In this document: positions 1-64,000 of the stretch, in pieces | Position numbering within the stretch: the first letter of the stretch is position 1 | Layout of the letters: every line of letters starts with the position of its first letter | Source: an uncultured Gammaproteobacteria bacterium | GTDB lineage: Bacteria > Patescibacteriota > Microgenomatia > Levybacterales > GWA1-39-11 | Length of the DNA: 64,000 nucleotides | Direction of reading: 5' to 3' | Assembly: GCA_964394645.1 (NCBI GenBank) | Contig: CAYMYC010000001.1 | Location: 117,299 to 181,298, forward strand | Program-made: the position numbers and the translations under genes | Notes under the pieces: model-generated | Database searches by the model: none | The model's input: the letters and a program-made list of their open reading frames with translations, nothing else | Told to the model about the DNA's origin: nothing

Positions 1-3000
1 AAAAAAGGACTTACTTATTTTTCACCATTAGTGGTAGAGGCAAGTCTTCTTAATAAGAAAACAGGAAAACGGGTAAAACAGGATGTATTTTTAGGTGAAG
101 TGCCTAAAATGACTGATCGAGGAACATTTATTGTAAATGGTATTGAGCGTGTTATCGTGAATCAAATTGTTCGTTCGCCTGGGGTATTTTTTACAGCTGC
201 GGAAGATCCGATTACTGGTCGTACTCTTTATACTGCTGAATTAAGACCAGTTCATGGGTCTTGGTTAGAATTTTCGACTACCAGAAATGACATGATTGTT
301 GTCAGAATTGATCGTCGAAAGAAATTTCTTGCATCAGTTTTTCTGAAATCACTTGGTCTTGAAGGTACAGAAAATATTTACAAAAAATTTGAAGAAATTC
401 CAGGAGCTGAGAAATTTATCAAAAATACTTTAGGAAAAGACGAGACAAAAGGAGAGACAGATGCGCTTATTGAAATATTTAAGAAGATGAATCCCGGAGA
501 GCCTGTTGTTATTGATACTATTAGGCAGAATTTTAGGGATTTGTTCTTTGATAGAAGGCGTTATGATCTTTCAAAGGTTGGAAGATATAAGATAAACAAA
601 AAACTTCATAATATTACCAATTTCGTATCCTCTGATGCGTTAACCTTAACAATGGATGATATAGTAGGAATAATTTCATACTTAATCGGTCTTGCGGAAG
701 GTCGTGGTAAGGTAGATGATATTGATCATCTTTCAAACCGAAGAGTAAGAAGTGTTGGCGAGTTGGTGCAAACTACTGCTTTTAGAGTTGGGGCTCTTCG
801 TCTCGAAAGAATTATTAAGGAAAAAATGAGCCTTGCCTCAACCGAAGAACAGTTTTCTCCTTCACACTTTATAAATGCACACCCAATTATTGCAGCAATC
901 AACGAATTTTTTAGAACCTCCCAGTTGTCAGCTATTTTAGATCAAACTAATCCTCTTGCTGAAATTGATAATCTTCGTCGTCTTACTGTTATGGGTACGG
1001 GTGGAATTTCTCGTGAGCGAGCATCGTTTTCTATCCGAGATATAAATGCTTCTCAGTATTCAAGGATTTGTCCAGTTAGATCCCCTGAGGGTCCTAATAT
1101 TGGTCTTGTTACATATCTTGCCCTATACACACAGGTAAATGAATTTGGTTTTCTTGAGGCTCCATACAAAAAGCTTATAAAAGAAAAGAGAGGACAAAAA
1201 ACACGTATAAAGGTAAGTGATGAAGTTGTTTATATGGATGCAGATGAAGAGTCAGATCATTATATTACGCACGCAGATATAGCTATTGATGAAGACGGAT
1301 ATATAAAGGAGGAAATCGTTCCTGCAAGAATAAACGGAGAATACCTTGAAGTTGAGGCAGAAAAGATTGAGTTTATTGATGTTGTGCCACGTCAGGTTGT
1401 TGGAACAAGCGCTTCGCTTATTCCATTCATTGATCATGATGAGGCAAATCGTGCACTGATGGGTACGCACATGCAGTGTCAAGCTGTTCCGTTAGTTAAA
1501 ACTGAAAGCCCAGTTGTTGGAACCGGCATGGAGGCATCTGTTTCTTCTGCGATGAGTCGTGTAGTTAAGGCACCATATGACGGTACAGTGACTTTCGTTG
1601 ATGCAAGTAAGCTTGTTTTGAAGGGAAAGGCACGTGGAGAAGAAGAAACATATCTCATTGATAAATTTAAAAGAACTGCACAGAACACATTTTTCTCTCA
1701 GCGCCCAGTTGTTCCTGTCGGAACTGAGGTTAAAAAGGGAGACGTTTTGATAGATGGACCAGCTTCAGACATGGGGGAGCTTGCATTGGGTAAAAATCTA
1801 CTCATTGCATACGCGTCTTTTGACGGACTTGGGTATGAGGATGGAATTGTTATTTCAGATAGATTAGTAAAAGATGATTCACTAACATCTATTCATATTG
1901 AGAAATATGAGGCTACTGTTGTAGATACAAAGCTTGGACCAGAAGAGACAACCCGTGATATTCCAAATGTTGCAGAAGAAGATCTTGCATATCTTGATGA
2001 CGAAGGTGTGGTTGTTGTAGGTTCAGAGGTGAGCCCAGGCGATATATTGGTCGGAAAGATTGCGCCTAAAGGTGAAACAGAACTTACAGCTGAAGAGAGA
2101 TTATTACGAGCAATATTTGGTGAGAAAGCTCGCGAGGTTAGAGATACCTCACTGAGAATGCCTCATGGAGAGCATGGAATTGTTATAAATGTCCAAGTGC
2201 TTGATCGCGAAAAAGGTGATGAGTTGGAGCCAGGTACAATTAGAAAAATATTGATAGAAGTTGCTCAGATGAGGCATGTTGTAGTCGGAGACAAATTAGC
2301 GGGTCGTCATGGGAATAAAGGTGTTATTTCAAAAATTGTTCCTCAGTCTGATATGCCTTACTTAGAGGATGGTACGCCTATAGATATTATAATTTCTCCT
2401 ATTTCTGTTCTTTCACGTATGAATCTGGGTCAGTTATTAGAATCTCATATAGGATGGGCAGCTCAAAGGCTTAACATGAAAATAGGTATGCCTGCTTTTG
2501 AAAAACAACCTGAGGATCGTTTGTTTAGTCTTATGAAAGAAGCTGGACTTCCTGTTAGCGGTAAAGTAAAATTGTTTGATGCGCGTACAGGAGATCAGTA
2601 CGAGAACGAAGTTGTCGTAGGGATAGGATACATCATGAAACTGATTCATATGGTTGAGGATAAGGCGCATGCCCGTTCGACTGGACCATATTCATTGGTT
2701 ACTCAACAGCCTTTGGGTGGAAAAGCTCAAATGGGAGGACAGCGTTTAGGAGAGATGGAAGTTTGGGCACTTGAAGCACATCGTGCTGCATACACTCTTC
2801 AGGAGATGTTAACAACAAAATCAGATGATGTTGCAGGTCGAGCAAAGGCATTTGAGGCGATAATTAAGGGTGTTGATATTCCTACGCCTAAAGTGCCAGA
2901 ATCCTTTAAGGTCCTTATCCGTGAACTTGAGTCATTAGGTATGATGATTCAACCAACTGAAGCAGTTGTTGCTGTAGAGCAGGAAGAAACAGAAGAAGAG

Positions 3001-3165
3001 TTAAAAGAGGAAGAAAAGACAATAAAAGAAGCAGCTGATTTGGCTGAGGCTACAGAATCACTTGAGGTAGATGTTGCATCCGCTGATGACGCGATAGTAA
3101 AAGATGTTGCAACTTCTGAATCTGAAGAAAATCTTGAGGCTGCAGACATAAAGGAGTCTAACTAA
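1..3165 (+). CDS. rpoB: DNA-directed RNA polymerase subunit beta (5' partial; frame open back to nt 1)
   Basis: 1044-aa ORF with RpoB motifs (for example GDKLAGRHGNKGVIS and NLGQLLE). No in-frame stop between nt 1 and the first GTG at 31, so the N-terminus lies outside the window. Carries an unusual ~120-aa acidic Glu/Asp-rich C-terminal tail. Confidence 0.95.
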   Translation, partial: KKGLTYFSPLVVEASLLNKKTGKRVKQDVFLGEVPKMTDRGTFIVNGIERVIVNQIVRSPGVFFTAAEDPITGRTLYTAELRPVHGSWLEFSTTRNDMIVVRIDRRKKFLASVFLKSLGLEGTENIYKKFEEIPGAEKFIKNTLGKDETKGETDALIEIFKKMNPGEPVVIDTIRQNFRDLFFDRRRYDLSKVGRYKINKKLHNITNFVSSDALTLTMDDIVGIISYLIGLAEGRGKVDDIDHLSNRRVRSVGELVQTTAFRVGALRLERIIKEKMSLASTEEQFSPSHFINAHPIIAAINEFFRTSQLSAILDQTNPLAEIDNLRRLTVMGTGGISRERASFSIRDINASQYSRICPVRSPEGPNIGLVTYLALYTQVNEFGFLEAPYKKLIKEKRGQKTRIKVSDEVVYMDADEESDHYITHADIAIDEDGYIKEEIVPARINGEYLEVEAEKIEFIDVVPRQVVGTSASLIPFIDHDEANRALMGTHMQCQAVPLVKTESPVVGTGMEASVSSAMSRVVKAPYDGTVTFVDASKLVLKGKARGEEETYLIDKFKRTAQNTFFSQRPVVPVGTEVKKGDVLIDGPASDMGELALGKNLLIAYASFDGLGYEDGIVISDRLVKDDSLTSIHIEKYEATVVDTKLGPEETTRDIPNVAEEDLAYLDDEGVVVVGSEVSPGDILVGKIAPKGETELTAEERLLRAIFGEKAREVRDTSLRMPHGEHGIVINVQVLDREKGDELEPGTIRKILIEVAQMRHVVVGDKLAGRHGNKGVISKIVPQSDMPYLEDGTPIDIIISPISVLSRMNLGQLLESHIGWAAQRLNMKIGMPAFEKQPEDRLFSLMKEAGLPVSGKVKLFDARTGDQYENEVVVGIGYIMKLIHMVEDKAHARSTGPYSLVTQQPLGGKAQMGGQRLGEMEVWALEAHRAAYTLQEMLTTKSDDVAGRAKAFEAIIKGVDIPTPKVPESFKVLIRELESLGMMIQPTEAVVAVEQEETEEELKEEEKTIKEAADLAEATESLEVDVASADDAIVKDVATSESEENLEAADIKESN

Positions 3166-3166
3166 T

Positions 3167-6100
3167 ATGGATAATAATTTAGCTAAAAAAAGACAAAATA
3201 GAAAATTTGACGCAATTAATATATCAGACTTTAAGGGTCTTAAAATTTTAGTTGCAGATCCAACCACCATAAAAGATCTTTCATATGGTGAGGTAACAAA
3301 ACCGGAAACGATTAACTATAGAACTTATCGACCTGAAAAAGACGGATTGTTTGATGAGAGAATTTTCGGTCCTACGAAAGATTTTGAATGTTATTGTGGA
3401 AAATATAAAAGAATACGCTACAAAGGAATTGTTTGTGATAGGTGTGGGGTTGAGGTAACTTATTCTCGTGTGAGACGAGAACGTATGGGGCATATTTCAC
3501 TCGCAACACCTGTGGTGCATGTATGGTTTTCTAAAGGAACTCCTTCTAAGCTATCTACGTTATTAGATATTTCTCAGAAAGAGCTTGAGTCAGTTGTATA
3601 TTTTGCTTCATACCTAGTCGTTGAGCTTGATGAAGAAAAGAGAAAGGAAGCACAAAAGGTATTGGCGGAATTAAAGAGCAAGAGAATTGAAAAAATAAAA
3701 GAACAAGTTGAGGAAGAAAGAGAAAAATTAGCACAAGAAGAAGCGGATAAGTTGAAGGAGATTGAAGCAACTCTTTCAGAAGAGCAAAAAAAATTAGTTC
3801 TTGAGGAAACTAGAGTAAGCTTCAGACAGAAAAACATAGCTTTAGATAAAAGACTTGAGACAGAAAGCGCAAGAACTGAAGAGATTCTTACTCGCGTATC
3901 AGATATTGTTAAAAGTCTAAAACTTTGGAATGTGTTGTCTGAAGAAGAATATGTACGCCTAATTGAATACGATATCCCACTGTTTTTCGAGGTTTCAACG
4001 GGTGCACAAGCAGTACTTGCTGCCATTGAGTCAGTCGACACGCAAAAGCTTGTGGGTGAGCTTCGTGAGGAAGTTAAAAAATCATCTGGTCAAAAGCAAT
4101 TAAAATTGCTAAAAAGACTGCACCTTATCGAGTCAATCAATAAGGCAGGATTCAAGCCGGATTCGCTAATCTTGAGAATTCTTCCAGTTCTTCCACCAGA
4201 TCTTCGACCAATGGTTCAACTTAATGGTGGACGATTCGCAACATCAGATCTAAACGATCTTTACAGGCGCGTTATTAATAGAAATAACAGACTAAAGCAT
4301 CTTATTTCATTGGGTGCCCCTGAAATTATTTTAAGAAATGAGAAGCGAATGCTTCAGGAGGCAGTCGACTATCTAATTGATACCTCAATTAGGACTTCTA
4401 CCACCCAAAGACAATTCAAATCGCTATCTGATATTCTTCGCGGAAAGCAAGGGAGATTTAGAAAAAACCTTTTGGGTAAGCGTGTAGATTACTCTGGTCG
4501 TTCAGTTATTATAGTAGGTCCAGAGTTAACATTAAATCAATGTGGTCTTCCAAAGGAAATGGCGCTTGAGCTTTTTAAGCCATTTGTTATTCGCGAGGTT
4601 ATCACGCGTGGATTAACAACTCCAAATGCAAAAGCTGCAAAACGATTCATTGAGAAACGCCCCCCAGAGGTATTTGATATTTTAGAAGAAATAACTAAAA
4701 ATCACCCTGTGCTTTTAAATCGTGCTCCAACTCTTCACAAGTTAGGAATTCAGGCATTTTATCCTGTTTTAGTTGAAGGATCGGCTATAAGAATTCATCC
4801 ATGTGTTTGTGCAGGATATAATGCTGACTTTGATGGAGATCAAATGGCTATTCACGTTCCATTATCTTCTCGTGCGCAAGAGGAGGCAATTAAGCTTATG
4901 ATGCCTGAGCACAATTTACTTAAACCAGCAGATGGATCTCCAATCACGCTTCCAAATAAAGAAATGGCACTTGGAGTATTCTATTTTACCTCAGTGGACG
5001 AACGGTTAAGACGTGAAGTTCTTCCTCATTTTGTTGATGAGCAGGAAGCATTTTTTGCATTTTCTCTTAAGAAAATTGCACTTCGTGAGCCTATTATGGT
5101 CAGAATTAAAGGGAAACTAATAGATACAAGTATAGGAAGAATTTTATTTAATGAAAAACTTCCAGAAAAGATGCGATATGTAAACACGGAAGTAAAAGCA
5201 TCAACAATTAAGGAATTGGTAACTCGTGCGATGGTTGAGTTAACTGAGGCAGAGGTTGGAAAGTTAATTGATAGCATTAAAGAGATTGGATTTTATTCTG
5301 CGACAATTTCAGGTATTTCTGTTTCTACATTTGATCTTAAAATGCTTGATAACAAGAATCAACTCATTTTAGATGCTGAAAAGAAAGTTATGGACATAGA
5401 AAACGAATATCAGCAGGGATTAATTACTCTTTCCGAGCAAAAAAGATTAATGAATAATGTTTGGCTTGAGGCAACTGAAAAAATAGCAAATCTTACATGG
5501 GAGCTTTTTGATAAAAATGATATGGTAAGAATTATTGCTGAATCAGGTGGAGCCCGTGCTGGGAAGGACCAAATTAAACAGCTTGCGGCTATGCGTGGAC
5601 TTATCTATGATCCGCTTGGTCGTATCGTTGAACTTCCAATTAAATCTAATTTCCGCGAAGGTTTGTCAATTTTTGAATACGTAAACTCTGCGCGTGGATC
5701 AAGAAAAGGTCTTACCGATTCAGCATTAAAAACAGCAGATGCTGGATATCTAACTCGTCGGTTAGTTGATGTGGCTCATGATGTAATTATTCGTGAAATG
5801 GATTGTGGCACAACGGAGGGTATGCCTGTTGACATGAAGTTGCGTGAAAACACAGCGTATATGACCAATATGCTTCTAGGAAGAACGGTAATGCATGATG
5901 TCAGAAAAGGTAAAAATATATACGTTAAGAAGGACGATCAAATAGACCATGATACATTGCCGCAAATTTTAACTGATGAAGTCACGGAAACTATAACAGT
6001 AAGGTCTCCCCTCTATTGTAGATTAAAATATGGTCTTTGCGCCCTTTGTTACGGATGGGATATGAGTTCATATAAACTTGCGGATATGGGTACACCAGTT

Positions 6101-6943
6101 GGAGTTATTGCAGCACAGTCTATTGGTGAGCCAGGTACACAGCTTACCATGCGCGTTAAACATTTTGGTGGAGTTGTTATGTCTGATGTTACGCAAGGAC
6201 TTCCACGTGTTGAGGAATTATTTGAGGTAAGAAGACCAAAGAATCTTGCCCCGGTTGCAGAAATTACTGGTAAGGTTCAGGTAAACAAGGTTGATGACGG
6301 GTTCATAATCCGCGTAAGAAATGCAAAAGTGAAACCAGTTGAAGAACGTGAATATTTTGTTCCGCTTACCGCAAGCTTATTAGTTACTGAAGGTGAAGAG
6401 GTAGTAGCAGGTACAAGGCTTTGTGAGGGGTACCTAGATCCAAGAGACGTGCTGAAGGTATCAGGACTTCAAAAAGCTCAAGATTACTTAATTGCTGAAG
6501 TTCAGAACGTGTATGAATCTCAAGGAATTTCAATTCACTATAAACATTTTGAGACAATAACACGTAAGATGTCTGATAAGGTAATGGTTGAGACACCAGG
6601 GGATACTGCTCTCCTTCCAGGAGATTTGGTAAGTAAATTACGGTTTGAGGAAGAAAATGCAAATGTTATTGCCGAAGGAGGAGAGCCGGCATCTGCGCGA
6701 GAAATCATTCTTGGAATTACGAAGGCAGCTTTAGTAACAGACTCATGGCTTTCTGCATCTTCATTCCAAGAAACAACCCAGGTATTAACTGACGCTGCGT
6801 TAGAGGGTAAAGAGGATAACCTTATAGGACTTAAAGAGAATGTTATTGTTGGACGTCTAATACCGGTTCGTGAAGACTTTATGGAAGGTAATACCGCAAT
6901 AATAAATGCTGAAAAGCCTCAGATGGAAACACCACAGGCATAA
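3167..6943 (+). CDS. rpoC: DNA-directed RNA polymerase subunit beta'
   Basis: 1258 aa with Zn-finger CxxC..CxxC near the N-terminus and NADFDGD catalytic motif. Starts 1 nt after the rpoB stop. Has a lineage-specific coiled-coil insertion (EEEREKLAQEE...). Confidence 0.95.
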   Translation: MDNNLAKKRQNRKFDAINISDFKGLKILVADPTTIKDLSYGEVTKPETINYRTYRPEKDGLFDERIFGPTKDFECYCGKYKRIRYKGIVCDRCGVEVTYSRVRRERMGHISLATPVVHVWFSKGTPSKLSTLLDISQKELESVVYFASYLVVELDEEKRKEAQKVLAELKSKRIEKIKEQVEEEREKLAQEEADKLKEIEATLSEEQKKLVLEETRVSFRQKNIALDKRLETESARTEEILTRVSDIVKSLKLWNVLSEEEYVRLIEYDIPLFFEVSTGAQAVLAAIESVDTQKLVGELREEVKKSSGQKQLKLLKRLHLIESINKAGFKPDSLILRILPVLPPDLRPMVQLNGGRFATSDLNDLYRRVINRNNRLKHLISLGAPEIILRNEKRMLQEAVDYLIDTSIRTSTTQRQFKSLSDILRGKQGRFRKNLLGKRVDYSGRSVIIVGPELTLNQCGLPKEMALELFKPFVIREVITRGLTTPNAKAAKRFIEKRPPEVFDILEEITKNHPVLLNRAPTLHKLGIQAFYPVLVEGSAIRIHPCVCAGYNADFDGDQMAIHVPLSSRAQEEAIKLMMPEHNLLKPADGSPITLPNKEMALGVFYFTSVDERLRREVLPHFVDEQEAFFAFSLKKIALREPIMVRIKGKLIDTSIGRILFNEKLPEKMRYVNTEVKASTIKELVTRAMVELTEAEVGKLIDSIKEIGFYSATISGISVSTFDLKMLDNKNQLILDAEKKVMDIENEYQQGLITLSEQKRLMNNVWLEATEKIANLTWELFDKNDMVRIIAESGGARAGKDQIKQLAAMRGLIYDPLGRIVELPIKSNFREGLSIFEYVNSARGSRKGLTDSALKTADAGYLTRRLVDVAHDVIIREMDCGTTEGMPVDMKLRENTAYMTNMLLGRTVMHDVRKGKNIYVKKDDQIDHDTLPQILTDEVTETITVRSPLYCRLKYGLCALCYGWDMSSYKLADMGTPVGVIAAQSIGEPGTQLTMRVKHFGGVVMSDVTQGLPRVEELFEVRRPKNLAPVAEITGKVQVNKVDDGFIIRVRNAKVKPVEEREYFVPLTASLLVTEGEEVVAGTRLCEGYLDPRDVLKVSGLQKAQDYLIAEVQNVYESQGISIHYKHFETITRKMSDKVMVETPGDTALLPGDLVSKLRFEEENANVIAEGGEPASAREIILGITKAALVTDSWLSASSFQETTQVLTDAALEGKEDNLIGLKENVIVGRLIPVREDFMEGNTAIINAEKPQMETPQA

Positions 6944-7032
6944 CTTTGATAGTAGAGCTCATATTTCAAACTCCAATATCAACTTGTGGCGCTAGTAATT
7001 CGAGGCAAAATATTGTAAAATAGGAACTTAAT

Positions 7033-7458
7033 ATGCCTACATTAAATCAATTAGTCAAAAAAGGGCGTTTAAAAAAAGGTAAAAAGGTGAAAGCAACTGG
7101 TTTGCGAACTACATTTAATGCAAGAACCAGAACGTATGGAAAACTTTCATCTCCTCAAAAACGTGGCGTGGTAACTCTCGTTAAAACAATGACTCCTAAG
7201 AAGCCAAATTCAGCTCTTCGTAAGGTTGCACGTATTAAACTCTCTAACCGTGAAGAAGTAACAGCATATATTCAGGGCATTGGACATAATCTAGCCGAAC
7301 ATGGGATAGTTTTGGTTCGTGGAGGAAGAGTTAAAGATTTACCTGGAGTAAAATATCATTTAGTGCGTGGTAAATTTGACTTAGCTGGTGTTGAGGGTAG
7401 AAAATCATCCCGTTCTAAGTATGGGGCAAAAAATTCAGGAGGAGGAGCTGCTGCTTAG
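7033..7458 (+). CDS. rpsL: 30S ribosomal protein S12
   Basis: [12 protein letters not shown]..., conserved S12 core [11 protein letters not shown] with a short Gly/Ala C-terminal tail. Confidence 0.93.
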
Positions 7459-7475
7459 TTGCAGACTATTAAATT

Positions 7476-7955
7476 ATGAGAGGTGCACATGTTACTAAAA
7501 AAAGAAAAATAGAGCCGGATCCAGTTTATAATAATTTATTGTTGGCTAAATTTATAAATCGACTTATGCGTCATGGAAAAAAGACTGTGGCTCAAGGGGT
7601 CGTATACGATACTTTAGACTTCATGAAAGAAAAGGGAGAAGCTGATCCTATTGCCGCGTTTGAGAAAGCAATTGATACAGTTTCACCAAAAGTTGAGGTT
7701 AAGGCAAGAAGAATTGGTGGCGCAGCTTATCAGGTTCCTACAGAAGTACGTGGTCCAAGGCGAATTTCCCTTGCTATCCGTTGGATATTAGAAGCAGCAA
7801 ATAAGCGTTCTACATCAGATTATAAAAAGTTTTCAGAAAAATTGGCAGCAGAGATAATGGATGTTAATAAGAATACGGGAGAAGCCGTAAGAAGGCGAGA
7901 TGTAGCTCATAAGATGGCAGAAGCAAACAGAGCGTTTAGTCATTTCCGCTTTTAA
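7476..7955 (+). CDS. rpsG: 30S ribosomal protein S7
   Basis: 159 aa; S7 signatures (NKLMRHGKK-like, EVRGPRR); immediately downstream of rpsL. Confidence 0.93.
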   Translation: MRGAHVTKKRKIEPDPVYNNLLLAKFINRLMRHGKKTVAQGVVYDTLDFMKEKGEADPIAAFEKAIDTVSPKVEVKARRIGGAAYQVPTEVRGPRRISLAIRWILEAANKRSTSDYKKFSEKLAAEIMDVNKNTGEAVRRRDVAHKMAEANRAFSHFRF

Positions 7956-8206
7956 AGCGCAGTAATATTTTTTAAGGTTTTGGGTAGCTGCAGGAAGCTT
8001 CTTTTTTCCACTTCAGATTCCCCCTATAAGAATTAACGTTTTTAGTATGTGAATTTTTAGTAAAAGATTATTAAGAAAAATATAAGCAAGAAGTACGTCA
8101 CCCTAAATAACATTAATAGGTTAATTCAGTAGTATAAACAAGTAATTATTAGTGCATAAAACAATTTTAGTTTGATATTTAATTTTGATAGGAATATAGT
8201 TACATT

Positions 8207-8869
8207 ATGGAAAACATAATATGGTTTGGACATGCTTCTTTTTTATTTACTGATAGAGCTTCAGGAGGGAAAGCATATTACATTGACCCCTTTCAATTGC
8301 CAAAAAATAAGGATATTCCCATGGCAGATGTAATTTTTATTACGCACGCACATTACGACCATTTTTCTATTCAGGATATAGAGCGAATATTAAAAGATGA
8401 AACTGTTGTAGTTGCAACGCCTGATTGTCTTGACGTTCTTGGTATAAGGCTGGAAAAAATTCCTGTAGAACCTAGTAGGGCATATAGTATAAAAAATTTT
8501 CATTTTGAAACAATTCCAGCATATAATCTGAGACCAGATAGGATTTCTTTTCATCCTCAAAAAAACAAGTGGGTAGGATATGTCTTTGAGTTAAATGGGC
8601 AATTAGTTTATCATGCAGGAGACACTGATTTTATTCCTGAAATGAGAGAGCTTGCGGAGAGACACTTGGACCTGACCCTGCTTCCCATGGGAGGAATATA
8701 TACTATGGACGTGCATGAGATGATCGCAGCCGTAAAAGTAATTAAGCCAAAAAAGATAATTCCCATGCACTACAAGATATTGTTGGGTGAAGTTTCATAT
8801 AAGGTAGAACAAGAAGTACTAGCGGAATTAAATAATTCAAAAGTAGTAATTTTAGATGAGCTAAAGTAA
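8207..8869 (+). CDS. MBL-fold metallo-hydrolase
   Basis: HxHxDH motif (ITHAHYDHFS) near the N-terminus; 220 aa; inserted between rpsG and fusA. Confidence 0.7.
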   Translation: MENIIWFGHASFLFTDRASGGKAYYIDPFQLPKNKDIPMADVIFITHAHYDHFSIQDIERILKDETVVVATPDCLDVLGIRLEKIPVEPSRAYSIKNFHFETIPAYNLRPDRISFHPQKNKWVGYVFELNGQLVYHAGDTDFIPEMRELAERHLDLTLLPMGGIYTMDVHEMIAAVKVIKPKKIIPMHYKILLGEVSYKVEQEVLAELNNSKVVILDELK

Positions 8870-9505
8870 TTATTCGACAGTAATAGACGTTATCTTATCT
8901 CCTGCTACCATTTTGCGCACCACATCCATTCCTTCTGTGACCTTTCCGAAAATAGTGTAATTATGAGGTAATTGTTCATTGTCTTGCCACATTATAAAAA
9001 ATTGTGAGCCATTTGTATTGGGTCCAGAATTTGCCATAGCCAATACTCCTTCCTTGTACCCCTCTTTGTAAGAAGGGGTTTCTGGGTTGAGTTCGTCTTC
9101 AAATGGCTTTCCATATATTGAATATCCGCCGGTTCCATTTCCGCTTGGATCTCCGCCTTGAATTACGAATCCAGGTTCAACTCTATGAAATGTTAAACCG
9201 TCATAAAATTTATTTTTCGCGAGTGTAGCAAAATTAGTTGCAGCTTTCGGTGCGTCTTGTGGGTAAAGAATTAATCGAATAACGCCTTTGGCGGTAGTAA
9301 TTGTTGCAGTAGTTGCTGTAATTGGTGTAAATGTTGGCATAGGTGCTGATTGCTTTACTGTTGGTATTATAACTGATTGAGGAGCTGTTGCATCCAGAAT
9401 ATTTGTCTCAGGTGTGTTTCCCTTCTCCCCGCGGTTTGTTGCAAAAATAAGTACTCCTAATCCTAGAACAATTATTATAACAAAGGCTATAAGAGTACGA
9501 TTCAT
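8870..9505 (-). CDS. Membrane-anchored cyclophilin-type peptidyl-prolyl cis-trans isomerase
   Basis: N-terminal TM helix then cyclophilin core (FHRVEPGFVIQGGDP, GSQFFI, MANSGPNTNGSQFF). Confidence 0.85.
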   Translation of the reverse strand: MNRTLIAFVIIIVLGLGVLIFATNRGEKGNTPETNILDATAPQSVIIPTVKQSAPMPTFTPITATTATITTAKGVIRLILYPQDAPKAATNFATLAKNKFYDGLTFHRVEPGFVIQGGDPSGNGTGGYSIYGKPFEDELNPETPSYKEGYKEGVLAMANSGPNTNGSQFFIMWQDNEQLPHNYTIFGKVTEGMDVVRKMVAGDKITSITVE

Positions 9506-9592
9506 ATATCAGTAAATTGTATCAAAAAGATTAAAAAGAACAAGTGACACTTTATCCTTGTCTGATATGGCTGGCTTGAATACGTTAAGGTA

Positions 9593-10702
9593 TTAAAGTT
9601 CAGTAAGTTTTTTTGAGGACTTTGTAAGGGAAATAATTTCTTTCCCGTTAAACAATACAGTATCTTCTATTCGTACGCCTCCAAAATTACTAATATAAAC
9701 CCCGGGCTCAATGGTAAAAGGAATGTTAGGGGTGAGTAAGTCGTTATATCCAGGAGATATGTGTGGTAATTCATGAACCTCAAGTCCCACCCCATGTCCT
9801 ACAGAGTGAGGTACTGATGGGTAGCCTTGAGATAGGATATAATTCCGGGAAGTCATATCTATGATTTCACCACTAAGCTTCTGAGTAGGTTCTCTTATTT
9901 GCAGTTCTAAAGCTTTTTCTTGTCCGATAAGTACTGTGTCATATATTTTTTGGAATTTTTTTGGTGCTTTTCCTATAAAAAATGTTCGGGTCATATCAGC
10001 ACAATATCCATTTACTTTTGCTCCAAAATCAAGCAGAATAATGCTTTTTCCCCCAAGCTTTTTATTACTTGTTTTATGGTGTGGTATTGCTGAGTTTTCT
10101 GAAAAGGCAACAATTGTTGGAAATGCGAGTTCTCCTCCTGATTCACGAATATATTTTTCAATTTCCCAAGCTATTTCTTTTTCGCTTTGACCTATTCTTA
10201 TTGTCTTGAGAATATGAGAATAGGTGTTATCTGTTAATGCGCATGCAGCTAGTAAATCTTGCAGTTCTTCTGTATCTTTGGTTTGTCTTATGAATTCAAT
10301 AATATCCTCTGTTAATATCAGCCTTACATTTTTCAGTTTTTTGAAATATTTGTACTCTGAATATGTTAAATTTTCTTCAAATCCAATTATTTTCAGCTTT
10401 TCACGGATTAGTATTTCCTGAATTTGTGGAATAAGTCTTTTCTCTGTTCCAAATTCTATGACCGTTGGGTTTTGTTTAGTGTAAGATATAGCTTCAACGC
10501 TTTTTCTAGCACCTTCATATAGTCTTGGATCGGCAAATATATAGAGATTTGTATTTGTTAATAATGCAAAACCTTCCCGTTCGTTAGCGCTAAAGCCATT
10601 AAAGCCTGTGAGGTAATTGATATTATAGGAAGATGAGATAAGCAGAGCATCAAGTTTTTCAGTCTCTAAAATGCGACGTGCTTGTTCTGTCCTATTTTTC
10701 AT
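9593..10702 (-). CDS. M24 family Xaa-Pro aminopeptidase (PepP-like)
   Basis: Creatinase N-domain plus M24 pita-bread motifs (HGVGLEVHE, D..GYCADMTRT). Start chosen at MKNRTEQ (10702) rather than the upstream ORF-track Met. Confidence 0.8.
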   Translation of the reverse strand: MKNRTEQARRILETEKLDALLISSSYNINYLTGFNGFSANEREGFALLTNTNLYIFADPRLYEGARKSVEAISYTKQNPTVIEFGTEKRLIPQIQEILIREKLKIIGFEENLTYSEYKYFKKLKNVRLILTEDIIEFIRQTKDTEELQDLLAACALTDNTYSHILKTIRIGQSEKEIAWEIEKYIRESGGELAFPTIVAFSENSAIPHHKTSNKKLGGKSIILLDFGAKVNGYCADMTRTFFIGKAPKKFQKIYDTVLIGQEKALELQIREPTQKLSGEIIDMTSRNYILSQGYPSVPHSVGHGVGLEVHELPHISPGYNDLLTPNIPFTIEPGVYISNFGGVRIEDTVLFNGKEIISLTKSSKKLTEL

Positions 10703-10795
10703 TCTGCAATTGTACCACATGGATCTTGACTTTTATAAAATTGGGTAAGGCTAATTGTTTACAAATACTTCTGACTTTGTTATACTTATCTTAGT

Positions 10796-10825
10796 TCGAG
10801 AGGCAGACTCTCGAATTATTTTTTT
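10796..10825 (+). terminator. Intrinsic-terminator-like hairpin in the fusA leader
   Basis: TCGAGAG-gcaga-CTCTCGA stem followed by ATTATTTTTTT; lies 18 nt upstream of the fusA ATG. Confidence 0.4.
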
Positions 10826-10842
10826 AAGAAAAACTAAATAAT

Positions 10843-13002
10843 ATGGCTGATCCATTAACAAAAGACCGCAACGTACCATTGGATAAAATTCGCAATATTG
10901 GGATTATTGCGCACATTGATGCAGGTAAAACTACAACTTCTGAGCGAATACTCTATTACACTGGAAAATCATACAAAATTGGAGATATTGATGATGGAAA
11001 TACTGTTATGGACTGGATGGATCAGGAGCGTGAACGGGGTATAACCATTGTGTCGGCTGCAACTACTACTTTTTGGACAAAAACAGAAGATCGCGCAAAA
11101 GGAATTGATAATCCATACAGAATTAACCTTATTGATACTCCAGGGCATGTAGATTTTACAGCCGAAGTAGAGCGTTCATTGCGCGTTTTGGATGGGGCAG
11201 TTACAGTGCTTGATGCAGAAGAAGGAGTGCAATCACAATCAGAAACAGTATGGCGTCAAGCTGATAAATATCATGTGCCACGCATTTGTTTCATAAATAA
11301 AATGGATAAATTAGGTGCAGATTTCTTAAAAACAGTTGCATCTATTGAAAAAAGATTAGGTGCAAATCCATGTATTATGGTTTTGCCTATTGGTGCTGAG
11401 AATGAATTTACTGGTGTTGTTGATCTCTTAAACATGAAATCCCTTGTGTGGTCAGGCGAAGAACTAGGTGCTAAATACGAAACTACTGATGAAATTCCAG
11501 AGAACATGAAAGCGCAAGTTGATGAATATAGGCTAAAAATGATTGAAAAGATTGCAGAAAATGACGATGAGTTGATGGAAAAATATTTGGAAGGAAAAGA
11601 GATTACTATTCCAGAATTAATGGCAGGGCTTAGACGTGCTGTAGTGGGATACAAATTGGTCCCAATTTATGCGGGATCATCATTAAGAAATAAAGGTGTT
11701 CAGCCCTTGCTTGATGCTGTTGTGGATTATCTTCCATCCCCTATGGATTTAAAGATGGTAAAAGGAATTAATCCTAAGAGTGGAGAGGAAGAAATTCGTG
11801 AATTAACTCCTGAAGCTCCATTTACTGGTTTTGCTTTTAAGGTTCAGATTGATTCACATGTAGGAAAAATTACATTTGTCCGTATTTATTCTGGGAAGTT
11901 AGTTTCTGGATCTTATGCATACAATTCCAGTAAAGACGTTCGCGAAAGGGTTGGAAGACTTCTTCTCATGCATTCAAATCAGCGTGAAGAAATAAAAGAG
12001 GCATATGCGGGAGAAATTGTAGCAGTTGTAGGACTTAAAGATACGATTACTGGTGAAACGCTTTGTGATGAAGCAAGGCCAATTATACTTGAGAAGATTT
12101 CATTTCCAGAACCAGTCATCTCTTTGGCTATTGAGCCCAAAACCAAGTCAGATCAAGAAAAAATGGGTCAAGCATTAAAAAGACTAATGGAGGAAGACCC
12201 TACTTTTACAGTAAAAATGAATCACGAAACTGGACAGACCATTATGTCTGGGGTTGGAGAGTTGCAGCTGGAAATTATGGTTGACCGTATGAAGCGCGAA
12301 TTTAATGTTGAGGCAAATGTCGGAGCACCTCAGGTTGCTTATAAGGAAACATTTGGACCTGGTGAAATTAAAGGGGAAGGAAAATATATCCGCCAAACAG
12401 GAGGAAAAGGACAATATGGACATTGTTTGATTCGCGTTGAGGGAAAGCCAAGAGGTGAAGGATACGAATTTGTAAATGCAATTAAGGGTGGAGCAATTCC
12501 TGCAGAATTCTGTACCTCAATAGAAAAAGGTATTAAAGAAACTCTTGAAAACGGGCTTTTACTTGGATATCCGGTTGTTGATTTAAAAGTTACATTGTAT
12601 GACGGGTCTTTTCATGAAGTCGACTCATCAGATATGGCATTTAAAATTGCTGGATCTATGGCGCTTCAGGATGCAGCGAAAAAAGGTCAGTTATCGCTTT
12701 TGGAGCCGATTATGAAAATAGAGGTAACCACCCCTGAAGAGTTTATGGGAGATGTGATAGGTGATCTTTCATCAAAGCGTGCACAGATTACGGGAACCGA
12801 AGAGCGCGGGAATGCGCGTATTATTCACGGAGAGGTTCCACTGGAAGAGCTTTCAGGATATGCTACTACAATTCGTTCTATGTCTCAGGGGCGTGCAACA
12901 TATTATATGGAGCCATCTCACTACCAAGAAGTTCCTCGAAACATTGTTGACGCAATGTTGGCAAAAACCACATTTACAGGACGTGTCTCCGCACAGTCAT
13001 AA
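10843..13002 (+). CDS. fusA: Elongation factor G
   Basis: 719 aa; GTPase G1 AHIDAGKTT, DTPGHVDF; EF-G domains IV and V. Confidence 0.95.
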   Translation: MADPLTKDRNVPLDKIRNIGIIAHIDAGKTTTSERILYYTGKSYKIGDIDDGNTVMDWMDQERERGITIVSAATTTFWTKTEDRAKGIDNPYRINLIDTPGHVDFTAEVERSLRVLDGAVTVLDAEEGVQSQSETVWRQADKYHVPRICFINKMDKLGADFLKTVASIEKRLGANPCIMVLPIGAENEFTGVVDLLNMKSLVWSGEELGAKYETTDEIPENMKAQVDEYRLKMIEKIAENDDELMEKYLEGKEITIPELMAGLRRAVVGYKLVPIYAGSSLRNKGVQPLLDAVVDYLPSPMDLKMVKGINPKSGEEEIRELTPEAPFTGFAFKVQIDSHVGKITFVRIYSGKLVSGSYAYNSSKDVRERVGRLLLMHSNQREEIKEAYAGEIVAVVGLKDTITGETLCDEARPIILEKISFPEPVISLAIEPKTKSDQEKMGQALKRLMEEDPTFTVKMNHETGQTIMSGVGELQLEIMVDRMKREFNVEANVGAPQVAYKETFGPGEIKGEGKYIRQTGGKGQYGHCLIRVEGKPRGEGYEFVNAIKGGAIPAEFCTSIEKGIKETLENGLLLGYPVVDLKVTLYDGSFHEVDSSDMAFKIAGSMALQDAAKKGQLSLLEPIMKIEVTTPEEFMGDVIGDLSSKRAQITGTEERGNARIIHGEVPLEELSGYATTIRSMSQGRATYYMEPSHYQEVPRNIVDAMLAKTTFTGRVSAQS

Positions 13003-13049
13003 ACTTCTTGAAAACTCAAGGATATAGTGATAATATTATTCAATAAATT

Positions 13050-13496
13050 ATGGTCGATATCTCAAGTATTCCCCAATTTGATAAATCTCAATTTAATAAT
13101 GACGGCTATGTAAAACGAATTGAAAAACCATGGGGTTATGAAATTCACTGGGTTCCGGAAGACGCGCCATATATGGGAAAAGTGCTACATATTAATGCGG
13201 GTGCACGACTTTCACTGCAAGTTCATGATGCAAAACAGGAAAGCTGGTTTATTACAAATGGTGAAGCAAAAGTCATGTGGGATAATAGCGATGGAGAACT
13301 TATTGAGACAACACTTATTTCCGGGCAGGGATTTAGCACGCAAATTGGACAAAGGCACAGGCTTATTGGCGTAACAGACTGTGATATTTTGGAAGTTTCA
13401 ACACCTGAAAAAGGAATAACTTGGAGACTTGAGGATGATTACGCCAGACCTCACGAAACAGAAGAGCAGAGAAAGAAAGAAAGAGGAGAAGAATAG
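13050..13496 (+). CDS. Cupin-domain protein (type II mannose-6-phosphate isomerase C-terminal-like)
   Basis: 148 aa; cupin beta-barrel His motif (LSLQVHDAKQESWFITNGEAKV); immediately upstream of the SIS-domain PGI/PMI gene. Confidence 0.55.
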   Translation: MVDISSIPQFDKSQFNNDGYVKRIEKPWGYEIHWVPEDAPYMGKVLHINAGARLSLQVHDAKQESWFITNGEAKVMWDNSDGELIETTLISGQGFSTQIGQRHRLIGVTDCDILEVSTPEKGITWRLEDDYARPHETEEQRKKERGEE

Positions 13497-13505
13497 AAAT
13501 TATTT

Positions 13506-14549
13506 ATGATAGACTTTACAAACATAGACGAAGTAAAAAGACTTGATCCTCAGGATACCTTGCGTTCTACACAATTACTTCCCGAGCAGTTGGAAGCTGC
13601 ATGGGATGAGGTAAGGCAAATTCAAATTCCTCAGGGATATAATAATGTTTCAAACATTATTTTTTGTGGTATGGGGGCATCCATATATGGAGCTTTAGTT
13701 GTGAAGGCACTCTTTGGTTCTGATTTCTCGTATCCTGTAGAAATGATATCAGATTATCATCTCCCAAAATATGTGAATAGTAATTCACTCGTAGTTTTAA
13801 CAAGCTATTCAGGTACGACTGAGGAGGTTTTGTCTTGCGCACAAGAAGCACATGAAAAAGGGGCAAAAATGTTGATACTCACAAAAGGTGGTCAATTGGC
13901 AGAGTTTGCGAAACAAAAAAAAGTACCTTCGTATATATTTAATGGAGCGTTAAACCCTGCGGGTGTTCCTAGGCTTGGTAATGGGTACACAATAATTGGA
14001 CTTATGGGTCTTTTACATAATGCAGGGATAATTAAACTAGACGAAGGCTTATTGAAGGGGGGAATTGAACATATTAGAAAAAACAAAGACGCTATTATTG
14101 AGCGAGCCATGCATGATGCGCATAGTATGGTAGGTAAAATTCCGGTTATATTTGCAGCAGAGCATTTATCAGGAAATGCTCAGATTTTAAGAAACCAATT
14201 TAATGAAACAAGTAAAACTTTTTCTGCTTATTATCTAATTCCTGATTTAAATCACCATCTCATGGAGGGTCTACAGTTTCCATCCCCTAGTAATTTAAAG
14301 TTTATGATATTTGATTCTCATGTATATTCTCCAAAAATTCAAAAAAGAGTTGAGCTAACTTTAGATGTTGTTCGTCAAAATAATCATACAATACTTGAAT
14401 ATATTACTCGTGGAACTGACAAGTATCAGGATTTTCTTGAGGTATTGTCACTTGGTTCATATACTACTTTATATTTGGGGCTTTTATATGAGCAAAATCC
14501 GGCAATAAATCCTTGGGTCGACTACTTTAAGGAAAAATTAACAGAGTAG
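13506..14549 (+). CDS. Bifunctional phosphoglucose/phosphomannose isomerase (SIS domain)
   Basis: 347 aa; SIS motif CGMGASIYGA; archaeal-type PGI/PMI architecture. Confidence 0.7.
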   Translation: MIDFTNIDEVKRLDPQDTLRSTQLLPEQLEAAWDEVRQIQIPQGYNNVSNIIFCGMGASIYGALVVKALFGSDFSYPVEMISDYHLPKYVNSNSLVVLTSYSGTTEEVLSCAQEAHEKGAKMLILTKGGQLAEFAKQKKVPSYIFNGALNPAGVPRLGNGYTIIGLMGLLHNAGIIKLDEGLLKGGIEHIRKNKDAIIERAMHDAHSMVGKIPVIFAAEHLSGNAQILRNQFNETSKTFSAYYLIPDLNHHLMEGLQFPSPSNLKFMIFDSHVYSPKIQKRVELTLDVVRQNNHTILEYITRGTDKYQDFLEVLSLGSYTTLYLGLLYEQNPAINPWVDYFKEKLTE

Positions 14550-14553
14550 ACAT

Positions 14554-14871
14554 ATGAGGTTCTCTCCTACCCTTTTTTTGATTCTACAATTTTTTATTAT
14601 TTTCCCTTCAATACTTTTTGTTTTAGGTATATTTTTTACATTTTTTGTAAATGATGTTGTGTTGTATAGCCTTGTAATTTCAAAAAGCACAGTACAGAAT
14701 ATAGGTGTTTTGATTATTTCTCCTTTGGCTTCTGGATTTGTTGCCTACCATTATCTAGAGTATTATCGACCGCAGGGGTTCGTAGGATTAGTATCAAAAT
14801 GTTTGTTAGGATACGCAATAATAGTTTTGGGTATTACCTTCATTTTCCACTTTTTGAATTTTTTCTTCTAG
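14554..14871 (+). CDS. Small hydrophobic membrane protein (hypothetical)
   Basis: 105 aa with 3 predicted TM helices; no family assignment. Confidence 0.35.
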   Translation: MRFSPTLFLILQFFIIFPSILFVLGIFFTFFVNDVVLYSLVISKSTVQNIGVLIISPLASGFVAYHYLEYYRPQGFVGLVSKCLLGYAIIVLGITFIFHFLNFFF

Positions 14872-14912
14872 CATTTCTTGATTAACACATACTAATCACA
14901 TACAATATCGAC

Positions 14913-15881
14913 ATGATAGTTATTAGGGATGCGCGAATGAAAGATTATTTGTGGTATAAAATTGGTGGAAATGCGCGTTATCTCCTGCAATGCTTTTCTG
15001 AAGAAGATATAATTGAAGCTTTTGAGTTTATAAAAAAAGAAAAAATTGATAACTATTTTGTAGTAGGTATGGGTTCAAACCTTCTCTTTACTGACGGGTA
15101 CTTTGACGGAGCGGTTATACAAATAGTTATAGATACACCCGGTGCGGAAATTACACTTTTAGATAAAGAAACAATACGAGCATTTTCTGGAGTGGAACTT
15201 GACTCTGTAATTCAATTTGCTTTTGAGAACAACTTATTGGGAATGGAATGGGCAGGTGGATTACCAGGTACGGTTGGAGCAGCAGTTAGGGGGAATGTTG
15301 GTGCATTTGGTGGTGAAATGAAAGATTGCTTTAAGGCAGGGCGTGTTCTTGTTTATGAGAACGGAAAATACACAGTTTCAGATTTAAATAAACGGGATAT
15401 AAAATTTGCATATAGGACAAGCACAATAAAAAAACAAAAAAACATGATTGTGCTTTCTGCCACATTTAAGCTTAAAAGAGTTGATGATAAAAAGTTAGGG
15501 TGGGGAAAACAAACATACTTTGCAAATATAGAGTATCGGAAGAACAAACACCCGATGGATTTTCCCTCAACAGGATCTGCGTTTAAAAACATAAATAGTC
15601 CAGAGAACATAAAAAAAATATTAAATGTTTTTCCTGACATTGAATCTGATGTGAGAATTAAGTGGCATGGGAAAGTGAGTATGGGATATCTAAATAAACG
15701 TCTTGACCTCTCTGGCTTACAAGTCGGTCAAGCACATATCTCAAATAAACATAGTAATTTTATAGTAAATTTAGGAGGTGCGACTGCGTTAGATGTTTTG
15801 TCAATAATAAAAAAAGTAAAGGAAAGATTTCAGGAAACATTTGGATTTATCCCTGAGCCTGAGGTAGAAATAGTGCAGTAA
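14913..15881 (+). CDS. murB: UDP-N-acetylenolpyruvoylglucosamine reductase
   Basis: FAD-binding PCMH-type N-domain (YKIGGNARYL, VGMGSNLLF) and MurB C-terminal domain. Confidence 0.75.
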   Translation: MIVIRDARMKDYLWYKIGGNARYLLQCFSEEDIIEAFEFIKKEKIDNYFVVGMGSNLLFTDGYFDGAVIQIVIDTPGAEITLLDKETIRAFSGVELDSVIQFAFENNLLGMEWAGGLPGTVGAAVRGNVGAFGGEMKDCFKAGRVLVYENGKYTVSDLNKRDIKFAYRTSTIKKQKNMIVLSATFKLKRVDDKKLGWGKQTYFANIEYRKNKHPMDFPSTGSAFKNINSPENIKKILNVFPDIESDVRIKWHGKVSMGYLNKRLDLSGLQVGQAHISNKHSNFIVNLGGATALDVLSIIKKVKERFQETFGFIPEPEVEIVQ

Positions 15882-15883
15882 TT

Positions 15884-16687
15884 ATGAAAAATAAACACAA
15901 ACTAATTATTTCAGATTATGATGGAACACTTGCAGGTAAGGATCACAAAATTTCTCAAGCAACCTCATCTGCAATTAAAAAATGGGTAGCATCAGGAAGA
16001 AATTTTACAATTGCAACAGGACGTCAATTTCTCATGATAAAACATGAAGCAAGAGAATTAGGTCTTACGACTCCTCAGATAACAAGGGGAGGTGCGGAAA
16101 TTATAGATCCCTTAACAGAGAAAGTGATATATTCTGAGCTTATTGATCAGCCAACCGTTGAAGACTTCACTTCATTTATGAAGAAAAACGGATACGGATT
16201 CATAGTTGAACAAAACGGTATATTGTATTCAACGTATCCTACGAGTTATGGATATCCTGAAATTCAAGAACTACCATTTGATGATTTTGTGATGTCGTCA
16301 GCCCCTAAGATACTTGTTTCATTGAGGGGGAAAGATATTAACGAGAGTGAAAAGTTTTTGGAAGATGTGGTTACGAAAAAGTATCCGCAGCTTCATATAG
16401 CAAAAAGCTACAATCCAATAGAAAAAGTTTGGGATGTAACTTCATTATCTGCCACAAAGCATCTGGCTGTTCTTGAGTTGTTAAAATTACTAGATGTACC
16501 CAGGGAAGAAGCTGTGGGAGTGGGAGACGGATATAATGATTTTCCCTTGCTTGAAGCATGCGGTTTAAAAGTTGCAATGGGAAATGCTGTGGAGGAATTA
16601 AAAGCTATTGCAGATTTTGTAGTCCCTACACAGAAAGAGGAAGGGGTCGTATTTCTTATTGAAAAACTACTAAGAGAAGAGGTTTAA
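15884..16687 (+). CDS. HAD-IIB (Cof-type) phosphatase
   Basis: DxDGT motif (ISDYDGTL) and C-terminal GDGxND motif (GVGDGYNDFPLL). Confidence 0.75.
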   Translation: MKNKHKLIISDYDGTLAGKDHKISQATSSAIKKWVASGRNFTIATGRQFLMIKHEARELGLTTPQITRGGAEIIDPLTEKVIYSELIDQPTVEDFTSFMKKNGYGFIVEQNGILYSTYPTSYGYPEIQELPFDDFVMSSAPKILVSLRGKDINESEKFLEDVVTKKYPQLHIAKSYNPIEKVWDVTSLSATKHLAVLELLKLLDVPREEAVGVGDGYNDFPLLEACGLKVAMGNAVEELKAIADFVVPTQKEEGVVFLIEKLLREEV

Positions 16688-16868
16688 AATCAGGCATATA
16701 AAAAATTATTTTTTTATAGAAAATGGTTTTCAAAAGATATAAGGCTATAAAGTAAATTTACGCTTAGTTTATTATATCTCGCAAACATTTTTGGTCTTGA
16801 AATGGATTTGGATTTTTTTTTGACTGAGAAGTATAAGTTACGATCAGTCATTGTGATACAATGTTTGC

Positions 16869-17933
16869 GTGCGAAAGATATTTTTACTTCTTGTTGTATT
16901 TTCCTGTTTTCTTGCTTTATTCCTATATCATAAATCAACACTTCAAAATCAAACAGCTCAGCCAATTAAGGAGAGGAAAGTTGCAAAGATAGAAAAAAAG
17001 ACTTCTCCAAACGAGGAATACTTATTTGTTCCCTACTGGACTATTAATGAAAATATTTCAGCAAGCGGGATGACTTTAGTATATTTTGGGGTCATGGGAG
17101 GGGAAAATGGGGTTGAACAGGATGAGGATGGATATAGAAATTTATCTGCGTTTGAGAAGAACAAAAATAAAAAAAACAGTTTATTGGTTTTAAGGATGCT
17201 AAATACTGATACTAATTTAGATATATTAAAAGATAAAAAACTGCAGGAGCGAATTATTGATGAGACAATAATTCTTGCAAAGAAACACCATTTTTCAGGG
17301 ATTATGTTAGACTTTGAAACGCAGGGCTTGCCTTTTAAGGCGTTACTGGAGAGTATCACCTCTATGCATACATTATTTTCAAAGAAAGTCCTTCTGTCAG
17401 ATCTATCATTTGGCACATTACTATTTGGAGACACTTTTTATAGAGTACGCCCATATGATGTAGAAAAGATTGCAAAAGTGGTAGATCGTGTATATATAAT
17501 GGCGTATGACTTTAGTAAGGCAAAAGGTGATCCTGGTCCAAATTTCCCATTAAATGGGGAAGGTAAGTATGGGTATGATTTTAAGATAATGGTTCACGAC
17601 TTTTTAGATGTCATACCTAAACACAAGTTGACTATTATTTTCGGTATGTTTGGGTACGACTGGAAAATTGATGAGAAAGGAAGAGGTCGTGAACAGGCAA
17701 TTTCAAAAAGTACAATTGCATTTGAAAAATTTATGTCAACCTGCGCATATAAGAATACATGTGTTACGAAAGTGGATAACCAATCGGCAGAAACCAACAT
17801 CACATATACCTCTGAGAATAAGGAGAATCATGTGATTTGGTTTGAGAGTTTTGAATCTGTTGTAAGAAAAAAAGCATTTCTTACTGAATTGGATTTGCGA
17901 TCAGTTGGCTACTGGGCGTACTCATATTATTAG
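16869..17933 (+). CDS. Secreted glycoside hydrolase family 18-like protein (GTG start)
   Basis: N-terminal signal/TM; GH18-like catalytic strand GIMLDFE (DxxDxDxE-like); 354 aa. Confidence 0.5.
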   Translation: MRKIFLLLVVFSCFLALFLYHKSTLQNQTAQPIKERKVAKIEKKTSPNEEYLFVPYWTINENISASGMTLVYFGVMGGENGVEQDEDGYRNLSAFEKNKNKKNSLLVLRMLNTDTNLDILKDKKLQERIIDETIILAKKHHFSGIMLDFETQGLPFKALLESITSMHTLFSKKVLLSDLSFGTLLFGDTFYRVRPYDVEKIAKVVDRVYIMAYDFSKAKGDPGPNFPLNGEGKYGYDFKIMVHDFLDVIPKHKLTIIFGMFGYDWKIDEKGRGREQAISKSTIAFEKFMSTCAYKNTCVTKVDNQSAETNITYTSENKENHVIWFESFESVVRKKAFLTELDLRSVGYWAYSYY

Positions 17934-18504
17934 ATTCCTCTTTGCAGTAAATTGTTAGAGGTGTGGTTTTAACCAAAAGAGAAGAGGGAGTTTTCTGAGA
18001 CCCAAGAGAACTTTTATTTAAAAAATGTATGGTATAAGTTCCGGCGGAAAGTGGTGAGATTATAGTAAAAGTCAGTAATGCAACCTTGTTGTTTCCTTTT
18101 TTTTCTGTGCTTTGGTTCTTAAGTTCCAGGGCAAGCGATGCTCTTCCATACTGTTCACGCGTTTCCTCAAGTAGGATAGAATAGTCAGTACTTTCTCCGA
18201 AGAAATTTGGAGAAGTTGGGGTAAGTCTTACGCTATGAATTATCTCAGGATCATACGATAATTCAATTTGTGCGCTATTTAGGTAATTGTTTTTAGAAGA
18301 TAGGTAAATAGGAACTTCATAAGAAGAGCTTAAGCATGAGGATGTGATAATGCTTGGTTTAAAGTAAAGCGTAGAAGATGGTGGAGTGGATTCAGGCTCT
18401 TTTTTTTGTTGAGACAGGTTAAAGGGTGATATGTATGACAATAAAAGAAAGATAATTATAAAAACAAAAATAGTTACACCTAAAACAACGAAATATTTAC
18501 TCAT
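17881..18504 (-). CDS. Membrane-anchored cohesin-like beta-sandwich protein (hypothetical)
   Basis: N-terminal TM helix; beta-rich domain with ELSYDP motif reminiscent of cohesin modules; sits 3' of the dockerin-bearing S8 protease on the same strand. Confidence 0.4.
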   Translation of the reverse strand: MSKYFVVLGVTIFVFIIIFLLLSYISPFNLSQQKKEPESTPPSSTLYFKPSIITSSCLSSSYEVPIYLSSKNNYLNSAQIELSYDPEIIHSVRLTPTSPNFFGESTDYSILLEETREQYGRASLALELKNQSTEKKGNNKVALLTFTIISPLSAGTYTIHFLNKSSLGSQKTPSSLLVKTTPLTIYCKEESNNMSTPSSQLIANPIQ

Positions 18505-18507
18505 GAG

Positions 18508-20886
18508 TTAATCTCCGCCTCTTTCTCTCAGTTGTCTTAAGAAAATATTTAGATCTTTTTCATCTACGATTCCGTCATCATCAAAATCCGCTGTTGTGTT
18601 ATTGCAGTTATTGTTTATTATGCAATTAACTATGATGTTATAATCCAAAATATCAAGTATTCCATCTTGTGTTAAATCTCCAACAGTTAGTGTAGTTGTA
18701 GGAAGAGTTATATTATTGGTGCTATCTTTTATAGTATAAAAACCAGGGATAGCCTTTTTAAGGGTAGGAGACCCATCAGCAAAATTCACTTTTATTTGAT
18801 ATGTGCCTGCCGGAACACTTAAAAGTGGCGCTTCTGCTGAAAACACACCGTTTGCATAGGTTAGAGGAGTTGTTGTCAATGAAACAACTTCTCCTTTATT
18901 GTTAATAAACTCAATACTAGCAACTCTGGATTTAGAAATAGGGTTTGTATTTCCTCCTACGCCTATCCCAGGTTGAACCAAGGTTACTTTCATTGTGCCT
19001 TTGGATGAGGATAATGTGGGTGTAGGATTTGATGGAGAAGGAGAAGGAGAAGGAGTGCTTGCAATAGGAGTGGTATTAGGTACAGTTGGAGTAGGATTTT
19101 GTGGTTGATCTGTTGGTGTTGGATTCTGATTGTCAGGTGCCAGAGAGTTTATTGCGCGTGCTAAATTTAACCTTGGACCAATAGGTAGATCAGTTGAGAC
19201 AGTGTCTGCGTTTGAAACTAATATATTTTTTATTTCGTCTGGGGATAGATTTGGTTTGATAGATAGGAGAAGTCCTGCAGCTCCTGCGACATGAGGAGCT
19301 GCCATAGAGGTTCCGTTCTCGTTTGCGTAAACCGCTTGTCCACCTTGAGAGTATGTTGATATAATATCAACACCTGGAGCAGATAGGGTAACAACTGATC
19401 CATAATTCGAGAAACTCGCTCGGTTATCGTTCTGATCTGTTGCTCCTACTGTTATAACACCATTGCAATTTGCAGGAGCAAACGAAGATGCATTTTGACT
19501 ATTGTTTCCTGCGGCGACTATTACAGCTGCGCCTTTGCTTCGAGCATAATTTATTGCCTGTTGGTAATCAGCTGGGCACGGTCCTGGTCCTCCAAGGCTC
19601 ATATTTATTGCTTTGGCTCCATTATCAGCCGCATAAATGATACCTTGTGTAATTGTGGTATCATTTTCAGATCCGCATTTACCATTTGATAATGGTCCCA
19701 TGATTTTTATTGCTATCATTTTTATATTCCAGTTAATTCCTGCCACCCCTTTTCCATTATTTGTTAGGGCTCCAATAGTTCCTGCAACGTGCGTTCCATG
19801 TCCGCAGTCATCCATAGGATCGTTATTATTTGCGAAATAATTTGGTCCCTTTACGACATTTGTTGACAAATCGGGATGATTATAGTCAACCCCGGTATCA
19901 TTTACAGAGACAATTACGCTATCTGATCCTTTTGTTCTATCCCAAGTTGTAGGGGCTTGGATTTTTTGAAGACCCCACTCCTGCCCATAATAAGGATCAT
20001 TTGGTGTTTCAAATGGATAGATTTTTCTAACAGGACGGATATAAGAAACTTCTGGAAGAGTAGCATATTTTTCAAGCGTTTCGTTGACGTTTGTTGATCC
20101 ATCAGTTGTTACAATATAGGAGTTTTGTAATGAATCAGGAGCTTGGGATACGTTTTGTGAGATTAAGGGTTTTTCTGATTTTAGTCCAACATCATTGGCT
20201 ACGTTATATATTCTTAATAATTTTTCCTCAGGTGTATCTTCTCCTTGAGCCTGTAAACTAACATTTTCGGCAGCAACTCGAGCAGTCCCGAGTATTGTAT
20301 TTTGTGCAGATACTCTTCTGTTTACATCTGAAGAGAGATCGACAGGTGTCTGTCCTTCTTTATATTGAATAAGAAATTTGTTTGGAGTAATAGTTGAATC
20401 TTCAGAACTTATTCTTGATGTAAATCTAAAATAATTATAGTCAACGTTTTGGACTTCTGGAATTTCTTTTATTTTTTTAAGTGCCTCATTAAGATTAGTT
20501 CCTTTTTTCAACGTTACTATGCTTGTTGTCGTTCCCCAAGGAAAACTTGTTGATTCTGACTTTACAACTCCTGCTTTTTTAAGACCCGTATTAATCTCGA
20601 CAAGTTTATTTTCGTAATAAGAAATAGGTTTTTCTTTTCCAGTTAACACTTTTATCTGATATCTGATAAGACCAGGGAGCGCTTTTGTTAGCATTTTTCT
20701 TTGCGTAATTTCATTTGATAATTCTTTAGGGGAATTTTTGGCAATATAGGTGACAACAAGTTTATCTTGTGAGAATTGTGGAGTTGTAGGGTATGTTTCG
20801 GGGGGAGGCACCTGTATTATTTGCGAATTTGCAGACGATACGAAAAAAAACAAAAGAAAAATAGCTAGAAAAAGTTTTTTTAGCAT
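18508..20886 (-). CDS. Subtilisin-like serine protease (S8) with C-terminal dockerin-like module
   Basis: Signal peptide; catalytic triad motifs DTGVDYNHPDL, HGTHVAGTIGA, GTSMAAPHVAG; Pro/Thr-rich linker; C-terminal DFDDDGIVDEKD Ca-binding dockerin-like repeat. Confidence 0.85.
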   Translation of the reverse strand: MLKKLFLAIFLLFFFVSSANSQIIQVPPPETYPTTPQFSQDKLVVTYIAKNSPKELSNEITQRKMLTKALPGLIRYQIKVLTGKEKPISYYENKLVEINTGLKKAGVVKSESTSFPWGTTTSIVTLKKGTNLNEALKKIKEIPEVQNVDYNYFRFTSRISSEDSTITPNKFLIQYKEGQTPVDLSSDVNRRVSAQNTILGTARVAAENVSLQAQGEDTPEEKLLRIYNVANDVGLKSEKPLISQNVSQAPDSLQNSYIVTTDGSTNVNETLEKYATLPEVSYIRPVRKIYPFETPNDPYYGQEWGLQKIQAPTTWDRTKGSDSVIVSVNDTGVDYNHPDLSTNVVKGPNYFANNNDPMDDCGHGTHVAGTIGALTNNGKGVAGINWNIKMIAIKIMGPLSNGKCGSENDTTITQGIIYAADNGAKAINMSLGGPGPCPADYQQAINYARSKGAAVIVAAGNNSQNASSFAPANCNGVITVGATDQNDNRASFSNYGSVVTLSAPGVDIISTYSQGGQAVYANENGTSMAAPHVAGAAGLLLSIKPNLSPDEIKNILVSNADTVSTDLPIGPRLNLARAINSLAPDNQNPTPTDQPQNPTPTVPNTTPIASTPSPSPSPSNPTPTLSSSKGTMKVTLVQPGIGVGGNTNPISKSRVASIEFINNKGEVVSLTTTPLTYANGVFSAEAPLLSVPAGTYQIKVNFADGSPTLKKAIPGFYTIKDSTNNITLPTTTLTVGDLTQDGILDILDYNIIVNCIINNNCNNTTADFDDDGIVDEKDLNIFLRQLRERGGD

Positions 20887-20944
20887 AGCTACACTATATT
20901 ATGAATTGCAGGTTCATATCAAGTAGATTTTTGTTAATTTACCC

Positions 20945-20973
20945 CTTGACGAGTTTTGAAAGATGTAGTATTA
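20945..20973 (+). promoter_or_regulatory. Putative sigma70-like promoter upstream of tuf
   Basis: TTGACG, 17-nt spacer, TATTAT; followed at 20984-21010 by the CACCTT-taaa-AAGGTG hairpin plus T-run (leader attenuator-like). Confidence 0.35.
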
Positions 20974-21097
20974 TTCTTTCTACACCTTTAAAAAGGTGTT
21001 TATTTTTTCTCAGGAATAATATATGTTCTCTCTTGAGTATCTGAGTGTCAACATATTTTTTAAAAAACTGATTAGAATAGAAAGGAATATTTAAAAA

Positions 21098-22276
21098 ATG
21101 GCAACATTTCAAAGAAACAAACCACACGTTAATATAGGAACCATCGGTCACGTTGACCATGGTAAAACCACGCTAACTGCAGCTATAACCACTGTTCTTG
21201 CAAAAAAAGGAATGGCAGAGGCAAGAAAATATGAAGATATTGATAATGCTCCAGAAGAACGAGCTCGTGGAGTTACGATCAACATTTCTCATCAAGAATA
21301 CGAAACTGAAAAAAGACACTACGCACATATTGATGCTCCAGGACATGCAGATTACATTAAAAACATGATTACAGGTGCCGCTCAAATGGACGGAGCTATC
21401 TTAGTAGTCTCTGCAGCTGACGGTCCAATGCCTCAAACACGTGAACACATCCTTCTTGCGCGTCAGGTTGGAGTTCCAGCTCTTGTTGTTTTTCTTAATA
21501 AAGTAGACATGGTACAAGATCCAGAGCTTATTGATTTAGTTGAGATGGAAGTACGTGAACTTCTCTCAAAGTATCAATATCCAGGCGATGAAATCCCTAT
21601 GGTTAAGGGATCAGCCTTAAAAGCTACTCAGGGAGATGCAGAAGCTGAGGAGCAAATAATGGAATTAATGGCAAAAGTTGATGAATATATTCCTACTCCA
21701 GAACGACCAACAGATAAGCCGTTATTAATGCCTGTTGAAGATGTCTTTTCAATCAAAGGACGCGGAACAGTTGTTACAGGAAGAATTGAACGAGGAATTG
21801 TAAAGATTAATGATACTGTTGCAATCATAGGTATTAAACCTACAAAAGAAGTAGTGGTTACTGGAGTTGAGATGTTTAGAAAACAATTAGATGAAGGACA
21901 AGCTGGAGATAACGTAGGATTACTTCTTCGCGGAATTGAAAAGCAGGATGTTGAACGCGGACAAGTTATAGCAAAACCCGGAAGTATTACTCCACACACA
22001 AAATTTGAAGCTGAAGTTTATATCTTAACCAAAGAAGAAGGCGGAAGGCACACTCCATTCTTTTCAGGATACAGACCTCAATTTTATATCAGAACAACTG
22101 ACGTAACAGGTGAAATTAAACTCCAAGAAGGCGTTGAAATGGTTATGCCAGGAGACAACGCAAAAATGACAGCAGAACTTATAGTTCCAGTTGCTATGGA
22201 AGAAGGAATGAGATTTGCAATCCGAGAAGGTGGAAGAACAGTTGGGGCAGGAGTAGTTACCAAAATCTTAGCTTAG
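21098..22276 (+). CDS. tuf: Elongation factor Tu
   Basis: 392 aa; [22 protein letters not shown] motifs. Confidence 0.97.
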
Positions 22277-22329
22277 TAGGCTCAGATTAATCGCACATTT
22301 TACATTTTTTAGTTAGTTTGGTAATATAA

Positions 22330-22354
22330 CCTCGCTCTCCTGCGAGGTTTTTTT
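22330..22354 (+). terminator. Intrinsic terminator/attenuator between tuf and rpsJ
   Basis: CCTCGC-tctcct-GCGAGG stem followed by TTTTTTT; only 22 nt before the rpsJ ATG, so partial readthrough is implied. Confidence 0.55.
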
Positions 22355-22376
22355 GTTAAAAAAAGGATAAAAAAAT

Positions 22377-22685
22377 ATGCCAAAAGGAAGGATAAGAGTT
22401 AGATTGAAATCATATGATCCTCGAATAATAGATAGCACGTGTCAACAAATCTTAGACACGGCGATTCGTACTGGAGCAAAAGTAGTTGGTCCTGTACCAC
22501 TTCCTACTCAGCGTTCTATGTTTGCGGTAAATAAATCTGCATTTGTTGATAAAAACGCACAAGAACATTTCCAAATAAAAACCCACAAGCGTCTTATTGA
22601 TATTATGTCACCCACTGATAACACAATAGAATCATTAATCCATCTAGATCTTCCAGCGGGTGTAGATGTTGAAATTAAGATGTAA
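22377..22685 (+). CDS. rpsJ: 30S ribosomal protein S10
   Basis: 102 aa; canonical S10 sequence (RIRVRLKSYD...). Confidence 0.95.
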   Translation: MPKGRIRVRLKSYDPRIIDSTCQQILDTAIRTGAKVVGPVPLPTQRSMFAVNKSAFVDKNAQEHFQIKTHKRLIDIMSPTDNTIESLIHLDLPAGVDVEIKM

Positions 22686-22972
22686 CGTTCTTCATTTAAT
22701 ATTACTTTCCCAATAAACGAAGTAAGAAAAATAATAAAAATTGAAACATTTCAGGATGCTAATAAATTACGTTTTGATTACGCGAAACACAACCCATTTC
22801 CTCTTCAGATTTCTTAATTGTTAGAATGAGAGTTCTCATTGTAGGGGTTAGCCTCGTTGCGTGCTTGCATTTCTCTTGCAACTTCTATATAATAACTTTT
22901 ACTCATGTTTAGGTTTACTACCGAGACTGAATGGAATACTACATAAGAGCTTAGCTGCATTTTTTGCGTATG

Positions 22973-23000
22973 AAGCGACTTTATGTAGTCGCTTTTTTTT
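22973..23000 (+). terminator. Strong intrinsic-terminator-like hairpin at the end of the 315-nt rpsJ-rplC spacer
   Basis: AAGCGACT-ttatgt-AGTCGCTT stem followed by T8; ends immediately before the rplC start. Confidence 0.5.
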
Positions 23001-23012
23001 GTGTTTAAGTAT

Positions 23013-23891
23013 ATGTCTTTACAAGCAATTATTGGAAAAAAAATAGATCAGACGCAAGCATTTTTGGAAGACGGAAGACGAATTCCTCTTTCATTAATTT
23101 CTGTGTCTGGAAATGTTATTGCGCAAGTGAAGACACTGGAAAAGGATAAATACACTTCTGTACAGCTTGGATTTGGAGATAAAAAAAAGGCAGATAAGGC
23201 AACTACAGGACATATAAAAAAAGCGGGACTTACAAAAACGCCCCGCTTTTTTCGTGAAGTAAAAGTTGAAGATATCGCAGGGTATGAGGTTGGGGCAGTT
23301 GTGAATGTTGAAGAAATGCTAGAGCTGGGAGACGTTATTGATGTAACTGGTACATCAAAGGGAAAAGGGTACGCGGGGGTAGTTAAAAGACACGGATTTA
23401 AAGGTGGACCAAGAACCCATGGACAGTCTGATCGTGAGCGCGCACCTGGCTCAAGCGGTCAAACAACAACACCTGGACGTGTTTATAAGGGGAAGAGGAT
23501 GTCTGGTCGTATGGGGAATGAGCGTGTGACTATCAAAAATCTGACAGTTGTTGATATTAAAGATGGTGTAATTTACGTTCGTGGTTTAGTTCCTGGCGTA
23601 AAGGGTTCGCTAGTAATGATCTCAAAGGTGAAAGAAGATAAGAGAAGTCGTGCGACAAAGAAGAAATTTGTTCCTCTTTTCACAATTAAAGAAGAAGTTG
23701 TTGAAGACAAGAGTGCAGAGCCTGTTGTTGTAGAGACTGTAGAAGTTGAGGCACTTCCTGAAGAGCCACAGAAAGTAGTTGAAGATCAGACAGTGGAAGT
23801 AGTTGAGCCTAAGGAGGCAGTAAAAGAAGAATCAAAGACAGACGAAAAATTAAAAAAAGACGCTCCTGATGTAAAAGAGGAGGATAAGTAA
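23013..23891 (+). CDS. rplC: 50S ribosomal protein L3 (with ~85-aa Lys/Glu-rich C-terminal extension)
   Basis: L3 core (GKKIDQTQAF..DGRRIP, GYAGVVKRHGF). Start at second ATG 23013 (MSLQAIIGKK); the ORF-track ATG 23001 is an alternative. Confidence 0.9.
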   Translation: MSLQAIIGKKIDQTQAFLEDGRRIPLSLISVSGNVIAQVKTLEKDKYTSVQLGFGDKKKADKATTGHIKKAGLTKTPRFFREVKVEDIAGYEVGAVVNVEEMLELGDVIDVTGTSKGKGYAGVVKRHGFKGGPRTHGQSDRERAPGSSGQTTTPGRVYKGKRMSGRMGNERVTIKNLTVVDIKDGVIYVRGLVPGVKGSLVMISKVKEDKRSRATKKKFVPLFTIKEEVVEDKSAEPVVVETVEVEALPEEPQKVVEDQTVEVVEPKEAVKEESKTDEKLKKDAPDVKEEDK

Positions 23892-23893
23892 TT

Positions 23894-24685
23894 ATGGCTG
23901 ATAAAAAAATAAAAAAAGAGGTAGTCGTAAAAAAGACAAATCTAACTGTTAAAAAAACAGTTGTAAAGTCGGTAAAGAAGACTGAAAAAAGCACGGAAGA
24001 TACGAAAAAAAACAACGTTAAAGTAAATAAGCCTGCTGAAATAGCGACTACTTCCAAAGACACATTTTCAGTAGATGTTTATGGATTGGACGGCAAGGTG
24101 TCAGGGAAAGTAAATATTCCCACTGAAATCTTTAAAGCAAAAGTTAACCTTACTTTAATGGCGCAGGCTGTAAGAGTATATCTTGCTACACAAAGAAGTG
24201 GAACATCTTCTACAAAAACACGATCAGAAGTTTCAGGAACAACCAAAAAGATGTATCGCCAGAAGGGTACAGGGCGTGCCCGCCATGGGGCAGCAAAAGC
24301 ACCCATTTTTGTGGGTGGAGGAATTGCCTTTGGACCAAAGCCTAAAAGTTTTGCTCTTACTCTTCCGAAGAAAATGAGAAGAAAAGCGCTTTTCTCAGCC
24401 TTAACAAGTAAGTATTCAGAAAATAATCTTAGAATTCTAGATGCTTCACAGGCGACAGGGAAAACAAAAGAAATAGTAAGTACATTTAAAAATCTTGGAT
24501 TAACAAAAAAAATAACAGTTGTAGTTACCCCAGAAGAGAAACAAGTTGCCCGAGCAGCAAGAAATATTAAAGGAGTAACAGTTGAGCACGTTGCGAATTT
24601 AAATACATACAGTGTTTTAAATAGTAATACAGTTGTTTTTGCAAGAGACGCACTTATCGTTTTACAGAGCACGTTCTTGAAGTAA
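23894..24685 (+). CDS. rplD: 50S ribosomal protein L4 (with ~55-aa Lys-rich N-terminal extension)
   Basis: L4/L1e family core after the K-rich leader; position in S10 operon. Confidence 0.9.
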   Translation: MADKKIKKEVVVKKTNLTVKKTVVKSVKKTEKSTEDTKKNNVKVNKPAEIATTSKDTFSVDVYGLDGKVSGKVNIPTEIFKAKVNLTLMAQAVRVYLATQRSGTSSTKTRSEVSGTTKKMYRQKGTGRARHGAAKAPIFVGGGIAFGPKPKSFALTLPKKMRRKALFSALTSKYSENNLRILDASQATGKTKEIVSTFKNLGLTKKITVVVTPEEKQVARAARNIKGVTVEHVANLNTYSVLNSNTVVFARDALIVLQSTFLK

Positions 24686-24686
24686 T

Positions 24687-25037
24687 ATGAAAACTATAAT
24701 TATTAAACCATTAATTACAGAAACATCTATGAAAGATGCAGCTACAAACAAATTTACATTTTCCGTATTTAAAGATGCAACAAAGACAGAGATAAAGACA
24801 GCAGTTGAAAAAACATTTAATGTACATGTTATAGGGGTTACAACTGTTAATTTGACAAGGAGAAAAACTGTATTTACAAAGTTTGGTCGTAAAAAAACTG
24901 TTGAAAATATAAAAAAAGCACGTGTTGAGCTTGAAAAGGGGCAAACCATTCCAGCGTTTGAAATTGATGGTAAGAGAGAAGAGTCAAAAGTTAAGAAGGA
25001 GAAACAAGAAAAAAACAAAAAAGAAGAAACTAAGTAG
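24687..25037 (+). CDS. rplW: 50S ribosomal protein L23
   Basis: 116 aa; L23 fold with a K/E-rich C-terminal tail. Confidence 0.9.
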   Translation: MKTIIIKPLITETSMKDAATNKFTFSVFKDATKTEIKTAVEKTFNVHVIGVTTVNLTRRKTVFTKFGRKKTVENIKKARVELEKGQTIPAFEIDGKREESKVKKEKQEKNKKEETK

Positions 25038-25045
25038 ATAATAGT

Positions 25046-25795
25046 ATGACAAAAGCACTAAAACATATTTTAAAAAAGAATTCAGGAAGAGATTCTTCTG
25101 GTCAGGTTATGGTGAGATATCAAGGGGGTAGACACAAGAGATTTTATAGAGACATAGATTTCAAGAGGAACAAGCATGGGATAGAAGCAGAAGTAGTAGA
25201 GATTGAATATGACCCAAATAGGTCAGCTGACATAGCATTATTACAGTATAAGGATGGTGAGAGGAGATATATCTTGTGTCCTGTAGGTCTTGAAGTGGGA
25301 ATGACTGTTTCAGCAGGAGATGCAGTAGACTTGAAGCCTGGTAATGCCTTGCGTCTCATTCAAATACCAGTAGGTACATTTGTGCATAATATTGAGCTTA
25401 CATTTGGACGTGGAGGTCAAATAGCAAGGTCTGCAGGTGATCAAGCGGTAGTTACTGCACGCGAAGGTGAGTATGTGCATGTGAAGATGCCTTCAGGTGA
25501 GGTAAGGCGCATTTTAGGTAAAAATTATGCTACAATCGGCCAGGTAGGAAATGTCTTATGGAAGGATCGCGTGCTTGGAAAAGCCGGAGCATCTCGCCAT
25601 ATGGGGATTCGTCCTCATGTTCGGGGTGTTGCTATGAACCCTCGTTCTCATCCTCATGGTGGAGGAGAAGGAAGAAGCGGAATAGGTATGAGTAGTCCTA
25701 AAACGTATACAGGAAGAAAAGCTGTAGGAAAAACAAGAAGACCAAAAAAATACTCAAATAAATTTATAATTTTACGAAGAAAGAAAGGTAAATAA
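25046..25795 (+). CDS. rplB: 50S ribosomal protein L2 (shortened N-terminus)
   Basis: 249 aa; conserved YDPNRSADIALLQYKDGERRYIL and GGGEGR motifs; lacks ~30 N-terminal residues relative to E. coli L2. Confidence 0.92.
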   Translation: MTKALKHILKKNSGRDSSGQVMVRYQGGRHKRFYRDIDFKRNKHGIEAEVVEIEYDPNRSADIALLQYKDGERRYILCPVGLEVGMTVSAGDAVDLKPGNALRLIQIPVGTFVHNIELTFGRGGQIARSAGDQAVVTAREGEYVHVKMPSGEVRRILGKNYATIGQVGNVLWKDRVLGKAGASRHMGIRPHVRGVAMNPRSHPHGGGEGRSGIGMSSPKTYTGRKAVGKTRRPKKYSNKFIILRRKKGK

Positions 25796-25823
25796 GAAAA
25801 GTATATCTTTTCTAAAATAAAAT

Positions 25824-26108
25824 ATGTCAAGATCACTTAAAAAAGGACCATATATTGATGAGCGAATTATGAAGAAGGTGCAAGCCCAAAAGGCGACGGG
25901 ATCAAGTGATCCAATAAAAACTTGGTCTCGTGCGTGTCAAATTCCACCGGAGTTTGTAGGGCATACATTTCTTGTACATCAAGGAAAGCATTTTGTAACA
26001 GTTAAGGTAACGGAAGGCATGGTTGGACATAGATTAGGGGAGTTTGCGCAGACTAGACTATTTAAGGGGCATGGTAGGATTGTAGCTCGTGAGATATCAA
26101 AGACCTAG
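25824..26108 (+). CDS. rpsS: 30S ribosomal protein S19
   Basis: 94 aa; [12 protein letters not shown]... Confidence 0.95.
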
Positions 26109-26130
26109 TAGTTAGTTTTAATAAATAAAT

Positions 26131-26574
26131 ATGCAATACATAGCAGAAGCAAAAAATGTTAGAATATCACCTCGGAAGATGAGGTTGGTAGTTGATGGGG
26201 TAAGAAAAATGCCAATAGATAAAGCGATAGCGACTCTTTCAATAGCAAGTCAGAGAGCATCAGATCCTATTAAGAAAGCCCTAGAGAGTGCTATTGCAAA
26301 TGCGGTTCATAATGGTCAGGTTAAAAAAGAGGAACTTTACATATTTGAAATGTTTGTGAATGAAGGAACTTCATATAAAAGATTTCACTATGCAGGAAGA
26401 GGAAGGACAAGACCATACAAGAAAAGATCAAGTCATTTAAAAGTAATACTTGGAGTAAAAGACGTAGTAGCAAGTTCTTTAACCAAAATTGAAGAAGTAA
26501 AAAAGGAAGAAAAACCAATGAAGGAAATAAAGAAGAGAGAAGTTAAGAAAGGAGAGAAACAAGTTAGCAAATAG
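26131..26574 (+). CDS. rplV: 50S ribosomal protein L22 (K/E-rich C-terminal extension)
   Basis: L22 core; 147 aa. Confidence 0.9.
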   Translation: MQYIAEAKNVRISPRKMRLVVDGVRKMPIDKAIATLSIASQRASDPIKKALESAIANAVHNGQVKKEELYIFEMFVNEGTSYKRFHYAGRGRTRPYKKRSSHLKVILGVKDVVASSLTKIEEVKKEEKPMKEIKKREVKKGEKQVSK

Positions 26575-26594
26575 CTTGTTTACTATTAAACCGA

Positions 26595-27239
26595 ATGGGA
26601 CAAAAAGTTAATCCAATTGCGTTAAGACTAGGAGGTCATCAGAGCTTTTTAAGCGTTGGATACTATTCTAAAAAAATGTATCCGAAGATTACTCTTCAGG
26701 ATATAAAAATTCGGGAAATGCTTTATAAAAAACTGAAGCAAGCAGGGGTTGGGAGAATTGTTATAGAAAGATCAGTCAGTACAATTAAAATTACAATATT
26801 TGTAGTTCGTCCGGGAATAGTAATAGGGCGAGGAGGAAGCGGACTTGAAGATATTAAAAGAATGGTTTTGGGAATGCTATTTGAGCCTAAGAAAGATAAA
26901 AAGAATCAACCAAGAGTGGAATTAAAGGTGGAGCCGGTTAAGGATCCTAATTTATCTGCATTTTTGGTAGCATCAAATATCTCAGATCAGCTTATAAGAA
27001 GGATGCCTTTTAGAAGAATTATGAAGCAATCAATTGAAAAGGTGATGGGGAGTGGAGCCAAGGGAGTAAGAATAGTTTTGGCAGGAAGAATCAATGGAGC
27101 AGAAATCGGACGTCGTGAGAGATTGCAGGTTGGGAAAGTATCGCTTTCAACAATTCGAGAAGATATTGATTATGCAAGCGTTCCAGCCCTTACAAAATCG
27201 GGATACATAGGGGTGAAAGTGTGGATAGACAGAGGATAG
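26595..27239 (+). CDS. rpsC: 30S ribosomal protein S3
   Basis: KH domain (GIVIGRGGSG) and S3 C-terminal domain. Confidence 0.93.
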   Translation: MGQKVNPIALRLGGHQSFLSVGYYSKKMYPKITLQDIKIREMLYKKLKQAGVGRIVIERSVSTIKITIFVVRPGIVIGRGGSGLEDIKRMVLGMLFEPKKDKKNQPRVELKVEPVKDPNLSAFLVASNISDQLIRRMPFRRIMKQSIEKVMGSGAKGVRIVLAGRINGAEIGRRERLQVGKVSLSTIREDIDYASVPALTKSGYIGVKVWIDRG

Positions 27240-27276
27240 GCAAAGCTTACGATAATTTGTAATTTAATTAAATAAT

Positions 27277-27687
27277 ATGTTAACACCAAGAAGAACAAAA
27301 TATAGAAAACAATTTAGACCAAAAACGGTTGAAAAACCATCTAGAGGTGGAAATTATGTAGCATTTGGAGAATTTGGATTAAAGGCTATGAATTCAGGCA
27401 ATGTTTCAAGTAGACAGATAGAGGCAGGAAGAAAAGCTATGACTCATTTTACAAAAAGAGGTGGGCGTATCTGGATTCGAATTTTTCCTGATCGTCCAAC
27501 TACTCGCAAGCCGCCTGAGACAAGAATGGGTGGAGGTAAAGGTGATTTGCATGAGTATGTAGCACCTGTTCAGACAGGAAGAATAATTTTTGAAATGGGT
27601 GGAATACCTGAAGTAATAGCAAGAGAAGCGATGAGATTGGCAGCAAACAAGTTGCCTATAAAATGCAGAGTAGTTGAAAGAAAATAG
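27277..27687 (+). CDS. rplP: 50S ribosomal protein L16
   Basis: MLTPRRTKYRK..., canonical L16. Confidence 0.95.
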   Translation: MLTPRRTKYRKQFRPKTVEKPSRGGNYVAFGEFGLKAMNSGNVSSRQIEAGRKAMTHFTKRGGRIWIRIFPDRPTTRKPPETRMGGGKGDLHEYVAPVQTGRIIFEMGGIPEVIAREAMRLAANKLPIKCRVVERK

Positions 27688-27768
27688 AAGATTATATGTT
27701 CAACTCATAGGTATATGAGCTTCAACATATTTTTAAAATAAATTAGACTTTAAAAGTATATTAAAAAA

Positions 27769-27984
27769 ATGAAAAAGAAAGATTTAGAAAATTTACGTAT
27801 GAAAACAAAAGAGGAGCTTAGCACTCTTGCAGCTTCACTTTGGGTTGAGATAATGAAGGTACAAATAGACAAGAGAACTAGTGGAAAAGTAAAAAATATG
27901 AATGAGGCAAAAAATAAAATGAAAGATAGAGCGAGAATCTTAACAATTATTGGAGAAAAGATGAAGGAGGTAAAGCATGTCTAA
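27769..27984 (+). CDS. rpmC: 50S ribosomal protein L29
   Basis: 71 aa helical protein in the expected operon position (KKDLENLRMKTKEEL). Confidence 0.85.
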   Translation: MKKKDLENLRMKTKEELSTLAASLWVEIMKVQIDKRTSGKVKNMNEAKNKMKDRARILTIIGEKMKEVKHV

Positions 27985-28228
27985 AAAAACATTTATTGGG
28001 GAAGTCGTTTCAGACAAAATGAAAAACACTGTAATCGTTGCGATTGAAAGAAATATTGCACATCCTCGCTATGGGAAATTGATTAAAAGAACACAAAAAC
28101 TTATGGCTGACAAGAGTGGAATGGATGTTATTGTTGGTGACATTGTTAAGATTGAAGAGATCAGACCAATGAGTAAAAATAAAAATTTTAAAGTAGTGAA
28201 AAAGGAAAATGGTAGCAAATCTACCTAA
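27977..28228 (+). CDS. rpsQ: 30S ribosomal protein S17
   Basis: 83 aa; OB-fold S17 (GEVVSDKMKNTVIVAIER); 8-nt overlap with rpmC. Confidence 0.9.
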   Translation: MSKKTFIGEVVSDKMKNTVIVAIERNIAHPRYGKLIKRTQKLMADKSGMDVIVGDIVKIEEIRPMSKNKNFKVVKKENGSKST

Positions 28229-28245
28229 TAATAAATTAATTAAAT

Positions 28246-28620
28246 ATGGTACAACACAGGACAAAATTAATAGTAGCAGACAACTCAGGAGTTAAAGAGT
28301 TGATGGTAATTCATATTTATGGTGGATCAACGAGAAGAAAAGGACATATTGGTAGTATTCTTGGATGCGTTGTGAAAAGATCACTTCCGAATACCCAATT
28401 TAAAAAAGGGGATAAGGTGAAAGCAGTATTAGTGCGTTCAAGAAAAGAATATAAAAGAATTGATGGGACCTATATTAGATTTTCAGAGAATGCTGGGGTT
28501 GTTATAGAGAATGCAGAAACAAAAAACCCTGTAGGCACAAGAATTTTTGGTCCTATAGCACGAGAAATTAAGGAAGAAGGTTTTGCAAAAATTGCGTCTT
28601 TAGCAAATCACGTTGTTTAA
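28246..28620 (+). CDS. rplN: 50S ribosomal protein L14
   Basis: [15 protein letters not shown]...; canonical L14. Confidence 0.95.
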
Positions 28621-28638
28621 GGAAGGAATTATAATAAA

Positions 28639-28938
28639 ATGAAAATAAAAAAAGGAGATACAGTTCGAATTACTCGAGGAAAAGATAAGGGGAAAGAGGG
28701 AGTCGTTGAAAAAGTGAAGGCAGGAACAATTGTTGTTCCAGGAGTAAACGAATTCAAGAGACATATAAAGAAAAGCGCAACTGGACAGAAGTCTGAAATT
28801 GTTACTATTACTAAACCAATGCAGGCTTCAGTGGTTGCACTGATTTGTCCAAAGTGTAAAAAGCAAACACGTATTGGTTATGTGATAAAAGAAAACGGAA
28901 AAATGAGAATTTGTAGAAAATGCAAAAAAGAGATTTAG
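28639..28938 (+). CDS. rplX: 50S ribosomal protein L24 (KOW domain plus C-terminal CxxC..CxxC)
   Basis: KOW motif (GDTVRITRGKDKGKEG); C-terminal CPKC...CRKC putative Zn ribbon. Confidence 0.9.
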   Translation: MKIKKGDTVRITRGKDKGKEGVVEKVKAGTIVVPGVNEFKRHIKKSATGQKSEIVTITKPMQASVVALICPKCKKQTRIGYVIKENGKMRICRKCKKEI

Positions 28939-28953
28939 AAAAACATTAAAGCT

Positions 28954-29067
28954 ATGAAAGTACAAGCGTCAATTAAAAAAAGATGTAAAAAATGTAAGGT
29001 TATAAAAAGACGAGGAGTCCTGTTTATAATTTGTGAGATTCCAAAGCATAAACAGAGACAGGGGTAA
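28954..29067 (+). CDS. rpmJ: 50S ribosomal protein L36 (relocated into the spc region)
   Basis: Hand-found 37-aa [40 protein letters not shown] matching the L36 Zn-ribbon consensus; too short for the ORF track; lies between rplX and rplE instead of infA-rpsM. Confidence 0.85.
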
Positions 29068-29093
29068 ATTAAGATAATACGAAAAATAATACT

Positions 29094-29636
29094 ATGCAAA
29101 CATATAAAGAAACATTTGAGAAAGAAATCGTAAAAAAGCTTCAGCAAGATTTGGGGCTTAAGAATGTAATGTCTGTGCCAAGGCTAAAAAAAATAGTAGT
29201 AAATACCAGCACTAAGGACTTTCTTTCTGATAAGAAAAACTTGGAACGTGCAGCAGAAGATTTAGGAATAATTACTGGACAAAAAGCAAGGGTAGCTCGA
29301 GCTAAGGTGTCGATTGCAACATTTAAATTAAGAGAAGGGGATAAACTTGGTTTAGTCGTAACGCTAAGAGGTAAGCGGATGTATGATTTTTATGAAAAAC
29401 TTGTTAAAATTGTCTTCCCTCGGGTTCGTGACTTTTCGGGAGTATCTGAAAAGTGGTTGGATGGGCAGGGGAATTTAAGTATTGGTTTTTCAGAAAATAC
29501 AGTATTTCCGGAAATAGATCCAGGAAAGGTAGAGAAAATACGATCCTTACAGGTAACAATTGTTACAAATGCAGAGGATAATAAGCAAGCAAAAGCATTA
29601 TTTGAAGCAATGGGTATGAAATTTAAGAAAAATTAA
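29094..29636 (+). CDS. rplE: 50S ribosomal protein L5
   Basis: 180 aa; canonical L5. Confidence 0.93.
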
Positions 29637-29641
29637 AACAT

Positions 29642-29827
29642 ATGGCAAAAAAATCAAGCATAGTTAAGTTTCAACATAAACAGAAATTTAAAACAAGAGA
29701 AGTAAATAGATGTGCTCTATGTGGACGTTCTCGTGCATATTTGCGCCGTTTTGGTTTGTGTAGAATTTGCTTTAGAGAAAAAGCACTGAAAGGAGAATTA
29801 CCAGGAGTAACAAAGGCGAGTTGGTAA
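29642..29827 (+). CDS. rpsZ: 30S ribosomal protein S14 type Z (Zn-binding)
   Basis: 61 aa with CxxC...CxxC ([14 protein letters not shown]). Confidence 0.92.
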
Positions 29828-29840
29828 GTAAAAAAAATAT

Positions 29841-30227
29841 ATGTATACAGTAGGCGACTTTTTAATTCAAATAAAAAATGGGTACATGGCTCGTAAGAAA
29901 GAGTTAGTAGTTCCTTACGCAAAGATAGTGTTATCAATGGGGCAAATTCTAGCAAAAGAGGGATATATAAAGACAGCAGAGGTTGTGGACAGTAACGGGA
30001 GAAAGATGATTACCATAAAATTGCTCTATAAAAACAAAAGACCAGCGTTAAAAGATGTCAAGTTAGTTTCAAAACCATCTCTTCACCGTTATGTAACAAA
30101 ATCAAGAATTAGAAGATTTGCGGGAAATTTTGGGATTTCAGTTGTTTCAACAAGTAGAGGAGTCATGACAGGAAAGGAGGCCCTGCAGCAAGGAGTTGGT
30201 GGAGAGTTATTGTGCGAGATCTCCTAG
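29841..30227 (+). CDS. rpsH: 30S ribosomal protein S8
   Basis: 128 aa; S8 fold, expected position. Confidence 0.92.
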   Translation: MYTVGDFLIQIKNGYMARKKELVVPYAKIVLSMGQILAKEGYIKTAEVVDSNGRKMITIKLLYKNKRPALKDVKLVSKPSLHRYVTKSRIRRFAGNFGISVVSTSRGVMTGKEALQQGVGGELLCEIS

Positions 30228-30243
30228 CTACATTTAAATATTT

Positions 30244-30795
30244 ATGTCAAATAATATTGGGAAAAAACTAATAAAAATAGAAGATGGAGTACAGATTCAG
30301 GTCAATGATAGCGAAGTAGTGGTAACTGGAGCGAAGGGCTCTTTAACAGCAAGGATTCCTGAAGGTGTAGAAATAGAGATAACAGACGGAAGCGCAAAAA
30401 TTAAAAGAGCTGTGAAGGACCCCAATTCAGGGAAGTATGCAGGTCTAATTCGTGCAATTCTATTCAATATGGTAGAGGGTGTTTCAAAGGGATTTAAAAA
30501 AGATTTGGAACTCTCAGGGGTAGGATATAGAGCAAAAGTGGAAGGTAGAGATTTAGTTCTTAATGTAGGGTTTGCAAATGCCGTAAGGATATCTCCTCCG
30601 GAAGGGATTACTATTGCGGTTTCTGAAAACACCATTTCAGTAAGTGGTATTGATAAAGCACTGATTGGTGATATTGCATCAAAAATTCGTGAGGTAAGAA
30701 TCCCTGATCCTTATAAAGCAAAAGGAATTAAGTATGCAGGTGAGAAAATAAGAAGAAAAGTAGGAAAGGCCGCAAAGGCAGTCGGAGGAAAATAG
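30244..30795 (+). CDS. rplF: 50S ribosomal protein L6
   Basis: 183 aa; two L6 repeats. Confidence 0.92.
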   Translation: MSNNIGKKLIKIEDGVQIQVNDSEVVVTGAKGSLTARIPEGVEIEITDGSAKIKRAVKDPNSGKYAGLIRAILFNMVEGVSKGFKKDLELSGVGYRAKVEGRDLVLNVGFANAVRISPPEGITIAVSENTISVSGIDKALIGDIASKIREVRIPDPYKAKGIKYAGEKIRRKVGKAAKAVGGK

Positions 30796-30846
30796 CTGCT
30801 TAAAATATGCAGCCCTAATAAAATAGGAGTATAAAATATTAAAATT

Positions 30847-31212
30847 ATGAAAAGTACAAAAGAAGAAAAAATTAAAAAAGCAAGAATTGAAAGAAGGAAA
30901 TTGAGGACAAGAAAAAAGATATTATCTATGTCTACCTCGCCAAGACTTTCTGTTTTTCGCTCAAACATGAAAATGTATGCGCAAATTATTGATGATAAGA
31001 AAGGTGTGACCATGGTATCTGTCCATGAAAAAGAATTACAAGACGCAGTTGGTACAAAGATGGATAGATCTGGGAAATTAGGAGAGTTAATTGCAAAAAA
31101 AGCACTCGATAAAAAAATTGAAGGAGTAGTCTTTGATAAAGGATCATATAGATATCATGGGCGTGTGAAAGCATTTGCGGAAGGTGCACGAAAGGGAGGA
31201 TTAAAATTTTAA
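30847..31212 (+). CDS. rplR: 50S ribosomal protein L18
   Basis: 121 aa; L18/L5e family. Confidence 0.9.
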   Translation: MKSTKEEKIKKARIERRKLRTRKKILSMSTSPRLSVFRSNMKMYAQIIDDKKGVTMVSVHEKELQDAVGTKMDRSGKLGELIAKKALDKKIEGVVFDKGSYRYHGRVKAFAEGARKGGLKF

Positions 31213-31215
31213 TAT

Positions 31216-31686
31216 ATGGATAACAATAATTCTATGGAAAAATTTGAAGAAAAGGTAATTCAAGTTTCCCGAGTCTCAAAAAAGACAAAAGGGGGGAATA
31301 AGGTTAGATTTGCTGCATTGGTGGTAGTGGGTGATAGGCGAGGAAAAGTTGGAATTGGACTTGGGAAGTCTGGTGATGTGGCACAGGCAATAGCAAAGGC
31401 CGTGTCATATGCTAAGAGAAGGATGATTTTTGTACCAATACATAATGAAACAATCACGCAGCAGATCAGAGTAAAAAAAGGTGCCGCACAAGTGCTCTTA
31501 AAGCCTGCACCCAAGGGTACCGGAATTATTGCAGGTGGTGCGATTAGAAGTGTTGTTGAAGTAGCTGGAATTAGAAATATATCATCCAAGATTTTAGGAT
31601 CTTCTAATAAGGCAGGAAATGCTCAGGCAACATTTATGGCATTAACGCAACTTGCACAAGACTATGAAGCAAGGGAGAATATTTAA
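31216..31686 (+). CDS. rpsE: 30S ribosomal protein S5
   Basis: 156 aa; dsRBD-like plus S5 C-terminal domain (GRRGKVGIGLGKS). Confidence 0.93.
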   Translation: MDNNNSMEKFEEKVIQVSRVSKKTKGGNKVRFAALVVVGDRRGKVGIGLGKSGDVAQAIAKAVSYAKRRMIFVPIHNETITQQIRVKKGAAQVLLKPAPKGTGIIAGGAIRSVVEVAGIRNISSKILGSSNKAGNAQATFMALTQLAQDYEARENI

Positions 31687-31687
31687 T

Positions 31688-32128
31688 ATGCAGCTACACA
31701 ATTTACCAAAAATAACAACAAAAGGATTAAGGCGCGTAGGGCGTGGGCATGGATCAGGACGCGTTAAAACTTCAGGAAGAGGAACGAAGGGTCAAAAAGC
31801 AAGAAGAGATATTAAGCTTCATTTTGAGGGTGGTGCTCTTCCTTTAATAAAGCGTTTACCGTTCTTGAAGGGTAAGGGCAGAAATAAAACAATTAATCAT
31901 GCTCCTATCGTTTTAAATGTTAAAGATTTTAAAGGACTTCCTGAAAAAACAGTGATTGATTTAGATTTTCTTAAAAAGTATAAACTAGTAGATATTGATA
32001 AAGCGAAGACGTATGGCGTAAAAATATTAGGAGACGGAGAGGTAACAGTTTCTCTAATAGTTAATTTTCCAGTTTCAAAAATAGCTAAGACAAAGATAGA
32101 AAAAGCGGGCGGGACAGTTTCCGTATGA
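31688..32128 (+). CDS. rplO: 50S ribosomal protein L15
   Basis: Start at ATG 31688 (MQLHNLPK...), directly after the rpsE stop, not the ORF-track Met at 31652; GRGxGSGxGKT motif. No L30 gene between S5 and L15. Confidence 0.9.
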
Positions 32129-33411
32129 ATCTTTTTTTAAAACTTTTTAGAAATAGCGTAAGAGATAGGGAAATTCGAAAGAAAATCCTTATTACGCTTT
32201 TTCTGCTCCTCATATTCAAGTTGTTTGCGCACATACCAGTTTCTGGTGTAAATATAGCACAACTAAAAAATCTTTTTGCCCAAAATCAGCTCTTAGGGTT
32301 TTTGGATATCTTCTCAGGAGGAACACTTTCCAATTTTTCGATTTTAGCCCTAGGATTAAACCCGTATATTTATGCGTCAATAGTCTTACAACTTTTGACA
32401 ATTGTTTACCCAAAGCTTGAGGCGCTAGCTAAGGAAGGGGAGTATGGGAAGCAAAAAATAAATCAATACACACGCTACATAACAATCCCGCTCGCAATAG
32501 TTCAGGGGATAGGTATGTATGCTCTTTTAAGAAATCAAAACATCGTTTCAAGTCTTTCGCCATTGGAAATTGTGTCTTTTATTGCCACATTAACTTGTGG
32601 AACGATGATTGCTATGTGGATTGGGGAACTTATCTCTGAGCAGGGTATTGGGAACGGAATTTCAATTCTTATTTTTGCGGGAATTGTTGGTCAAATACCA
32701 GTTATGTTTATGCAAACGGTTACAACAATCACCGCTGAGCAATTCTTAAATATAGGTGTTATCATTGTTTCTGCAGTTCTTCTTGTGGCTGCAGTTGTTG
32801 CAATTAATGAGGCTGTAAGGCGTGTACCGATTTATTATGCGAAACGGGTGAGAGGTTCTAAGATGCTTGGGGGTCAATCAACACATCTGCCATTAAAATT
32901 GAATCAGGCAGGAGTTATTCCAATAATTTTTGCTGTTTCTTTAGTATTACTTCCTTCTGTTGTGGCTAATTTTTTAATGACTACTCGCAACAATACGCTT
33001 TCTATAATTGGAACAAGTATTTCAACGTACCTTGACCCAAACGGCATACTTTATAATACTTTGTATTTCCTATTGGTTGTAGGATTTACCTATTTTTATA
33101 CTGCTGTAGTTTTTAATCCATCAAAAATAGCTGAGGAAATACAAAAGTATGGTGGGTTTATACCTGGGGTAAGACCGGGTAAGCCGACTGCATCATTTTT
33201 AAACTTTATTGTTACAAGAATAACTCTTGCTGGTGCAGTATTTTTAGGTATAATTGCAGTATTGCCGAATATAGGACGCGTGATAACCGGAAATCAGACG
33301 CTTCTTATAGGGGGAACAAGTATTTTAATTGTTGTATCAGTTGTTATTGAAACTGTTAAAATATTAGATACGCAAATGGTAACAAAAAGTTATGAGAAGT
33401 TTTTAAAATAA
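32125..33411 (+). CDS. secY: Preprotein translocase subunit SecY
   Basis: 428 aa; 10 TM helices with SecY signatures. Confidence 0.95.
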
Positions 33412-33426
33412 AAAATTACTTAATAT

Positions 33427-33969
33427 ATGAAGCTAATATTAATAGGTATCCAGGGAAGCGGTAAGTCCACACAAGGAAATATACTTTCTGAGAAATTGCA
33501 TATTCCCTATCTTTCTTCAGGACATATATTCCGTGAAATGGCAAAGGAGAAAACTCCTATTGGTCGCTACATTAAAGAGACTATGAATGCAGGATTTTTA
33601 ATCCCAGATGATAAAACACTTGAGATAGTTATTGAGTATTTAGGGCGATCAGAATATCAGAGTGGTTATATTCTTGATGGATTTCCTAGAACTGTTCCGC
33701 AGGCTGAAGCGTTTCCAAATGGAGTAGAGAAGGTAATTTATCTTCGGGTGACTGACAAAGAGGCTTTATGGAGGTTAGCTGGTCGTGACGAAGAAGGAGT
33801 GCGTGAAGATAACACATTGAAAGCTATTCTGAAGCGTATAAATGAATTTCATACAAAAACAGAGCCAGTAATTGAATATTATAGAGAAAAGGGTAAACTG
33901 CTTGAAATAAATGGTGAAAGAAATATAGAAGAAATTGCCTCTGAGATACTTTCAAATATCCAGAAATAA
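33427..33969 (+). CDS. adk: Adenylate kinase (short type)
   Basis: P-loop GIQGSGKST, NMP-binding and GFILDGFPRT motifs; 180 aa. Confidence 0.85.
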   Translation: MKLILIGIQGSGKSTQGNILSEKLHIPYLSSGHIFREMAKEKTPIGRYIKETMNAGFLIPDDKTLEIVIEYLGRSEYQSGYILDGFPRTVPQAEAFPNGVEKVIYLRVTDKEALWRLAGRDEEGVREDNTLKAILKRINEFHTKTEPVIEYYREKGKLLEINGERNIEEIASEILSNIQK

Positions 33970-34539
33970 ATGATAAAACCTCAAATTCTAGGAATTACAG
34001 GAGCGTTCGGAAGTGGGAAATCTACTGCTTCTGAATATATTGTTTCATTAGGGTATAAAAAAATAAGCTTATCGAAGTTCTTAGAGGATGAGCTTGTATC
34101 ATTAGGAGAAACAGCCATAACACGTGAAAAACTCCAAGACCTTGGTAACTCCTGGCGTACTGAGTATGGAAGTGGTGTATTGGGGAAAAAAGCTGTTGAA
34201 TTAATTCTCACAAATAAGTTCGATAGAGTAGTTGTGGAGGGTATTCGAAATATTGAAGAAATTGGTGAGCTAAAAAAAATAGGAACAGTGACTTTAATTG
34301 CTCTCATGGTTGATAGAAGTGTTAGGTATAAGAGGTTGGAGAAGTTGACAAGAAGAGAGAAATTAACGCCTGAGTTGTTTGAGAAATTAGACGCAAGAGA
34401 TTTGGGGCTGGGAGAGAGCGACTCTGGACTCCAAACAGCTCTTTGTATTGCTCTGTCAGACATATATATAAATAACAATACAAACGAGAAAGATTTATTC
34501 ATTAAAATCGAAGATGTAATAAAGAGTTTGGGGAGATAG
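33970..34539 (+). CDS. P-loop nucleotide kinase, dephospho-CoA kinase-like
   Basis: ILGITGAFGSGKST Walker A; 189 aa; CoaE/NMP-kinase fold assigned by motif only. Confidence 0.45.
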   Translation: MIKPQILGITGAFGSGKSTASEYIVSLGYKKISLSKFLEDELVSLGETAITREKLQDLGNSWRTEYGSGVLGKKAVELILTNKFDRVVVEGIRNIEEIGELKKIGTVTLIALMVDRSVRYKRLEKLTRREKLTPELFEKLDARDLGLGESDSGLQTALCIALSDIYINNNTNEKDLFIKIEDVIKSLGR

Positions 34540-34570
34540 GAGAAAATATTTTTAATCAGCATATTTTAAA

Positions 34571-35143
34571 ATGCAAAATATATACGTTTTAATAGGACCA
34601 CCGTTATCCGGGAAAGAGACACAAGGAGAACTGCTGGAAATTTCTTTGGGAGGTATTCCTAGATTTTCAATGGGACATTTAATCCGTGAGGCAAGAAATA
34701 CGGATCAGAAATTTGAAAATGCGTATCAAAAATATAGTATGCAGGGAAAACACTTACCAAATGATATAAAATTTTCGCTTTTAGCGGATAAAATGAATAA
34801 GGCAAATCAATCTGGTTTTATTCTGGACAATTTTCCTGCAACTGCAGAAGATGTAGAATACCTAGAGAGATATCTTGTTGGGAAAGATTTGAAGATAAAA
34901 ACTGTAATAGTGCTAAACGTTTCGGGAGATGAAACAAAAAAACGTTTTGAAATAGCGAGAAATAGGAGGGGTCGCGCAGATGATACAATTAAAAACATTC
35001 TCGATAGAAGAGAAATACAAGATACTGATCGTATGGCAGTGCTAAATCATTATGAAAAGATGGGGGTATTAAAAATGATTAATGGAGAGCAGTCTGTAGA
35101 GAAAGTTCATCAGGATATATTAAGGGAGATTGATCAATCGTAA
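34571..35143 (+). CDS. Adenylate kinase-family paralog with non-canonical P-loop
   Basis: Adk-like order of motifs (GPPLSGKETQ, GFILDNFPAT, RADD) but with Gly->Leu and Gly->Glu changes in the P-loop. Confidence 0.6.
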   Translation: MQNIYVLIGPPLSGKETQGELLEISLGGIPRFSMGHLIREARNTDQKFENAYQKYSMQGKHLPNDIKFSLLADKMNKANQSGFILDNFPATAEDVEYLERYLVGKDLKIKTVIVLNVSGDETKKRFEIARNRRGRADDTIKNILDRREIQDTDRMAVLNHYEKMGVLKMINGEQSVEKVHQDILREIDQS

Positions 35144-35153
35144 ATTTTAACAA

Positions 35154-35933
35154 ATGAAAAATAATACTAAGACGAATAGTCAAATAGAGATTATGGAAAA
35201 GGCAGGAGAGATGCTTGGAGTAGTTTTGGCAGAAACTTTAGAGCTTGTTAAGCCTGGGATAACAGAGCTTGAGTTGGATAGCTTTGCGGATAAACGAATA
35301 GTAGAGTTGGGTGGTTTTCCCGGATTCAAGAAGGTTGAGGGGTATAAACATGCTATTTGTGTGGCAACCAATGATATTGTGGTTCATGGTATCCCGAAAA
35401 AAAGGATTCTTCGGGAAGGGGATATCATAGCGGTAGACGCTGGAGTATTTCTAGACGGTTTTCACTCTGATATGGCTGAGACAGTTGTAGTTGGAAAAGC
35501 AAAGAATAATGAGATTTACCAATTTTTAGATTCTGGTAAACGGGCTATGTACGCTGGTATTATGCAGGCAAAGCCAGGTAATCGTGTTGGAGATATTTCA
35601 AAAGCAATACAAGAGATAGTGGAAAAACAAGGAGGATATTCAGTTGTACATTCTCTGGTCGGGCATGGTGTAGGAAAAGACCTTCATGAAGATCCGCAAA
35701 TTCCAGGTTATTTGCGTGGGAAAATAGAGAAAACACCGCTTCTTGTTCCTAATATGACCATTGCTGTTGAAGTTATTTACAATATGGGTGCGCAGGAAGT
35801 TGAGTATGAGGGTTCAGACGACTGGACAATAGCGACTAAAGATCATTCTTTGTCTGGTGTTTTCGAAAGAACAATCGTTATAACTGATGTAGGACCAAAA
35901 CTTTTAACACACTTTCCAGGAGAGCAACTATAG
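35154..35933 (+). CDS. map: Methionine aminopeptidase type I
   Basis: 259 aa; metal ligands in D..D..H..E..E context (VGHGVGKDLHE). Confidence 0.9.
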   Translation: MKNNTKTNSQIEIMEKAGEMLGVVLAETLELVKPGITELELDSFADKRIVELGGFPGFKKVEGYKHAICVATNDIVVHGIPKKRILREGDIIAVDAGVFLDGFHSDMAETVVVGKAKNNEIYQFLDSGKRAMYAGIMQAKPGNRVGDISKAIQEIVEKQGGYSVVHSLVGHGVGKDLHEDPQIPGYLRGKIEKTPLLVPNMTIAVEVIYNMGAQEVEYEGSDDWTIATKDHSLSGVFERTIVITDVGPKLLTHFPGEQL

Positions 35934-36029
35934 CCTTGATATGAGGCTTAGTATCTGATAGAATATACAAATACTTAAGCTCTCTTAGAGGAATCTCAAG
36001 GGAGAATTTTTGAGTTTAGGGATATACGG

Positions 36030-36251
36030 ATGGCGCATCAAGGTTCAATCGAAGTAGACGGAATTGTAAAAGAGGTTTTACCTAACACTTTATTTAGAGT
36101 TGAAATAGAAGGTGGAAGGGTAGTTCTTTGTCACCTCTCAGGTAAGATGAGGATTCATTTTATAAAAATTTTACCTGGAGATAGGGTACGGATAGAAATG
36201 ACGCCATACGATAAAACAAAGGGAAGAATTACCTTTAGGCATAGGAGCTAA
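36030..36251 (+). CDS. infA: Translation initiation factor IF-1
   Basis: 73 aa S1-like OB fold ([19 protein letters not shown]). Confidence 0.93.
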
Positions 36252-36302
36252 AATTTAATCATTGGTGAATTGTAAAAGTTATTCACTATTTTCTTAACAA
36301 AT

Positions 36303-36695
36303 ATGAGAGTTGCAGGTGTAAATGTACCAGACGGAAAAAGAGCAGATATCGCACTTACCTATATTTATGGGGTAGGTCGTTCTAACGTGAAAGAAATTTT
36401 AGTAAAAGCTAAAATAGAACCTGATAGAAGAATAAATACTCTATCTGAGGAAGAGTTAACGCAAATTCAGAAAGCACTTGATTCAATTAAAATTGAAGGA
36501 GATTTAAGGGGTGAAATCTTTGAAGATATTAAGCGCCTTAAAAATATAAGTTCTTATAGGGGATTAAGACATGCAAGAAATCTTCCAGCACGGGGTCAAA
36601 GAACTCGTTCTAATGCTCGCACAAAACGTGGAAAGAGAGTCACTATCGGAGCGATCAAAAAAGAAGTAGCTGAAAAAATGGGTCTCAATAAGTAG
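36303..36695 (+). CDS. rpsM: 30S ribosomal protein S13
   Basis: 130 aa; MRVAGVNVPDGKR... Confidence 0.93.
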   Translation: MRVAGVNVPDGKRADIALTYIYGVGRSNVKEILVKAKIEPDRRINTLSEEELTQIQKALDSIKIEGDLRGEIFEDIKRLKNISSYRGLRHARNLPARGQRTRSNARTKRGKRVTIGAIKKEVAEKMGLNK

Positions 36696-36713
36696 AAGAG
36701 AACAATAAATAAT

Positions 36714-37103
36714 ATGGCAAAGGTACAAGCAAAAACAAAAAAGAAAAAAATGGTGACAACGTCATCAGGTCGTGTATATGTAAGTACAACATTTAACAAT
36801 ACAATTGTTACTGTAACAAATGAGAAAGGTGATGCTCTTTCATGGAGTTCATCAGGGAATATGGGTTACAAGGGAACAAGAAAGTCAACTCCATTTGCAG
36901 CAACTCAAGCTGTTGATGAGGCATTAAAACGAGCAAGAGAAGCTGGTCTTCAAACGGTAGAGGTATTCATTAAAGGTCCTGGTGTTGGACGTGATGCTGC
37001 CCTGCGTGCAGTTAGAAATTCTGGTCTTACAATTTCAATGATAGCAGATGTAACGCCGATTCCACACAATGGAGTAAGGGCAAAGAAAAAGAGAAGAGTA
37101 TAA
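36714..37103 (+). CDS. rpsK: 30S ribosomal protein S11
   Basis: 129 aa; canonical S11. Confidence 0.93.
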   Translation: MAKVQAKTKKKKMVTTSSGRVYVSTTFNNTIVTVTNEKGDALSWSSSGNMGYKGTRKSTPFAATQAVDEALKRAREAGLQTVEVFIKGPGVGRDAALRAVRNSGLTISMIADVTPIPHNGVRAKKKRRV

Positions 37104-37125
37104 AAATATATTATAAATATTTATT

Positions 37126-37713
37126 ATGGCAAGATATACAGGACCAAAACATAGACTAGCAAGACTTGAGGGTGTAAATATTCTTGAGAAAACATCTAAT
37201 TCTCTTGAGCGCAGACTTAATATTATTCCTGGAATTCATGGCAAGAAAGGAAGAAGAAAAACATCAGAGTATGGGTTGCAGTTAAGGGAAAAGCAAAAGC
37301 TCAAAAAAATATATGGACTTTTGGAAAAACAATTCAGGAATTACGTTGATCTTGCGCAGAGTAAGAAAGCAAATACAGAAGATGCCTTAGTTCAACTCCT
37401 TGAAACAAGACTGGACAATATTGTTTATCGTTTGGGATTTGCTCGATCTAGGAATCAGGCTCGCCAAATGGTTTCACACAAGCATGTGTTTGTAAACGGG
37501 AAAAAAGTAAACATCCCTTCATATAGGGTGAAAGAAGGAGACGCAATTACTTTTTCAACAAAAATGATTAAGGCTGAAGATGAAGAAACAAGAGCGGTTT
37601 TACCTTTTGTTGAAAGAGAAGCAGATGCAGGTAAGCTCATGAGGCTTCCTGAGAGCAAAGATGTGCCAAATCCTGTAGATTATCAATTGGTTATTGAATT
37701 TTACTCTAGATAG
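37126..37713 (+). CDS. rpsD: 30S ribosomal protein S4
   Basis: 195 aa; S4 domain. Confidence 0.93.
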   Translation: MARYTGPKHRLARLEGVNILEKTSNSLERRLNIIPGIHGKKGRRKTSEYGLQLREKQKLKKIYGLLEKQFRNYVDLAQSKKANTEDALVQLLETRLDNIVYRLGFARSRNQARQMVSHKHVFVNGKKVNIPSYRVKEGDAITFSTKMIKAEDEETRAVLPFVEREADAGKLMRLPESKDVPNPVDYQLVIEFYSR

Positions 37714-37800
37714 TAGTACAATAACGATTATAGAAGCCTAGCGTATGGGTTATTACTCATATTGTGTAGGCTTCAATTCTGTCATTTTGGAGTTATTAAT

Positions 37801-38724
37801 ATGATCAGTCCTAAATTTAAAGTTGTCGAAGAAAATACACAAGAAAATTATACAAGATTTGTTTTTGAGCCATTAGAGCCTGGCTTCGGAAACACCTTAG
37901 GAGTTGCGCTTCGTCGCGTTCTACTAACTGGTATTGAAGGATCAGCAGTTACCTCAGTAAAAATTAACGGAGTAAAGCACATGTTCTCCACCCTTCCAGG
38001 ATTAAAAGAAGATATTATTGAGCTTATACTTAATATTAAAATGTTAAGAGTTAAAATGGCTGAAAGTAAAAAGGAAGCTAAATTGACACTTGAAGTGACA
38101 GGGCCAGGAGATGTTACTGCATCTAATATAGAAGTAGCAGACGGTATAGAGATAGTAAACGCTGATCACTACTTAGGTTCTCTTTCTGATAAAAAATCAA
38201 AACTAGAAATGGAAATGACAGTTGAGCGTGGTCTTGGGTATTCGCTTGCAGAGGAAAGAAAGATCTCAACAATTGGAGTTATTCCAATTGATGCAATATT
38301 CTCACCTGTTGTAAGAGTAAATTATAAGGTAGAGCAAACGCGCGTAGGACGTCAAACAAACTACGATAAGCTCGTTTTAGATGTATGGACTGACGGAACA
38401 ATTGTTTCTTCAGTTGTTTTGGAGCAAGCAGCTCGTATTTTAGTCTCATATTTTATGAGAGTATACGAACAAGATGAGGATGTTGTAGCTGAGCAAATCA
38501 TATCTTCACCAAAATTATCAGATGACGTAGCGAGAATGACAGTTGATGAGTTAGACTTGCCAACAAGAATTTATAACTCATTAAGAAATGCTGGAATAGA
38601 AACTGTTGGTCAACTTCTAACAACTCCTAAAAAAGAATTAATGAACTATAGAAACCTTGGGGCAAAATCACTCTCCGTTATTGATGAAAGCCTTAAGGAA
38701 AAAGGAATAGATTTCAACATCTAA
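37801..38724 (+). CDS. rpoA: DNA-directed RNA polymerase subunit alpha
   Basis: Start chosen at ATG 37801 (MISPKFKVVEEN...); NTD dimerisation domain and alpha-CTD. Confidence 0.9.
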   Translation: MISPKFKVVEENTQENYTRFVFEPLEPGFGNTLGVALRRVLLTGIEGSAVTSVKINGVKHMFSTLPGLKEDIIELILNIKMLRVKMAESKKEAKLTLEVTGPGDVTASNIEVADGIEIVNADHYLGSLSDKKSKLEMEMTVERGLGYSLAEERKISTIGVIPIDAIFSPVVRVNYKVEQTRVGRQTNYDKLVLDVWTDGTIVSSVVLEQAARILVSYFMRVYEQDEDVVAEQIISSPKLSDDVARMTVDELDLPTRIYNSLRNAGIETVGQLLTTPKKELMNYRNLGAKSLSVIDESLKEKGIDFNI

Positions 38725-38762
38725 AGTTCTGCTTTAAAAATTTCGGTTTGATACATATTAAT

Positions 38763-38785
38763 GCGTCTTAACCGACGCTTTTTTT
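38763..38785 (+). terminator. Intrinsic-terminator-like hairpin between rpoA and rplQ
   Basis: GCGTC-ttaacc-GACGC stem followed by T7; 8 nt before the rplQ ATG. Confidence 0.5.
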
Positions 38786-38792
38786 ATAAAAG

Positions 38793-39269
38793 ATGAGAAA
38801 AAGAGTATTTGGTAAAAAATTAAAAAGAACAACGAATCAAAGAAAGGCGCTTTTTAGATCGCTCACGCAAGCGCTTGTTTTGCATGGTAGAATAAAAACA
38901 ACGGAAGCTAAAGCAAAAGCGATAAAAGGAGAAATTGAAAAATTAATAACTTACGCAAAAAATAACAAAGAAAACGCTTATAACCATTTGCAGCACCATG
39001 TACATCCGAAAACAGCTGAAGGAATTATAGTAATAGCACCAGTGTTTGAGAACAGACCAGGAGGATATACAAGAATTATAAGAATTGGTGGAAGAAAAAA
39101 GGATAACGCAGCGATGGTATTATTGGAGTTTGTAGAAAAAACACAGTCTGTAATTGTTGAAAAACCCAAGAAAGATGAGAAAAAAACGGTTGAAAAAGCG
39201 CCTCAAGCAGACGATAAAAAGATAAAGAAAGGAAAGGATGCAAAATCTAACAAAACCAACAAAAAGTAA
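38793..39269 (+). CDS. rplQ: 50S ribosomal protein L17 (Lys-rich C-terminal extension)
   Basis: L17 core (GGYTRIIRIG); 158 aa. Confidence 0.9.
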   Translation: MRKRVFGKKLKRTTNQRKALFRSLTQALVLHGRIKTTEAKAKAIKGEIEKLITYAKNNKENAYNHLQHHVHPKTAEGIIVIAPVFENRPGGYTRIIRIGGRKKDNAAMVLLEFVEKTQSVIVEKPKKDEKKTVEKAPQADDKKIKKGKDAKSNKTNKK

Positions 39270-39690
39270 AGAAATAGTTCGTTCATGGCATCTTGTGGAT
39301 GCAAACGGAGCAATTTTAGGCAGAACAGCCACAATGATTGCTGAATCCCTTATGGGAAAAGGAAAGTCATATTTTGCAAAGAATATGGATTGCGGAGATT
39401 ACGTTGTGGTGATAAATGCAGCCATGGTTAAAGTTACTGGCAACAAGGAAAAAAACAAGATATACACGAGATATTCAGGTTATCCAGGTGGACTTCATTC
39501 AAAGCGTTTGGAAGAGGTAAGAGAATCTAAGCCAACAGAAATTATAAGACATGCAGTTTCAGGAATGCTTCCGAAAAATAAATTAAGAGAGCAGATGTTA
39601 AAGCGACTCTATATATATAAGGATACAGAACATCCATACGAGGACAAATTAAAAAGTAAAAATGTGAAACTTAAAAATGAGGAGAAATAA
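39238..39690 (+). CDS. rplM: 50S ribosomal protein L13
   Basis: 150 aa; WHLVDANGAILGRTAT N-terminus typical of L13; overlaps the rplQ tail by 32 nt. Confidence 0.9.
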   Translation: MQNLTKPTKSKEIVRSWHLVDANGAILGRTATMIAESLMGKGKSYFAKNMDCGDYVVVINAAMVKVTGNKEKNKIYTRYSGYPGGLHSKRLEEVRESKPTEIIRHAVSGMLPKNKLREQMLKRLYIYKDTEHPYEDKLKSKNVKLKNEEK

Positions 39691-39692
39691 AA

Positions 39693-40154
39693 ATGGATAA
39701 AATAGAGATAAAAACAAAATCATCAAAAAATTACATAACTGCGGTAGGCAGACGCAGAGAGGCTGTTGCGCGTGTAAGAATATATACTGCGGCAGGTAAA
39801 ATTGAGGTTTTTGGTGAAGAGAGAAAAAGAGGGGACATAGTAATAAATAAAAAGCCTGTTATGGAGTATTTTTCTTTTGCGTCTTCCGCATCAAAATATA
39901 AAAAATTATTGGGTGAAACAGGAGTAGATGGGAAATATGTAATTTCAGCAAGAATTACTGGAGGAGGTCTTAATGGACAGCTAGAAGCATTTGTTCATGG
40001 AGTAGCGCGCGCATTGGATAAAATAGATAAAGAGAAGCATCACAAGGTGCTCTCAGACAACGGTTATCTTACTCGTGACCCGAGAACTCGTGAGCGACGT
40101 AAGGTAGGAAACGCTGGAAAAGCACGTCGTAAAAAGCAATCGCCAAAGCGATAG
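39693..40154 (+). CDS. rpsI: 30S ribosomal protein S9
   Basis: 153 aa; C-terminal RRKKQSPKR. Confidence 0.93.
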   Translation: MDKIEIKTKSSKNYITAVGRRREAVARVRIYTAAGKIEVFGEERKRGDIVINKKPVMEYFSFASSASKYKKLLGETGVDGKYVISARITGGGLNGQLEAFVHGVARALDKIDKEKHHKVLSDNGYLTRDPRTRERRKVGNAGKARRKKQSPKR

Positions 40155-40187
40155 AGCTCAAGTTTTATTTCAATTTTATTTTCCGTA

Positions 40188-40658
40188 TTATTCAACAGCT
40201 TTTTTTATTACATCAAAAGAAAATCCCCGGGATAGAAGAAGGCGCATCATTTTTTCTTTGAATTGAGTCTTGTCTAAATGAGAGTAAATTCTTTTTTTTC
40301 TTTCAACAAATGCTCTTGCGGTTACTAAGTCGTCTTGTGTATCTTTTGAGATCACATTTATAATATCATCGCTTATTCCCTTTTTCTTCAACTCATAGGA
40401 AATAAAGTATTTGCTTTTTCCTTTATAGTTCTGTCTACTACGAGCAAAACTTTTCCCGAATTCTTCATCGTTTAAAAAATTTAATTCTTTAAGCCGTAGA
40501 ATTGTTTGTGAGATAATATTACTTACAAACCCTTTTTTTGTTAAATAATTCTCAATTTCTTTAGTACTTCTTGCTCGTAAAGACAAATATCTTGCAGCAC
40601 TATTGAATGCATATTGTGGATCGTTGGGGTGTTCATTACTGAAGAGCTTCTTCCTCAT
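40188..40658 (-). CDS. recX: Regulatory protein RecX
   Basis: 156 aa three-helix-repeat protein immediately downstream of recA, with a 23-nt overlap. Confidence 0.7.
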
Positions 40659-41754
40659 TTTCCTCTTTTGTTTCCTCTACTCCCACTTCTATCATGGGTT
40701 TTTGTGATTCTGATTTTTTCATTACTTCATCAACTATTTTTTTTGCAGTATCTTTATGTTCGGTAAGATATGCTTTTGCCGATTCTCTTCCTTGCCCAAG
40801 CATTAGTTCGCCATATCGTAAGAATGCTCCAGATTTTTGAATTACTCCTGTTTCAATTCCCACATCTAAAATATTACCCTCACGAGAGATTCCGATACCA
40901 CCCATTACGTCGAATTCAGCAACACGAAAAGGTGGAGATACTTTATTTTTTACAACCTTGACGCGCGTTCTATTTCCAATCACTTTATCCCCATCTTTTA
41001 ATGTCTCAATCTTTCTAACATCAAGCCTAATTGATGCGTAAAATTTCAAAGCCATCCCTCCGGTAGTTGTTTCAGGGTTACCAAACATAACTCCAATTTT
41101 TTGCCTAAGCTGATTGGTAAATATGACAATAGTTTTAGATTTTGAAATTGCAGCAGTAAGTTTTCTTAGGGCTTGAGACATAAGCCTTGCTTGCATTCCC
41201 ATAACTGCGTCTCCCATTTCTCCTTCTATTTCAGCACGAGGAACAAGTGCTGCAACAGAGTCAATTACTATTACATCTACTCCTCCCGACCTAATAAGTT
41301 GTTCAGTGATTTCAAGCGCTTGTTCTCCTGTGTCTGGTTGAGAAATAATAAGATCCTCTAGCTTTACGCCAATAGTCTGAGCCCATAATGGGTCAAGTGC
41401 GTGTTCCGCATCTATAAATGCTGCTATTCCCCCAATTTTTTGAGCTTCTGCGATAACTGAAAGGCAAAGAGTAGTTTTCCCTGATGCCTCAGGTCCAAAT
41501 ATTTCAATAATGCGTCCTCGGGGAAATCCCCCAACTCCGAGTGCTAAGTCTAAGGCTAGTGCACCTGTTGGAATTACTTCTATAGCCATTTTTCCTGCCG
41601 AGTCACCAAATTTCATAATGGACCCTTTCCCATATTGTCTTTGAATTTGTTCCATTGCCATATTAATTGCTTGAAGACGTTGGGAGGAGGATGCGGAAGC
41701 GTTTGCTGCAGTGGTTGATAAGCCGTTTGTGGTGTTTGCTTTTGGTTTTGCCAT
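40636..41754 (-). CDS. recA: Recombinase A
   Basis: 372 aa; Walker [11 protein letters not shown] and L1/L2 loops; Thr/Ala-rich N-terminal extension. Confidence 0.95.
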
Positions 41755-41863
41755 ATTCTTTTAATTCTTGTTCTTTTCGAGTTTTATTGTAACAACTTTC
41801 GTATTAATTTCAATCATACTCACTATATCAAAAAGTAGCAAAATATTCATTTCGGTAAAAATT

Positions 41864-41872
41864 TGGTAAAAT
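41864..41872 (+). promoter_or_regulatory. Extended -10 promoter element (TGgTAAAAT) upstream of tRNA-Pro
   Basis: TGGTAAAAT ends 9 nt upstream of the tRNA 5' end. Confidence 0.35.
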
Positions 41873-41878
41873 CACTTG

Positions 41879-43447
41879 TTACGGGATGTAGTATAGTGGT
41901 AGTACGCTGCGCTGGGGGTGCAGTAGTCCGCGTTCGATTCGCGGCATCCCGACACTGAGAGAAGAGCCGGCGGAAAGCTCCGCCGGTGAAAGTCCCGCAA
42001 TCGCGGGACGGATTGAGTCAAAGCCCTTTTTAAAATTGGCGTAAACACAGCCATCCTCTAAAAAGAAGTTCGAGCCGACATGTTTTGCTAGATTTGCCAA
42101 ATCTAGTTGGTTATTTTTTGCGCGCGCTATTTTGTCGCATGACGATGCGACATTTATGAATTCCCTAAGAGGTTCGAGCGAGCGAGAACCTCCCTCCTCC
42201 AAAACCTCTATCTTTTCCTGAATTTTTATCTTTTCTTCAAAGAGTTCATTCTTCTTTCTCTTGTAGTTATCGCCCTCAATGTCCCCCTCAAGATAACTAT
42301 CAAGAAGAATGTCCATCTTCTTATCGAGAGACGAAGCTTCCTCTTTTAATTTTCTCATCCTTACATCCGATAAGCCTTTTTCGGATATTTCATCCCTTTC
42401 TACTAACCCCAGCCACCGGTCGCGCCATGAGGTAGGGATGGAAACGGATAAAACAATTTTTCTTAATTGGTCTTCAAGTTCTTGGGCAGTCACCATTTTT
42501 TGGGAACACGGACCCATCTTTTTGGTACAGCGGTAATAAATATAAGTTGCCGAACGGTTAGTCCCTTTATAAAACTTTACATGCCTTTCGGCAGTTACGG
42601 AAGCACCGCACTCTTTACAGCGAAGAAGACCCAAAAACGTAAAGACCGGAAGCTTACTATTTTGCCTAACTTTTCTATTTAACTTTTCCTGGACTTTATT
42701 GAACAACTCTTTAGAGATGAAAGTCTTGTGGGTCCCGAGATGATACTCGCCGTTGTATTTTAAAATGCCGATGTAGAATTTGTTGGACAATATCTTTCTG
42801 ACTTGGTTAAGGTGTAAAGGCTTTCCGTTTTCCTTTTTTATCCCCAATTTTAAAAAGTAATTTGAAATATCCGTAAAGGTTTTATCCTGTTCGCAAAACA
42901 ACTCAAATGCCCCTTTTATGGCCCGAGCTTCGTTTGGGACTATATCAATGCCTCGAGTCTTCGGGTTGTTGGAATAACCATAGGTAGTCTTCCCAGGCCA
43001 GACGCCATTTCGTATCTTTTGCCGAAGCCCCCTTTTAACATTCTCGCTAAGATTGTCGATGTAATATTTGCTTTGGCCGAAGGCGATATTTAACATGAAC
43101 TTTCCCTGTGGAGTGTTATCAAACCAAAATGTAGGAAACTTTAAATCCTTTAATTTTCCGGTATCAAGCAAATAGATGATCTTGCCCCCGTCAATAGAAT
43201 TTCTTGCAAGTCTGTCCGGATGCCAAGCAAGAATACCACCGGCTCTGCCTCTTTCGATAAGTTGCATGACTTTAGCAAATTTTTCCCGTCCTGGGGCTTT
43301 GGCGGTCTTTGCCTCTTCAATAACTTCGAGGATCTCAAGCTTCTCCCGTTTTGCGAACTCAAAAAGCTCAGCAATTTGCGCTTCAATGGATAAAACCTGC
43401 TTATCGGCTTCGTCTCTTGATTTACGGCAGTAAATTATGTATTTCAT
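41879..43447 (-). CDS. Large serine recombinase (resolvase/invertase catalytic domain + recombinase domain + Zn ribbon + coiled coil)
   Basis: N-terminal YCRKSRDE catalytic-Ser motif; Cys-rich ribbon (CKECG...CTKKMGPC); 522 aa. The last ~55 codons are read through IR1-L and antisense to tRNA-Pro. Confidence 0.85.
   Translation of the reverse strand: MKYIIYCRKSRDEADKQVLSIEAQIAELFEFAKREKLEILEVIEEAKTAKAPGREKFAKVMQLIERGRAGGILAWHPDRLARNSIDGGKIIYLLDTGKLKDLKFPTFWFDNTPQGKFMLNIAFGQSKYYIDNLSENVKRGLRQKIRNGVWPGKTTYGYSNNPKTRGIDIVPNEARAIKGAFELFCEQDKTFTDISNYFLKLGIKKENGKPLHLNQVRKILSNKFYIGILKYNGEYHLGTHKTFISKELFNKVQEKLNRKVRQNSKLPVFTFLGLLRCKECGASVTAERHVKFYKGTNRSATYIYYRCTKKMGPCSQKMVTAQELEDQLRKIVLSVSIPTSWRDRWLGLVERDEISEKGLSDVRMRKLKEEASSLDKKMDILLDSYLEGDIEGDNYKRKKNELFEEKIKIQEKIEVLEEGGSRSLEPLREFINVASSCDKIARAKNNQLDLANLAKHVGSNFFLEDGCVYANFKKGFDSIRPAIAGLSPAELSAGSSLSVGMPRIERGLLHPQRSVLPLYYIP
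41882..41952 (+). tRNA. tRNA-Pro (anticodon GGG), hand-folded
   Basis: Cloverleaf: acceptor CGGGATG/CATCCCG, D-arm GTAT-AGTGGTA-GTAC, anticodon stem CTGCG/TGCAG with loop CTGGGGG (G37), T-arm CCGCG-TTCGATT-CGCGG, discriminator A; CCA not encoded. Confidence 0.8.
41950..42052. repeat. IR1-L: ~103-bp inverted repeat arm (near-exact partner at 43487-43590)
   Basis: Reverse complement of 43487-43590 (1 mismatch, 1-nt indel). Contains internal GC hairpins CCGGCGG-aaagct-CCGCCGG and GTCCCGC-aatc-GCGGGAC. Confidence 0.9.
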
Positions 43448-43486
43448 GGCAGTTAAAATTTTCGCGTTTATCTCCTCTTCTTTTTT

Positions 43487-43590
43487 GGCTTGTGTTTACG
43501 CCAATTTCAAAAAGGGCTTTGACTCAATCCGTCCCGCGATTGCGGGACTTTCACCGGCGGAGCTTTCCGCCGGCTCTTCTCTCAGTGTCG
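43487..43590. repeat. IR1-R: inverted copy of IR1-L, 40 nt upstream of the recombinase start
   Basis: Direct alignment to the reverse complement of 41950-42052. Confidence 0.9.
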
Positions 43591-43647
43591 AGATCTATGA
43601 AAAAGTTAGAACTCTTCTTTGTTAGCTCGGCCGCTTCGCGGCCTCGC
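43587..43647. repeat. IR2-L: 61-bp inverted repeat arm abutting IR1-R through a shared GTCG
   Basis: Exact reverse complement of 48923-48984; contains GGCCGC-ttc-GCGGCC hairpin. Confidence 0.9.
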
Positions 43648-43876
43648 CAAAACATGTCGGCTCGAATTTGAAACGCGAAAATTTTTTTCAATTTAAAATG
43701 GCCGCTCTGGTTGAACACAACAGGATCTCTCCAATTGTCCAAAGCGGCCATCAAAAAAGAGATCCAAAAATGTTGTGTTCGATTTTAATATACCAGTTTC
43801 ACGAGTTTAATCAACTAAGAGTATCTATAACAAATATATAGTTTTGCTACAATTAAAAAAGATGTGAACATCTAGT

Positions 43877-45691
43877 ATGAAATTTCCCATTAAGAAATTG
43901 TCCGAGTTTAGAACAACTATTAAATCATCAAAGAGATTGCTGGGGTTACTTTGGAACATTGATAAATGGCTATTTACAGGAAATTTGATTTCAGTAAGTG
44001 TTCCAGCAATTATTCCTTTTGTTAACGCTTATATCTATAAGCTTATTATTGATTTAATTATTGCGGGAGTCGGTAGTACTGACTTTGACTATCAGCAACT
44101 TTTTTGGCTTATAGCCATGAGAGTAGGCACACTTTTTATACAAGATGCTGCTTTTTCTGCACAAAACTATTTTGAAATGCTTCTTTGGACGAAATTTCCT
44201 GTGCATCTTTATCAAGCTGTTCTTACAAAACTATCAGATTTAGATGTTCAATACTTTGAAGATAGTTCTTTTAAAGATAGATTGGAAAAGGTAAGAGAGG
44301 CATATGCATGGAGGCCGTTAAATATGCTCTCACATCTGTTCTACAGCTTCCAAGGCGTATTACAAGTTTTAATTGCACTAGTTGCAATAGCAACCCTTAA
44401 TTGGTTTTTAATCTTTTTAATCCTTCTTGTGGCTATCCCAACATTTGTGAATCAAACTCACTACGCAAAAATCACTTGGGGTGTATGGCAGGATAACTCT
44501 CCCTATAGAAAGAAGTTTTGGTACTTATCAGATTTAATTCAGGGGGGACAAAGTGTGAAAGAGATAAAAATTTTTCAAATGGCCCCAAAGTTTTTGTCTG
44601 AACTGACTAACATCTATAACAAGTTTGTTAAAGACAATGCAAAAGTAGCTAAAAAGCAACTTCGTACAAATATCTTATTTAACATGCTTGGTACGGGTGT
44701 ATATATTGGAATTGAGATCTTTATTATTCTTGCTGCCGTTGCAAAGAGGATTTCTATAGGGGATATAACCTACTTTACAGCTGTAGTTAGTAATTTCCAA
44801 AATGGAGTCAATGGATTATTCCGTAATACTTCTCAATTGTTTGACCAAAGTCTTTATGTTCAGGAGATGTTTGAAGTTTTAGATATTAAGTCAAAAATAA
44901 CCCAACCTGCTAATGCTGTAAAAATAGACATACATGAAGGACCTAAAATTGAGTTCAGAAATGTAAGTTTTATTTATCCCGGGGCCGGAGAAAAAATCCT
45001 CAATGATTTTTCCCTGACAATTGAACCGGGTCAGAAGATTGCGTTTGTTGGAGAAAATGGCGCTGGTAAAACAACAATTGTGAAATTATTAGCCCGATTT
45101 TATGATGTAAACGAAGGGGAAATCTTAGTAAATGGCATTAACCTTAAAGAACTTGATTTACCAACTTGGTATAAAACTTTAGGGGTTCTCTTTCAAGACT
45201 TTATTAGGTATGAGTACCCATTTCACGAGAATATATACTTTGGAAAGATTTTTGAGCCTGAAAATATTGAGGAAATTAAGCATGCTGCAAAATTGGCAGG
45301 AGCAGATACCGTAGCTTCACAGTTACCTAAGGGCTACGACCAAATGCTTGGAAAGACTTTTGAGGGAGGGATTGATTTATCTGCAGGCCAATGGCAAAAA
45401 GTGGCGCTAGCAAGAGGTTTTCTACGAGATGCCCCTATTCTAATATTAGATGAGCCAACGGCAGCAATTGACGCGAAAGCGGAAGCAGAGATATTTGATA
45501 GGGTGGAAAGGTTATCTAAAGATAAAACTGTAATTATAATTTCCCATAGATTTTCTACCGTAAGAAATGCCGATAAGATTTACGTGATAGAGAAAGGTAA
45601 AATAAAAGAAGATGGCAGCCACGAACAGCTTATGAGGGAAAATGGAACTTATGCAACCCTATTTAACCTTCAAGCAAAAGGTTATAAATAA
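43877..45691 (+). CDS. ABC transporter, fused permease/ATPase (type I exporter)
   Basis: 6 TM N-terminal domain; NBD with Walker A GENGAGKTT, signature LSAGQ, Walker B ILILDE. Confidence 0.9.
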   Translation: MKFPIKKLSEFRTTIKSSKRLLGLLWNIDKWLFTGNLISVSVPAIIPFVNAYIYKLIIDLIIAGVGSTDFDYQQLFWLIAMRVGTLFIQDAAFSAQNYFEMLLWTKFPVHLYQAVLTKLSDLDVQYFEDSSFKDRLEKVREAYAWRPLNMLSHLFYSFQGVLQVLIALVAIATLNWFLIFLILLVAIPTFVNQTHYAKITWGVWQDNSPYRKKFWYLSDLIQGGQSVKEIKIFQMAPKFLSELTNIYNKFVKDNAKVAKKQLRTNILFNMLGTGVYIGIEIFIILAAVAKRISIGDITYFTAVVSNFQNGVNGLFRNTSQLFDQSLYVQEMFEVLDIKSKITQPANAVKIDIHEGPKIEFRNVSFIYPGAGEKILNDFSLTIEPGQKIAFVGENGAGKTTIVKLLARFYDVNEGEILVNGINLKELDLPTWYKTLGVLFQDFIRYEYPFHENIYFGKIFEPENIEEIKHAAKLAGADTVASQLPKGYDQMLGKTFEGGIDLSAGQWQKVALARGFLRDAPILILDEPTAAIDAKAEAEIFDRVERLSKDKTVIIISHRFSTVRNADKIYVIEKGKIKEDGSHEQLMRENGTYATLFNLQAKGYK

Positions 45692-45735
45692 ACTTTTTTT
45701 CCCAAAAGACAATTAACCCATCGAGTGGCGGCACA

Positions 45736-46275
45736 CTATTTTCTATTTCTTGAGGCATATCGACGAAGAGATTCACTACCGACAAGGGCACCCATGAAGC
45801 TTACTGATGCTAGAAAGGATGCTGCAGCTCTATTGTGAGAATCTTTCCCAACCTCTTTACTATCATCTTTCTTAAGATCCTCCTCCAGATACTTTAATAC
45901 CATGTCTCTTTTTTCCTCTACTGGAAGTTCTTCGAAGCCATCTAGTTTTTCTTTGTTCTCTTCGTAGAAGTCCTTTACTTGATCTGGTATCGCTTGCTCT
46001 AATCCTTCAAAAGTAAACCCTTGCAAAGGGAGGGGGTCAACATCGTCAACTTGATCTTTGATTTTAGCTTCATTTCTTGCGTCTCCATATGCTACTGAAT
46101 CGTAAGTAACTGATGGAAGGAATGTTGCCATAGATGCAAGACCCGCTATACCCATTGCCGCATTTAGACCCTTCCACCCACGATGCTCATTTCTTGGGGA
46201 TTGTTCCCTCAACGTGTCTTCTTGACCCAACTGATCTTGCTGTTCTTCTTCCATATAGTAAAGTGAGTTTAACAA
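45736..46275 (-). CDS. Hypothetical acidic protein
   Basis: 179 aa, Glu/Asp-rich; no family assignable; inside the IR2-bounded cargo. Confidence 0.45.
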   Translation of the reverse strand: MLNSLYYMEEEQQDQLGQEDTLREQSPRNEHRGWKGLNAAMGIAGLASMATFLPSVTYDSVAYGDARNEAKIKDQVDDVDPLPLQGFTFEGLEQAIPDQVKDFYEENKEKLDGFEELPVEEKRDMVLKYLEEDLKKDDSKEVGKDSHNRAAASFLASVSFMGALVGSESLRRYASRNRK

Positions 46276-46378
46276 CTCTCAAATTTTCTGTCAAATTTGT
46301 GTAACCCATCAAAAAGGCTGACTGAGTTGGATAAATAGACTTTTGACTTTTAAATTAGCAGTGTGATTCAATAGGTTA

Positions 46379-47068
46379 ATGGATGGTGACATAGAAAGTT
46401 CTCCTCAATCGGTGATTACATCACTTGATGTCAGCGAAAATAAAGCCAACTTCATGCATGAAGACCAAAAAGAAGCACCCGAAGCTCCAGAGTTTGGTAT
46501 TAAACTCTCTCCTGGTATACGATTGTTTCATGGAAGGTCGTCAACCGAAGACATTGATATCTGGCCCCTTCCGGTCGCCAAAAGAACGGTCAATGGTCTT
46601 GGGTTTTATTGCACAACCGACCCAGCAATTGCAAATCCATACGCTAAGATAGATCTAAGAAATGAATCTGCCGCCCGGGTTTATCCTCTTACACCGAAAG
46701 AAGAATTAACGCTTTTTAACGGTTTTATAAAAGATAAAGGTACTTTTTCAAAATATCTAGCAGAGAAAATTTTTGATGAAAATGATGAGAGAAAAGAAAA
46801 GTTTTTAGAAGAGATTAGAAGACTTAGGGAGATGAATAAAGATGGATTCGTTTTCAGCGATAATGTATTAGGAGTAATTCTGTCTTTCGTTGATGAGGAA
46901 AAAGCAAAAGATCTTGAGGAAAAGAAAATTCTTGAAAATGAAGTTCTGAAAAAGGTAGGTTATGATGGTAAAGGATGCGAGGAAAACGGTGTTATGGATG
47001 ATACAATTCTGATTTTTGATCCTGGAAAATTAGAAACGGAATTTAATGCAGAGCAAAAAGCCGCATAG
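46379..47068 (+). CDS. Hypothetical protein
   Basis: 229 aa; no confident family; weak RLFHGRSST motif noted. Confidence 0.5.
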   Translation: MDGDIESSPQSVITSLDVSENKANFMHEDQKEAPEAPEFGIKLSPGIRLFHGRSSTEDIDIWPLPVAKRTVNGLGFYCTTDPAIANPYAKIDLRNESAARVYPLTPKEELTLFNGFIKDKGTFSKYLAEKIFDENDERKEKFLEEIRRLREMNKDGFVFSDNVLGVILSFVDEEKAKDLEEKKILENEVLKKVGYDGKGCEENGVMDDTILIFDPGKLETEFNAEQKAA

Positions 47069-47122
47069 CAATCATAGAGTGAATTCCACTAAAATAGATT
47101 CATTAGATCGAGAAGTAAATAT

Positions 47123-47506
47123 ATGGAAAAACGAATTGGCACAGTAGGATTCATTGTTAATAACAATAAAGTTTTGTTAGCACATATTCAATACCCAGAG
47201 GGCAAAAAATTATGGAATGGGATCGGAGGATTTGTTAATAAAGGAGAAAAACTTGAGGACGCCTTAATAAGAGAAATCAGCGAAGAAACATATATACAAG
47301 TTAGCAAAGACGAAGTGCGTTTGGTGAAAGAATTGGACGAGGATATCAGACTTTTAATTTTTAAAATTAATAACTGGAAAGGAGAACTTAAAATTAAAGA
47401 CTCATCAATTAAGGAGTTAAGGTGGTTTAAATTTGATGAAATTCCATTTTCAGAAATGCATGATGGAAATGAAAAGTGGCTACCTGACTTATTAAAAACA
47501 CCATAG
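47123..47506 (+). CDS. Nudix hydrolase
   Basis: Nudix box GGFVNKGEKLEDALIREISEETYI. Confidence 0.8.
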   Translation: MEKRIGTVGFIVNNNKVLLAHIQYPEGKKLWNGIGGFVNKGEKLEDALIREISEETYIQVSKDEVRLVKELDEDIRLLIFKINNWKGELKIKDSSIKELRWFKFDEIPFSEMHDGNEKWLPDLLKTP

Positions 47507-47540
47507 TTACATTGTAATTTCGTATACTAATATTAATACA

Positions 47541-48338
47541 ATGAAAATTCATTTTATTGGATTATCATGTTTTCTTATTGAAAATGCCGCTGGCTTTCGA
47601 ATACTAGTTGATCCTTTTGAGGATAACCCCGAGTGGACGTTGGGTCCTATATTTCCAAAGGAATTTAGCAGTAAACCCTTTGGAACAAATATTGTATTGA
47701 TGTCTGAAACTGATGCTGATCATGCAAGGGCTCCACATGAATGGCAACAAAATGCACCTATTGTAAAGCCTGACAATAATCCTTTTCCAAATTTAAATTT
47801 GAGTGGTACATTAGTGCATGAATGGAATGGTGAAGCTTGCATTGCCTGGCATTATACTATTGATGGTATACGGCTTGCTCATTTTTCAGACCATGCTCAC
47901 CCGTTGACCGTAGAACAACTTACAGAAATAGGAAATCCCGATATTATCTTTTACCCACTTCCAAAAGTATCGTGGGACGATCAAGAAGCGTTTAATATCA
48001 TAAGAGAAGATATTAGCAAGCTCAAACCAAAAATTGTAATTTGGGCACATTTTATAGCACCTAAAAATATGCCTTCAGTGGATGATAAAGAAGCGCTCAG
48101 ATCATATTTTATCCAATATTTTAAAGACAACGCATCGACTAACTTGGGATACAAAGGTGAAGACAGTTTTATGGAATTAGGAAATATGATATACAGTGGT
48201 TTCAAACTCACAAATGAATTAAACGGAAAGATAATGGAAGCACCTACGCTGGAGCTTGACCAAACAACAGTTGATGCTTTTCAGCAACCAACTCCATTTT
48301 TCTTCACCAGTATGCTTGCTACTTCAAAAACTGAATAA
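47541..48338 (+). CDS. MBL-fold-like hydrolase (paralog of 8207-8869)
   Basis: N-terminal beta-lactamase-fold pattern (FLIENAAGFRILVDP..ETDADHA). Confidence 0.55.
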   Translation: MKIHFIGLSCFLIENAAGFRILVDPFEDNPEWTLGPIFPKEFSSKPFGTNIVLMSETDADHARAPHEWQQNAPIVKPDNNPFPNLNLSGTLVHEWNGEACIAWHYTIDGIRLAHFSDHAHPLTVEQLTEIGNPDIIFYPLPKVSWDDQEAFNIIREDISKLKPKIVIWAHFIAPKNMPSVDDKEALRSYFIQYFKDNASTNLGYKGEDSFMELGNMIYSGFKLTNELNGKIMEAPTLELDQTTVDAFQQPTPFFFTSMLATSKTE

Positions 48339-48339
48339 T

Positions 48340-48920
48340 ATCAAAACAAGTCATAAGCCTGTGGTGATCCACATCGGTTTTTTGGATTTTTCTTTTCTTG
48401 GGCGGCATCCACCGCCCCCGCCCGCATGGAATTGCGCCCTAAAAAGAGAAAAATACTTTACTGGTAGCCAATGAATTAGTAGGAACTATACAAAGTATTT
48501 TTCTCCCACACGAGCCCCGCGAGAATTTGTCTTGTTAAAAGAGAACGCGGGGCGAGTCAGTAGGTGTCTTCTTAATGGTTTTAAACAGGAAGGGACTAAA
48601 TAAAAGTCGGCGGGGGCGAATAAGCGGACACCCCTCCGACGGCGCTTCCTTTTTAAATGGAAATAATTTTTCGGAAGAGACTGTATTAAGGTTTTAGAAC
48701 TGGCAAAACTTTGGCGAGTTGCGCCTTAGTGCAACCTGCGCCCAAAGGAAGGGGTCGCCGCCACAATATCTTGGGTGGGTTGGGTTTTGTAGGATAAGAC
48801 TCACGGTTTGTTTTATATTCTTTTTTAAAGGGAGTACAATAATCCAATATTTATAATTTGTCCGCGTAGGGAGGGATTTTGGGACAATGACAATTTCTTT
48901 TTTCTTCGCGCGCAAAAAAT
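48340..48920. other. GC-rich hairpin-dense noncoding region (candidate structured RNA or recombination region)
   Basis: Multiple perfect GC stems in AT-rich context: GGGCGG-catcca-CCGCCC, GCCCCGCG...CGCGGGGC, GTCGGCGGGG...CCCCTCCGAC, GTTGC...GCAAC. No credible ORF. Confidence 0.5.
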
Positions 48921-48922
48921 AA

Positions 48923-48984
48923 CCTAGCGAGGCCGCGAAGCGGCCGAGCTAACAAAGAAGAGTTCTAACTTTTTCATAGATCTC
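48923..48984. repeat. IR2-R: inverted copy of IR2-L closing the 5.3-kb cargo segment
   Basis: Exact reverse complement of 43587-43647. Confidence 0.9.
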
Positions 48985-49051
48985 GACTGAATAAAATATG
49001 AGGAAATGATTTTCAAGAACCTCTTCAGTAAGTGTCTGGTATACTGAGAAA

Positions 49052-49648
49052 ATGAATTTGTTTACTTTTTTGCTTCAGAGCAATATCCAAGTAATTATAG
49101 GAGTGCATCTAGTAGGTGTAGTAATAGGATTTGGAGGCGCAATAATCACAGATATACTTTTTTTAAAATTCGTAAGAAATGGCAAAATCGTCAAAAGTGA
49201 GGTGGGTGTTCTTGTAACTATGTCAAAAATAATTTGGGCAGGCATTTTGATAATTGCTGTTACCGGTCTTTTTATTTTACTTTCAGATGTAGAACGCTAT
49301 ACTCATTCAGCAAAATTTTTACTTAAAATGTTGGTGGTTTGGGTAATAGTTATTAATGGATTAATCTTAAATTTTGTTATAACGCCTACATTACCTCTTG
49401 TCAATTTTGGGAAAATAAGTAATTCAAAGGATAAGACAAATAAAATAAGAAGCTTAGTATTTATAACAGGTGCAGTTTCCGCAACTTCATGGTGGACTGT
49501 TTTTATATTAGGAATGTTACGTTTTTCTCCTGTGTCTTTTACAGTTCTTCTGAGTATCTATTTGTTAATATTGGCAGGTGCAATTATAGGGAGCCTTGTA
49601 TTAAATAGTTTACTTGCAAAAGGCATTATCAAATATTCATCTTTGTAG
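49052..49648 (+). CDS. Integral membrane protein (hypothetical)
   Basis: 198 aa, about 5 TM helices. Confidence 0.5.
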   Translation: MNLFTFLLQSNIQVIIGVHLVGVVIGFGGAIITDILFLKFVRNGKIVKSEVGVLVTMSKIIWAGILIIAVTGLFILLSDVERYTHSAKFLLKMLVVWVIVINGLILNFVITPTLPLVNFGKISNSKDKTNKIRSLVFITGAVSATSWWTVFILGMLRFSPVSFTVLLSIYLLILAGAIIGSLVLNSLLAKGIIKYSSL

Positions 49649-49684
49649 TGTTTAGAAAAAAAATAAATTATAATCTAGCAGTAA

Positions 49685-50077
49685 GTGGGCATGAATATGA
49701 ACAGACCAAATGGATTTCTTAGATTAGGGGGAGCAATCATTTTGATTATTGGATTACTGGGAGTTGTAGGTATTTTGGGACCCGATTCTTCTCAAAGTAT
49801 TTTCCAGTCTTACTGGTGGCTTGGAGAGCGGGAGAGTCATGTGTTTATTGCTACAGCAATCGCTTTACTTTTTATATCATTTACCTTTCCTGCGCTCTGG
49901 CAACGATATATAGTAATTATATTCGGTATTTTAGAGATATTAATTGGTTCATATACCTTTTTTGGTCAAAATATATTTGGGATAAATCTTGAGACTCCTT
50001 CAGATACTATAGTACACTTTATTATTGGTGGGTGGGCATTATACTCAGTATATGGAAAGTCTAGGGGGAAAAGATAG
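49685..50077 (+). CDS. Integral membrane protein (hypothetical)
   Basis: 130 aa, 4 TM helices. Confidence 0.45.
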   Translation: MGMNMNRPNGFLRLGGAIILIIGLLGVVGILGPDSSQSIFQSYWWLGERESHVFIATAIALLFISFTFPALWQRYIVIIFGILEILIGSYTFFGQNIFGINLETPSDTIVHFIIGGWALYSVYGKSRGKR

Positions 50078-50422
50078 TTGAGTATGAAAAATCTATTAAA
50101 TAAAAAGTGTATTCCCTGTGAAAGTGGTGTCCCTCCGTTGACTTTGCCTCAGGTTGAAGAATATAGAAAACAAATCAATTCCTTATGGGAAGTCTTAGAT
50201 GATGGAAAAAAGATTAAAAGAAAATTTAAATTCAAAGATTTCAAGGAAGCAATAGTTTTTGTAAATAAAGTTTCAGAAGTAGCAGAAGAAGTACAACATC
50301 ATCCAGACATTAAAATTTTTTACAATATAGTTGAAATAACGCTTTGGACACATGCAATCGCAGGATTATCTGAGAATGATTTTATAGTTGCCGCAAGAAT
50401 TGATCAGGTTGGGTATAGATAA
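50078..50422 (+). CDS. Pterin-4a-carbinolamine dehydratase (PCD/DCoH family)
   Basis: EEVQHHPD signature and overall PCD length (114 aa). Confidence 0.7.
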   Translation: MSMKNLLNKKCIPCESGVPPLTLPQVEEYRKQINSLWEVLDDGKKIKRKFKFKDFKEAIVFVNKVSEVAEEVQHHPDIKIFYNIVEITLWTHAIAGLSENDFIVAARIDQVGYR

Positions 50423-50440
50423 TCTTGAGTAAATTTAGAT

Positions 50441-51154
50441 ATGAAAGTGTTTCTGGGAGATAAAAAAGATGAACTCGCGGTTTTTGCAAAAGACGCACTT
50501 GAGAAAATATTTACCGAGCATCACAATAAGCACATATTATTTCTTACTTCTGGTGGGTCCTCTTTTAAATTATTGGACTTATTAGAAAGTTTGCCCTGTT
50601 ATATTTCCATTGGCGTATTAGATGAAAGGTATAGTACAGACAATGAAGTGAATAATTTTTCACAGCTTGTAGAAACACAGTTTTATATACGTTCTGAAAA
50701 ATTATTTGAACAAATTTTTAACACTACAGTACAGGTTGGTGAATCACTTGAGTCATTTTCATGCAGATTTGAAGCACTTATTAGAAAATGGAAATCTCAA
50801 TTTCCGGAGGGGATAGTAGTTGTAACATTGGGGATGGGAGAGGACGGACATATCTCTGGGATAATGCCATTTCCAGAAAATGATGTGGTTTTTGAAGGGC
50901 TATTTAATGATCCAAGAAATTGGATTGTAGGATATGATGCAGGAAATAAAAATAAATACCGATATCGGGTGACAACAACGTTATCATTTTTAAGAAATGA
51001 GGTTGATTTTGCAATTGCATATATTACGGGTGAAGAAAAAAAACATGCGCTAGGTATGTTTCTTGCAGATGAGGGAAAAATAAGTAGTATTCCTGCTCGG
51101 GTGATGCATGAAATGAAGAATGTTATTCTGTTTACAAACATAGAGACAGAATAA
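50441..51154 (+). CDS. 6-phosphogluconolactonase/glucosamine-6-phosphate isomerase family protein
   Basis: LTSGGSS motif and family length; borders the transketolase genes. Confidence 0.55.
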   Translation: MKVFLGDKKDELAVFAKDALEKIFTEHHNKHILFLTSGGSSFKLLDLLESLPCYISIGVLDERYSTDNEVNNFSQLVETQFYIRSEKLFEQIFNTTVQVGESLESFSCRFEALIRKWKSQFPEGIVVVTLGMGEDGHISGIMPFPENDVVFEGLFNDPRNWIVGYDAGNKNKYRYRVTTTLSFLRNEVDFAIAYITGEEKKHALGMFLADEGKISSIPARVMHEMKNVILFTNIETE

Positions 51155-51157
51155 GTT

Positions 51158-52147
51158 TTACTTTCTTTGAATGACTTTTTTGACTGAGGTTATGATATCG
51201 GACGTATCCATATGGTATTTTTTTAATAGTTCATCGGGCTTTCCTGATTCACCAAAAACATCTTGAAGCCCAATTCTTTCAAGAGGTGTAGGAAGCTGTT
51301 CTGAAAATACCTCTGCCAATAATCCACCTAATCCTCCTGTCACTTGATGGTCTTCTACTGATACTGCTGCGCGGGTTTTTTTCACTGATTCTATAGCCGC
51401 TTTCACATCAAAGGGTTTTATGGAGGCAATATTGAGAACTTCTGTGCTAATTCCTTCCTCATCCAAACGCTTTGCTGCAAGAAGAGCATAATAGAGCATA
51501 TATCCGGTTGCAAATATAGTTGCTTGTGGATTTTCCCCTAGCCAGTAGGTGTAAGCCCTTCCCTCCTCAAATGGGGTCTCAAGTGTTGTTATAATAGGTG
51601 TCTTATCCCTTGTAAAACGCAAATATACAGGTCCTATGACGTTTCCTGCAAGAATGGTAGCGCGTTCACCCTCTAATGCGTCACATGGTACTAAAACGCG
51701 GATATTTGGCCAAACACGGGTAATTGCTATATCTTCAGTTGCCTGGTGAGTAGCCCCATCCGGTCCAGTCATGATGCCTGCGTGATGACCGGCTATTTTT
51801 GCGTTCGCACCATTATATACAATTGTTGTTCTAATTTGTTCCCAGTTTCTCCCGGGAGAGAAGGTAGCATATGAAGAAATGAATGGAATCTTTCCGCTTA
51901 CACCTAACCCCGCTGCTACAGCTGCCATATTTTGTTCTGCTACTCCAACTTCAAAATACCTGTCGCTATATTTTTTTGCAAATGCTTCCACCTTGGTTGA
52001 TTCAGTAAGGTCTGCACAAAGTGCGACTACATTTGGATTTGTATCCCCTAGTTTTATGAGTCCAGTTCCATATCCTGAACGCGTCGCGTCCTTTTCAACA
52101 TTTTCATCAAATAATTTTGGATTTAATTTTAAGACAGGATTCAGCAT
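51158..52147 (-). CDS. Transketolase, C-terminal subunit
   Basis: Pyrimidine-binding and C-terminal TK domains as a separate 329-aa ORF. Confidence 0.85.
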   Translation of the reverse strand: MLNPVLKLNPKLFDENVEKDATRSGYGTGLIKLGDTNPNVVALCADLTESTKVEAFAKKYSDRYFEVGVAEQNMAAVAAGLGVSGKIPFISSYATFSPGRNWEQIRTTIVYNGANAKIAGHHAGIMTGPDGATHQATEDIAITRVWPNIRVLVPCDALEGERATILAGNVIGPVYLRFTRDKTPIITTLETPFEEGRAYTYWLGENPQATIFATGYMLYYALLAAKRLDEEGISTEVLNIASIKPFDVKAAIESVKKTRAAVSVEDHQVTGGLGGLLAEVFSEQLPTPLERIGLQDVFGESGKPDELLKKYHMDTSDIITSVKKVIQRK

Positions 52148-52160
52148 AGTATTTGCATGA

Positions 52161-53030
52161 CTAGATAAATTTAATATTTTCTTTCAGCTTTTCCAATAGA
52201 GCATTAAGCTCATCTAGTGCTTTTGCAGCCTCATTTTTATTCGGTGCTTTGCCGTGCCATAGATAATCATTTTCCATAAATGAAACGTTTTTTCCGGGTA
52301 TCGTGTGTGCTATTATACAAGTTGGTTTTCCACGAGTTTTTCTAGCGCTTTGAACAGTTTGGACAAATCCCTCCATATCATGCCCGTCTGCTTCATACAC
52401 ATTCCAGTTAAATGATTCGTATTTTAATCGTAGAACTTCAAGGGGTACAATTTTTTCTGTCAGTCCATCAATTTGGATCATATTTCTATCAATTATGACA
52501 GTGAGATTATCCAATTCGTATTTAGGAGCAAGCATCACAGCTTCCCATGTATTGCCTTCCTGGTGTTCACCATCAGATGTAAGGCAATATACGTGCCAAT
52601 CTTTTTTATCCATTTTTGCTGCCAATGCCATACCTATTGCTTGAGATAATCCTTCTCCAAGCGGACCCGAGGTGTTTTCAACCCCTGGAGTAACTCCTCT
52701 GTGAGGGTGCCCTTGGAGGGGAGAATCAATTTTTCTGAGCTTATCGAGCCAATCAACGGGGAAATATCCTGCCTTTGCGAGTGTGGCGTATAATACTGGA
52801 CATATATGCCCGTTTGACAGAACTAGTCTATCCCTATCTTCCCATAGCGGATTATTAGGATCTTTGTTAAGAATATGAAAATACATGCAGGTAAAGATAT
52901 CTGACATTCCAAGTGATCCCCCGGGGTGACCTGATCCTGCTTTCTCAAGCATTTTTATAATCAATATCTGAATTTCCGTTGAAATAACCCGTAAATTATA
53001 AACTTCTTGTTGTGTAAGATTTGTAATCAT
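52161..53030 (-). CDS. Transketolase, N-terminal (TPP-binding) subunit
   Basis: GHPGGSLGMSD...GDG..EG TPP motif; 289 aa; split-tkt arrangement. Confidence 0.85.
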   Translation of the reverse strand: MITNLTQQEVYNLRVISTEIQILIIKMLEKAGSGHPGGSLGMSDIFTCMYFHILNKDPNNPLWEDRDRLVLSNGHICPVLYATLAKAGYFPVDWLDKLRKIDSPLQGHPHRGVTPGVENTSGPLGEGLSQAIGMALAAKMDKKDWHVYCLTSDGEHQEGNTWEAVMLAPKYELDNLTVIIDRNMIQIDGLTEKIVPLEVLRLKYESFNWNVYEADGHDMEGFVQTVQSARKTRGKPTCIIAHTIPGKNVSFMENDYLWHGKAPNKNEAAKALDELNALLEKLKENIKFI

Positions 53031-53060
53031 ATAAAACGCTTTCTAAAACCGGGTATACTA

Positions 53061-54344
53061 CTAATATTTATACACGATAAATAAATCTGAGACATTACTA
53101 GGTAATCGACCTGTTTCGATTCCATCTCCTACTTTTTCAAAAAAAGCTAGACTATCATTTTTTTGGAGACTTGTGTTTATGTCCAGTTGTAATTCTTCAC
53201 CACGTTCTTTAGTGCTGCTATCTCCAATTGCGCCAGCGAGCCTACTATTGTCCCAACCGTCTGAATCAAATGAGCACAAGATAGTGTTTTCAGGCATATC
53301 TTCAAGCGTACCCAATACTACTTCTTGGTTTCTTCCTCCTGCCCCTTCTCCTGTAACGTGTACTGTGGTTTCTCCGCCAGCGAGTAGTATGCTTTTGGTT
53401 TTTGTGATTTCGATAAGTGTTTTACCTGCGGTTTTTGCTTCATGCTCAAACTGATCACTATAGATTTCCGCGTCAATTTGGAATATGTGTGCCTTTTCTT
53501 GCATTGCTGATAATGCGCTATTATTTGAAAGCATTATGATATTTGTAATATTCTGGAAGATTGATTTTTCTTTTGGGGTTTCAAGAAGTGCATCTATCAC
53601 AAACGGTAAGGCTTCTTGCATGCTATACTTCTCAATTATTGCTTTAGCATCATCTACAGTTCCCTCGTCAAGGATAGTAGGACCAGAAGCTATTATAGAT
53701 AAGTCATTTCCCGGTACATCAGAAAAGATAAGACTTGCAACTCGGGATGGGAAAAGGACCTTTGCGAGTCCTCCACCCTTAACTTCCGACAAATGTTTTC
53801 GGACTGTATTCATTTCAGATATTGTTGCACCAGATTTGAGAAGTTCTTTGTTAACGTGTATTTTTTGATCTAGCGATATTTTATTTGGCGCAACAAGCAT
53901 TGCAGATCCTCCACCGCAAATAACTACAAGGACTAAATCCATTTGAGTTAGTTGAAGGGTAGCCAAGCGTTTTAATAAGGCTTGGGTGAATGCAGCATTT
54001 ATGGTGGAGGGAAGTGGATGGGATCCATTTGTAAAATGAACCTTTGTAAACTGTTCAGAATTTGTGTCTATAACGTGCCCCTCTGTCAGTCTTTCACCTA
54101 GTTTTTCTTCAATAATCTTTGCTATGCCCGCTGAGCCTTTCCCAAAGCCAATAAGAAAAATTCTTTGAAAGAGTGACAAATCAAATGATTGGTCTGAAAT
54201 AGTTAAGATGTTTCCGGTCAATTTGAAGTTGTTGTTCATTACATGGTCAGGCTGTATGGCTGATAAAGCGGCTTCAACAAGCTCTAATACTACCTTTCTT
54301 TCTTTCGTTGATGAAAGAGCGGAGAGATTTTTAATAAAAGTCAT
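53061..54344 (-). CDS. Glycerate 2-kinase (MOFRL family)
   Basis: LLAGGETTVHVTGEGAGGRNQE motif; 427 aa. Confidence 0.75.
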   Translation of the reverse strand: MTFIKNLSALSSTKERKVVLELVEAALSAIQPDHVMNNNFKLTGNILTISDQSFDLSLFQRIFLIGFGKGSAGIAKIIEEKLGERLTEGHVIDTNSEQFTKVHFTNGSHPLPSTINAAFTQALLKRLATLQLTQMDLVLVVICGGGSAMLVAPNKISLDQKIHVNKELLKSGATISEMNTVRKHLSEVKGGGLAKVLFPSRVASLIFSDVPGNDLSIIASGPTILDEGTVDDAKAIIEKYSMQEALPFVIDALLETPKEKSIFQNITNIIMLSNNSALSAMQEKAHIFQIDAEIYSDQFEHEAKTAGKTLIEITKTKSILLAGGETTVHVTGEGAGGRNQEVVLGTLEDMPENTILCSFDSDGWDNSRLAGAIGDSSTKERGEELQLDINTSLQKNDSLAFFEKVGDGIETGRLPSNVSDLFIVYKY

Positions 54345-54410
54345 GTATTTAGTATCTAGTATTTTATATCTAGTATCAAGTATGTTTGATGGTCTCAGAG
54401 CGCAGAGTTA

Positions 54411-55160
54411 TTATTTTTTTGTTTTACCGTGTTTCCAGTGAGCAGACTTGAGGAAAGTAGCGTACACATCATCATCTATGTTTATATTTGATGCTGATAT
54501 TTCCGCGTCTGTTGGATTGTGCTCTTGAAAGACTACAAAGGGTACATCTGTAATTACACCAAGAGGTGTTTGTTCTATTGTCTCTCCCATGAGAACTACT
54601 GCGGCGGCGGCAAGTCCATCCATAATATTTACTTTTGTCATTTTAAATTCCCGACCAAAAAGATCCTTTGAGCCTATATGATCATTTAATGCTTGAAAAC
54701 CACTATGAGCGAGTCCAATTCCAGTTACTCCCCATCTTAAAGGAGTAGTTTTGCTATCTGTAATAAGAATGCCTAAGTTTTTAATTTTGTGTTTTTCTCG
54801 TAAGTATGCGCGGATTTTATTCGCGCTTTCTTGTGCATTTTTTGGCCAGAATACAAAGTAACCATTTGTATTTGATTCATCAATCCCTGCTGTGGCAGCT
54901 AAGATATTATTTTTAATAGTTATATATACTCCATATTTGTTTTCTTCTTTTGGAAGATAAAGATCAGCCTCGCGCGCAACCAGTTCATCCTTTGTAGTCT
55001 CGGTCTCAGGGAGCATGTTTCCCTCACAGATAGCAACTATTTTTGAGGTTATTACAATGATTGAATTTTCTTCAAGTGGGGGTAAATACTGATCTAATAT
55101 GGGAAATATGTCAGTATCCGCCGCGGTTATTTTGTGAGTTTTAAAAGATTGAATGACCAT
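54411..55160 (-). CDS. CofE-like protein (F420-0:gamma-glutamyl ligase family fold)
   Basis: IIVITSKIVAICEG motif and ~250-aa length; function in a likely non-F420 organism unclear. Confidence 0.45.
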   Translation of the reverse strand: MVIQSFKTHKITAADTDIFPILDQYLPPLEENSIIVITSKIVAICEGNMLPETETTKDELVAREADLYLPKEENKYGVYITIKNNILAATAGIDESNTNGYFVFWPKNAQESANKIRAYLREKHKIKNLGILITDSKTTPLRWGVTGIGLAHSGFQALNDHIGSKDLFGREFKMTKVNIMDGLAAAAVVLMGETIEQTPLGVITDVPFVVFQEHNPTDAEISASNINIDDDVYATFLKSAHWKHGKTKK

Positions 55161-55362
55161 GTGGCTAATTTTATCATAATTTTCTATATATCAGATAAGA
55201 TTACAAATTGTAAGTTTTTATTGCATGTTTGCAAAGCAGGTGGGTTTTTAGATATAATATGTGGTAGACACGATGGTGATGAGTAATTATGGCACGCATA
55301 CACGCAATCATATCACCCTCTTTAAAGCTTATTTAAAAGCTTTTTCTTCGTGTAATTAAATT

Positions 55363-56541
55363 ATGACCGGACAAAAGACATTAGACCAATTACGTCAAGA
55401 ATATATTGAGAAGCTTGAGAAGGTTTCAGGTATTTCAAAAGACACGGCAAGGCAAGAATTACTTGCCGAAGCTGAGCATGACTCTTCAGAACAGCTTGCA
55501 AAAATAATTCGGGAAACAGAGGATCAGGCAAAGCTTACAGCAAATCACAAAGTTCAAGAAATTTTAGTTGATGCTATGCGTCATGGTGCTCTAAATTATA
55601 TCGCAGAATATACTGTTTCAACGATCAGAGTAGAATCAGAGGACGTAAAAGGTCGAATAATTGGAAAAGAAGGAAGAAACATACGTTCATTTGAAAACTC
55701 TACAGGTGTAGATGTTGATCTAGATGAAGAGGGAATTATCAGACTCTCTTCCTTTGATCCTGTAAGGCGTGAGATAGCAAGACGTTCGCTAGAGGTGTTA
55801 ATTAAAGATACTAGGATTCAACCAGTAAGAATTGAGGAGGTTGTGTCTGAAACTAAAAAAGAAGTAGATGCAATTTTGTTTGAAGAAGGAGAAAAGCTTG
55901 CTCATGAGGTAGGTGTATATAATCTTCAGCCAGATTTATTATCTATGTTAGGAAGATTTAAGTTTCGTACATCTTTTGGGCAAAATCTTGTCGTTCACAC
56001 GCTTGAGGAGACAAAAATTGGAATACAAATTGCTTCAGAAATTGGAGCAAACGTAGATATAGTGCGCTTAGGATGTCTTTTCCATGATATAGGAAAGATT
56101 GTGAATGACAAGGAAGGTAGTCATGTTGCCTTAGGAGTTGAGCTATTACAAAAGTACAAAATTTCAAAAGAGGTCATTAATTGTGTAGCAGAGCACCATG
56201 AAGATAAACCATTTTCATCAGTAGAATCAGTGATTGTGCATATTGCAGACTCTATATCAGGTGCTAGACCTGGAGCAAGGCACGAAGATGTACAGGATTA
56301 TGTAAAACGTATTCGTGACATGGAAGATATAGCAAAGAAGTTTGACGGAGTTGATGATGCGTACGCATTTGAAGCGGGTCGTGAGCTTAGAGTGATCATA
56401 AATCCTGGGAAATTAGATGATATTGAAACTACTATAATTGCAAAGAAAATTAAGGAAGAGATTGATAGTAAATTGATTGTTCCCGGAGTTGTAAGAGTTA
56501 CAGCTATCCGCGAATTTAGATCCACCGAACCTAAGGAATAA
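55363..56541 (+). CDS. rny: Ribonuclease Y (short form lacking N-terminal TM)
   Basis: KH domain (GRIIGKEGRNIRSFE) followed by HD domain (LFHDIGK). Confidence 0.75.
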   Translation: MTGQKTLDQLRQEYIEKLEKVSGISKDTARQELLAEAEHDSSEQLAKIIRETEDQAKLTANHKVQEILVDAMRHGALNYIAEYTVSTIRVESEDVKGRIIGKEGRNIRSFENSTGVDVDLDEEGIIRLSSFDPVRREIARRSLEVLIKDTRIQPVRIEEVVSETKKEVDAILFEEGEKLAHEVGVYNLQPDLLSMLGRFKFRTSFGQNLVVHTLEETKIGIQIASEIGANVDIVRLGCLFHDIGKIVNDKEGSHVALGVELLQKYKISKEVINCVAEHHEDKPFSSVESVIVHIADSISGARPGARHEDVQDYVKRIRDMEDIAKKFDGVDDAYAFEAGRELRVIINPGKLDDIETTIIAKKIKEEIDSKLIVPGVVRVTAIREFRSTEPKE

Positions 56542-56601
56542 TTGTATCTTGATTTACCATTTTAAATTTGCTTTTATATAAATAATCCAGTAAAATTCAC
56601 T

Positions 56602-57399
56602 ATGGGTCGAGAGTATAGAAACTATTCTCCAGAAAAGTCCATACTTTTAAAAGATGATCTCTTGCCTGCCGCAAAAAATTGGGTTAATTGGTGCTTTACT
56701 CCTCTTCAGCAGAAGCAAATAGAGCTTGGTTTAGACACTGTTATTAGAATGGAAGGATTACGAACAAAAAAATTCCCAGTCCCAGACGATTTTTTTCAGA
56801 CAAACTTAGACCATACACATAATATTATTAAAGATGCAAAACATATCCATGCAACAAAAAAGGAAATGTCAAAGTATATTAATTTTTCTGATGTTCAAAT
56901 AGATGGATTTGGTCATGATATCCCCGAAATATTAAGAAATGTAGGAGATGTGCAGCCCACAGAAAGAACAAAACGTGATTGGGCTAGAAAACGCTTGGAA
57001 CATATAGCTGCAAAAAATTATCTTATCCCTCTGATTAAAGATCCAGAAGCCCGTGCGGATGCGTTGAGACGATATATTGAGTATGAAAAAGCCGACCCAA
57101 GCAATTTAGAGGTTCAAATGGCAAAATATCTAGATCAAAAAGATGGAACCATAACCTATGCACATATTGTTTTTAATCGGTTTCAGGTAGAAACTGCAGA
57201 CACATTAAATATAATGCGGCTACATCTTTATGAAACGTTGCCTAAGATGATTACTCCCGCGATAAATTTATTAGTTGGTCTTCCAACAAGAGAAGCAAGA
57301 TTTGAGATGCGTGACATCTTAGTAAATGACCTGAAAGAGTTGGATAAGTTTGCACCTTCAGGCGTAGCAAGTCCTTACATTGAAAGGTTTACAGGGTAA
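56602..57399 (+). CDS. HD-domain phosphohydrolase, YfbR/HDDC2-like 5'-(deoxy)nucleotidase candidate
   Basis: H..H...GHDIPEILRNVGDVQP motif (HDxxE...GD..P); 265 aa. Confidence 0.45.
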   Translation: MGREYRNYSPEKSILLKDDLLPAAKNWVNWCFTPLQQKQIELGLDTVIRMEGLRTKKFPVPDDFFQTNLDHTHNIIKDAKHIHATKKEMSKYINFSDVQIDGFGHDIPEILRNVGDVQPTERTKRDWARKRLEHIAAKNYLIPLIKDPEARADALRRYIEYEKADPSNLEVQMAKYLDQKDGTITYAHIVFNRFQVETADTLNIMRLHLYETLPKMITPAINLLVGLPTREARFEMRDILVNDLKELDKFAPSGVASPYIERFTG

Positions 57400-57929
57400 T
57401 GCAAAATAGTTGGTATGTTATAACGGCAGGTCCTTCAGCAGGGAAAACTACAACCATAGAGCTTCTTTCACAAAAAGGCTATAGAGTTTCACATGAAACT
57501 GCTCGTAGATATATAGAATCGAAAATGAGCTTAGGGTATACTATGGCTGAAATAAGAGCGAATCAGCTTAATTTCCAAAAGGATATACTTCATATGCAAA
57601 TAGAGCTTGAAGGGTTGCTAGACCCTCATGAGCTTACATTTTTAGATAGGGCAGTACCAGACAGTATGGCATATCTGCGTTTTCGTAAGTGTGAAATACC
57701 ATATGATATTGAGGCGATACATAAGAGTACTTCAAAAAAATATAAAAAGGCTTTTGTTTTAGATGGACTTCCTGTGGTTAAGGACAATGTCAGAATTGAA
57801 TCAGACAAGCAAGCCGCGGAGATAACAAGATTTATTGAGAAGAGCTACTCTGAATTAGATATAGAAATAGTCAAAGTTCCAATAATGAGTAGAATTGAGC
57901 GGGTGGAGTTTATTTTAAAGAATTTATAA
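57399..57929 (+). CDS. P-loop NTPase/nucleotide kinase (AAA_28-like)
   Basis: Walker A GPSAGKTT; 176 aa; start overlaps upstream stop by 1 nt (TAATG), suggesting translational coupling. Confidence 0.55.
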   Translation: MQNSWYVITAGPSAGKTTTIELLSQKGYRVSHETARRYIESKMSLGYTMAEIRANQLNFQKDILHMQIELEGLLDPHELTFLDRAVPDSMAYLRFRKCEIPYDIEAIHKSTSKKYKKAFVLDGLPVVKDNVRIESDKQAAEITRFIEKSYSELDIEIVKVPIMSRIERVEFILKNL

Positions 57930-57938
57930 GTATATTAT

Positions 57939-58697
57939 CTATTTTTTAATTTCGTCAATAAATTGTGAAAGGTGAGATAAATCTGAAAGCCCTTTAATTC
58001 CCATCTTTGCATCTATTGCCTCTCTTGTTAGCAAGAATATCTCAAGGGGTAAAGAAGCAAACTCTTCAGCTACATACGATAATCTACCAGGGTTTTTTTC
58101 TGGGGTAATTACCTTTAGGGCATTAGGTTTTTTGCTGTCTTCCAGAGGATATATTTCTCCTTCCCTCATTTGTTGCCACAAAATTGGTAGTCCCTTTTCT
58201 CTTCCATCTAACATGCTTCCTGCAAATTCATCAGGAGAGCCTATGTATACATTGTTAACCTTGTGAGTTAAAATTCTTGCAGTGCACATTGGGCATGGTT
58301 CCAGGCTAGTTATTATTGACCTTTCTTCGTTATGGTGAGGGGCAGCGCGTTGAAGGAGAATTCTATCTGCATATGTTTTTTCACCTCGCGCAAGGCTTTC
58401 TACGGCGTCAATTGCATCTTGCTCTGCGTGAAGGTGGGTGTCTTTTCTGCTGACAATTCCGTTCCTGCCTCCTATGACGTATTCTTTTCCACTATCCCTA
58501 AAGACATAAACAGCTCCTATCCCATAATTTCCTTCTTGGTTAGCAATAAGTGCTTGTTCGGCTGCATAAGATAAATATTCCTGAAAAGAGTATGTTTTGG
58601 AAGTTTCTCGCATCCTCTTAACTTCCGAATGAAAACGATTTTCCCTTGATGATTGTGGGGTGTGTTCTGTAATATTACTCATGCGTAAAGTATACAC
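57939..58697 (-). CDS. CDA-fold nucleoside/nucleotide deaminase (zinc-dependent)
   Basis: HAEQDAI and PCPMCTARI zinc motifs; ~90-aa N-terminal extension. Confidence 0.7.
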   Translation of the reverse strand: MYTLRMSNITEHTPQSSRENRFHSEVKRMRETSKTYSFQEYLSYAAEQALIANQEGNYGIGAVYVFRDSGKEYVIGGRNGIVSRKDTHLHAEQDAIDAVESLARGEKTYADRILLQRAAPHHNEERSIITSLEPCPMCTARILTHKVNNVYIGSPDEFAGSMLDGREKGLPILWQQMREGEIYPLEDSKKPNALKVITPEKNPGRLSYVAEEFASLPLEIFLLTREAIDAKMGIKGLSDLSHLSQFIDEIKK

Positions 58698-58886
58698 AAA
58701 CTGGATATAATTTTCAACTTACAGTGATAATATTCCTCATTCCTTCTTGACAATTTTTTTTGTAGGTTGTATTGTTAAATCAATGCTTTTCTTGTCTATT
58801 GTTTCGTGTGTCACCTCAATAAGTATGCTTTTCATCATCCATTCGGCTTATTCTCACAATTCACTGCGAAAGCGAGGTGATTTTAT

Positions 58887-59165
58887 ATGTCAGTAACAAA
58901 AAAAGAACTCATAGAGGTTGTTGCAAAAAAAGCAAACCTTACCAATAAAGCATCTAAGGAGGCAATTAAGGTTTTCTTAAATTCTATACGTGATTCTCTG
59001 AAACGAAATGAGAAAGTTGTTATTTCCGGTTTTGGTACATTTTCTCTTAGAACCAGAAAGCAAAAAAAAGGAAGAAACCCGAAAACTGGTGAGCCTATGA
59101 TGATTGCAGCCCGACGTGCGCCTGGATTTACACCTGGTAAAAGCCTTAAAAAGGCAGTAAGATAA
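58887..59165 (+). CDS. hup: DNA-binding protein HU
   Basis: 92 aa; HU/IHF fold (GFGTF, RNPKTGE). Confidence 0.9.
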   Translation: MSVTKKELIEVVAKKANLTNKASKEAIKVFLNSIRDSLKRNEKVVISGFGTFSLRTRKQKKGRNPKTGEPMMIAARRAPGFTPGKSLKKAVR

Positions 59166-59167
59166 TT

Positions 59168-59538
59168 TGTCCTAGGAAACGAGTAAGCCAGATTCTGTTT
59201 TAGACTATATCTCTCTCGATTCGATAATATGTCGAATTCGGTAGCCTTTTTAGGCTACTGCCTTCAATCTTTGGCACTAAATAATGCGTTTTAGCGTGCC
59301 GTTCGGAAGTTGCAGCAGGTAGGATTGCCCGTTTCACACTCGCTCGTCTCTGTTGCTCTCAAATCTTGTCAATTCAAGATTTGTTTTAAACCCACATGCG
59401 AGTAAAGGTTTAAACACTAGCTGTTACCAGTCGGAAGTTACCTCCCGTCCCCTGCATTATTGCTGTCTGGACTTTCCTCTCCGATACCTATCTCTTACAA
59501 TAAGTTTTGGAGTAATAGTCCTGTTTCCTAGAACAGCC
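59168..59538 (-). ncRNA. rnpB: RNase P RNA (bacterial type), hand-identified
   Basis: On the minus strand: P4 5' strand GAGGAAAGUCCAGAC (fwd 59466-59480), GGUAAC region, P4 3' strand ACAGAAUCUGGCUUAC (fwd 59183-59198), and P1 pairing CUAGGAAAC/GUUUCCUAG closing the ends; ~370 nt. Confidence 0.8.
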
Positions 59539-59562
59539 TATATTATATCATATCATATCTCA

Positions 59563-62433
59563 TCAATTACAAAGTAGTCTATATTCACAGTTAACGCAAA
59601 GGACATTCTTACTACATTGAAAGTTACTTTCCTCTATTTCCTTTATATCCTCAAGTAGATTATTTTCAAATTCATCCAAGTCCTCCTTTTTAAAAGTCAT
59701 TGTTTTTTTTGTATTCCCTTCTAGAAAATGAAGTGTTAACGTAATTTCTTCAGGTTTCTTATCTAGTATTGGATCTTTTACCCGAGTTGCAGCAAGCGCG
59801 TATATTGCCAACTGAAGCCTATGGGATTTTTCAGCTTTTGGATTGTCCTCACCGGTTTTGTAATCAATAATTTCTATTCCGTTATCAGTTTTATCAATTC
59901 TATCTATTTTTCCAAAAATCTTAACCCCATTTTTCAACGTAAAATTAAATGGCATTTCAAGAGCAAGGGGTACTATGGGAGGTTGGCATTCTTTACTATA
60001 AAATTCTTCTAGTAGTCTCTGCCCCTGTGTAAAACGTTCTTTTTCATATGCCTTGCTGTTATATCCATCTGACTGCCATTCACGTTTTAGTAAATCACCT
60101 AGTTCTTGAAGTGAGAGTATATTGCCTTTTTGTACATCTTTGTAGAAATTATATAGCGTGTTATGAATTGAAATACCGAAGCTTTGCACCGCAGCAGGAG
60201 GAGTAGGCAACCCAAGGATTACTTTTGCCTTATAATGAAGTGGGCAAATATCAAACATTTGGAGATTTGAATAAGTAATATAAGTTACATTATATGGATT
60301 TTTAATTTCTATTTTTTCATTTGTATTTTCGTATACTGATAAAACTTCAGTCAGTGAAAGTTGTTGAACACGTTTTGGTAGTTGTTCTTTTTTTGCGAGT
60401 TCAGGTAATGCCTCATAAACAAAAGGAGAAATTTTTTTTGCGCGCTTTCCGGTTCCGTAGTAATCTGCTGCGGTAAGATAAAGGTATTTACGTGCTCTTG
60501 TTATTCCTACATAGAACAGTCTTCTCTCCTCTTGTAGGTGAATATCTTCTTCATTTATTACTTTCTCTTTAATAATTTCTTGGGAGAGGGGAATTTTTTC
60601 AGTTCTTTCGCGGGATGGGAACCTATCACTTACAAGGTTTACCATGAAAACAGCATCAAATTCTAGCCCTTTTGAAGAGTGGACTGTGAGGATATTTACT
60701 GCGTTTAAATCTCTCACGTCAACATCAGCCGCGGTAGGACTATCACCCATAGTTAACATGAGTGAGAGCCATTCTACTAGCGTAAAGATGTTGTTATCTG
60801 TACGCTCTGACTCAAAGTTTTTAATCCGATCAAAAAATTTTGCAATGTTTTGAACACGTCGTTCTTCTTTAACAGAATTTGTAACGGAGAGAGTTTCAAA
60901 TAATGCACTATCGACTAAAAAATAATATAAAATTTGTCCGGCTGAGTCTTTCCTTGCAAGCTCTAAATGACGCAAAACCATATTTTTAAAAGAGTTTAAT
61001 TTTTCCTGAGTTTCCGGTTTTAAAAATGTCTGATTTAATTCGTTGAGTGACTCAAAAAGAGTTAGATTTTTCTTTTTTGCAAAATTTAATAAATAATTAA
61101 GTTCTACCGTTGGAAGTTTAAAAATATCCATTGAAAGTACCCTAAAAAGAGATACAGAGTCAGAAAGATTGGTAAGAAACACGAGGTATGCAATGAGATC
61201 TTTTACTTCTTCCTGTTGAAATAGATACCCTGGACCTAAGAATTGATAGGGGATTTTGTGTCTCTGCAAAGCAGTAGTTATAATTTGAGCATGATTGTTT
61301 GCTCTGACAAGGATTGCTATATCCTTATATGATATATCGTGATTTAATTCCATTATCTTACGGGCAATAGCGTCGGCTTCATCTTCTGAGCGAACTTCAT
61401 GAATAAATTCAATAACTGACCTTTTCGTAGATTTAGTGTGGGATTTAAGCTTTTTATCAATTTTTTCAATAATCTCAAGCCTATTCGGGTTATTATGCTG
61501 AATAAGTGCATATGCAGCATCTAAAATGGTTTGGGTTGAGCGATAGTTATCAATAAGGCTTATAACTGACGCAGTGGGGAAGCTTTTTTTAAACTGAAGA
61601 ACGTTGTTTACAGCTGCACCTCTGAATCTATAAATTGATTGGTCATCATCTGCTACGACTGTTATATTGTGTTCTTTCCCTGCAAGTAAGATGGCTAATT
61701 CATTTTGCGCATAGTTTGTGTCTTGAAATTCATCAACCAATACAAATTTAAATTGGGTTTGGTACCGTTTTAAAATATGAGGTCTTTGCCGAAATAACAA
61801 TAGAGTATTTGATATAAGGTCTGAAAAATCCATGACTGAATTTTCAATTTTTAACTGCTCATATGCCTTGTAGGCATTAGCAAGCTCTTTATACTGTGCA
61901 GTTTCGTCGTTTTTTTCTTTGCTGTTTTTGCTTTGTTTTTCAGCCCATTTAATATAATTTTCAGGAGTTATGTCTTCATCCTTAAGTCTTGCAAAGTGTG
62001 TAAGAAGAGCGTCTAAAAATTTGGTAGGATTTCCCAGTGGTCTGAATATCTTAAGCCTCAAGTTAAAAATATTCTGTCTTACTAAAAGAATCGCTTCTGA
62101 TTCTGAAAGTAGTTTATAGTTTGGATCAAGTCCTATCGCATGCGCATCATCTCTTAGAATTTTGTCACAAAAGGAGTGAAAGGTGTGAATCCATAGGTTC
62201 GTATACCCATAAGGAAGCAGAATATCTACTCTTTCTTGCATTTCATAAGCAGCCTTTTCGGTAAATGTTAATGCTAATACCTGAGATGATGGAATATTCA
62301 AGTCCGAAATAAGGAATCTTATTCTTTCAGTTATAACCGTAGTTTTTCCTGTTCCAGCGCCCGCGATGATAAGAAGAGGACCATTGCCATACTTTACTGC
62401 ATCTTCTTGTTTGGAATTTAGGGTAGTATTCAT
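59563..62433 (-). CDS. UvrD/PcrA-type helicase fused to C-terminal RecB/Cas4-like PD-(D/E)xK nuclease with Cys cluster
   Basis: Walker A AGAGTGKTT; helicase motifs; C-terminal IDYKTGE nuclease motif and CVNCEYRLLC cysteines; 956 aa. Confidence 0.85.
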   Translation of the reverse strand: MNTTLNSKQEDAVKYGNGPLLIIAGAGTGKTTVITERIRFLISDLNIPSSQVLALTFTEKAAYEMQERVDILLPYGYTNLWIHTFHSFCDKILRDDAHAIGLDPNYKLLSESEAILLVRQNIFNLRLKIFRPLGNPTKFLDALLTHFARLKDEDITPENYIKWAEKQSKNSKEKNDETAQYKELANAYKAYEQLKIENSVMDFSDLISNTLLLFRQRPHILKRYQTQFKFVLVDEFQDTNYAQNELAILLAGKEHNITVVADDDQSIYRFRGAAVNNVLQFKKSFPTASVISLIDNYRSTQTILDAAYALIQHNNPNRLEIIEKIDKKLKSHTKSTKRSVIEFIHEVRSEDEADAIARKIMELNHDISYKDIAILVRANNHAQIITTALQRHKIPYQFLGPGYLFQQEEVKDLIAYLVFLTNLSDSVSLFRVLSMDIFKLPTVELNYLLNFAKKKNLTLFESLNELNQTFLKPETQEKLNSFKNMVLRHLELARKDSAGQILYYFLVDSALFETLSVTNSVKEERRVQNIAKFFDRIKNFESERTDNNIFTLVEWLSLMLTMGDSPTAADVDVRDLNAVNILTVHSSKGLEFDAVFMVNLVSDRFPSRERTEKIPLSQEIIKEKVINEEDIHLQEERRLFYVGITRARKYLYLTAADYYGTGKRAKKISPFVYEALPELAKKEQLPKRVQQLSLTEVLSVYENTNEKIEIKNPYNVTYITYSNLQMFDICPLHYKAKVILGLPTPPAAVQSFGISIHNTLYNFYKDVQKGNILSLQELGDLLKREWQSDGYNSKAYEKERFTQGQRLLEEFYSKECQPPIVPLALEMPFNFTLKNGVKIFGKIDRIDKTDNGIEIIDYKTGEDNPKAEKSHRLQLAIYALAATRVKDPILDKKPEEITLTLHFLEGNTKKTMTFKKEDLDEFENNLLEDIKEIEESNFQCSKNVLCVNCEYRLLCN

Positions 62434-62559
62434 ATTAAGTTAAGGCTCTTCTTGCGCTTATACTCACTCATTCATAAAATCTTAAGAAGTAGACCATTGT
62501 AGCATAGGATAAATGCCTTGGATATATAAATAATGGGTATGCTATACTCTTAAAATTCT

Positions 62560-63312
62560 ATGACAGCTACTTCATTTAGTATCTCATTTATAAAAAAAGA
62601 AAAGAACAACGGAAACGCATGGAATTTTTATTTTACAAAACCTAAAGGTGCAAAACACGTAAACCAGAATAGATCTGGTCTCATCAGAAACTCAAAAGAA
62701 TTTACTTACCTTCCGGGTCAGTATGTAAAAATTAATCTTAATATTAAAGATCCAGACGTAAGAGGGGTAAGTAGATACTTTACTCTTTCAAGTAGTGCCC
62801 GCGACAAATATTTGATGGTGACTACTCGTATCATAGAATCTACTTTTAAGTTAACGCTAAACAGCCTTGTGCCGGGACAGGAAGTTCAAGTGAGTGGTCC
62901 TTGGGGAGATTTTACTTTAGACAAAAATGAAACACGTCCTCTTGTTTTTATTGCAGGAGGAATTGGGATAACCCCTTTCCGTTCAATGATTAAATACTTT
63001 TTAAGTAAAAAACATAAAATACCGGATATAACATTATTTGTTTCATACAAAGCAGCACGGGACATTTTATTTAAAAAAGAAATGGATATTGTAGCTAAAA
63101 ACAAGAATATACGGGTATTTACAATCATTTCATCAAAAAATAAAGAGAGGGTAACTGTAGACTTTCTGCAAGAACATCTTGTTTCTTTAGACAAATATGC
63201 GTATTATATTTCAGGTTCTGAAAAAATGGTTTCAGGAATGAAAAGAATGCTGACAAGGGACGCAAAAATTTCTGAGGCAAAAATAAAGACAGATGATTTC
63301 CCGGGGTATTAA
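62560..63312 (+). CDS. FNR-like FAD/NAD(P)-binding oxidoreductase
   Basis: RYFTLSS (RxYS FAD motif) and GGIGITPFRS (NAD-binding) motifs. Confidence 0.65.
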   Translation: MTATSFSISFIKKEKNNGNAWNFYFTKPKGAKHVNQNRSGLIRNSKEFTYLPGQYVKINLNIKDPDVRGVSRYFTLSSSARDKYLMVTTRIIESTFKLTLNSLVPGQEVQVSGPWGDFTLDKNETRPLVFIAGGIGITPFRSMIKYFLSKKHKIPDITLFVSYKAARDILFKKEMDIVAKNKNIRVFTIISSKNKERVTVDFLQEHLVSLDKYAYYISGSEKMVSGMKRMLTRDAKISEAKIKTDDFPGY

Positions 63313-63315
63313 ATA

Positions 63316-63543
63316 ATGATACGTAATAGTAAAAAAATACAAAAAACAAATGTGTTATCCTCAACGGATCTTGAAAGATTTGGCGGCGCGGTAAAGCACA
63401 TAAGACAAGTGTGGGAGCATATGGCAGAGGCAGATGAGGCAGACTTTGAAGAGCGGGAACTATTTGTAGAAATGGCTGCAAAGGTGCTTTTTTTAAGAAG
63501 CAAACTATCAGAACTTGATAAAAATAATGATAGCGTGAATTAG
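63316..63543 (+). CDS. Small hypothetical protein
   Basis: 75-aa ORF abutting the previous gene; acidic/helical; no homology assignable. Confidence 0.3.
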   Translation: MIRNSKKIQKTNVLSSTDLERFGGAVKHIRQVWEHMAEADEADFEERELFVEMAAKVLFLRSKLSELDKNNDSVN

Positions 63544-64000
63544 TCACCTGGTAAAAGCTTTTCTTCTTCGTGTTTAATTTTTCCGGCAGATTTAATTTTA
63601 ATACCCAATTTTTCATAGCCGGTTGCGACATTCCCTAGCATGTTATAAGAGTTTGTAATATGTTTTCCTAGAACATCTATTCCTTCTCCTACTTTTTCAT
63701 AATCTTTCTGAATGGACCTTATTCCTGCTAGGATTTCTTTTGCTTGTTCTGTTATTTTTTGCCCTTCAAAACCTATTAAAATAGAGCGTAGATACGCGTA
63801 AAATGTCATGGGGGAAACTGGAAGCACCCGTTTATGGGATGCGTAGTCATAGAGTGTTGAGTTATTTACTATCTCGTAATAAATTGCTTCTGAGGGTATA
63901 TACATAAGCGCATAATCTATAGTCCCTTCATTTGTTAGGATATATTTGGAGGAAATAGAATCTATATGTTTTCTAACATCAGATATGAATTCTTTCTCAT
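63540..64000 (-). CDS. rmuC: DNA recombination protein RmuC (C-terminal part; N-terminus beyond window end)
   Basis: Frame stays open to the window edge; C-terminal RmuC-like sequence (MYIPSEAIYYEI...). Confidence 0.6.
   Translation of the reverse strand, partial: EKEFISDVRKHIDSISSKYILTNEGTIDYALMYIPSEAIYYEIVNNSTLYDYASHKRVLPVSPMTFYAYLRSILIGFEGQKITEQAKEILAGIRSIQKDYEKVGEGIDVLGKHITNSYNMLGNVATGYEKLGIKIKSAGKIKHEEEKLLPGD

Follow-up and report, generated by a model that had tools for sequence, protein, structure and literature searches.

The window analyzed here, a 64,000-nt stretch of DNA, is part of a Patescibacteria chromosome that carries rpoB/C, a ribosomal protein operon, recA, and recX. Within it, next to a tRNA-Pro(GGG) gene (41882-41953, plus strand), lies an inserted element of 7,034 bp (41954-48987). 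On the minus strand, a gene at 41879-43447 encodes a large serine recombinase (LSR) of 522 aa with the Pfam domains Resolvase, Recombinase, and Zn_ribbon_recom; the protein has more than 7,500 relatives, and its catalytic Ser10 is invariant. The cargo includes an ABC exporter gene (43877-45691, plus strand), a 179-aa ORF, a 229-aa ORF, a NUDIX gene, and an MBL-fold gene. The 229-aa ORF (46379-47068) gave a weak match to an ADP-ribosyltransferase family (PF18760, E = 1.3e-3, below the cut-off); it lies beside the NUDIX and MBL-fold genes and may represent defense or toxin-type cargo. The right end of the cargo (48339-48906) consists of 570 nt that hold no convincing ORF and gave no Rfam match, with a G+C-rich patch at about 48700-48800. 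Between the recombinase and the exporter, at 43698-43790, sits the subject of this study, a set of interleaved long palindromes.

The limits of the element were set by comparison with three relatives, L206, L207, and L208 (one Levybacteria genome and two metagenome contigs), in which S9, recX, recA, tRNA-Pro, and a homologue of the window ORF at 49052-49648 follow one another with nothing between. The empty site in these relatives reads ...ATCCCGAC|TGAATGAAATAGG and, in another extract, ...CATCCCGAC|TGAATGAAATAGG; an empty attB in the source population would read GGCATCCCGACTGAATAAAATATG. In short form, attB is ...CCCGAC|TGAATG in all three, and the window has ...CCCGAC|ACTGAG at attL and ...CTCGAC|TGAATA at attR. 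The left junction, attL, is formed by the 3′ end of the tRNA gene, with the core ATCCCGAC at 41946-41953; the left-end repeats (41946-42126, plus strand) lie in the 3′ coding region of the recombinase and comprise a Z arm (41946-42049), a copy of X (42066-42087), and W (42109-42126). The right end, attR (48907-48987, plus strand), comprises a copy of W (48907-48924) and a Y arm (48927-48987) that ends ...ATCTCGAC | TGAATAAAATATG, where host DNA begins. A core is common to three sites: tRNA|Z (...ATCCCGAC|ACTGAG; P1, 41946-41953), Y|Z (...ATCTCGAC|ACTGAG; P2, 43587-43594), and Y|host (...ATCTCGAC|TGAATA; P3, 48980-48987). Given the empty site of the relatives, 41954-48987 is an insertion with attL, attR, and an internal, inverted attP-like copy. 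The catalytic, recombinase, and zinc-ribbon domains, the empty attB, and the short shared core are those of an LSR integrative element; no candidate for a directionality factor was identified. We considered and rejected two other origins. A fixed chromosomal gene beside recA is inconsistent with the empty site in relatives and with an adjacent tRNA that differs between loci, and a phage origin was dropped because a search of 2.9 million viral contigs returned only one weak relative of the LSR.

The last 55 or so codons of the recombinase cross the Z repeat and then run antisense across tRNA-Pro. In L001, L003, and L004, as in the window, the ORF continues through the att core and the whole of the antisense tRNA gene, and the protein would thus have one tail when the element is integrated and another when it is excised. 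Among the recombinase family members examined (L005-L084), at least 12 tRNA species are abutted, always antisense at the 3′ end of the gene; over about 60 loci, the neighboring tRNA was Pro, Val, Trp, Leu, Lys, Glu, Tyr, Gln, Arg, Ile, Ser, or Ala. Many of these contigs (L005-L084) break at or beside the recombinase, as expected for repeats or for population heterogeneity. A second LSR gene, unrelated to the first, carries the distal Y arm at its 3′ end in L032 (7200-8795) and in L003 (6616-8160). The terminal part of Y is similar to the T-arm and acceptor 3′ half of a tRNA (GGTTCTAAC...ATCTCGAC). These features suggest that each element, with its right end, provides the place where another can land, and that tandem arrays arise in this way.

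The recombinase gene is flanked by near-identical inverted repeats of about 100 nt (Z; 104 nt, 98%; 41946-42049 and 43491-43594), and the cargo is flanked by 61-nt ones (Y; 100%; 43587-43647 and 48927-48987). The Z repeat flanking the recombinase is nearly universal over about 60 loci. Immediately upstream of the recombinase, an att-like block (43455-43685, minus strand) has the order K-X-Y|Z-K′ in about 50 loci (in the window, K is 43671-43685, X is 43648-43669, Y is 43587-43647, Z is 43491-43594, and K′ is 43455-43469). The shared core ATCTCGAC of the block is at 43587-43594, and K′ ends 7 nt before the recombinase ATG. An intact, inverted attP-like copy, Y|Z, is retained between the predicted promoter and the recombinase AUG, a design common to about 50 loci; the flanking of the gene by Z and of the cargo by Y results from it. 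Part of the leader is an antisense version of the 3′ end of the gene in circular permutation, X-Y|Z there corresponding to Z-X in the gene; the short X and W repeats, of the leader and the right end, reproduce in antisense the conserved codons for AKxVGSNFF and ARAKNN. In a distant subfamily, a third repeat, V, matches ORF nt 137-157.

Both interleaved stem sets given in a preliminary description of this DNA are present, with all of their repeats. The first is a 13-nt inverted repeat, ATGGCCGCTCTGG (43698-43710) and CCAAAGCGGCCAT (43739-43751), 92% complementary with one mismatch. The second is composite: GAACACAACA (43713-43722) is fully complementary to TGTTGTGTTC (43771-43780) over 10 nt, and GGATCTCT (43723-43730) is fully complementary to AGAGATCC (43758-43765) over 8 nt, so that 43713-43730 faces 43758-43765 plus 43771-43780 with five extra bases on one side. 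The repeats follow the order A-B-A′-B′ and are thus interleaved. The fold predicted for a 111-nt stretch was better than that of 200/200 dinucleotide shuffles on either strand (z = -4.5 for plus and -3.9 for minus). The motif lies just inside the boundary of the 61-nt inverted repeat (43587-43647/48927-48987) and 87 nt upstream of the exporter ATG (43877), and in both respects the earlier account was accurate.

The same two helices recur in Patescibacteria at 27 genome loci and 70 metagenome loci. In three relatives of the recombinase (63-70% identity), the interleaved helices occupy the same place; their sequences differ, and complementarity is kept. An unguided MAFFT alignment of 15 loci had 98.8% of cells paired, compared to 79% in shuffles and 30-41% when the partner strand was slid, with changes on both sides at 16/23 pairs. 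Compensatory changes were found at 7/10 pairs of outer S1, at 9/9 pairs of inner S1 (model-guided alignment, 27 loci), and at 9/13 pairs of S2 (alignment A3). Two covariance models built from the aligned sequences were searched against 84 genome loci and gave 27 matches, all on the recombinase-sense strand and upstream of the recombinase; the match in the window spans 43686-43791 on the minus strand (90.8 bits, E = 1e-17). A metagenome scan was made with one degenerate pattern for loop L1 and S2a, leaving S2b, S1, and the promoter box unconstrained. It returned 80 loci, of which 70 contained the full motif, for 71 matches. In this set, 95.7% of positions were paired (68.8% in shuffles), and the three helix segments were each 94-97% paired, with compensatory changes in all three. 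Absence of the palindromes from homologous loci had been set beforehand as the refuting test; they are present there, with compensatory changes. Two loci contain two copies on the same strand (L056, 91-192 and 2563-2672; L098, 2291-2401 and 5055-5158), probably reflecting tandem or degenerate elements.

Which strand and which gene does the motif serve? Wherever a downstream gene could be identified, it was an LSR on the same strand. Of the 71 metagenome matches, 32 have the start of a same-strand LSR downstream and 16 lie at contig ends; the remaining 23 lack one, several of them being evident deletion relics. The neighbors on the exporter side, in contrast, vary between homologous loci. With a consistent LSR on one side and varying genes on the other, the RNA belongs as a module to LSR genes, not to the exporter. 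The strand is indicated independently by position 10 of S2, a U·G pair present in 15/15 sequences of the MAFFT set and in 62/66 of the metagenome set; read on the plus strand, this near-invariant pair is a C·A mismatch. Furthermore, an extended -10 promoter-like box, TGGTATATT (43787-43795, minus strand), has the form TATAnT, usually with TG before it, and stands at the same distance in nearly all 98 aligned sequences, a TGnTATAnT box at a constant 6 to 7 nt before the first base of S1 (7 nt in the window). A scan for promoter-like sequences marked a minus-strand site at 43814-43787 whose second hexamer is the TATATT of this box. The fixed U·G pair, the box at constant distance, and the same-strand downstream gene together place the RNA on the minus strand of the window. 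From the conserved -10 box, transcription is predicted to start at about 43780, where S1 has its first G; promoter, start site, and 3′ end of the RNA are all predictions from sequence. We conclude with high confidence that the interleaved palindromes form an RNA structure on the minus strand that is conserved and linked to the recombinase.

The preliminary description had read the motif on the other strand, as a terminator or switch controlling the ABC exporter. Its proximity to the exporter ATG would favor that reading, and the plus strand does fold well, as any palindrome does on both strands. However, homologous loci keep the motif next to unrelated genes on the exporter side, the conserved wobble becomes a mismatch, and our scan found no terminator-like site at the motif on either strand; the sole such site in 43300-44100 is at 43554-43573. 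The T-rich run noted there (43781-43790) does exist, as promoter spacer together with part of the minus-strand -10 box. Nor does the minus-strand RNA look like an intrinsic terminator, in which a G+C-rich hairpin with a small loop runs directly into a series of U residues; here the "loop" of S2 is 28 nt and the tail is UUURAGUU. We consider plus-strand control of the exporter to be scarcely credible. The earlier interpretation is thus partly supported: a candidate structured RNA with two helix sets stands, whereas the strand and the gene assigned to it were wrong and a terminator is unlikely.

A role at the level of DNA, such as a cruciform, a folded single strand, or the recombinase accessory site proposed at first, has some appeal in an element rich in inverted DNA repeats, with the motif only 29 nt from the att-like X/Y repeats. 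Here the genuine repeats of the element provide a useful contrast. Their random mismatches show no G·U bias (28 against 31 in Z and 21 against 27 in Y), with transversions and indels present; the few mismatches in K/K′ (5 G·U, 4 A·C, and 6 transversions) also show none. The absence of such a bias led us to reject an RNA-level reading of Z, Y, and K; together with the many transversions and indels, it marks them as repeats at the level of DNA, which S1 and S2 are not. The palindromes, with their U·G asymmetry and clean compensatory pattern, are unlike this. Their position relative to the att block also changes between classes of loci (see below), whereas they are always 5′ of the recombinase gene. 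A DNA-level role therefore seems very improbable.

Read on the minus strand, the RNA begins with S1, a bulged hairpin of 10 + 8 bp. Its 5′ strand (43758-43780) consists of outer GAACACAACA (43771-43780), a 5-nt bulge, UUUUU (43766-43770), and inner GGAUCUCU (43758-43765). Loop L1, UUUUUG (43752-43757), follows; this U-run, with A or G after it, is nearly invariant (alignments A3, A6, and A8). The 5′ strand of S2, S2a (AUGGCCGCUUUGG, 43739-43751), lies within the loop of S1 and is followed by loop L2 (ACAAUUGG, 43731-43738), in which the leading ACA is conserved. The 3′ strand of S1 (43713-43730) is made of inner AGAGAUCC (43723-43730) and outer UGUUGUGUUC (43713-43722). After a linker, AA (43711-43712), the 3′ strand of S2, S2b (CCAGAGCGGCCAU, 43698-43710), completes the 43698-43712 segment, so that 13 nt of the S1 loop pair with 13 nt past the hairpin. 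The covariance-model match extends over a conserved 3′ tail, UUUUAAAUUGAA (43686-43697), for which the family consensus is UUURAGUU.

The topology, S1a-S2a-S1b-S2b, is that of an H-type pseudoknot, with both helices supported by covariation. We read loop lengths from the model alignments and set aside unconstrained minimum free energy folds, in which S1 was over-extended. By these alignments, S1 is 18 to 19 bp plus the bulge and the linker between S1b and S2b is 1 to 2 nt. With linkers so short, loop 3 cannot span the groove of S1 in a coaxial stack of the helices, and full-length S1 and S2 are unable to form a classical H-type pseudoknot; we rejected that geometry. We imagine either a strained, side-by-side knot or two states, S1 and S2, that alternate.

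Two helices that both have covariation support and yet are sterically hard to form together could be the signature of a sensor, riboswitch-like or tRNA binding, in which a ligand or an RNA shifts the balance between S1 and S2 and couples recombinase expression to a cellular signal. The conserved loop bases would resemble a binding pocket, and S2a has UGG at its end and S2b has (A)CCA at its start, recalling the contact of the T-box with the 3′ end of tRNA; we take this resemblance as a lead only. Against such a sensor, none of the 4,227 Rfam families matched, there is no ligand candidate, and the sequence of the RNA does not track the targeted tRNA, the same S2 sequence occurring with Val, Gln, and Lys targets. 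On balance, we regard a sensor as unlikely. The RNA itself is found in two arrangements.

In the first arrangement (class I, the type in the window), the RNA is followed by the block K-X-Y|Z-K′ of about 300 nt and then by the AUG; in the window, S2b ends at 43698 and the ATG is at 43447, placing the RNA about 250 nt from the AUG. In the second, compact arrangement (class II), the AUG comes 5 to 10 nt past S2b. The class II LSRs are 25-50% identical to the window LSR, have the same Pfam domains, and also end over an antisense tRNA. In L011 (about 9400-9600) and L068 (about 9400-9620), minus strand, the RNA is absent and a divergent ORF occupies the same position; judged by eye from its translation, this ORF upstream of K-X-Y|Z-K′ reads like an XRE-type helix-turn-helix regulator.

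Since S2b ends only 5 to 10 nt before the AUG in the compact relatives, a cis-acting gate is the most likely role. We propose that the 83-nt stretch at 43698-43780, minus strand, is the 5′-terminal structured domain of the LSR transcript and acts in cis as a gate on expression of the recombinase, a reading to which we assign a probability of roughly 0.55. In the compact class, S2 would occupy the zone before the AUG where ribosomes land, and the RNA would keep translation of the recombinase low or conditional. In the window, a distance of some 250 nt to the AUG means that the RNA cannot block the ribosome site directly. One can envision that the 300-nt att-like block came between RNA and AUG there, bracketed by the K/K′ inverted repeat, with K′ covering -8 to -22 of the AUG and the RNA kept at the 5′ end, perhaps for binding of a regulator or for stability of the transcript. 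The leader as a whole has a predicted fold of -128.5 kcal/mol (z = -7.9), in which a K:K′ helix closes the att block beside the AUG; any RNA role of this helix is hypothetical. We infer transcription of the domain, its start point, its effect on translation, and any trigger.

A Shine-Dalgarno (SD)-like G-run is found within S2b in 9/15 matches with an AUG nearby, compared to 17/78 of the others. SD/anti-SD pairing is weakly supported as a general mechanism of the gate. Across the genes of the window, an SD-like tetramer at -20 to -4 precedes 10/54, compared to a background of 12%, and the genome appears to rely little on SD-led initiation. The conserved unpaired bases (U6A and ACA) and the fixed U·G pair hint at a specific partner and are unexplained by simple occlusion. 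Along with these bases, the selection that still acts on the RNA in class I would allow for a protein or a ligand as its partner.

The RNA could instead be an independent small RNA, acting in trans on host or element, in the form of a stable fragment from the 5′ end or of a transcript that stops after S2. In favor of this are the conserved promoter-like box that it has to itself, the helix that encloses its 5′ end, and the U-rich tail that follows S2b; orphan copies with no LSR nearby and a locus with two copies (L056) also exist. However, UUURAGUU makes a poor terminator, and the scan found none there; the orphans look like deletion relics; and in the compact class, with the AUG within 10 nt, the RNA must be part of the mRNA. 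We therefore see an independent small RNA as quite improbable, and the structure as more plausibly a leader domain of the LSR message.

The RNA is linked to LSR subfamilies of 25-70% identity, both where it adjoins the AUG and where it does not, its structure is still under selection in the window class, and its unpaired bases and U·G pair are nearly invariant. All of this would suit an RNA that works with the recombinase protein, as a site for autoregulatory binding, as a scaffold, or as a directionality factor, with the LSR or an accessory protein binding it. LSRs are known, however, to recognize att sites through protein domains, and many members of the recombinase family do without the RNA and have another gene in its place. 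We also found no guide-like complementarity of the RNA to its own att cores (mean longest run, 6.0-6.4 nt, compared to 5.8-6.2 nt for the sites of other loci), and we rejected the idea of a guide RNA on this basis. A partner of this kind seems unlikely, if conceivable. In a more elaborate form that we hold to be just as unlikely, a dedicated RNA bound by the recombinase or a cofactor would set the timing or direction of recombination and work together with the internal inverted attP copy and a switch based on flipping of the recombinase segment between the Z repeats. If so, such a flip would toggle the recombinase gene between its gated leader and readthrough from the tRNA promoter; the LSR family would gain its first described RNA component, and tRNA-targeting islands in Patescibacteria a new control logic.

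The element does have inverted recombination sites flanking a segment, with Z arms and Y arms that share one core. Among about 60 assembled loci, none showed the alternative orientation. Two relics are suggestive: L101 (1330-1740) has the order RNA-K-X-Y|Z-X, as expected after a flip of the recombinase segment, and L137 (6618-6950) has RNA-K-rcZ|anti-tRNA-Gln, consistent with a flip followed by deletion between copies of K. With one orientation throughout the assemblies and only these relics in its favor, we do not favor an invertible-segment switch. In a third relic, L135 (3369-3544), the RNA abuts an antisense tRNA-Trp.

Rfam 15 contains no match that overlaps 43686-43791 at E ≤ 1 or at the gathering score, and none overlapped the motif in six further loci at E ≤ 0.1. 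Two sub-threshold matches elsewhere, Acido-1 (43553-43617, minus strand; 27.6 bits, gathering score 50) and CRISPR-DR6 (41758-41793, minus strand; 21.3 bits, gathering score 39), were taken as chance; the former falls on G+C-rich hairpins of the Z repeat. Neither the RNA nor the element family was described in the literature that we searched. The RNA would thus be an uncatalogued family in a known functional niche. To our knowledge, LSRs, which are prized as genome-engineering enzymes, have been regarded as protein-only systems; a widespread, covariation-supported RNA on many divergent LSR genes offers a direct handle on the natural control of these enzymes. Little is known about the mobile DNA of Patescibacteria, whose genomes are tiny. 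In these bacteria, the RNA marks a large, undescribed family of small cargo elements at many tRNA genes. The motif is short and abundant and is open to probing, reporter fusions, and binding assays.

The nearest functional analogues would be the leader structures of transposase mRNAs, as in IS200 and IS10, and the pseudoknots that mask ribosome-binding sites. A stem-loop in the 5′ UTR of IS200 hides the ribosome-binding site, and fold-back inhibition operates in the leaders of IS10 and IS50. As in these leaders, a cis-encoded RNA structure stands at the start of the message for the recombinase or transposase of a mobile element, a helix strand lies directly upstream of the AUG in the compact class, and the presumed purpose is to keep the enzyme scarce. 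The enzyme here, however, is an LSR rather than a DDE or HUH transposase; the RNA, with its conserved loops and pair of interleaved helices, has a more complex structure; and it is kept even about 250 nt from the AUG and has no sequence relationship to those leaders. The H-type pseudoknots of preQ1-II and SAM-II likewise have a helix between a loop and the 3′ tail, with its 3′ strand at the ribosome-binding region, and conserved unpaired bases. In our RNA, the helices are far longer (18 and 13 bp), the linker is far shorter (1 to 2 nt), the geometry is not the classical one, and neither an Rfam match nor a known ligand is associated with it.

The bridge (seek) RNAs of IS110/IS1111 are also structured noncoding RNAs located 5′ of a recombinase gene in a mobile element. 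Their recombinases are of the DEDD (RuvC-like) type, whereas the one here is of the serine type (Resolvase, Recombinase, Zn_ribbon_recom); our RNA has no loops complementary to target or donor DNA, and the target tRNA does not track its sequence. The att-like block brings to mind the res site of Tn3 and gamma-delta, a recombination site upstream of the recombinase gene that doubles as an operator. In our element, too, its own recombination-site sequence (Y|Z) lies between the predicted promoter and the recombinase start codon; unlike res, it is associated with a large, integrase-type serine enzyme rather than a small resolvase, and its repeat arms are about 100 nt long and nearly identical to the functional ends. 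An operator, an inversion switch, and a spare site are all candidate roles for the internal attP copy.

As elements, the closest analogues would be cargo islands that target tRNA genes, such as tycheposons. Like the elements described here, tycheposons are small cargo elements at the 3′ ends of tRNA genes, with integrase lineages that target different tRNAs (10.1101/2020.12.28.424599), and in both, tandem and degenerate copies accumulate beside the tRNA. They differ in that the integrase of our element is an LSR whose ORF crosses the junction into the antisense tRNA, and in that the element, hosted by Patescibacteria, keeps an intact, inverted, attP-like copy inside itself, upstream of the recombinase.

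What the first reader, a model, noticed from the sequence alone, without database searches (positions are those of the whole stretch)
43877..48338. Cargo module: ABC exporter + divergent hypothetical pair + Nudix + MBL hydrolase
The IR2-bounded segment carries a 604-aa fused ABC exporter, a convergent acidic 179-aa protein, a 229-aa hypothetical with no detectable family (weak RLFHGRSST motif), a Nudix hydrolase and an MBL-fold protein. Nudix and MBL phosphoesterases paired with unknown small proteins and an exporter on a mobile element recall nucleotide-signal or toxin processing/export conflict modules. None of these functions is expected in the conserved ribosomal neighbourhood, and the two hypotheticals are candidates for novel function.
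Basis: inference. Interest (0 to 1): 0.55.

Follow-up and report, generated by a model that had tools for sequence, protein, structure and literature searches.

The report
Cargo of a tRNA-Pro integrative element
The five genes are real and are the cargo of a 7-kb mobile element that a serine integrase inserted at the end of a tRNA-Pro gene; they look like a mixed bag of accessory genes rather than a proven conflict system, and two of them have no detectable relatives.

Summary
Observation confirmed. All five ORFs sit at the stated coordinates, and p179 and p229 score as coding. They lie inside a perfect 61-nt inverted repeat (43587-43647 / 48927-48987).

The segment is cargo of a 7,034-nt element (about 41954-48987) driven by a large serine recombinase. 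Three results support this:
- Seven contigs of the same organism carry the empty site, recA-tRNA-Pro joined directly to the 198-aa gene, at the junction I had predicted (GGCATCCCGAC|TGAATAAAAT).
- A 99.7 % identical copy abuts a different host's tRNA-Pro(GGG).
- Most related recombinases checked show the same layout: tRNA | IR1 - recombinase - IR1'.IR2 - variable cargo - IR2' | flank.

Interpretation partly supported:
- The ABC protein is a generic ABCB-like exporter.
- The Nudix is MutT/MTH1-like, not ADP-ribose type.
- The MBL belongs to a large CPR family found mostly in core chromosomal contexts.
- p179 has no homologue in a 5.8-billion-protein word-seeded search. p229 has none there or in an exhaustive HMMER search of 1.84 billion representatives.
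- p229 has only sub-threshold hits to ADP-ribosyltransferase families (ART-PolyVal E=1.3e-3, DUF3990 E=0.03) and a PARP-like FHGRS...GFYCT motif. Its AlphaFold model failed.

No test links the five genes into one system. The most interesting things here are the element's unexplained double inverted-repeat design and a covarying pseudoknot motif.

The parts
41882..41953 (+). tRNA-Pro(GGG); its last 4 nt (CGAC, 41950-41953) are the crossover core. This is the left half of attB and the outer side of attL.
   Evidence: ARAGORN; Rfam 59 bits; empty-site contigs end their left match at 41953; L091 diverges from the window exactly here.
41879..43447 (-). Large serine recombinase (522-aa ORF). The conserved protein ends near residue 465. 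The tail is the translation of IR1-L and of the antisense tRNA.
   Evidence: Resolvase + Recombinase + Zn_ribbon_recom; PHROG 95 integrase 6e-76; most relatives match residues 1-465 only; GC3 0.46 against 0.25-0.33 for the other genes scored.
41946..42049 (.). IR1-L (arm 'A'), the P' arm of attL. Contains two GC-rich hairpins.
   Evidence: 104 nt, 98 % complementary to 43491-43594; the same arrangement occurs in 63 relatives.
43491..43594 (.). IR1-R (arm A'), immediately upstream of the recombinase start codon.
43587..43647 (.). IR2-L (arm 'D'). Together with IR1-R it forms an intact, inverted copy of the predicted attP (A'|GTCG|D).
   Evidence: junction logic, confirmed by the empty site.
43688..43792 (+). 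Conserved structured non-coding motif (three helices, H-type pseudoknot topology), part of the element backbone.
   Evidence: Alignment A5; 88 % of cells paired against 70 % in shuffles; 18 of 31 pairs have changes on both sides. Covariance model R1 finds it in 11 relatives, in L091, and as a second copy in L018. No Rfam match.
43877..45691 (+). ABC exporter, fused TMD-NBD half-transporter (ABCB/MsbA/Sav1866-like), no C39 peptidase domain.
   Evidence: Pfam ABC_tran, ABC_membrane; NCBIfam MsbA-like, below every curated cut-off; PDB TM287/288, Sav1866, MsbA. Walker A GENGAGKTT, signature LSAGQ and Walker B ILILDE are visible in the translation.
45736..46275 (-). Orphan acidic protein (179 aa from TTG, 172 aa from ATG 46254). 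Two weakly hydrophobic stretches (about 35-58 and 148-170) flank an acidic middle.
   Evidence: No family in any library; only itself found among 5.8e9 proteins; coding score +0.35; KD19 maximum 1.39.
46379..47068 (+). Orphan 229-aa acidic cytosolic protein; possible H-Y-D ADP-ribosyltransferase fold (candidates H51, Y77, D155/D161).
   Evidence: Only itself found; ART-PolyVal E=1.3e-3 (20 bits against a cut-off of 31.2) and DUF3990 E=0.033 on residues 48-163; AF2 pLDDT 35; no PDB hit.
47123..47506 (+). Small Nudix hydrolase, MutT/MTH1-like, with a near-canonical Nudix box (G-x5-E-x7-REISEETYI).
   Evidence: PF00293 3.4e-18; PDB MTH1/NUDT1 about 1e-11; 46 % identical homologue in the L105 island.
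47541..48338 (+). MBL-fold hydrolase of a CPR-wide family (Lactamase_B_3). Variant metal motif S-E-x-D-x-D-H.
   Evidence: more than 100 homologues at 36-76 % identity; alignment A3; AF2 pLDDT 94; Foldseek TM0207, cAMP-bound MBL 7e3w, ElaC, YhfI.
48339..48926 (+). 588-nt GC-rich non-coding stretch with a terminator-like hairpin at 48360-48373. Its last 20 nt (48907-48926) repeat an 18-nt piece of the recombinase 3' end.
   Evidence: ORFs here score as non-coding in all frames; RNA fold z = -4.3 on + and -2.8 on -; 73 % match to the equivalent place in L025.
48927..48987 (.). IR2-R (arm D'), the P arm of attR. Ends in the core CGAC (48984-48987), followed by host DNA.
   Evidence: empty-site contigs resume at 48980.

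Best explanation
SHOWN. Window 41954-48987 is a 7,034-nt integrative element. A large serine recombinase inserted it at the 3' end of tRNA-Pro(GGG) by conservative recombination at a CGAC core, between attB (tRNA | TGAATAAAAT...) and an element attP (D' | A). The element has a recombinase compartment flanked by IR1 and a cargo compartment flanked by IR2. The flagged genes fill the cargo compartment.

INFERRED. The cargo is a collection of accessory genes, not one dedicated machine:
- a homodimeric ABCB-type exporter;
- a convergent orphan acidic protein that may be membrane-associated;
- a probable three-gene operon of an orphan protein (possibly an H-Y-D ADP-ribosyltransferase), a MutT/MTH1-like Nudix pyrophosphatase and an MBL-fold, phosphodiesterase-like hydrolase, ending at a hairpin terminator.

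The most likely role is small-molecule or nucleotide detoxification and export that benefits the carrier cell (antibiotic-resistance-like). Homologues of the MBL, ABC and Nudix genes recur together on other CPR mobile islands beside GNAT, APH and kinase genes. The MBL was probably captured from a chromosomal copy next to an integration site.
For: Element and boundaries:
- The empty site occurs in 7 contigs, at exactly the junction predicted from the three att-like sites.
- L091 (GCA_041920255.1) is 99.7 % identical over window 46282-41911. Identity stops at the tRNA 3' end (41947), and a different tRNA-Pro(GGG), Cu-oxidase_4 and a PCD gene only 77 % identical follow.
- The recombinase has all three LSR domains.
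- 63 relatives have IR1. In 52 of them it abuts the 3' end of an antisense tRNA. 31 have both IR1 and IR2 enclosing 0.9-7.1 kb.
- In L014 the element sits exactly between tRNA-Val and tRNA-Phe, which are adjacent in L012.

Cargo is variable. The 31 related elements carry HTH proteins, R-M systems, deformylase, a P-type ATPase, RadC and a reverse transcriptase. None has the window's genes, apart from weak ABC hits elsewhere in 5 loci (24-30 % identity).

Gene identities.

Recurrence: L105 has MBL 63 % + ABC 37 % + Nudix 46 %, with GNATs, APH, Ham1, ArdC and Replic_Relax. L101 has MBL 69 % + ABC 38 %, with an LSR, TraG and Replic_Relax.

Operon structure: gaps of 54 and 34 nt, and a terminator-like hairpin at 48360.

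Capture: L103 has a 74 % MBL homologue without inverted repeats next to Cu-oxidase_4 and PCD, which is the attB neighbourhood in L091's host.

Codon usage of the cargo is host-like.
Against: - No experiment or conserved gene neighbourhood ties any cargo gene to a substrate.
- The two orphans make up about a quarter of the coding cargo and are uncharacterised.
- The detoxification reading rests on two islands (L101, L105) and on generic family membership.
- The ART-clan hits on p229, together with an adjacent Nudix and a phosphodiesterase-like MBL, fit an NAD/ADP-ribose system equally well.
- The MBL family's mostly core contexts suggest a housekeeping role rather than resistance.
- Capture by imprecise excision is a conjecture from one locus.
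Confidence: 0.6

Rival explanations
1. NAD+/ADP-ribose conflict module. p229 is an H-Y-D ADP-ribosyltransferase toxin or effector. The Nudix and the MBL phosphodiesterase process ADP-ribose or nucleotide products, or act as antidote. p179 is an immunity or membrane partner. The ABC protein exports a product or the effector.
For: The only family signals for p229 are two ART-clan Pfam families on the same stretch. The FHGRS and GFYCT motifs resemble the HGS/YFA motifs of the H-Y-[EDQ] clade (PMC7955679). ART-PolyVal is an H-Y-D family linked to polymorphic toxins and toxin-antitoxin systems on mobile elements (PMC5512222). p229, Nudix and MBL are co-directional with short gaps. The MBL's structural neighbours include a cAMP-bound MBL and phosphodiesterases. 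The Nudix hits the PADLOC candidate PDC-S07 at 2.8e-13.
Against: The ART hits are below Pfam's cut-off (20 against 31.2 bits). AF2 gave no fold, and there is no PDB or PARP1 similarity. The Nudix is MutT/MTH1-like; ADP-ribose-type models score only E=0.013. The MBL family is mostly chromosomal and core. The ABC protein lacks any secretion-specific domain. No homologous gene cluster exists to show linkage.
Confidence: 0.2
2. Phase-variable invertible cassette. IR2 and IR1 are sites for recombinase-catalysed inversion that switches expression of the cargo or of the recombinase (Hin/shufflon-like).
For: Perfect or near-perfect inverted repeats flank both compartments and share a core with the att sites. 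The Logan contig L003 joins the MBL end through D' to arm A. The repeats stay 93-100 % identical (mostly 98-100 %) in the relatives that have them.
Against: L003 is uninformative: a k=31 graph contains that path whether or not inversion occurs. In every relative where it can be read, the recombinase points towards the tRNA (52 of 63 loci). The backbone markers always sit at the IR2 arm next to the recombinase: the ~70-80-aa ORF in 14 elements (14 cargo ORFs match HTH_3) and the pseudoknot motif in 11 relatives plus L091, apart from the second copy in L018. If inversion were at equilibrium, about half should be flipped. Canonical large serine integrases do not recombine attP with attL or attR (established knowledge of phiC31/Bxb1-type enzymes).
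Confidence: 0.1
3. Assembly artefact: the inverted repeats and the cargo placement are a chimeric join in a metagenome-assembled genome.
For: The window comes from a metagenome assembly, and repeats of 61-104 nt can confuse assemblers.
Against: The same module was recovered in at least 10 independent sequencing runs and in a second NCBI assembly. The same architecture appears in about 60 independent MAGs, including complete genomes. The empty-site junction is clean to the base.
Confidence: 0.01

Closest known systems
Large-serine-recombinase integrative elements and prophages (phiC31, Bxb1, A118 integrases; SCCmec Ccr; XisF; LSR-bearing tycheposons)
   Same: Resolvase + Recombinase + Zn-ribbon recombinase. 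Conservative insertion at a short common core with no long direct repeats. attP next to the int gene. Variable cargo. A GTTC-type motif lies 4 nt further from the core in the P arm (22 nt) than in the B arm (18 nt). This resembles the known roughly 5-bp outward shift of the zinc-ribbon domain on attP (inference from the sequence, plus established LSR structural knowledge).
   Different: tRNA 3' ends are the targets, across 19 tRNA species. The integrated element keeps an intact inverted attP between recombinase and cargo, so both compartments are flanked by 60-200-nt, nearly perfect inverted repeats. No RDF gene is recognisable. The elements are tiny, 2.6-9 kb. I found no description of this layout in three literature searches, which proves nothing beyond that library.
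Serine-invertase switches (Hin/Gin/Cin, shufflons) and the yeast 2-micron plasmid FLP/IR design
   Same: The recombinase gene lies inside one inverted-repeat-bounded segment, with a second such segment adjacent. An excised circle would carry two inverted copies of one site separating two unique regions.
   Different: The arms are 3-6 times longer than hix/gix sites. The enzyme is a large integrase-type protein. Orientation is fixed across relatives. There is no evidence of flipping.
ART-PolyVal / Tox-ART-HYD2 and DUF3990 ADP-ribosyltransferase families (Pfam clan ADP-ribosyl)
   Same: p229 residues 48-163 give the only family signals. H (FHGRS), Y (GFYCT) and D (KDGFVFSD) appear in the expected order. 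It sits on a mobile element, as these families typically do (PMC5512222).
   Different: The score is below the gathering threshold. There are no homologues from which to build a profile and no structural confirmation. p229 is a stand-alone 229-aa protein with a 45-residue acidic N-terminus and a helical C-terminal extension.
TM0207-type MBL hydrolases (PF13483; PDB 1vjn) and phosphodiesterase-type MBLs (7e3w, YhfI, ElaC/RNase Z, UlaG)
   Same: MBL fold in a confident model (pLDDT 94); profile hit to 1vjn at 2.9e-12; conserved D/H metal ligands.
   Different: The first two histidines of HxHxDH are E/H and D in this family (S-E-x-D-x-D-H). Identity to any solved structure is 8-18 %. No characterised member.
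MutT/MTH1 (NUDT1) Nudix hydrolases
   Same: Best PDB and NCBIfam similarity, size (127 aa), near-canonical Nudix box.
   Different: All scores are far below the equivalog cut-offs; substrate unknown.

Membership tests
Large serine recombinase integrative element | Recombinase with Resolvase catalytic domain + Recombinase domain + zinc-ribbon domain | tested here: met
   PF00239 1.2e-19, PF07508 4.6e-15, PF13408 5.7e-8; PHROG 95 integrase 6e-76
Large serine recombinase integrative element | Discrete insertion relative to an empty attB, with junctions sharing only a short core | tested here: met
   7 empty-site contigs; the junction GGCATCCCGAC|TGAATAAAAT equals the predicted attB; the core CGAC is present at 41950, 43587 (as GTCG) and 48984
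Large serine recombinase integrative element | The same element at the same kind of site in another genome (mobility) | tested here: met
   L091 is 99.7 % identical up to the 3' end of a divergent tRNA-Pro(GGG); the flanking PCD gene is only 77 % identical
Large serine recombinase integrative element | Recombination directionality factor / excised circular form | not testable with these tools
   No recognisable RDF. The D'|A junction seen in L003 cannot be told apart from the internal inverted attP in a k=31 assembly.
ABC exporter (type IV, ABCB-like half transporter) | N-terminal ABC_membrane TMD fused to an NBD with Walker A, signature and Walker B motifs | tested here: met
   PF00664 (weak, E=1.4e-3) + PF00005 1e-28; full-length alignment to TM288, Sav1866, MsbA; GENGAGKTT, LSAGQ, ILILDE in the translation
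Bacteriocin/peptide-cleaving ABC exporter or type I secretion ABC | N-terminal C39 peptidase or C39-like domain; curated equivalog score | tested here: not met
   No peptidase domain in Pfam; all NCBIfam scores are far below their cut-offs
Nudix hydrolase | Nudix box G-x5-E-x7-R-E-U-x-E-E-x-G-U | tested here: met
   GFVNKGEKLEDALIREISEETYI: every catalytic position is present and only the penultimate G is Y; PF00293 66 bits against a cut-off of 21
ADP-ribose pyrophosphatase subfamily of Nudix | Best similarity to ADPRase/NudF/YffH models | tested here: not met
   TIGR00052 E=0.013; the best matches are MutT and MTH1
Metallo-beta-lactamase fold hydrolase | MBL alpha-beta/beta-alpha fold | tested here: met
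   AF2 pLDDT 94.3; Foldseek probability 1.00 to 1vjn, 7e3w, 1zkp
Metallo-beta-lactamase fold hydrolase | Canonical H-x-H-x-D-H metal motif | tested here: not met
   The motif is S-E-T-D-A-D-H (residues 55-61). D58, D60 and H61 are invariant in 22 homologues, and E56 is H only in the three most distant ones. It is a family-wide variant, not decay.
ADP-ribosyltransferase, H-Y-[EDQ] clade (ART-PolyVal / DUF3990) | Score above the Pfam gathering threshold | tested here: not met
   ART-PolyVal 20.0 bits against 31.2; DUF3990 14.3 against 32.2
ADP-ribosyltransferase, H-Y-[EDQ] clade (ART-PolyVal / DUF3990) | H in strand 1, Y in strand 2, D/E in strand 5 of a split beta-sheet fold | tested here: inconclusive
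   Candidate H51, Y77 and D155/D161 lie in the aligned stretch 48-163, but the residue-level alignment was not available. AF2 pLDDT 35 gave no fold. PDB and PARP1 comparisons were not significant.
Known anti-phage defence system (PADLOC) | Specific match of the gene set to a defined system | tested here: not met
   Only generic ATPase hits for the ABC protein and the single-gene candidate PDC-S07 for the Nudix; nothing for p179, p229 or the MBL
Site-specific invertible segment (Hin/shufflon type) | Both orientations present in populations or relatives | tested here: not met
   Orientation of both compartments is constant in relatives; short-k contigs are uninformative

The most novel reading that the evidence does not exclude
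Two things together. (1) The element may represent an undescribed class of tRNA-targeting serine-integrase elements. Their integrated form keeps an intact inverted attP, so recombinase and cargo each sit between long, perfect inverted repeats, and their backbone carries a dedicated pseudoknotted RNA. The design could let a single-stranded or flipped intermediate present a duplex attP, or could regulate integrase and cargo. (2) Its cargo may include the founding member of a new H-Y-D ADP-ribosyltransferase lineage (p229), which works with the adjacent Nudix and MBL phosphodiesterase, and possibly p179 and the ABC exporter, as an NAD/ADP-ribose-based conflict or resistance system.
Probability: 0.12. 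Interest if true: 0.7.

Novelty: new variant of a known kind. Interest (0 to 1): 0.45.

Why it matters
For the finding as written, the result is mostly clarifying. A suspicious gene cluster next to ribosomal and recA genes is strain-variable cargo of a small mobile element, and three of its five genes belong to ordinary families. Two things are worth keeping.

First, the element family is abundant in CPR/Patescibacteria and occurs in some other phyla. These are organisms with tiny genomes and few described mobile elements. The elements carry R-M systems, efflux genes and other accessory genes to tRNA genes. Their conserved double inverted-repeat layout and the covarying RNA motif have no explanation I could find. 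If the layout reflects a new integration or regulation mechanism, it would bear on how CPR bacteria exchange genes and on the use of serine integrases as tools.

Second, p229 and p179 have no detectable sequence relatives: p229 in 1.84 billion cluster representatives searched exhaustively, p179 in a word-seeded search of 5.8 billion proteins. Both are nonetheless expressed-looking genes that travel between hosts, which makes them good candidates for function discovery.

Tried and rejected
- AlphaFold2 of p229 from a single sequence: pLDDT 35, so no fold search was attempted.
- phmmer of p229 against PDB at E<=10: only chance hits.
- Homologue searches for p229 and p179: self only, so no profile, neighbourhood or dN/dS analysis was possible.
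- Rfam on the whole window and, at permissive thresholds, on 41700-49100: only the tRNA. The Acido-1 hit (E=0.039) is just the IR hairpins.
- Scan of JGI metagenome contigs for the IR2 arm: no match, so alternative junctions could not be examined in long-k assemblies.
- Contig L003 (D' joined to A) as evidence for inversion or for a circular form: rejected, because a k=31 de Bruijn graph contains that path in any case.
- Reconstructing a history for the short repeats B (22 nt) and C (18 nt), which flank a 19-nt palindrome in the recombinase 3' end and recur at the inner edges of the cargo segment. I tried inversions at each repeat pair and an insertion of a 'cargo circle'. None restores a simple ancestor. 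The GTCGGCTCG core of B is conserved in relatives, so these may be binding motifs rather than scars.
- Mechanisms considered for the internal inverted attP: a 2-micron-like flip, a folded single-stranded attP, and intermolecular capture of an empty attB. Each predicts products (flipped isomers, hairpin-ended or inverted-dimer chromosomes) that are not seen in the assemblies.
- tblastn of the cargo proteins against 80 related elements: no shared cargo.
- Recombinase relatives in IMG/VR viral contigs: one weak hit, so there is no support for a phage origin.
- Three literature searches for the architecture: nothing relevant.

Full report
**1. What is there**

The ORF list reproduces the finding exactly:

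| Gene | Coordinates | Strand | Length |
|---|---|---|---|
| ABC | 43877-45691 | + | 604 aa |
| p179 | 45736-46275 | - | 179 aa (172 aa from the ATG at 46254 that gene callers use) |
| p229 | 46379-47068 | + | 229 aa |
| Nudix | 47123-47506 | + | 127 aa |
| MBL | 47541-48338 | + | 265 aa |

Pfam confirms ABC_tran/ABC_membrane, NUDIX and Lactamase_B_3, and gives nothing above threshold for the two hypotheticals. I trained a codon-usage log-odds score on 17 long ORFs outside the region. It is positive for p179 (+0.35) and p229 (+0.36) only in the annotated frame, as for recA and the other cargo genes. The small ORFs in 48256-48915 are negative in every frame. Both hypotheticals are therefore real genes, and 48339-48926 is non-coding.

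**2. The segment is cargo of a mobile element**

Left of the cluster is a 522-aa ORF with the three domains of a large serine recombinase (LSR). Its 3' end runs antisense through tRNA-Pro(GGG), 41882-41953.

Repeat finding gave two adjoining inverted repeats:
- IR1: 41946-42049 / 43491-43594, 104 nt, 98 % complementary, around the recombinase.
- IR2: 43587-43647 / 48927-48987, 61 nt, 100 % complementary, around the cargo.

Reading the three junctions shows a shared core:
- tRNA..CGAC..A
- A'..GTCG..D
- D'..CGAC..flank

From this I predicted an attP (D'|A) and an empty attB, GGCATCCCGAC|TGAATAAAATATGAGG.

I then looked up the flanking 198-aa protein in public assemblies. Seven contigs (L109-L114, L118; Logan and JGI samples) are 99.0-100 % identical to the window on both sides and join 41953 directly to 48980, with exactly that sequence.

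Independently, contig L091 (GCA_041920255.1) is 99.7 % identical to window 46282-41911 (p172, ABC, the IR region, the recombinase). Identity ends at the tRNA 3' end. What follows is a different tRNA-Pro(GGG), a Cu-oxidase_4 gene and a PCD gene only 77 % identical to the window's.

The element is therefore about 41954-48987 (7,034 nt). It is present or absent among strains of one species, and it occurs in a second host at the same tRNA. At least ten sequencing runs carry the identical five-gene module.

**3. The layout is a family trait**

A scan of one genome per species found more than 560 relatives of the recombinase. I examined the best 80 (42-67 % identity), almost all from Patescibacteria/CPR MAGs, with a few from other phyla.
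- 63 have an IR1 of 45-136 nt, mostly 98-100 % identical, around the recombinase gene.
- In 52 of these the outer arm abuts the 3' end of an antisense tRNA gene. Nineteen tRNA species are used.
- 31 loci have enough upstream sequence to show an IR2 that starts within a few bases of the inner IR1 arm and encloses 0.9-7.1 kb.
- In L014 the whole structure lies exactly between tRNA-Val(TAC) and tRNA-Phe(GAA), which are adjacent in L012. The outer IR arms are therefore the element ends.

The inner junction (IR1-R.IR2-L) is thus an intact, inverted copy of attP that is kept inside the integrated element.

The P arm carries a GTTCGAA-like motif that resembles the tRNA T-arm. In the window it lies 22 nt from the core in D' and 18 nt from the core in the tRNA. 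This resembles the known outward shift of the zinc-ribbon domain on attP half-sites of LSRs. That is an inference from established structural knowledge, not a test.

Orientation is constant. The recombinase always points at the tRNA. The backbone markers always sit next to the inner IR2 arm: a ~70-80-aa ORF (HTH_3 in the Pfam census), or in the closest relatives a structured motif. I therefore found no evidence that the repeats act as an inversion switch. Contig L003, which joins D' to A, is uninformative because a k=31 graph contains that path regardless.

I could not explain why the family keeps two long, near-perfect inverted repeats. The ideas I tried are listed under Tried and rejected. 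Three literature searches found no description of it.

**4. The cargo genes one by one**

*ABC.* A TMD-NBD half-transporter with Walker A (GENGAGKTT), signature (LSAGQ) and Walker B (ILILDE). It aligns over its full length with TM288, Sav1866 and MsbA. It is below every NCBIfam equivalog cut-off and has no C39 peptidase domain. It is a generic exporter.

*Nudix.* The Nudix box is near-canonical. The closest solved relatives are MTH1/NUDT1 and MutT (about 1e-11). ADP-ribose-type models are marginal.

*MBL.*
- More than 100 homologues at 36-76 % identity, essentially all from CPR.
- The metal motif is a family-wide variant, S-E/H-x-D-x-D-H.
- The profile hits only TM0207 (1vjn) in the PDB.
- A confident model (pLDDT 94) resembles TM0207, then a cAMP-bound MBL, ElaC/RNase Z, YhfI, Igni18 and UlaG, at 8-18 % identity. 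Phosphodiesterase-like is plausible but unspecific.

MBL neighbourhoods:
- Homologues at 53-55 % and at 72 % identity sit in core contexts: rplJ-rplL, RuvA/rpoB, RmuC/AddA.
- The 74 % homologue in L103 is chromosomal, without inverted repeats, beside Cu-oxidase_4 and PCD. That is the neighbourhood of the attB used in L091's host. The MBL is also the cargo gene nearest attR. Capture by imprecise excision is therefore a reasonable conjecture.
- Two homologues are on other mobile islands together with homologues of the window's ABC (37-38 %) and, in one, its Nudix (46 %). Their neighbours there are GNATs, APH, Ham1, a CPT-like kinase, ArdC, Replic_Relax, TraG and an LSR.

*p179.* No family in Pfam, NCBIfam, PADLOC or PHROGs, and no homologue among 5.8e9 proteins. 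It is acidic (net -13), with two weakly hydrophobic stretches at about 35-58 and 148-170 (KD19 1.3-1.4, below a firm transmembrane call).

*p229.*
- No homologue in the word-seeded search or in an exhaustive phmmer of 1.84e9 representatives.
- No transmembrane segment.
- The only signals are ART-PolyVal (E=1.3e-3; 20 bits against a cut-off of 31.2) and DUF3990 (E=0.033) on residues 48-163.
- Both families belong to the ADP-ribosyl clan (PMC7955679). ART-PolyVal has an H-Y-D active site and relatives in polymorphic toxins and toxin-antitoxin systems (PMC5512222).
- p229 has FHGRS (H51), GFYCT (Y77) and KDGFVFSD (D155/D161) in that order.
- AF2 without an alignment failed (pLDDT 35). PDB and PARP1 comparisons were not significant.
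- I put the ART fold at roughly 35-40 %.

**5. Is it one system?**

Evidence for linkage is thin. p229, Nudix and MBL are co-directional with gaps of 54 and 34 nt, followed by a terminator-like hairpin at 48360. MBL, ABC and Nudix homologues recur on two other islands.

Evidence against:
- The cargo of 31 related elements (74 ORFs) is a varied mix: 14 small HTH proteins, type I/II R-M, TdeIII, S24/LexA, deformylase, a P-type ATPase, RadC, a reverse transcriptase and a GDSL lipase. None shares the window's genes.
- PADLOC recognises no system.
- The MBL and Nudix families are ordinary.

My best reading is mixed accessory cargo with a small-molecule or nucleotide detoxification and export flavour. 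The NAD/ADP-ribose conflict module remains possible (about 0.2) and hinges on p229.

**6. Other features inside the element**

(a) Window 43688-43792 (+), just inside IR2-L, holds a conserved motif with three helices in pseudoknot topology.
- On 11 sequences, 88 % of cells pair against 70 % in shuffles and at most 50 % in slid controls.
- 18 of 31 pairs change on both sides.
- Helices 1 and 3 are 98-100 % paired.
- G-U pairs fit only the + strand.
- A covariance model finds the motif in 11 relatives, in L091, and as a second copy in L018. Rfam has no match.
- It is not consistently upstream of a cargo gene, so it belongs to the backbone.

(b) 48339-48926 is GC-rich and non-coding, folds better than shuffles (z -4.3 on +), and has a weak counterpart at the same place in L025.

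(c) Short pieces of the recombinase 3' end (B, 22 nt; C, 18 nt), which flank a 19-nt palindrome there, recur at the inner edges of the cargo segment. This is unexplained.

**7. Verdict**

- The 'conflict module' part is unproven and, for three of the five genes, not favoured.
- The two hypotheticals remain orphans, one with a weak ART signature.
- The gene cluster itself is an ordinary kind of thing: cargo of an integrative element.
- The element family's architecture and RNA motif are the parts that look new.

Noticed in passing
window 41946-42049, 43491-43647, 48927-48987; relatives L011-L090: Conserved double inverted-repeat architecture: tRNA | IR1 - recombinase - IR1'.IR2 - cargo - IR2' | flank. 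IR1 occurs in 63 of the 80 relatives examined; IR1+IR2 occurs in 31. Arms are 45-200 nt, mostly 98-100 % identical. The inner junction is an intact inverted attP. Orientation of both compartments is fixed. No mechanism found.
   Followed up: partly
window 43688-43792 (+); L011 9639-9742, L012 9598-9705, L014 9566-9675 and others: New covarying structured motif (three helices, pseudoknot topology; G-U pairs fit the + strand only) next to the internal attP, in the closest subfamily of elements. No Rfam family. Not consistently a leader of any cargo gene.
   Followed up: yes
window 48339-48926: 588-nt GC-rich non-coding stretch between the MBL gene and IR2-R. Several strong hairpins, RNA fold z = -4.3 on the + strand, and a 73 % match to the equivalent position of element L025 (5460-5625). 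Possibly a second backbone RNA or a decayed gene.
   Followed up: partly
window 42066-42126, 43648-43669, 48907-48924: A 19-nt palindrome (ctagatttgccaaatctag, 42088-42106) lies inside the recombinase 3' end. It is flanked by a 22-nt and an 18-nt segment that recur, inverted, at the two inner edges of the cargo segment. The GTCGGCTCG core of the 22-mer is conserved in relatives at both places. At 48907 the copy reads as an alternative recombinase C-terminus, ARAKNNLARPRSGRANKEEF*.
   Followed up: partly
window 41879-42050: The recombinase ORF runs through IR1-L and antisense through the whole tRNA-Pro gene, so its last ~55 residues are translated att/tRNA sequence. In L091 the same gene is 551 aa because the host tRNA differs. 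The protein's C-terminus therefore depends on the integration site.
   Followed up: partly
L091 4400-4560: Beyond the 5' end of the host tRNA-Pro, away from the element, in the second host, there are three or four tandem copies of a fragment containing CCGTTAAACTACCCCCCG (the tRNA 5' end, read antisense) with a ~50-nt spacer. These may be scars of earlier recombination events at this tRNA.
   Followed up: no
L026 13018-15342; L043 11444-18078; L066 11426-15631: In three relatives a second IR2-like/IR1-like pair of repeats starts directly at the outer IR1 arm of the first element, where a tRNA would be expected. This suggests tandem or nested arrays of these elements.
   Followed up: no
L103 261-3416 compared with L091 4330-5663: A 74 % identical MBL homologue is chromosomal (no repeats) beside Cu-oxidase_4 and PCD, the same neighbourhood that flanks the tRNA-Pro attB in L091's host. 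This fits capture of the MBL gene by imprecise excision.
   Followed up: partly
window 41879-43447: The recombinase gene has GC3 0.46 and a near-zero host codon score. The cargo genes have host-like GC3 (0.27-0.33) and codon scores. Backbone and cargo therefore seem to have different histories.
   Followed up: no
L011 7810-9591 and 1-7200: The closest relative has the same recX-recA-tRNA-Pro-recombinase synteny (recA 80 % identical) but a different and larger cargo. It includes a 593-aa ATPase with an OLD/Gabija-like look (judged from its sequence only) and a sugar-modification gene set. Its far IR2 arm lies beyond the 10 kb fetched.
   Followed up: no

Follow-up and report, generated by a model that had tools for sequence, protein, structure and literature searches.

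The core of a GC-rich block near the end of a mobile island (positions 48396 to 48796 of the 64-kb stretch of DNA analyzed here, called the window below) is probably the gene for a new noncoding RNA of ~400 nucleotides (nt), complex in its fold and encoded on the + strand; we put the probability of this reading at roughly 60%. Most likely it represents a class of large noncoding RNA not described before, one that belongs with the backbone of serine recombinase islands in Patescibacteria. On comparative sequence grounds the block is a well-supported candidate RNA gene, showing compensatory changes in several helices and no conserved reading frame. An earlier, sequence-only reading of this DNA had offered a structured noncoding RNA carried by the element as one option, to be checked by comparative alignment of homologous elements; that check was positive, because the RNA is kept in seven other large serine recombinase (LSR) islands with compensatory changes and without a conserved frame. 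Our literature searches turned up no description of such an RNA or of such an island layout.

Composition and coding potential of the block

The window is a segment of an AT-rich (36.8% GC) bacterial chromosome that includes genes the size of rpoB and rpoC, a ribosomal-protein operon, recA, and recX. The block lies in a gene-free interval of 713 nt (48339-49051), bounded by an MBL-fold gene (47541-48338) and a gene for a membrane protein of 198 amino acids (aa) (49052-49648). The earlier claim that no plausible open reading frame (ORF) is present holds: ORFs in the interval are short and unconserved, and those of the block had no Pfam match, even at E ≤ 1. Nor did we recognize, by the same lack of Pfam matches, the degraded foreign gene that a translated search had been proposed to reveal. 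Stop-free stretches switch frame between copies of the core, so no reading frame is conserved; a seemingly conserved − strand ORF (64 to 108 stop-free codons per copy) was rejected, as its frames switch in this way and its translations are of low complexity and rich in Arg, Pro, and Ser.

Windowed GC content confirmed that the block is GC-rich relative to its surroundings: 0.437 for 48340-48920 and 0.479 for the core, which is the most GC-rich 400-nt stretch in the 64 kb; the window as a whole has 0.368, and the cargo genes have 0.362. The proposal that this composition marks foreign DNA did not fare as well, since the whole island is foreign, yet its genes show host-like GC content. Exact GC-rich 6-bp hairpin seeds number five in the block against 0.09 expected, a count reached by 0 of 500 shuffles, and 17 of the 20 such seeds in the whole window fall in the block and the att sites of the island. 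The minimum free energy of the block is −231 kcal/mol, with z = −5.0 for the + strand and −4.2 for the − strand relative to shuffled controls.

The hairpin density described before is therefore real in the sense that enrichment far exceeds that of shuffled sequence, but comparison with relatives indicates that the first G/C runs form long-range helices instead of, or besides, a local hairpin. Three of the stem-loops listed as perfect are so (GGGCGG/CCGCCC at 48400-48417; GCCCCGCG/CGCGGGGC at 48514-48553, whose loop is 24 nt as claimed; and GTTGC/GCAAC at 48718-48735), but GTCGGCGGGG...CCCCTCCGAC has one mismatch. As for the T-rich tracts said to follow hairpins, the hairpin and T-run at 48360-48383 seem to terminate the upstream gene and not to belong to the RNA. 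Neither blastn nor a profile search found a second copy of the block in the window, which speaks against a dispersed repeat of the REP or MITE kind.

TABLE 1 Features of the island and of the candidate RNA, in coordinates of the window
Feature	Position	Strand	Remarks
Large serine recombinase (LSR) gene	41879-43447	−	Resolvase, Recombinase, and Zn_ribbon_recom domains
tRNA-Pro(GGG)	41882-41953	+	Integration target; attL at 3′ end
Internal inverted full attP copy (P arm, core, P′ arm)	43491-43647	−	Between LSR gene and cargo
Terminator-like hairpin plus T-run	48360-48383	+	3′ of MBL-fold gene; left limit of RNA region
Candidate structured-RNA core, ~400 nt	48396-48796	+	Conserved in eight LSR islands; alignment A3, covariation tests
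Closing helix, 5′ strand GGCGGC	48401-48406	+	Pairs with GCCGCC, 48757-48762
C-tract CCGCCCCCGCC, 5′ strand of long-range helix	48412-48422	+	With GGCGGGGGCG at 48609-48618; encloses 5′ arm
14-bp perfect helix GAGAAAAAUACUUU/AAAGUAUUUUUCUC	48446-48505	+	Strands 48446-48459 and 48492-48505
Hairpin GCCCCGCG/CGCGGGGC (GCCCCGC hairpin)	48514-48553	+	Variable loop; within 5′ arm
ACAG, 5′ strand of candidate pseudoknot	48585-48588	+	With CUGU, 48682-48685, inside conserved GGAAGAGACUGUAU (48673-48686)
3′ arm	48630-48756	+	ACCCC (48630-48634) pairs with GGGGU (48751-48755)
GGCGC/GCGCC helix	48641-48645 with 48738-48742	+	Inside 3′ arm
Hairpin GUUGCGC-CUUA-GUGCAAC	48718-48735	+	Inside 3′ arm
Nearly invariant G-tract GGGUGGGU(U)GGG	48773-48784	+	Just after closing helix; nearly identical in 8 of 8 copies
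Att-proximal module, ~130 nt	48797-48926	+	Distinct from core
Right inverted repeat: attP-derived P arm plus 8-bp crossover ATCTCGAC (attR)	48927-48987	+	100% inverted copy of 43587-43647

The island and its att sites

The island spans 7,034 bp (41954-48987), with the 3′ end of the tRNA-Pro(GGG) gene as its insertion site (Table 1). That this stretch is an insertion follows from contigs of other samples (L011, L012, L013, and L016), in which empty sites join 41953 to 48988: there, recA, tRNA-Pro, and the 198-aa gene lie side by side, and the bases shared at the joint are just eight, ATC[C/T]CGAC, an 8-bp overlap. Over 5,000 homologues of the recombinase were found; those with names are few and come from Patescibacteria (Curtissbacteria, Levybacteria, Gottesmanbacteria, and "Patescibacteria group"). 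Cargo genes (43877-48338) encode an ABC exporter, a 179-aa hypothetical protein, an ADP-ribosyltransferase-like protein (a weak match, PF18760, E = 1e-3), a NUDIX hydrolase, and an MBL-fold hydrolase; they are possibly a NAD/ADP-ribose conflict set or a toxin-export set.

The island has three att-like sites: attL, attR, and a complete inverted attP just upstream of the recombinase start. The internal copy is matched in inverted orientation by 41946-42049, over 104 nt, and by 48927-48987, over 61 nt; the latter match bears out the right-hand repeat (IR2-R) of the sequence-only reading, which is perfect over its 61 nt. A GC-rich hairpin in the right arm (48927-48949) covaries between islands. 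The internal inverted attP copy has an identical layout in all relatives examined, and the far inverted copy is detectable in 52 related loci; this conserved island layout is unreported. Inverted att copies could make segments invertible or serve autoregulation; an inverted arrangement was seen in none of nine core-carrying loci.

As a result of this layout, two segments are each flanked by inverted repeats: the recombinase gene, by repeats of ~104 nt (on the attL side and in the internal attP), and the cargo with the candidate RNA, by repeats of 61 to 209 nt that are 82 to 100% identical within each island (the window, L034, L037, L039, L117, L118, and L121). The recombinase ORF continues through the P′ arm and then spans all of the tRNA-Pro gene, which is encoded on the other strand. 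The final ~96 nt of the ORF recur inverted ahead of its own start (41879-42049 and 43491-43594), so an mRNA begun upstream would have 5′ and 3′ ends complementary over ~100 nt. A 22-nt box, CAAAACATGTCGGCTCGAA.TT, in the 3′ part of the recombinase gene (42066-42087) also recurs inverted at 43648-43669, with 95% identity.

Two contigs bear on the history and states of the island. L005 (GCA_041920255.1, JAYRSH010000595.1, 1-3344) matches the right part of the island at 99.9% identity over 2,428 nt, but past the same crossover, ATCTCGAC, its flank is a different one, with a CsbD-like gene and a recA that shares only 75% identity with that of the window. This suggests a recent move of the same island into another species or to another site. 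In L003 (a Logan contig, 5061-5147), the order is block, P arm, core, P′ arm; such a junction is expected of an excised circle or of inverted cargo, but the assembly may instead have been routed through the 61-nt repeat.

Homologous cores in other islands

Relatives were gathered by scanning metagenomes with the LSR, which gave 80 loci with recombinases of 45 to 66% identity, and further loci were reached through LSR homologues; homologues of the block were detected with profile HMMs (nhmmer). A homologous core of ~400 nt is present in L039, L037, L062, L034, L121 (identical to L122), L117, and L118. With the eight-sequence profile, E values range from 2e-93 to 1e-64 over the eight copies (7.5e-90 to 1e-64 in the relatives), and the joint profile found no other match in the window or in the other loci. 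The copies share ~70% nucleotide identity, with conserved stretches interrupted by variable inserts, while the recombinases of the same islands are just 50 to 60% identical.

The placement of the core is constant among the copies: it occupies the island end away from the LSR gene, is encoded on the other strand from that gene, and is separated from the inverted P arm by a short module. The left flank of the core is a different gene, or a gene in a different orientation, in each island; its right flank is the att-proximal module. In L034 (300-764), an IS200-like (Y1 transposase) gene directly follows the core, in place of the usual att-proximal sequence, and in L117 (441-4071) a cluster of nine tRNA genes lies just past the far end of the island. 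The cargo between core and LSR gene is unrelated among core-carrying islands: relatives have a giant surface protein and a Gp49-like toxin, an HTH protein and a citrate transporter, a deacetylase and oxidoreductases, or a YcaO/nitroreductase cluster. Their tRNA targets differ as well (Pro, Gly, and Glu). Because the core is constant and the cargo unrelated, the core belongs to the backbone of the island; it had previously been placed inside the cargo, a position that has to be revised, given that it lies beside the attP-derived arm and is kept while the cargo differs.

The core is not a fixture of the family: it was found in 6 of the 52 loci with a detectable far inverted arm (46 are without it), a count that leaves out the window and L121/L122, which carry the core too. 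It is absent from the closest relatives of the recombinase (L112 to L116, 64 to 71% identity) and from L124 to L126. Its absence from these relatives and from 46 of 52 complete islands means that any role of the RNA is accessory. The segments flanked by inverted repeats measure 4 to 9.6 kb in islands with the core versus mostly 1 to 5 kb in those without.

Other searches for homologues were negative. Relatives of the MBL-fold gene (51% identical) have no similar block downstream, and the block had no blastn match in the phage or plasmid collections. IMG/VR yielded one distant recombinase match, and three motif scans gave high-GC chance matches only, or nothing by profile.

Predicted fold and covariation

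In the fold that we propose for the core (Table 1), the ends of the RNA would meet in a closing helix. The C-tract:G-tract helix would hold the 5′ arm, which varies between subfamilies, and the ACCCC/GGGGU helix would hold the 3′ arm, composed of nested, strongly covarying helices and a likely pseudoknot.

The outer pairs of the closing helix, read from alignment A3, vary yet stay complementary: AAGCGGC/GCCGCUU in L039, UUGGCGGC/GCCGCCAA in L062, AUGGCGGC/GCCGCCAU in L034, and GGUGGCGG/CCGCCACC in L121. Its register is ambiguous because G/C runs repeat: these tracts are nearly invariant and mutually redundant, allowing several pairings both for the closing helix and for the nearly invariant GGGUGGGUGGG tract that follows it, after which the DNA is AT-rich. 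In the C-tract:G-tract helix, 86% of alignment cells are paired over eight sequences, with pairs mostly invariant apart from U·G variants. Within the 5′ arm of the window's subfamily, the covarying 14-bp helix is capped by a loop with a conserved motif, GAAUUAGUA (48473-48481), and homologous helices, read by eye from the alignments, are GGAAAGCACCUU/AAGGUGCUUUCC in L039 and GGGCUACC/GGUAGCCC in L121. The GCCCCGCG/CGCGGGGC stem is identical in four of five subfamily copies (L121 differs), and its loop varies in sequence and length. In the subfamily of L034, L117, and L118, other hairpins replace the 5′ arm; L062 and L034 have extra GC-rich hairpins at one peripheral position.

The helices of the 3′ arm covary strongly. 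Almost every one of the eight copies has its own version of the stem at 48718-48735, yet the two strands always remain fully or almost fully complementary; among these versions are GUUGCGC/GUGCAAC, GCCGCCC/GGGCGGC, GACUCCC/UGGAGUC, GUCCCGC/GCGGGAC, and AGCCGCC/GGCGGCU. The loop of this hairpin is conserved, and the stems of L039 and L062 are one G·U apart. The candidate pseudoknot has four pairs, with 97% of cells paired and two pairs changed on both sides.

Taken together, the four named helices (A3, eight sequences) have 92.3% of cells paired versus 42 to 49% for slid partners, with 10 pairs changed on both sides, and the 3′ domain (alignment A4) has 95.3% versus 33 to 49%, with 11 of 16 pairs changed on both sides; the helices tested were derived from these same alignments, which favors them over the slid controls, and the copies are eight related ones. 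None of 500 shuffles reached any measure observed for the named helices. RNAalifold consensus energies were −47.5 kcal/mol for the core (column shuffles, −0.3 ± 0.6) and −37.5 kcal/mol for the 3′ domain (column shuffles, −1.1 ± 1.5).

Two observations indicate that the RNA is read on the + strand, toward attR: cells of G·U type outnumber those of A·C type in the tested helices (16 versus 3), and the forward strand folds more stably than its reverse complement.

Att-proximal module and transcription signals

The module between the core and the right repeat is also found in LSR islands that lack the core (L112, L123, L028, and L029). It contains a box, GGGAG-TA[A/C]AAT (48830-48840), that resembles a −10 element; a hairpin, TTGTCC/GGACAA (48858-48887), that covaries, being UUUUCC/GGAAAA in L028 and L029; and an 18-nt box, CGCGCGCAAAAAATAACC (48907-48924), that is conserved in many relatives and recurs inverted, with 100% identity, inside the LSR gene (42109-42126). 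The block had also been suggested to be an accessory site: its last ~130 nt, shared with relatives that lack the core, could correspond to such an accessory or regulatory site. We considered a small peptide encoded in the module and rejected it, for its TTG-initiated frame, read by eye, stops after three codons in the window.

Promoter-like sites occur at or just past the end of the core, at 48812-48840 in the window, as TTGATA-17-TATAAT in L121 (11 of 12 consensus positions), and as TTGCTA-17-TAGAAT in L062; these features suggest a putative att-proximal promoter that would drive transcription out past the att site. In the DNA just ahead of the core, a σ70-type consensus scan found no promoter in the window, L037, L062, or L121, and none of the four sources scanned showed an intrinsic terminator after the core on the strand of the RNA. 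On the opposite strand, hairpin-plus-T sites on the core number four in L062 and seven in L121, whereas 1.4 to 1.7 would be expected on the two strands combined; their source is the A-runs that stand ahead of the helices when the core is read in the RNA sense. An array of antisense terminators was nonetheless rejected, because the window has no such site and the G·U bias contradicts it.

Comparison with known RNAs

A covariance-model search of the whole window against Rfam 15 returned tRNA-Pro as the sole match passing the gathering threshold. For 48200-49100 at E ≤ 10, we obtained only microRNA-type chance matches of 8 to 17 bits, and for four relatives at E ≤ 1 only tRNAs. The previously noted lack of resemblance to tmRNA, SRP RNA, 6S RNA, and group II introns is thus upheld, as no model matched the block.

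Among the nearest counterparts are ROOL and GOLLD (PMC12286853), large "ornate" orphan RNAs found on prophages and on other mobile DNA. Like these, the candidate RNA is hundreds of nucleotides long, has many covarying helices and conserved unpaired motifs, lies on mobile DNA near tRNA genes, has no obvious associated protein, and is of unknown function. It differs from them in that the block matches neither the sequence nor the structure of their Rfam models, in its Patescibacteria host, and in occupying a fixed place beside attP in the backbone of a serine recombinase island and not in a phage.

Group I introns are common in Patescibacteria (PMC13011429), and they too are GC-rich folded RNAs of a few hundred nucleotides with a pseudoknot (a candidate here) in the same phylum. 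However, at E ≤ 10 the block has no Rfam group I match, and it interrupts no gene. As to a group I catalytic core, a pseudoknot candidate is present, but with eight sequences no P7-type site can be assigned.

In its place at a fixed end of the element, beside the sequence that is recombined, the RNA recalls HEARO and other omega RNAs (of IscB and TnpB) and the bridge and seek RNAs of IS110/IS1111. Omega and bridge/seek RNAs guide a nuclease or recombinase by base pairing to target or donor, whereas large serine recombinases recognize att sites by protein alone. The candidate RNA is unlike these guides in several respects: the enzyme is a large serine recombinase, the sole shared protein; no IscB, TnpB, or DEDD recombinase lies beside the core; and most members of the family are without the RNA. 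A guide function was examined and rejected for lack of excess complementarity to the tRNA target or attP of the RNA's own island: its longest matches to these are no longer than those to the sites of other islands, though targets differ (Pro, Gly, and Glu). A 9-nt identity, GCGGCATCC, between the 5′ end of the RNA and tRNA-Pro is within chance and is unmatched in other islands.

Possible functions

Our best guess, which rests on position and on analogy with other large RNAs of mobile DNA, is that the core would specify a stable, complex-folded RNA that serves the island itself. We envisage an RNA with a defined three-dimensional fold, acting alone or as a protein scaffold, like the orphan large RNAs. 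It may serve the life cycle of the island (maintenance, or control of transcription across the recombination site) and not the host, as its fixed position and orientation beside attP suggest. In the excised circle as we infer it, the RNA gene, the ~130-nt module, attP, and the recombinase gene would be contiguous, with the variable cargo on the far side. Closed ends, conserved unpaired motifs, variable peripheral helices, and carriage on mobile DNA all favor a stable RNA of this kind. We found no support for the RNA being required for recombination, given the 6 core carriers among 52 loci and the nearest LSR relatives without it; with about one island in seven having the core, the RNA is probably dispensable for recombination itself.

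The core could instead be a cis-acting leader or insulator, that is, a folded part of, or a barrier before, a transcript leaving the island across the recombination site; we regard this as unlikely but as deserving weight. After excision, such a transcript would cross attP and run antisense to the 3′ end of the recombinase gene; inversion of the cargo would turn it into the leader of the recombinase gene; and while the island is integrated, it would extend into the host gene downstream. The constant position and orientation of the core immediately upstream of the att-proximal module fit this idea, as do the full attP copy directly upstream of the recombinase start, through which inversion would put the block before the recombinase gene, and the order of segments in L003, which suits a circle or an inverted state. 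The promoter-like sites of L121, L062, and the window can be cited on both sides: they could drive an outward transcript, but they lie downstream of the core, which therefore need not be in it. Against this idea, one would not usually expect a simple leader or insulator to have a closed 5′/3′ helix, conserved loops, and variable peripheral helices; there are also relatives that do without the core, and the inverted arrangement appeared in 0 of 9 core-carrying loci.

It is rather doubtful that the RNA takes a more specific part in the workings of the recombinase island, either sensing or setting its state by controlling the expression or directionality of the recombinase, or priming an origin of replication. 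The former would apply to islands without a recognizable directionality protein.

The latter, taken by itself, would be a Rep-less, RNA-primed origin of the excised circle, in which the G-run forms an RNA-DNA hybrid that host enzymes process into a primer; we hold it to be quite improbable. Its models are ColE1 RNA II, a folded transcript of ~0.5 kb with an essential G-run that works without any element-encoded protein, and the mitochondrial CSB II primer; in both, the G-run of a folded transcript forms a persistent RNA-DNA hybrid. The candidate RNA is similar in size to RNA II, its nearly invariant G-tract lies at the 3′ end of the fold with AT-rich DNA after it, the islands have no replication gene in common (the recombinase alone is shared), and those with the core have the larger inverted-repeat-flanked segments. 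Yet the case is one of analogy with ColE1 and mitochondrial priming: for this island we found no origin, no antisense regulator corresponding to RNA I, and no evidence of replication or of a replicating circular form, and the G-runs also serve as ordinary helix strands in the RNA.

Should the block instead act as DNA, its hairpins would be accessory binding sites for the recombinase, or a single-strand or transfer origin. The block does adjoin the att site, and the P and P′ arms hold GC-rich hairpins too, of which that of the P arm covaries. We nevertheless judge action as DNA to be highly improbable in view of long-range helices spanning 200 to 360 nt, the strong preference for G·U rather than A·C, the lack of any Rep or relaxase gene common to the islands, and the fact that most islands of the family recombine without the core. 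Finally, although the island was acquired horizontally, a decayed foreign gene or nonfunctional DNA of different composition is scarcely credible for a sequence that retains ~70% nucleotide identity between islands with recombinases just 50 to 60% identical, whose own substitutions are compensatory, and whose frames switch between copies without a Pfam match.

Significance

To our knowledge, few large bacterial RNAs with complex folds have been described, and every class newly added has taught something: HEARO proved, for instance, to be the guide RNA of IscB. The hosts of the present candidate are Patescibacteria, ultrasmall bacteria that form a very large group and have been little studied, and it resides in the backbone of islands whose enzymes, large serine recombinases, are now widely used in genome engineering and are thought to work without RNA. 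Its covariation, clear despite few sequences, makes it a good target for covariance-model searches, structure probing, and cryo-electron microscopy. The conserved layout of this island family, with its internal inverted attP copy, merits study in its own right. If true, a state-sensing RNA or an RNA-primed origin would be the first for elements that move by large serine recombinases.
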